Source of the DNA: Eledone cirrhosa
Taxonomy: Eukaryota
NCBI GenBank assembly: GCA_964016885.1
Contig: CAXHJY010000181.1
Span: 45,679 to 109,678 of the forward strand
Direction: 5' to 3'
Length of the DNA stretch: 64,000 nucleotides
The position numbers were made by a program, and so were the translations under genes. The notes beneath the pieces are model-generated. The model did not search any database. It was not told the DNA's origin and saw only the letters and a list, made by a program, of their open reading frames with translations. Positions 1 to 64,000 of the stretch are shown here, one piece after another (position 1 is the first letter of the stretch; every line of letters begins with the position of its first letter).

Positions 1-14150: not shown

Positions 14151-15529
14151 TTGAGACAGACTTTAGACTTAGATACATATACACACACTTTCTTACACAT
14201 ATAATGGCATATATAACATTGTGCTATTAAGTTATATACTTCTCTTCTATCTCCATCATGTGGTCAATTTGAGTTGATCAAGATAAACAGTATCTATTTG
14301 TTAACAGAGCAGCAGACTTCAACTGACTTGGTTCTTTGCCAAATGCTAGTGTGCCAAGTTTATTTTATAAACACAAACACATTTTGCTGCTTTCTATATC
14401 AATATCAATGTCCCTTACAGTCAGAACATCAGGCATTGTTTGTGTATTAAAGAGATACACTTGATCAGAACAACCTCTTACATAGGTTCACCAGATCATA
14501 CGTTCTTGGAATTGAATTTATCTGCTGTCATCATCATTATTCAATGTCCATACATTCCATATTTTGATATGATCTCTATGGCTAAACCAATACAAGATAG
14601 GTTTCCAATAATAAACATATATATATAGTTTTGTTGTAAGTATTTGAACTGTGAACATGTCATAGCTATCTATACTTACTGGTGATCATATCCAACACTT
14701 ACTCCTATTTAGATGATACACCCCTTCACTTTTTCCTAATCTCCCCCCACCAATTCAAGCATCATTCATATGCAATCAAACCCCCTCATGTCAAATCTGC
14801 CCTGACTCCATAGGATACCTCCTGTCATTCTTCCCTGATCCACCCCAATTCAAGCATCATTCACCTGCAACCAAGACACCTCCTATCAAATCTACACTGA
14901 CTATAGTTTCATGCTAATCAGGTCTCTTTCAACTGCAAAACCCACAAGCAGTACAACTTCATCACACATCAAACCCTTCCCTAAATATGAGCAGCACACA
15001 ACTATAACCCTCTGAATTACTAAATGCTAAGCCTAGTTATAACTGGGGATCTCTCATGGTAACATACACCCTTAACCCTTTTAGCATATTTCTATTAAGA
15101 TGCACTGCCTACAATTTTCAAATAATTGAGAATTTGAAGGGATTTAGTAATACAACTAACTTTCATTATTAAGCTGGTCTTTGGAGCATAACTGAACAAA
15201 ATGTCTTACATAAAACTATGATTGAAAGTTTTTAGATAAATATAAACACTTTAACCTTTCCATTAACATATTTCTAATGACAGACACTGCCTATGATTGT
15301 CAAATTATTTTGAAAGTAGTGAAGAACCAGGAGTGGTTTCATGCAGTTAACAGAGTGTGAGCATGCTGCTAAGATACAGTAGATGCTAATGCTAGTAATG
15401 GCTACAGTTATTACAATACATGAAAAAGCCTAACATGAAAGTGAATCCCTGACATTCTTCAAGTCATCACACTGTTTCTCTACTTCATAGGCTAGGAAAA
15501 GAGAAAGGCACTCATGCAGCCTTCTTTCT

Positions 15530-16510
15530 ATCAAGTCCAAAACTTCAGAATTATCTCTATAAATGTTGGAACAATGAAAGGTAAGTGTGGCGAGATCGTG
15601 GATGACCTAGTCCTTATAGCTGAATGTATGGGAGAGTTAGAGGCAAATTCAAAGGAAGAAGAAAACACTAGAGTAGAAAGACCTAAAAGTAAACTAAGCA
15701 AAAACAAAGGTGTTAATAATTAGGAAGGAGGACAAGAGGCTGATAACATCAGAGAAGCCAGCTTGCTCGATATGTTGAAAAGAGATGGGCAGAAATTCGA
15801 TAAGGTGTCCACATTGTAATCTATGGATGCACATGACATGTAGTGGGATTATAGACAGGTTACAGAAGAATATAGAGTTTGTATGGGGTAGATGCACAAG
15901 AGAAGTAAGCACTAAGAGCACAAGTGAAATAGATTCCTTCAGTTACCAGGGAAGCTTGTTAGAAGTTGTTGACAGCTTTTGTTACCTAGGTGATCTAATA
16001 AGCAGTGAAGAAGATGCTCTGAAAGTGTGATAGCCAGGGTAAGAATGGGCTGGAAGATGTTTAAAGAGTTGGTACCTCTGCAGACAACAAAGGGCTTCTT
16101 TCTCAGAATGAAGCAAAGGCTGTACAATGCCTCTATGTGAACTGCAATGCTACATGGCAGTGAGACATGGGCCTTGGCAGAAAAAGGCATGTAAAGGTTA
16201 GAAAGAAATGTGAGTATACTCCAATAGATGTGTAATTTTATGTGTATAAATAGCATAGCATAAGAAAGCTAAAAGAACTTGGCATAAGAGGAACTGGATG
16301 TGGTGTGCAAGTAAGAAGACTGTACTGATATGGACATGTGATGCATATGGAAGAAGACAGTTGTATAAAGAAATGCTGAGAAATTACAGTGGTTGGGACC
16401 TGTGGAAGAGACATATCCATGACTTGGGATGCTTAAGAAGCTGAAACAATGGAAATGACAAAGGACCATGAAAATTGGCAACATGCTGTATTGGAGAAGA
16501 CATGCCTACT
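15530..16510 (+). mobile_element. Old, internally deleted RTE LINE (EN start joined to RT end and PHD region)
   Basis: NFRIISINVGTMKG is joined to DDLVLIAE, followed by GRNSIRCPHCNLWMHMTCSG and VDSFCYLG. Confidence 0.8.
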
Positions 16511-16677
16511 AGCAAGAATCCCTCTGCCCTCTCCTCCACTAACACTACTTAGTAGCTATCCTCACCAGCACTGTACACTCTCCACTCCATCGATGTCCTC
16601 TCTACTATCACTCTTTAGCTATTGAGTACAACTACTACTTCTGATACATGGCAGTGCTGCACACACAGGTGTTTTAA

Positions 16678-16881
16678 CTCTTTACAATTTACATTACTCT
16701 GTATATACTATTGTATTTTTGTACATAATTATCTTACATAATATCGATTCTATGAGATTTTGATGTTATTTATTTTGAGAACAATACCTTAACATCAGCA
16801 TGAGCGGACAGTTACAGCCAGTTTGAACAGAAAGAGGTGAGAGAATTCTGGCTGGATATGGACGGTTTAAATGCTAAAGGG
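16678..16881 (-). mobile_element. piggyBac-type MITE
   Basis: TTAA flanks, an end reading ..aaatgctaaaggg, and it is an inverted homolog of 39184-39405. Confidence 0.65.
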
Positions 16882-18148
16882 TTAAACAGATCAACTGACT
16901 AGCCTAACATCACTGACAGGCACACTCCAGCCACAAGCAGTTGTTGACTTGCAACATTTTGTGTGGAACATTAATATCAAAATATCAAGCTTACAAAAGT
17001 TATAGGCGCTGACCCTTTTTCCAGACTTGATAAATAAAAACAAAATAAATGCATCTTTTGTAGGATAAAGAAACAGGTAAATTGAGATGCGAGTCAGTTT
17101 AACACTTTTAATACTGGATTCCTTGAAACCACCGCTGATTCTGTGATAAAAACAAAGCACTTGTTTTAAGGAGGTTCATATCTAAATGTAAACCTATCAT
17201 ATTTTTATATAAGAATATTTTCTTAAGTAATGTTCCAAATACCAACTTAATAATGAAAAAGTTATTTTAATAAAGCCCTTCGAATAATAAGAAAATATAA
17301 TTATATTACTTTACCCTACCAAATTCTTAATACTTTCAAAATTATTTGAAAATCACAGTGTCTTTAATCTGTTAATATTTATCTAAAAATCTTTTATTTT
17401 AATTTTAGATAAGAACCTTTTAGGTTATTTTCCAAACAGCAGCTTAATACCAAGAAAGTTAGTTATATTACAAAATCAAATCCAATTCATGATTATTTTC
17501 AAAATTATTTGAAAACCATAGGCAGTGTCTTTCATTAGAAATATGGCAAAGGAAGGGGTAGAGTAAAGAACAACAATCTTAAATTTCACAATGTTTATTA
17601 TTTAAACTCTAGCAGAGGATAACATTGGAATAATGTCAGTTTATAATTAATTTATATATTTAAAAAAAATGGAAATATTTCTCTGAATATTCTTAAAAAA
17701 AAAAAAAAAAAATTTCCAAAAGAGTTTTGACACAGTTTAAGTATCCACAGAAAGAAGCCTTCAGTCAGGATTTGAGGGAGGGAAAGCATGCCCAAGAAGT
17801 GGGGGTCCAATGTCATTACTGTTCTGTTTTGCTTACTTTTTGTAAAATGTAAAATCTCTATTCACTTGTGTAATATCTAGTCTTAAGTAGGTTTTCAAGT
17901 GTAATTATAAAGAATGTTTGAATTGAAATATGAACTTGTCAAAGTAGCATACATAATTAACTAAAAGTTGAATAAAAGCACATGTTTTAAATGTATATGT
18001 CATATTTATAGCTTATTTTTTCTTCTAATAGAATGTTGAATTATTAATACTGTATATAACTTGACCAGACCATTAACTTTTCTGCTTTTGGACAAGTTAA
18101 TTGCTGTAGACATTTTCAATTAGCATACTTCCCTCTCTTTTTCTCTCT

Positions 18149-18196
<48 letters not shown>

Positions 18197-18771
18197 CATA
18201 TACACATTCATGCCTATCTCCCTCCCCTATTGCCCACCTACAAAGCCCACAGAGCAGAGCGGGCTCTTCAATTAAGACTATGATCAACAACCTCTATAGT
18301 GTTGGTGATCTACATGATAAACACACCCAGTAAAGAATGTAAAGTGGTTGGTACACGGAAGGACATGCAGTTGTAGAAAGCTTGCCAAACATGGGTTGGG
18401 AGGACACTTCAGTTGTGTGAAGGATAGAACAACCTTTCTAGTGTTGGTGATCTACATGACAAAAGCACCCAATACATGCTGTAAAGTGATTGGTGATAGG
18501 AAGGACACCCAGCCATAGAAACCATGCCAAACAAAGGGTTGAGAGGACCCTCTAGTTGTGCAAGGACACAACAGCCTCTCTAGAGCTGGAGCCATGATAA
18601 AATGCACTTGGTTAAATGTGGAACCACATGTGAGATGTGAAGCCCCAGCCTATCGGGGGAGGTTAGTAGGCCCACTTCAGCACGTCTGTGACAATTATTC
18701 CAACCCTTGAAAGTAGATATTAAATTATGATGATACGTCTGTGTGTGTGTATATATATACATATATATATA

Positions 18772-18933
18772 TAATTGTTTCTACTTTAGGCACAAGGCCA
18801 GCAATTACCCAGTGCATTAATGGTACTTTATTTTATTGACCCCCTAAGGATGAAAGGCAAAGTCAACCTCGGCGGGATTTGAACTCAGATCGTAAAGGGA
18901 CGTAACTATGCTTGAAAGCATGGCGTCCGACCC
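18772..18933 (-). mobile_element. tRNA-derived SINE, 5'-truncated
   Basis: Same family as 44519-44706. Confidence 0.85.
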
Positions 18934-19326
18934 TATGTTGAACAATGAAACAAATAAGGTAAGGTTTAGTAGTTAATCCATTTTAGAGGGCAAATAACAT
19001 TTATTTTTATAGATATTAGTCTGGCAGTTGTCTAGGATTCACAATTTGCAGTGATAAAGTAGGTTGATCCCTCCCACCCCCCACTCATGGGGTGAGGGTG
19101 GCAGACATCAACCTAGTTTATATATTTATATATATATATATTAATAAAAGGAATTCCAACTTTGATTTACTCGTTTTATTTACAATCCTTTAAAATTATA
19201 ATGATATTATAATGAAATAGTATGAAGAATGAAACAGTGTTGAACAAAAAGGCGACGATGGTTGCCTGAACACTGTACGGCATATCATGATATATATATA
19301 TATATATATTGATATATTTGTCAACG

Positions 19327-19378
<52 letters not shown>

Positions 19379-19541
19379 CGTTGACAAATATATCAATATG
19401 CTCAGACATGCAGATATATTGCCCTTGGTATGACAGTATGAAAGCTAATAAAACAATGTATTTCTAAGTACTCTTTGGTTATTCCTATAACTATATATAT
19501 ATATATGTGTGTATATATGTGTGTATATATATGTATATATA

Positions 19542-21142
19542 CAGTGCCCCGCAAAAGTTTACAACACATTAGGAAAAATGCAGTTTTAGGTAGTTTTAAT
19601 AAAGTTAGGGTAATGAAAATTTAACTACTGATAGAACATATAATGAGGCATTTAATGATACAATCATATTTTTAAAAAAATAACAAGGAAATAACTCATG
19701 AAGAAAAATCAATATTTTTAGAACGCAAAAGTTTACAACACATTTTATATTTATCGCTTTTTTTCAAGAAAATTCTTAAATTTTCAGATTTAAAATTCAG
19801 TAGAATGTTCTAGATTAGGTTTAAGGTAACATCTAAGGACTATTAAAAACATTACGTCATTATTTGTCTGACAACCATCCTGTAAACATTGACAACCGTC
19901 CTGTAAACATTGACAATATGGGGAAAAATAAACTGATTGATCAAGACCTCTGTAAACGCATTGTAGACCTTCATACAAATGGTGTTGGTTATAGAAAGAT
20001 ATCTTGTCAGTTAAATGTGCCATTGAGTTCAGTTGGTACTATAATTCGTCACTGGAAATCTCATCATTCCATCTGTCATCTAATTAGTTCTGGTCGTCCT
20101 AGAAAGATAACGGAATGTGCAGCTCGGTTATTGATGAGAAAGGTTGGCAACGAACCCCGGTGTACTCTTAAAAATCTTCAGGATGACCTAGAAGAAAGTG
20201 GAGTAAAAGTGAGCTCAGATACAATTAGTCGTTCACTACATCGATACGATATCTTCTCGAGGTCTCCAAGGAAAACACCACTTCTTACGAGGAAACACGT
20301 TCTTCGTCGATTAAACTTTGCAAATGAGCATCTCATCAAACCTGCGTCATTTTGGGAAGTGTACTTTAGTCGGACGAAACAAAAATTTAACTTTTTGGTC
20401 GAAATGCTGTGGCAAAAGTCTGGAGAAAGTAAAGTACTGAATATTCGCCGAAGAATACTATTCCAACTGTAAAATTTGGAGGTGGATCAATCATAGTCTG
20501 GGATTGCTTTAGTGCCACAGGTGTAGGAAATATTGAAATAATAGAAGGAAGAATGGGTGGCGCTTATTATAGAGGTATTTTGCAAAGGAATTTACATCAA
20601 AGTGGACATTCTCTCAGCTTAAAGCCAGGTTGGCTTTTTCAACAAGATAACGATCCAAAGCATACTGCAAAGCTAACACAATCTTGGTTAAGTACGAATG
20701 GAATAAATGTTCTAAAATGGCCATGTCAGTCTCCAGATCTTAACCCGATCGAAAATTTGTGGAGAGAATTCAAAAAAGGAAACCCCAAAATATCCCTGAA
20801 CTAAAGAAAATTTGTTGAGAAGAATGGATAAATATTAGCCAAGAAACATGTAAGAAGTTTGTAGGAGGCTACTCCAAACGCCTACAGGCTGTAATTAGCA
20901 ACACAGGTTACGCTACGAAATATTAAGAGATGATTTAATAAATGTGTTGTAAACTTTTGCGTTATAAAAATATTGATTTTTCTTCATGAGTTATTTCCTT
21001 GTTATTTTTTAAAAATATGATTGTATCATTATATGCCTCATTATATGTTCTATCAGTGGTTAAATTTTCATTACCCTAACTTTATTAAAAGTACCTAAAA
21101 CCGCATTTTTCCTAATGTGTTGTAAACTTTTGCGGGGCACTG
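19542..21142 (+). mobile_element. Complete Tc1 transposon of IR/DR type
   Basis: TA|cagtgccccgc...gcggggcactg|TA. The ~205-bp TIRs each contain two copies of cgcaaaagtttacaacacatt. Length is 1601 bp. Confidence 0.95.
19918..20926 (+). pseudogene. Tc1 DD34E transposase, disrupted
   Basis: HTH..GRPRK, then a frameshift near 20357 and stops (VL*SDETK), then FQQDNDPKH...SPDLNPIE with 34 residues between D and E. Confidence 0.92.
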
Positions 21143-21148
21143 TATATG

Positions 21149-21249
<101 letters not shown>

Positions 21250-21285
21250 ATATATGTATATATGTATATATATGTATATATATGT

Positions 21286-21890
21286 AGGTCACCAGTTGGT
21301 GCTACTGGTAACATGTATCCCAGTACAACCTGTCCCATGGTCGGGTCGTTGGCGACTAAACTGGCAACCCCACCAAGGTTTCTTGGTGAGGAGGGTGACT
21401 TTGGACATCCTGCAGGACTAAAAACAAGACCTGTCAAAGGGCAAAGGAGCTCTTAAGAGTCAATGGCCATCCAAAATCACCGGGAGAGATGACCCCTTAG
21501 CCTTTGTCAAGGCAGAATTCTAGGAGAAGGAAAACTCTGATATAACACCTGCAACTCTGATGGTATCCAATGATGTTGACTTGTTCTTCTTTTTGGTAAA
21601 TATCATCTTGGTTAAGAGAGTGGGACTGGCTTTGTGCAGTGCCTTTGCTCACTATAAAAGCTTCACGGCACAGGCATTGCTTTATATCTGGAGATCTCTC
21701 TGCACTTGTCGTCACAGGGTACCATGGCCCCAGCACTATGTGTCAATATTTGTCACAAGTGTAGTGTTTGTACCAGAGTTTTCAAGTCGCTGGCTGGACT
21801 AAAAGGTCACACTCGTTCAGTGCATCGGTAGGGGTTCTCCTATATGGATATAAAGTAGTGGCCGTACTCGAAAACGAGTTGGCAGCCACC
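21286..21890 (+). mobile_element. ~607-bp non-autonomous RTE-derived element ('element X'), copy 1
   Basis: Six near-identical copies occur in the window. The 3' part encodes [23 protein letters not shown] (C2H2, 21760-21831). Both sides are flanked by TA/TATG repeats. Confidence 0.8.
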
Positions 21891-21935
21891 ATATATATGT
21901 ATATATGTATATATGTATATATATATGTATATATG

Positions 21936-21966
<31 letters not shown>

Positions 21967-22229
21967 GTATATATATATGTATATATATATATATGTATAT
22001 ATATGTATATATATATATATGTATATATGTATATATATATGTATATATATATGTATGTATATATGTATATATGTATATATATGTATATATGTATATATAT
22101 AATGTAGGAGGTGAGTTTTATTGTAGTAGAATAAAGCAATGCAGATATCGGATAAGAAGCACTCTACAGTTTGTAGGACTGGAGTATACATAATATAAGA
22201 TCAAAAGATGGTTAAAGGAGTTCCATGTA

Positions 22230-22296
22230 TTTTATTATGCGCATTTCAAAAACAAACATCATCATGCAATAATATTTGTGTTTTCATCAGATAAAA
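22230..22296 (-). ncRNA. Hammerhead ribozyme (pLTR family)
   Basis: ttttat-CTGATGA-16-bp stem II-GAAA-tgcgca-TA-ataaaa. Confidence 0.8.
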
Positions 22297-22357
22297 CAGG
22301 AGAACATGATATGAAGGCTAAAAAAGTTTTTTTTAGCCTTCATATCATGTTCTCCTG

Positions 22358-22424
22358 TTTTATCTGATGAAAACACAAATATTATTGCATGATGATGTTT
22401 GTTTTTGAAATGCGCATAATAAAA
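22358..22424 (+). ncRNA. Hammerhead ribozyme (pLTR family)
   Basis: ttttat CTGATGA aaacacaaatattatt gcat gatgatgtttgttttt GAAA tgcgca TA ataaaa. Confidence 0.8.
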
Positions 22425-22523
22425 TACATGGAACTCCTTTAACCATCTTTTGATCTTATATTATGTATATATATATATATGTATATATATATGTATATAT
22501 ATGTATATATATATGTATATATA

Positions 22524-22606
<83 letters not shown>

Positions 22607-22671
22607 GTATATATGTATATATATATGTATATATATATATATATGTATATATGTATATATATATATGTATA

Positions 22672-22718
<47 letters not shown>

Positions 22719-22759
22719 GTATATATGTATATATATATATGTATATATGTATATATATG

Positions 22760-22822
<63 letters not shown>

Positions 22823-22863
22823 GTATATATATATGTATATATGTATATATGTATATATATATG

Positions 22864-22896
<33 letters not shown>

Positions 22897-22963
22897 GTAT
22901 AGATGTATATATATATGTATATATATATATGTATATTTATATATATATGTATGTAATAGAGTA

Positions 22964-23487
22964 GACCCGCCTTACCTAAATAAAATTTACCAAATAAATT
23001 TTACCAAAGTAAAATCTACTACAGTCAGTAGGCATCTCTAACAAAATACCCCCCCCCCCCATCCACACCGCCCCTTTCAATGTAAAGTTATGTTGGTGCC
23101 ACAACATCGAGGTCGAAACAAATGAGATCGTGTAGGTGTCACGACAAAAAAACACACAGTCCACGCTGTAATGTGGCCGTGTAGGCAACACGGTAAAAAC
23201 CTCCCAGCCCCACACTGTAAATGTGGTTGGTGTTAGGAAGGGCATTCAACTGTAGAAAACCCGCCAGACAGTCCACGCTGTAATGTGGCCGTGTAGGCAA
23301 CACGGTAAAAACCTCCCAGCCCCACACTGTAAATGTGGTTGGTGTTAGGAAGGGCATCCAACTGTAGAAAACCCGCCAGACAGTCCTATGCGAGCAAGAC
23401 AATCACTCTTGCCTCAAGTGGGAAAACCCCCGTCCAAACCCATGCAAGCGTGGAACACGGACGCTAAACGTTGATGATGATGATGAT
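22964..23487 (+). mobile_element. RTE LINE 3' UTR copy with internal 112-bp tandem duplication
   Basis: Matches 34164-34562; cagtccacgctgtaatg occurs at both 23157 and 23269; ends in a (gat)n tail. Confidence 0.85.
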
Positions 23488-23510
23488 ATATGTATATATA
23501 TATATATGTA

Positions 23511-23561
<51 letters not shown>

Positions 23562-23568
23562 ATATGTA

Positions 23569-23639
<71 letters not shown>

Positions 23640-23691
23640 ATATGTATATATGTATATATATATATATATTTATATATGTATGTATATATGT

Positions 23692-24940
23692 ATCATCATC
23701 ATCATCATCGTTTAACGTCCATTTTCCACACTAGCATGGGTCTGGACGGGAATTGTCCATTTGAGGCAAGATTGGTTGTCTTGCTCAGGACTGTCTAGCG
23801 GGTTTTCTATGGCTGGATGCCCTTCCTAACACCAACCACGTTTACAGTGTGGACTTTGAGGTTTTTACCGTGTTACCTACACGGCCACATTACAGCGTGG
23901 ACTGTGTTTTTTTGTTGTGGTACCAACATAATTTCACATTTTAGGGGGTGGTGTGGATGGGGTGGGGGTAGTGGGACAGGGGTGTATTTTGTTAGAGGTG
24001 CCTACTGACTGTAGGTTTCGCTTTGTACTTAGGCAACGCGGGTCTTCTCTATTACTGTGTAGCGCCAAAGATCTCGGTCCAATGACATTGTCTTGGAGAG
24101 GTGTAAGTGTGTGAGGTCGGAATTTATCAAGTCGTCCCAGGTTTTTCTGGGTCTGCCTACTCCGTGGCTACCGTCTATTTTTATCGCCCTGCACTTTTTT
24201 AAACAGCTGTCGTCTTTCATGCGCATCACGTGACCATACCAATGTAGTCTTCTCTCGAGTAAACAACATCTGATCCCTCTTATTCCTAATTTTTCCCTTA
24301 GTTCGTTTATGCTTTGCCGTTCACGTATATTACTATTACACATCCAGCGGAGTATGCAAGCTCTGTTTCTCTCCAGTCTGCGTATATCCTCTGCACACAA
24401 TGCCCAGGTCTCACTGCCATGTAACATTGATGTTCGTATGCAGGCATCGTACAGCCTGCCTTTCATTTTTAGAGAGAACCCCTTAGCGGCCAATAGTGGT
24501 ATAAGCTCTCTGAACTTTTTCCATCCCGTTCTGACTCTAGCTACTGTACTTTCAGAGCACCCTCCCCCACTGCTTATTTTGTCCACTATTTCTATAGAAC
24601 CATCTGTGCAATGGAATGAGCTAGTATTCTGTGGGCACTTGCTGCTACTTATTGTACCAGAGCACCGGCCACATATAAAATCTATATTCTTAGTTAGCTT
24701 ACCTGTGATCCCACTACATCTTTTATGCACCCATACTTTGCATTTGGGACATAAAATGGAGTTTCTGCCTACTCCTTTCCTACACACTGAGCATGGCCAT
24801 TTCCCAGATGGGACCGGTGCCCTATTTTCCTTCCTACAAACTAGAACTTTAGTCTTAGACAAGTTAACTTTAAGGCCTTTTGATTCTAGGCCATGCTTCC
24901 ATGTTTGGAATTTCTTCTCTAGTTACGCCATTGATTCAGA
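23692..24940 (-). mobile_element. 5'-truncated RTE LINE
   Basis: ORF 24029-24862 covers the PHD finger and RT C-terminus, followed by the 3' UTR and (gat)n tail. Confidence 0.92.
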
Positions 24941-25313
24941 AGTCTATATAATTCTTTCTGGGGTGAGGCTCCCCCCAGAAAGAAATCTATAGACTTCTGA
25001 CAGAGGACTGCTCTCAGAACTGACCAATGGGAAGTTTGACACTTTTTTTGTTATTTTGTTCCTTTAACACCTTGTCCCTTCTACCATTTTATCAATTTTT
25101 AAGCTAACTCCAACAATAACAACACTTAGAATGAGGAATGTTCTAATAACTGACCAATGAGAGGAGAAGAGGACTGAAATTCGTTTGTTTGAATTCATAT
25201 GACTCCAGTTCCTCAGTGAATTAACAACCCAACAAGGAACTGGGCATATCAGAGTATTGACAATATTATACACCTAAACAACATATGTACTTGTCTATAC
25301 CATACTAATTCAA

Positions 25314-25368
25314 ACTGCCTGAAGAGGTCACAGCCAAAGATGGCTGTCACTGAAATATATATAGCAGT
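25314..25368 (+). ncRNA. Minimal type-I hammerhead ribozyme (separate family)
   Basis: actgc-CTGAAGA-ggtcacagcca aaga tggctgtcact-GAAA-tatata-TA-gcagt. Confidence 0.75.
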
Positions 25369-25510
25369 AATAAACGAAGCTAAATTTTAATCATTTGACT
25401 TTTATTTAACTTTATTTTACACTACTCCGGAGTAACCAAACCAACCTGCGCACTTCGTCGAGTGCTCCAGCCTGCATACTGAGATGTTGGTATACAACCA
25501 ACATAAACTC

Positions 25511-25557
<47 letters not shown>

Positions 25558-25577
25558 GTATATATATATATGTGTAT

Positions 25578-26185
25578 GTCAGGTCACCAGTTGGTGCTAC
25601 TGGTAACATGTATCCCAGTACAACCTGTCTCATGGTCGGGTCGTTGGCGACTAAACTGGCAACCCCACCAAGGTTTCTTGGTGAGGAGGGTGACTTTGGA
25701 CATCCTGCAGGACTAAAAACAAAACCTGTCAAAGGGCAAAGGAGCTCTTAAAAGTCAATGGCCATCCAAAATCACCGGGAGAGATGACCCCTTAGCCTTT
25801 GTCAAGGCAGAATTCTAGGAGAAGGAAAACTCTGATATAACACCTGCAACCCTGATGGTATCCAATGATGTTGACTTGTTCTTCTTTTTGGTAAATATCA
25901 TCTTGGTTAAGAGAGTGGGACTGGCTTTGTGCAGTGCCTTTGCTCACTATAAAAGCTTCACGGCACAGGCATTGCTTTGTATCTGGAGATCTCTCTGCAC
26001 TTGTCCTCACATGGTACCATGGGCCCAGCACTATGTGTCAATAATTGTCACAGGTGTAGTGTTTGTACCAGAGTTTTCAAGTCGCTGGCTGGACTAAAAA
26101 GTCACACTCGTTCAGCGCTTCGGTAGGGGTTCTCCTACATGGATATAAAGTAGTGGCCGTACTCGAAAACGAGTTGGCAGCCACC
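25578..26185 (+). mobile_element. Element X, copy 2
   Basis: Near identical to 21286-21890. Confidence 0.85.
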
Positions 26186-26386
26186 ATATGTATGTATATG
26201 TATATATGTATGTATATGTATATGTGTATGTATGTGTATGTATATATATGTATATGTGTATGTATATGTATGTGTATGTATGTATATATGTGTGTATATG
26301 TATGTATGTATATGTATATGTATATGTATGTATGTATATGTATGTATGTATGTATGTGTATATGTATGTATATATATATGTATATG

Positions 26387-26417
<31 letters not shown>

Positions 26418-26618
26418 GTATATGTATGTATATGTATATGTATGTATGTGTATGTGTATGTATGTGTATATGTATGTATGTATGTATGTATGTATATATG
26501 TATGTATATGTATATGTGTGTATGTATGTATGTATATATGTATGTATGTATATATGTATGTATGTGTATATGTATGTATGTGTATATGTATGTATATGTA
26601 TATGTATATATATATGCT

Positions 26619-26880
26619 GCTTTGTGCAGTGCCTTTGCTCACTATAAAAGCTTCACAGCACAGGCATTGCTTTATATCTGGAGATCTCTCTGCACTGGTC
26701 GTCACATGGTACCATGGGCCCAGCACTATGTGTCAATAATTGTCACAAGTGTAGTGTTTGTACCAGAGTTTTCAAGTCGCTGGCTGGACTAAAAAGTCAC
26801 ATTCGTTCAGCGCATTGGTAGGGGTTCTCCTACATGGATATAAAGTAGTGGCCGTACTCGAAAACGAGTTGGCAGCCACC
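26619..26880 (+). mobile_element. Element X, 5'-truncated copy 3
   Basis: The 3' 262 bp of X, ending ggcagccacc. Confidence 0.85.
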
Positions 26881-26946
26881 ATATATATATGTATATATAT
26901 ATATATGTAATATAAGATCAAAAGATGGTTAAAGGAGTTCCATATA

Positions 26947-27013
26947 TTTTATTATGCGCATTTCAAAAACAAACATCATCAAGCAATAATATTTGTGTTT
27001 TCATCAGATAAAA
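26947..27013 (-). ncRNA. Hammerhead ribozyme in the Penelope 3' terminus
   Basis: Same fold as 22358-22424 and sense to the GIY-YIG ORF. Confidence 0.8.
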
Positions 27014-28005
27014 CAGGAGAACATGATATGAAGGCTAAAAAAACACTTGTTGATAGTGCAGTTTTAAATCAACATATGAAAAGTGGTTTTAGATTGATGT
27101 GTGATATTGGGAAAAATATTTTATTTAGGGAGGGGGGGGGGAAAGGATGAAAAGGGAAGGAGATGAGAGGGAGAGATGGGTGATAGAGAGAAAGAGATAG
27201 TTTTTATAACTGAGAGGAGATATATTTTTTACATAGAGGGGTTGAAAACCGTTGGAAGATACTGTATAAATTAAAAATTTTGAAAATTAACGAAGGGAGG
27301 ATATGTGCGAGGAACAAATATTTTATTTAGGGAGGGTGGGGTGGAAAGGATGAAAAAAAGGGGGGAGGAGATGAGAGTGAAGGTGGAGAGGGAGAGATGG
27401 GTGATAGAGAGAAAGAGATAGTTTTTATAACTGAGAAAAAGATATATTGTTTTAATATAGAGAGGTTGGGAACCGTTGGAAGATAATGTATAAATTAAAG
27501 GAATTTGAAAATTAACGAAGGGAAATTATGTATGAAGATAGAGAGAAAAAAATAATAATTGTGGGTGAATATTCTAACGTCAAAAGAAGAAATGTATGTG
27601 TTGTGGCAATTTCAAAATTAGCGAAGAGAAAAATTGTTAAGGTAGAAGGATTTGAGAAGTGTAGAAGGATTTGAGAAAAATAATGTGAAGTTAAAGTTTG
27701 TATATTGAATTGATATGTATTGATAATGAGTTCGTTGATGGGGAGAAAAAAATAATAATAAATTAAGGATGAAATTGAGATTAAAAAGATTTATGATAGA
27801 GAGAAAAAATAATAATGATTGCGGATGAATATTCAAAATGTCAAAAACAAATATTATTTTACGAGATGATAGAATGAGGGTAATGAGTAAACAGGTATTA
27901 TAGAGTGTATAATGCCCTTTAAAGTAAGGTAGATGGGTATATTTTAAAGAGGTGTATGTATATGTGCCTTTGAGAAAAGATTCTAAATTGATAAAGAATT
28001 GAATA

Positions 28006-28883
28006 TTAACTGTATACTTTGTGAAAAGTTCTATGGAATTTATGCAGGCAGATAGAAAACAAATCTGAGCGTCTATTTATTATAGATTCTAGGTTAGAGA
28101 TAATGGTAAATTTTTCATTTAGGCAGAGATTACAGATTTTAGATAGAGAACTGTTCAAGTATGAGGATGCAGGAGAAATCTTTTTCCAAAAGATGTTATA
28201 TTTAATGTTTTTGTCTTTTAAGGACCATATGAGTTCTGAGAGAGCAGTGTTAGTTCTTTTAAGTTTGTATTTGAAAGATGAATGATGATTATAGAGACGA
28301 GCTTTAAAAGAGGTGGAAGTGGAGCCAAAATAGGTGAAGGAATTGGTGCTAGTTATAATTTTACATTCATAAATTAAGTTTTTATCGAGGCAATGGTTGT
28401 TGAGAGGACATTTATTTTTAATGCGGCAGTTGCAATTAGCGAGATTATTAATGAGTGATCTAGTGTTATCTATAGAAGGAATTGGATTGGAGAAGTTGTT
28501 TGCGATAGGAATAATAGGAATAATAGTTTCTTGATTTAGAGTTGGATTATGAACATTTAGCGAAGTTGTGTTTGACGTTGTATTTGGGTTTACAGAAGTT
28601 AGCCTAGGGTTTACAATGACGTCGGGAGTACTATTACTGTTATTATGAAATTCAATATTGGAAGGAAGAGATTTAGTATTTAATATTTTGTTGTTGTGTT
28701 TAGAGATGATGTTGGAAATATTGGAGGATGTAGAATACGAAAATTTGATGGTGTGTTTGTTAAATATTTTACTATAGATATGTGAGGGAGGGAAGCATTT
28801 ATTTAAGGCACTAAAAAATAATTTAGGAATATTGTTATTAATAGAGATGGAGAAAGGAGCATTATACCAGATTATGTTTTTGT
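28006..28883 (-). pseudogene. Penelope-like ORF C-terminal part: linker plus GIY-YIG endonuclease, no start codon
   Basis: Hand translation has no stops: KNIIWYNAPFS..KCFPPSHIYSKIFNKHTIKFSYST..CNCRIKNKCPLNNHCLDKNLIYEC..TYFGSTSTSFKARLYNHHSSF..TALSELIWSLK..CNLCLNEKFTII..INRRSDLFSICLHK..*. Confidence 0.88.
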
Positions 28884-29049
28884 AAATTGGAATAAATGCT
28901 CTGACACATATATATCGCTATTTCAGAGCATTTATTCCAATTTCTAATTTCTGCCGGACCGGCAACCGCTCTTTCAAACCAGTTCCTGTACACAGCTAAG
29001 TATTCTATAAGTCTCTAGCTGTGTCATTCTCGATAAAAGCACTGGATAT

Positions 29050-29092
29050 GTAGTCCTGAAGATTTCTAATAAGAATGAAACGCGTAGATTAC
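29050..29092 (+). ncRNA. Minimal type-I hammerhead ribozyme, unit 1
   Basis: gtagtc-CTGAAGA-t ttct aata agaa t-GAAA-cgcg-TA-gattac, enclosed by a 16-bp stem (29026-29041 with 29099-29114). Confidence 0.8.
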
Positions 29093-29359
29093 TTCCCTTG
29101 CTTTTATCGAGAATCTAATTGTAATACGTGACGTATTCTATTCTATAGCGATTAGGTCTTCAAAATGTTTATTATAAACATACAGAATATTTTCGAATAT
29201 TCTATGTCTATATTCACATATATATCGCTATTTCAGAGCATTTATTCCAATTTCTAATTTCTGCCGGACCGGCAACCGCTCTTTCAAACCAGTTCCTGTA
29301 CACAGCTAAGTATTCTATAAGTCTCTAGCTGTGTCATTCTCGATAAAAGCACTGGATAT

Positions 29360-29402
29360 GTAGTCCTGAAGATTTCTAATAAGAATGAAACGCGTAGATT
29401 AC
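29360..29402 (+). ncRNA. Hammerhead ribozyme, unit 2
   Basis: Same sequence as unit 1, offset +310. Confidence 0.8.
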
Positions 29403-29669
29403 TTCCCTTGCTTTTATCGAGAATCTAATTGTAATACGTGACGTATTCTATTCTATAGCGATTAGGTCTTCAAAATGTTTATTATAAACATACAGAATAT
29501 TTTCGAATATTCTATGTCTATATTCACATATATATCGCTATTTCAGAGCATTTATTCCAATTTCTAATTTCTGCCGGACCGGCAACCGCTCTTTCAAACC
29601 AGTTCCTGTACACAGCTAAGTATTCTATAAGTCTCTAGCTGTGTCATTCTCGATAAAAGCACTGGATAT

Positions 29670-29712
29670 GTAGTCCTGAAGATTTCTAATAAGAATGAAA
29701 CGCGTAGATTAC
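29670..29712 (+). ncRNA. Hammerhead ribozyme, unit 3
   Basis: Same sequence as unit 1, offset +620. Confidence 0.8.
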
Positions 29713-29834
29713 TTCCCTTGCTTTTATCGAGAATCTAATTGTAATACGTGACGTATTCTATTCTATAGCGATTAGGTCTTCAAAATGTTTATTATAAACA
29801 TACAGAATATTTTCGAATATTCTATGTCTATATT

Positions 29835-29876
<42 letters not shown>

Positions 29877-29878
<2 letters not shown>

Positions 29879-30302
29879 GTAGGAGGTGAGTTTTATTGTA
29901 GTACAATAAAGCAATGCAGATATCGGAAAAGAAGCACTCTACAGTTTGTAGGACTGGAGTATACATAATATATAAGATCAAAAGATGGTTAAAGGAGTTC
30001 CATGTATTTTATTATGCGCATTTCAAAAACAAACATCATCATGCAATAATATTTGTGTTTTCATCAGATAAAACAGGAGGACATGATATAAAGGCTAAAA
30101 AACACTTGTGGATAGTGCAGTTTTAAATCAACATATCAACATATGTTGATTTAAAACTGCACTATCCACAAGTGTTTTTTAGCCTTCATATCATGTCCTC
30201 CTGTTTTATCTGATGAAAACACAAATATTATTGCATGATGATGTTTGTTTTTGAAATGCGCATAATAAAATACATGGAACTCCTTTAACCATCTTTTGAT
30301 CT

Positions 30303-30310
<8 letters not shown>
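29877..30310. mobile_element. Penelope pLTR-like segment with inverted duplication; hammerheads at 30007-30073 (-) and 30204-30270 (+)
   Basis: Same family as 22101-22462, with arms ~29968-30135 and ~30141-30310. Confidence 0.8.
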
Positions 30311-30333
<23 letters not shown>

Positions 30334-30348
30334 AATATATATATATAT

Positions 30349-30440
<92 letters not shown>

Positions 30441-30599
30441 GTCGAAACGGCTTGAGCTCAGCCGTCGGGGTCTTACTGTTTCCTATTACCCACCCTACTA
30501 TCCTAAGTATTGAGTACTTTGGTGCATTATGGTCCACCTGGTTCCTTACCACATTTCCTTCGTTATATATATGTATATATATGTATATATATATATAAA

Positions 30600-33500
30600 T
30601 GTAATGTATAATAGAACATTTTCTTCTTGTCTCCTAAAACTTGGTTCATTCATCCATATATATCTACAATCGTTGCTATCCTATAATTCCGTCTCACTGT
30701 TCTAAATTAATCTTCTCCACGCTTCTTCTAAATAATCTTCTCTTTGCTAACTTGTTCTAAATAATCTCCACTTTGCTACCATTTTCGCCGAAAAAAAATT
30801 TTTCCAGGATTCATAAAAATAGATTCTCTTTGCTAACTACCCCATATCCCTCCCTCCAGCCCCCACTCTCCACCTTTACTATTTGGACCAATCACAAGTC
30901 AACGGCCTATGCTATCACTACTGGCTGCTTTTCGATATGATGGATGGACTAAGGAATTTCTGGAGAGTCTGAAGAATCTGGACACTCGATGACAATGCCA
31001 AAGATAACGACAAATTCACCTCATGCTGTCGGACGAAAGGGCAAGGCCTCCCCCTCTTTGTTTCGGCCGCGGATGGCCAACATAACCCCAAACTCATTCC
31101 CCTCACCCCTCCCTGCACCCCATCCTCCAAACACAATCCAAAACTTCAGAGTTGGTACCATGAACGTAGGCACCTTAAAAGGCCGCTCTAACGAGGTTGT
31201 AGAATTGCTTGAACGTAAGGAGGTTGATGTTCGCTGTATCCAAGAGACCAGGTGGAGGGGCGGGTCTGCTAGATTCATTGTGGGTAAAAAACGTTGCTAT
31301 AAGCTTTTCTGGGTGGGGAATGACAATGGGATAGGTGGGGTAGGAATCATGTTAGCAGAAAAATGGGTGGATAAGAAAATAGATGTAAATAGAGGGAATG
31401 ACAGAATAATTAAAATAAGACTTGTTCTAAACAGAACTACTGTGACAGTAATATCTGCATACGCGCCGCAATCCGGACTGCCTGGCGCTATAAAAGACAG
31501 ATTCTATGAGACACTGATGCTCGCTACCTCCCAAATAACTGACAGTGACTATATAATTATTGCTGGCGACCTAAATGGCCACGTTGGACAACATTGTGAC
31601 GGCTATGATGGAATCCACGGAGGCTATGGGTTTGGTACTAGAAACGAGGAAGGCTCCAGACTCCTGGAATTCTGTGATGCAAACAACCTAACTATCTGTA
31701 ACACTAACTTCAAAAAACGAGACAATCACTTGATCACATACAGATCAGGGGAACATACAAGCCAGGTAGATTATATCCTTACCAGAAGACGTGACAGAGT
31801 GTCTGTTGTAAACACTAAATCCCCCCCCCCCCCCCCCCCCCATGAAGAATGCACCTCCCAACATAGACTGATAATTAGCGACCTCATAATCAGGACGAGA
31901 GGTACTAGACAGCAGAAGAGGACTATCCTCAGGAGAAAAATATGGAAGCTAAAGGATCCTACAGCCGGAAATAAATTTCAAAGCATATTACTTGATGCTT
32001 TCGACAGTAAGGAAGAGCAATTAGAGTCGTACAAGGTAGAGGAACAGTGGGAATTCCTGAAAGCAAACCTGCTGATGGCGGCAGACGAAGTCTGTGGCTG
32101 GAGCAGGCCTGTAGGCAGGAGGAGAGTAACATGGTGGTGGAACAGTAAGGTGGAGGGGTCAATCAAGGCCAAAAAGCAGGCTTGGAAAGCATGGCGGGAT
32201 GGGGGAAGTAGAGAAGACTATCAAGTGGCCAGGAGGGAAGCTAGGAGACAAGTGTACTTCGCAAGAAGGGAAGCAGAGGAAAGAAAGTTCAAGCATGTTC
32301 TACAACGCCAGGACCAAAAACGTGATGTGTTCAGGATTGCTAGGCAATGTGTCAAGGAAAACCGTGATATTGTCGGGGAGAAGTGTGTACTTAACGATGA
32401 TGGTGTACTTGCCATCACTGACGCTGATAAGAAGGTTGCTTGGAAGTATCACTACGAAAGGGTACTAAATGAGGAAAATAAATGGGAGAAAGACAGTCTC
32501 CCCCACATCGACCCAATAGAGGGACCAGCAGTGTTAGTCGAAGGTAGTATAATAAGTAAGGCAAGCAAAGATATGAAGACAGGTAAGGCGGCTGGGCCTT
32601 CGGAAATAGTTGCTGAGATGCTGAAAGCCTCTGGAACGGTGGGTCACCCGGATAGTAAACCAAGTCATACCGAATGGGGTTGTTCCGAAGGACTGGCGTA
32701 GCAGCATCATCGTTAACTGTTACAAGGGTAAAGGAGACGCCCTAGATAGGAGTAACTATAGAGGCATTAAATTAATCGACCAGGTCATGAAGGTCACGGA
32801 AAAAGTAATAGCGCAACTAATCAGAGAGAGAATTGATCTAGATGAAATGCAGTTCGAGTTTGTGTCAGGCAAAAGTACCACAGACGCTCTTTTCATTGTA
32901 CGACAACTACAGGAGAAGTACCTAGCTAAAAGTAAACCCCTATACTTAGCTTTTGTCGACTTGAAGAAAGCCTTTGACAGAGTCCCCCCGTTCCATTATC
33001 TGGTGGGCTCTTAGAAAACTAGGTGTTGACGAATGGCTTGTGAGAGCTATACAAGCCATGTATAAAGAAACAGTCAGCAAGGTTAGAATTAACAACGAAT
33101 ATAGTGAAGAGTTTAGCGTAAAAGTTGGTGTCCATCAGGGCTCTGTTCTTAGCCCCCTACTATTTATTATTGCCCTTCAGGCTATAACAGAGGAGTTCAA
33201 GACCGGCTGCCCATGGGAACTCCTATACGCTGATGATCTAACGCTCATAGCTGAATCAATGGCCGAACTAGAGAAGAAATTCCAAACATGGAAGCACGGC
33301 CTAGAATCAAAAGGCCTTAAAATTAACCTGGCTAAGACTAAAGTTCTAGTTTGTAGGAAAGAAAATAAGGCGCCAGTCCCTTCCAGGAAATGGCCATGCT
33401 CAGTGTGTAGGAAAGGCGTATGTAGAAACTCCATTTTATGTCCCAAATGCAAAGTATGGGTGCATAAAAGATGTAGTGGGATCACAGGTAAGCTAACATA

Positions 33501-34562
33501 AGAACACAGATTTTAAATGTGGCCGGTGCTCTGGTGCAATAAGTAGCAGCAAGTGCCCACAAATACTAGCTCTTTCAATTGCGCAGAGGGTTCTATAGAA
33601 ATAGTGGACAGCTTCCGTTACCTGGGTGACAAAATCAGCAGTGGGGGGAGGGTGCTCTGAAAGTACAGTAGCTAGAGTCAGAACTGGATGGAAAAAGTTC
33701 AGAGAGCTTATACCACTATTAGCCACTAAAGGGTTCTCCCTAAAAATGAAAGGCAGGTTGTATGATGCCTGCATACGAACAGCAATGTTGCATGGCAGTG
33801 AGACCAGGGCATTGTGTGCAGAGGATATACGCAGACTAGAGAGGAACGAAGCTTGCATGCTCCGCTGGATGTGTAATAGAAATATACATGAATGGCAAAG
33901 CATAAACGAACTAAGGAAAAAATTAGAAATAAGAGGGATCAGATGTTTACTCGAGAGAAGGCTACGTTGGTATGGTCACGTGATACGCATGAAAGATGAC
34001 AGCTGTATAACAAAGTGCAGGGCAATAAAGATAGATGGTAGCCACGGAGTAGGCAGACCCAGAAAAACCTGGGACGAGCTGATAAATTCCGACCTCACAC
34101 ACTTACACCTCTCCAAGACAATGTCACTGGACCGAGACCTTTGGCGGTACTCAGTAACAGAGAAGACCCGCCTTACCTAAATACAAAGTAAAACCTACTA
34201 CAGTCAGTAGGCATCTCTAACAAAATACACCCCCGTCCCTCCACCCCCACCCCATCCACACCGCCCCTTTCAATGTAAAGTTATGTTGGTACCACAACAT
34301 CCAGGCCGAAACAAATGAGATCGTGTAGGTGTCGCGACAAAAAAAAACACAGTCCACGCTGTAATGTGGCCGTGTAGGCAACACGGTAAAAACTTCCCAG
34401 TCCCACACTGTAAATGTGGTTGGTGTTAGGAAGGGCATCCAGCTGTAGAAAACCCGCCAGACAGTCCTATGCGAGCAAGACAACCACTCTTGCCTCAAGT
34501 GGGAAAACTCCCGTCCAAACCCATGCAAGCGTGGAACATGGACGTTAAACGATGATGATGAT
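30600..34562 (+). mobile_element. Near-full-length RTE-clade LINE, frameshifted
   Basis: APE (GTMNVGTL, IQETR, SAYAPQ, GDLNGH, VDYIL), RT (AFVDLKKAFD, GVHQGSVLSP, YADD), a Cys/His finger, stop at 34180, 3' UTR and (gat)n tail. Frameshifts lie near 32641, 32988 and 33495. The 5' boundary is approximate. Confidence 0.95.
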
Positions 34563-34577
34563 ATGTATATATATATG

Positions 34578-34610
<33 letters not shown>

Positions 34611-34683
34611 GTATATGTGTATATATATATGTATATGTGTATATATATGTATATGTGTATATATATGTATATGTGTATATATA

Positions 34684-34760
<77 letters not shown>

Positions 34761-34879
34761 GTATATGTATATATATATATGTATATGTATATATATATAT
34801 ATGTATATGTATATATATATGTATATGTGTATGTATATGTGTATATATATACACATATACATATACACATATATATATG

Positions 34880-34911
<32 letters not shown>

Positions 34912-34923
34912 TATGTGTATATA

Positions 34924-35333
34924 CGGGAGAGATGACCCCTTAGCCTTTGTCAAGGCAGAATTCTAGGAGAAGGAAAACTCTGATATAACACCTGCAGCCC
35001 TGATGGTATCCAATGATGTTGACTTGTTCTTCTTTTTGGTAAATATCATCTTGGTTAAGAGAGTGGGACTGGCTTTGTGCAGTGCCTTTTCTCACTATAA
35101 AAGCTTCACGGCACAGGCATTGCTTTATATCTGGAGATCTCTCTCCACTTGTCGTCACATGGTACCATGGGCCCAGCACTATGTGTCAATAATTGTCACA
35201 AGTGTAGTGTTTGTACCAGAGTTTTCAAGTCGCTGGCTGGATTAAAAAGTCACACTCGTTCAGTGCATCGGTAGGGGTTCTCCTACATGGATATAAAGTA
35301 GTGGCCGTACTCGAAAATGAGTTGGCAGCCAAC
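34924..35333 (+). mobile_element. Element X, 5'-truncated copy 4
   Basis: Matches the 3' 410 bp of X. Confidence 0.85.
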
Positions 35334-35368
35334 ATATATGTATGTATATATGTATGTATATATGTATC

Positions 35369-35952
35369 TCATCATCATCATCACCGTTTTACGTCCGTTC
35401 TTCCACGCTAGCATGGGTTAGACGGGTTGTCCTGTTGTGGGCAGTGTCTGGTCGGCTGACCATACCTTACTCATACAGGAACTGATTTGGCTTGATTTCT
35501 ATAGCTGGATGCCCTTCCTAACACCAACCTCATTTACAGTGAGTGCTGGGTGCTTTTTTTGCCTTGGCACCTCCACGACCACCTTGCGTTGGGGGGTGTG
35601 GGGGCATATTGTCTATATGCTTCAGCTTGTACCCATGGGAGGTCGGGTACTCTGTATTACTGCATGACGCCAGAAGTCACGGTCGTGCGTCATTGCCTTT
35701 GAGAGGTGTAATTGGGTAAGGTCGGCTTTTATCACCTCATCCCAGGTCATCTTGGGTCTCCCCACTCCGCGGTTTCCATCAACTTCTAGTGCTCTGCACC
35801 TTTTTATGCAGCTGTCATCCTTCATACGCATCACATGTCCATACCAGCGCAACCGCCTCTCCTGCACACAGCATTTGATTCCTCTTATGCTCAGTCTCTC
35901 TCTCAATTCATTTATGCTTTGTCGTTCACGTATATTACTGTTACACATCCAT
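35369..35952 (-). mobile_element. RTE LINE 3' fragment, subfamily B
   Basis: [34 protein letters not shown] plus UTR and tail. Confidence 0.88.
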
Positions 35953-36119
35953 CTGTGTATCCCCACATACACAGCCTCCGAAATCTACACGCTACCCTCT
36001 CCCCCACCCCCTCTGACCCTCTCCATCCAGACGCACACACACCCCACCCCATGTACACACCGGTTTCCCTATTACCCGAACATAGAACCTCGTTTTTTCC
36101 CCCAACTCTCACATTCACA

Positions 36120-36860
36120 TGCATCGGAAGATGTAGGAGTCAAACTAGTAACCTGCATAGTCAATCGGGAAATACAGGATGGTGCCATATCCTATGACTG
36201 TACAATCATAAATTGCTACATAGGAAAAGGTGATGCTCTAGAAAGGAGCAACTATAGAAGAATAAAACTAATGGACCATGTTATAAAAGTGATGGAAAGA
36301 TTATATAACACAGTTAATTAGGGAAAGAGACAAATAAGATGAGATGCAGTTTGGCTTCATGCCTAGAAAAAGTACTATAGATGCCCTCTTCTTAGTGAAG
36401 GCTTTTGAGTACCTTAAAGAAATTGGGTGTAGAAGAATGATTTGTAAGAACAGTGCAAACTATGTATATAGGAGCTGTCAGTCAAGTGAGTGTAGGAAAT
36501 GAGTTTAGTGAGGAATTCAAGGTACAGGTAGGAGATCATCAGGGTTCAGTTCATAGCCTACTGCTATTCATCATAGTTCTCCAAGCCATAACAGAGGAGT
36601 TTAAGACTCGTTGTCCATGGGAACTTCTTTATGCAGATGACCTGGTCCTTATAGCTGAATCCATTAACGAGCTAGAGAATAAGTTCCAACAACGGAAACA
36701 AAACTTGGAATCAAATGATCTGAGAGTAGACTTAGCCAAAACTGAAGTACTAGTAAGGAGGAAAAAAGATAGGACCCAGATTCCCCCAGGGAAGTGGCTT
36801 TGCTCAATATGTAGAAAAGGAGTAGGCATAAACTTTATACATTGTCTATAATGTAAAACT
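36120..36860 (+). mobile_element. Decayed RTE RT fragment
   Basis: KGDALERSNYRRIKLMD, HQGSVHSLLLF and WELLYADD. Confidence 0.85.
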
Positions 36861-37354
36861 TGTAGCGTCATCCCCCTAATGAAGCAAACATGTCAGTATG
36901 TATGTCCGTTGGGGCTAAATCCTTTTTCAAGAGAAGTTGTTACTAGTTACTTTTGAAGTCTTCTTTGAAAAGTCAGATGTCAGTTTACTTGAAAAAGACA
37001 AAAAAAAAAACCTAACAAAAAAACAAACAAAAACAATGCAGTTATTAAGAAGAGTTGAAATTAATACATGCAAGATTTCACAGTTCTAGCATCCCTTCTT
37101 CATAGCCTATGAACTTTTCAGCCCATGTGTAAGCAAAAAGAAATGAGAAAATTCATTTCAATGAAGATGTATATTAGTTTAATGCTTGATTTAGTAGGAA
37201 AAGAGACTTAACGTTTTGTATTTCAGCCTTTCATCAGAAGATAGAATGAGAGATAGAAAAAAAAATAGAAAGATAGAAAAGAGTAAGAAAATAAAAAAAA
37301 GAGGAAAACCATTTTCCGTGGATGAAAACAGGTGTGGAGTTAGCCATTCTGGAT

Positions 37355-37542
37355 AATTGTTTCTACTTTTGGCACAAGGCCAGCAATTACCCAGTACATG
37401 ACTGGTACTTTATTTTATCGACCCCCGTAAGGATGATAGGTAAAGTTAACCTCGGCAGGATTTGAACTCAGAATGGAAAGGGCCGTAACTATGCGTCAAA
37501 GCATGGCATCCGACCCTCTACCGATACTGCCAATCCACCGCC
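37355..37542 (-). mobile_element. tRNA-derived SINE
   Basis: Same family as 44519-44706, with the direct repeat cattctggataat at 37345-37357 and 37577-37589. Confidence 0.88.
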
Positions 37543-38478
37543 CTCCCACCCACACCGATACACCACCCACTCCACACATTCTGGATAATGTGTGTGTGTG
37601 TTTATGTTTGTGCCTGTATTTATGTCCCATAACATAGGAGTTCAACAAAAAATAAATTAATACGAGTACTGAGGTTGATATGATCAACTAAATCAAGACT
37701 GTACCTAAACATGTCTGCAGCCCGATGACTGCCAAAATGGAAGATATTTCAGTGGGATTTGGTCACTCAACCCATCTAATATGATAGTAGCTCTGATAAA
37801 AAAAATAACTTGATCTGTAACGACCCATCCACCCCATGTCAGCATCGAAATGCAGACATTAAAATGATGATAATGATGACACCTTCCCTGGGTGTTGGTA
37901 AAATAAGAGCTAACAAAGAACAAAACTAAATTCAATTTTTCTAATTTTAGCACCAGGAAAATCTTGCTCTTTCACATACAGAAATAAACTTTTACTAGTG
38001 TCAACCATAACAAGATGAGGATTAGGGTGACCACTGTTTATTTTAACTTTTATAGATTATCTTCAGTACTGCTGCTGTAGATTTTATAAAAATACTGAAA
38101 TTACAATCTCTGATTAGTCATTTCCTTAAAATACCAATGAACAACAACAGCTGTATATTGCCATAAATACTTGACAATACCTGCTTTAATACAGTTTTCT
38201 AGGCTTTGCAAACACTAATGTGAAAGTGAGTTCATGCTATATAAATAAATTACAAGTGTCTTTAATGACTAGACCACTATACCCACTAACATCACATATG
38301 CAGCAAAAGGAATATGATATTACATGATGACTAATAATTTTTCCCTTGATAAGTATGGTACATCACGCCAGATGCATTTCTGTTGTCTTAATTTCTACAA
38401 TCTGTTCATTAATTGAAATTATTAGCAAGTAAGAACTTCGTGCATAAATATTCTAAATTGTAAGTTTGTAAAATAAAT

Positions 38479-38655
38479 AATTGTTTCTACTTTAGGCACA
38501 AGGCCAACAATTTTGGCGGAGAGGAAAGTCGATTAAATCGACCCCAGTGCATTACTGGTGCTTTATTTGATTGACCTTGGCAGGATTTGAACTCAGAACG
38601 TAAAGGGACATAACTATGCCGCGAAGCATGTTGTCTGGCACTCTACCGATATAGC
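38479..38655 (-). mobile_element. tRNA-derived SINE variant
   Basis: Same head and tail as the 44519 family, with internal indels. Confidence 0.75.
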
Positions 38656-39183
38656 CCCTAGCAAGCAGGGAAAGGCAGACGTAAAATGATGATGATGATG
38701 AATGACAGACGAAATTTGTGTTGAATACAGTCCATATGATAATTAGATAATTAAGTTGGGCAAAATATATTTAATGATCCTTGCAAGCAGGAAAAAGCAA
38801 ACGTAAAATGATGATGATGAGAACACTAAATAACTAAATTTTATTCCATTGTAAAATAAAAATATATTTGTTAAAGCCTAATATTTTTCATGAGAATTTT
38901 TCGGAGATATATCTGGGCATACATTTCCCTTTTACAGAAAGGTTTTTCATGTAATACAGCTTTTTTATCACCGAGACTTCACCAATGTGTATAAATATAT
39001 ACGCATATCTAATATGTAAGCATGTAAACATGCAAGAAAAAAAAAAAACAATTCCTGTAAATTGAAAAAAAAAATGATAAACATCTTTAACCAATTTTTG
39101 GATTATCAACAGAAGACATGTATATCATCCAATCAACTATATGTCTTCTCTTGGGGTTCCAATTAGATCCGAAAATTGATTAA

Positions 39184-39405
39184 CCCTTTAGGATTTAAAC
39201 TGGCCATATCTGGCCAGAATTCTCTAACCTCTTCCTGTTCAAACCAGCTGTAACTGGTTCGTTCATACTGATGTTAAGGTATTGTTCTCAAAATAAATAA
39301 TATCAACATCTCATAGATTCGATATTATGTGAGATAATTATGTGAGATAAAGCCTTTACTGTTAAAATATAATAGTAAATATAGAATAATGTAAATGCTA
39401 AAGGG
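39184..39405 (+). mobile_element. piggyBac-type MITE (222 bp)
   Basis: TTAA|ccctttaggattta ... taaatgctaaaggg|TTAA. Confidence 0.8.
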
Positions 39406-39615
39406 TTAAAGATGTTTCTCATTTTTTTTCAATTAACAGGGAAATTCGTATTTTCTGGCATGTTTACATGCCTACATATCAGATATGTGTATATATTTAT
39501 ACACATTGCTGCAGTCTCAGTTACATACTATGTATTTATACAGATATAAATTTATCATAAACTTTGACTGCTATCACACTTCTTACCATCCACCCATCCA
39601 CCACCTCTCTACACA

Positions 39616-64000: not shown

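What the first reader, a model, noticed from the sequence alone, without database searches (positions are those of the whole stretch)
28905..29834. Three 310-bp units each carrying a hammerhead ribozyme: candidate retrozyme / circular-RNA generator
Seen: three apparently identical non-coding 310-bp units. Each has a type-I hammerhead (stem I gtagtc/gattac, CUGAAGA, 4-bp stem II, GAAA, palindromic ACGCGT stem III, GUA triplet) inside a 16-bp helix. The rest of the unit is dense in hairpins (tgccgg-a-ccggca, acacagcta/tagctgtgt, aatacg-tga-cgtatt, agaatatt-ttcg-aatattct) and has long-range atcgctat/atagcgat pairing. Known: minimal hammerheads with a palindromic stem III are typical of Penelope-like elements and are thought to work as dimers; tandem hammerhead repeats (non-LTR retrozymes) yield small circular RNAs in several animals. 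Inference: a + strand transcript would cleave after 29086, 29396 and 29706, releasing exact 310-nt monomers that could circularise. Adjacent units could supply the dimer partner.
Basis: partly seen in the sequence, partly recalled or inferred. Interest (0 to 1): 0.85.

Follow-up and report, generated by a model that had tools for sequence, protein, structure and literature searches.

The report
Ribozyme circle copied into TA repeats
These three identical 310-base repeats are one young copy of an abundant non-coding jumping element (a retrozyme) with a predicted self-cutting RNA motif, and its other copies, including one whose RNA-editing-like marks recur identically in every repeat, suggest that a Penelope-type enzyme likely copies one RNA circle round and round from both sides of a DNA cut.

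Summary
In detail: three identical 310-bp units, each with a type-I hammerhead motif. They belong to a young family with about 15,600 hammerhead matches in this 3-Gb genome, a new member of the known animal non-LTR retrozymes. Insertions land in (TA)n as two back-to-back arms; 78 of 82 end once at each of two fixed sites and none at the same site twice. That is a Penelope-like (PLE) signature. Insertions are clonal in their unit sequence, and arms do not stop at the ribozyme cut. One insertion carries 14 of 14 A>G changes, the same in all 7 full units, best explained as one A-to-I-edited circle copied by rolling-circle reverse transcription. Some insertions point to multimer templates as well. 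Cleavage, expression, circles and the helper's identity are untested. The scan noted the two-arm rule and fossil editing before, on other DNA.

The parts
28905..29214 (+). Retrozyme unit 1 (inner end of the long arm)
   Evidence: identical to units 2 and 3
29215..29524 (+). Retrozyme unit 2
29525..29845 (+). Retrozyme unit 3 plus 11 nt; outer end at fixed site A
   Evidence: same end as other insertions
29050..29092 (+). Type-I hammerhead motif 1, predicted cut after 29086
   Evidence: descriptor match; weak Rfam HH9 hit
29360..29402 (+). Type-I hammerhead motif 2, predicted cut after 29396
29670..29712 (+). Type-I hammerhead motif 3, predicted cut after 29706
29026..29114 (+). 16-bp helix (29026-29041 / 29099-29114) enclosing the hammerhead; would hold the cut monomer's two ends together
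   Evidence: compensatory changes in relatives
28884..28904 (-). Short second arm: unit positions 19-39, ending at fixed site B ('tail'), joined to the PLE reading frame with 1 nt shared
29838..29876 (.). (TA)n target microsatellite at the site-A end
26905..28884 (-). 5'-truncated copy of a young Hydra-type Penelope-like element (3' part of frame 28006-28884 with GIY-YIG region, then 3' region ending in (TA)n)
26946..27015 (-). The PLE's own, different type-I hammerhead motif (core at 27007)
29877..30317 (.). Separate short two-arm insertion of the same PLE's terminal repeat in the same (TA)n

Best explanation
This is a young insertion of a non-coding hammerhead retrozyme that sits in (TA)n as two back-to-back arms and was likely written into the genome by a Penelope-like element's enzyme copying a predicted 310-nt RNA circle. 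Shown: the family, the (TA)n target, the two fixed outer ends, clonal arrays, and one array with identical A>G marks in every unit. Inferred steps: (1) tandem units are transcribed; (2) the hammerheads cut, probably as dimers through the ACGCGU palindrome; (3) the monomer, whose ends are held together by stem I and the 16-bp helix, is ligated; (4) a PLE protein dimer cuts both strands of (TA)n and primes once at site A and once at site B, about 37 nt apart on one RNA; (5) both reverse transcriptases run round the circle and the two cDNAs join by short homology. Uncut multimers likely serve as templates at times. The likeliest helper is a Hydra-type PLE; which family is open.
For: About 15,600 hammerhead matches (1,369,243; reversed-pattern controls 0). 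78 of 82 two-arm runs have one A and one B end, 4 have one end untyped, none has AA or BB. In lists of ends made independently, 46 of 47 divergent pairs were A+B, and the exception proved to be A+B as well (L205). Neighbouring PLE copies show the same short-end/tail-end pattern, and a PLE protein cuts and extends both strands from two adjacent internal RNA sites in vitro (PMC11167929). Inner arm ends avoid the ribozyme cut: 2 of 164 lie within positions 178-188, about 6 expected if uniform. 81 insertions with 755 units hold 34 insertion-wide haplotypes, 26 seen once. L268 differs from its parent haplotype at 14 of 14 sites by A>G on the ribozyme strand, the same in 7 full units of both arms; a diagnostic 28-mer has 9 matches, all at that locus. 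Insertion-wide substitutions break a helix or the core in 1 of 28 cases, single-unit ones in 29 of 75 (Fisher p 2e-4; without A>G, 1 of 20 against 28 of 70, p 0.0025). Among 14 aligned relatives, 17 of 51 pairs change on both sides, and the core pair 3-8 is C-G in 8 and U-A in 6.
Against: Some insertions need templates with more than one unit type or later duplication: both arms change haplotype after two units in L041; C76T marks the outermost unit of both arms in L189; one arm switches in L184; variants recur with period 7 in L179 and period 8 in L271. The unit shows no BLAST similarity to the neighbouring PLE, and no other direct PLE-retrozyme junction appeared among the retrozyme loci screened. 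Stem II is only about 16% formed in the predicted circle. 8 of 9 predicted Xenopus retrozyme dimers did not cleave in vitro (bioRxiv 10.64898/2026.07.22.740005). The hyper-edited case is a single insertion. 36 of the fetched stretches were chosen as A/B pairs, which favours the rule. The covariation rests on few independent lineages.
Confidence: 0.72

Rival explanations
1. Same PLE-driven two-arm insertion, but the template is a linear, uncut multimer read through from existing arrays. Arrays are made uniform later by gene conversion or unequal crossing-over, and the hammerhead is a passenger.
For: In-register patterns in L041 and L189, periodic variants in L179 and L271. Hammerhead cleavage was dispensable for PLE insertion in vitro (PMC11167929). 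The Xenopus preprint favours local tandem amplification.
Against: It does not explain 14 identical A>G marks in every unit of both arms at one locus only, 26 haplotypes each fixed across a single insertion, or the filtering of insertion-wide variants by RNA structure.
Confidence: 0.17
2. The 310-bp unit is the terminal repeat of an autonomous PLE that I did not find, so the arrays are multiplied pseudo-LTRs and not a separate parasite.
For: Xenopus retrozymes match PLE termini. A second PLE here has a hammerhead 89% alike over 28 nt and a similar sequence at its short end.
Against: No PLE frame follows the tail motif in 30 loci of older relatives or in 30 site-B variants. The unit is absent from 19 other PLE loci. 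Outside the hammerhead core it has only weak hits to the second PLE.
Confidence: 0.07
3. The trimer is an assembly artefact or an ordinary satellite with a chance motif.
For: The units are identical, the contig is small, and I could not check long reads.
Against: Dispersed arrays with defined ends and private haplotypes; motif in 0 of 20,000 controls; covariation; the unit occurs in public assemblies from 4 studies.
Confidence: 0.04

Closest known systems
Animal non-LTR retrozymes (Cervera and de la Pena 2020, PMC7229834; read: results parts 2-3, discussion, term search)
   Same: Short tandem non-coding units with a type-I hammerhead, low GC, a self-paired monomer, and co-existence with PLEs. 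Stem III resembles axolotl HHR_Amex1 (one pair over a palindromic tetraloop); the U.U pair resembles HHR_Amex2.
   Different: There cleavage and circles were shown, here they are not. Its main text has 0 hits for 'inverted', 'microsatellite' or 'rolling', and it proposes circle-templated reverse transcription without genomic evidence. Its supplements were not read.
Li, Clavereau and Pollet 2026 (bioRxiv 10.64898/2026.07.22.740005; read: parts 1-3 of 5, term search)
   Same: Proposes that retrozymes are non-autonomous PLE derivatives; the operational definition (two or more consecutive units with a complete hammerhead) is met.
   Different: Its evidence is co-occurrence and pLTR similarity. It has no main-text hits for tail, haplotype or molluscs. 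Here the link to PLEs is the insertion geometry, not sequence similarity.
Penelope-like elements: Hydra clade (Craig et al. 2021, PMC8557442; passages and section 11) and Poseidon PAc in vitro (Frangieh et al. 2024, PMC11167929; parts 1-2 of 4)
   Same: (TA)n targeting, tandem plus inverted copies, a 30-40-bp tail at one end, two adjacent internal start sites, both strands extended, a predicted dimer.
   Different: The unit encodes no protein. PAc showed no difference in start site between strands, whereas here each insertion uses each site once.
Dimer-type hammerheads of PLEs (Cervera and de la Pena 2014, PMC4209133; passages)
   Same: Short palindromic helix III, predicted to need a second copy; circles proposed as templates for more-than-unit copies.
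   Different: This motif has a full 6-bp stem I and a long enclosing helix, and lacks the G10.1-C11.1 pair.

Membership tests
Animal non-LTR retrozyme | Tandem units of about 150-450 bp, each with a type-I hammerhead | tested here: met
   310-bp units, motif in each; Rfam only weak
Animal non-LTR retrozyme | Non-coding; no LTR-type organisation | tested here: met
   No stop-to-stop frame of 60 aa or more lies within the array; arms end at sites A and B. PBS and PPT were not searched separately.
Animal non-LTR retrozyme | Dispersed multicopy family, co-existing with PLEs | tested here: met
Animal non-LTR retrozyme | Monomer predicted to be highly self-paired | tested here: met
   z -4.6; covariation
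Animal non-LTR retrozyme | Self-cleavage | not testable with these tools
   needs in vitro transcription
Animal non-LTR retrozyme | Expressed as linear and circular monomer RNA | tested here: inconclusive
   Indirect genomic support only; no RNA reads were available to lay
Animal non-LTR retrozyme | Target-site duplication longer than 4 bp when present | tested here: inconclusive
   Both flanks are (TA)n, so none can be read
Autonomous PLE pseudo-LTR | Repeat continuous with an RT/GIY-YIG frame in the same orientation | tested here: not met
   None in the loci examined; the window's junction is to the middle of a truncated frame
Hydra-clade PLE (neighbouring element) | C-terminal GIY-YIG without CCHH; CxCX5C linker; DKT; RWK-like motif; CxxC and CxH; (TA)n target; hammerhead | tested here: met
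   Motifs read in the 821-codon frame against section 11 of PMC8557442; it reads RWT, not RWK. Pfam GIY-YIG only E 0.017 on the fragment and not listed for the full protein.
Hydra-clade PLE (neighbouring element) | Placement in the Hydra clade on an RT tree | not tested
   No labelled reference set was fetched; the 20 homologues found were unnamed

The most novel reading that the evidence does not exclude
The genome holds a fossil record of twin rolling-circle retrotransposition: a Hydra-type PLE dimer primes both ends of a (TA)n break on one RNA circle, one at each of two structure-defined sites, and copies it round and round, even fixing ADAR edits of that single molecule in DNA; the window's junction captures the enzyme handing over from its own RNA to the parasite's site B.
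Probability: 0.45. Interest if true: 0.82.

Novelty: new member of a known kind. Interest (0 to 1): 0.6.

Why it matters
Whether retrozyme circles are the real templates of retrotransposition, and which enzyme copies them, has been proposed since 2014-2020 but, in the papers I read, not shown. This family offers roughly 1,300-1,800 young insertions that can be read as outcomes of single events, two mapped priming sites, a 310-nt substrate and intact candidate helper frames. That makes the circle-template model and the origin of PLE 'tails' and inverted copies directly testable, both by census and in vitro. It also suggests that A-to-I editing of a parasite RNA can become heritable DNA sequence.

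Tried and rejected
Sequencing runs: no RNA holder listed. The 4 of 6 runs laid were contigs of unknown kind; three gave one closed 340-nt contig each, which a tandem DNA repeat also gives, so this says nothing on circles or expression. My first pair count had stems I and II out of register (redone). One script misplaced stem II (redone), and another mis-indexed the 16-bp helix (those values are not used). I first took the array for an inverted pseudo-LTR of the adjacent PLE and rejected it: that PLE has its own, different hammerhead and end repeat. I first called that PLE Neptune-like and changed to Hydra-type on motifs. Searches for an autonomous element sharing the unit's tail found none. 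miRNA hits near 30090-30190 are the inverted PLE ends. Literature searches for edited retrozyme copies found nothing relevant; those for two-arm retrozyme insertions found only general PLE papers (listings only for most). The library lacks most subscription journals, and no supplements were read.

Full report
Observation. The three 310-bp units are identical and each carries the type-I hammerhead described, with predicted cuts after 29086, 29396 and 29706. My descriptor matched 0 of 20,000 Markov controls. Rfam supports it only weakly: no hit at E<=1 in 7 kb, Hammerhead_HH9 at 17 bits on 161 nt. The cut-to-cut monomer folds with its two ends paired through stem I and the 16-bp helix (z -4.6); the opposite strand folds about as well. 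A monomeric stem III is unfavourable, while the palindrome forms a 6-bp intermolecular duplex, as described for dimer-type hammerheads (PMC4209133, passages).

The family. An exact 35-mer of the core has 1,369 matches in the 3.0-Gb genome and the CUGAUGA form 14,243; reversed controls give 0. The U.U form of stem II is the majority (14,188); a variant restores an A-U pair there. Forward-strand counts of outer ends are 655 for site B and 903 for site A (reverse counts are inflated by double matching), so there are roughly 1,300-1,800 insertions. More than 5,000 matches to a variant tail motif mark older relatives. In an alignment of 14 units (5 young, 9 old), 95.8% of cells pair, 17 of 51 pairs change on both sides, the covariation score is 0.330 against 0.174 shuffled and at most 0.098 slid, and the core pair 3-8 is C-G in 8 and U-A in 6. 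The sequences are related and the structure came partly from the same alignment, so this counts few independent events. The ACACAGCUA helix is limited to the young group.

Insertion geometry. Copies sit in (TA)n as two divergent arms. One arm ends at unit position 310 plus a few bases (site A), the other at 37-40 (site B). Of 82 two-arm runs, 78 are A+B and none AA or BB; 4 have one untyped end (two cut by my fetch, one rearranged, one shortened). 36 stretches were picked as A/B pairs. The rule also held in all 10 two-arm insertions picked only by the hammerhead pattern, and in 46 of 47 pairs from independent end lists, whose exception was a masked B end. A few insertions have one arm only. 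The neighbouring PLE's copies show the same short end and tailed end. Published PLEs have inverted copies and a tail at one end (PMC8557442), and the PAc protein extends both strands from two adjacent internal sites and is predicted to be a dimer (PMC11167929). I infer that one dimer primes once at each site.

Template. Inner arm ends do not gather at the ribozyme cut (2 of 164 within 178-188; the 18 at positions 1-2 are partly a query-edge artefact), so the template is continuous there. In 81 insertions with at least 3 full units (755 units; L268 left out) there are 34 insertion-wide haplotypes, 26 seen once. Insertion-wide substitutions disrupt a helix or the core in 1 of 28 cases, single-unit ones in 29 of 75; the single-unit class includes assembly errors and serves as a neutral control. 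L268 differs from its parent haplotype only by 14 A>G changes on the ribozyme strand, 12 in or next to predicted helices and none after C, identical in 7 full units of both arms; its diagnostic 28-mer occurs 9 times, all there. That clustered A>G change marks ADAR editing is established knowledge, recalled and not from a call. Editing of a linear multimer should differ from unit to unit, so one edited monomer copied repeatedly is the simplest reading. Against a circle-only model: both arms change haplotype after two units in L041, share a variant in the outermost unit in L189, and variants recur periodically in L179 and L271. These show both arms can read one molecule, and that multimers or later duplications also occur.

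This locus. The array is the site-A arm. Its site-B arm is only 21 nt (28884-28904) and joins, with one shared base, the truncated frame of a PLE at 26905-28884 on the minus strand instead of (TA)n. That PLE family is young: 130 scored matches at 97-100%, and 14 of 14 fetched loci, chosen for it, have an 821-codon open frame. Its motifs fit the Hydra clade (no tree). It has its own hammerhead and no similarity to the unit. I saw no second such junction among the retrozyme loci screened. It may be a hand-over from PLE RNA to retrozyme RNA in one event, or a later insertion at the PLE's broken end; I cannot tell which. A second Hydra-type PLE (758 codons, 35% identical; 4,265 hammerhead matches) has a hammerhead 89% alike over 28 nt and is an equally good helper candidate.

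Comparison and verdict. It works like, and by the features testable here is, an animal non-LTR retrozyme (PMC7229834; bioRxiv 10.64898/2026.07.22.740005). Cleavage and circles were not testable, and 8 of 9 predicted Xenopus dimers failed to cleave. What goes beyond the papers I read is the genomic evidence on mechanism: the one-A-one-B rule, clonal structure-filtered arrays and the edited insertion (searches; term checks; supplements unseen). Earlier scan notes report the two-arm rule for other families and fossil editing at another locus of this genome; I read them after my own counts of those features, and they are not independent evidence. One of them calls the genome an octopus; I did not determine the species. 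Novelty: new member of a known kind. Interest 0.6.

Noticed in passing
window 293(+), 1575(-), 22290(-)/22364(+), 25319(+), 27007(-), 30067(-)/30210(+): Further type-I hammerhead-like motifs; those at 22290, 22364, 27007, 30067 and 30210 belong to the neighbouring PLE's end repeat.
   Followed up: partly
L268 (G000:C1:380305186-380307570): Retrozyme insertion with 14 of 14 A>G changes repeated in every unit of both arms, a likely fossil of A-to-I editing.
   Followed up: yes
L109-L138: Older relatives of about 317-326 bp keep the same helices; many have a U3-A8 core (UUGAUAA) and a longer palindromic stem III.
   Followed up: partly
L229-L267 (one search list): Second Hydra-type PLE; many short inverted pairs whose two arms both begin a few bases upstream of the hammerhead core, and a roughly 1.08-kb tandem with about 12 copies at G000:C1:83.68 Mb.
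   Followed up: partly
L264:2223-5132(-): A long open frame with RT-like and GIY-YIG-like motifs unlike the two Hydra-type families, nested among their ends.
   Followed up: no
L169, L174, L194, L199, L203, L275: Several haplotypes carry a fixed one-base insertion 2-3 nt after the predicted cut site, possibly a trace of ligation or of copying across the junction.
   Followed up: no
window 24029-24922(-) and 30953-34180(+): Broken LINE-like copies with endonuclease and reverse transcriptase frames (family judged from recalled motifs).
   Followed up: no
window 53056-63316: About 10 kb of degenerate (AT)n with extreme GC skew near -0.96.
   Followed up: no
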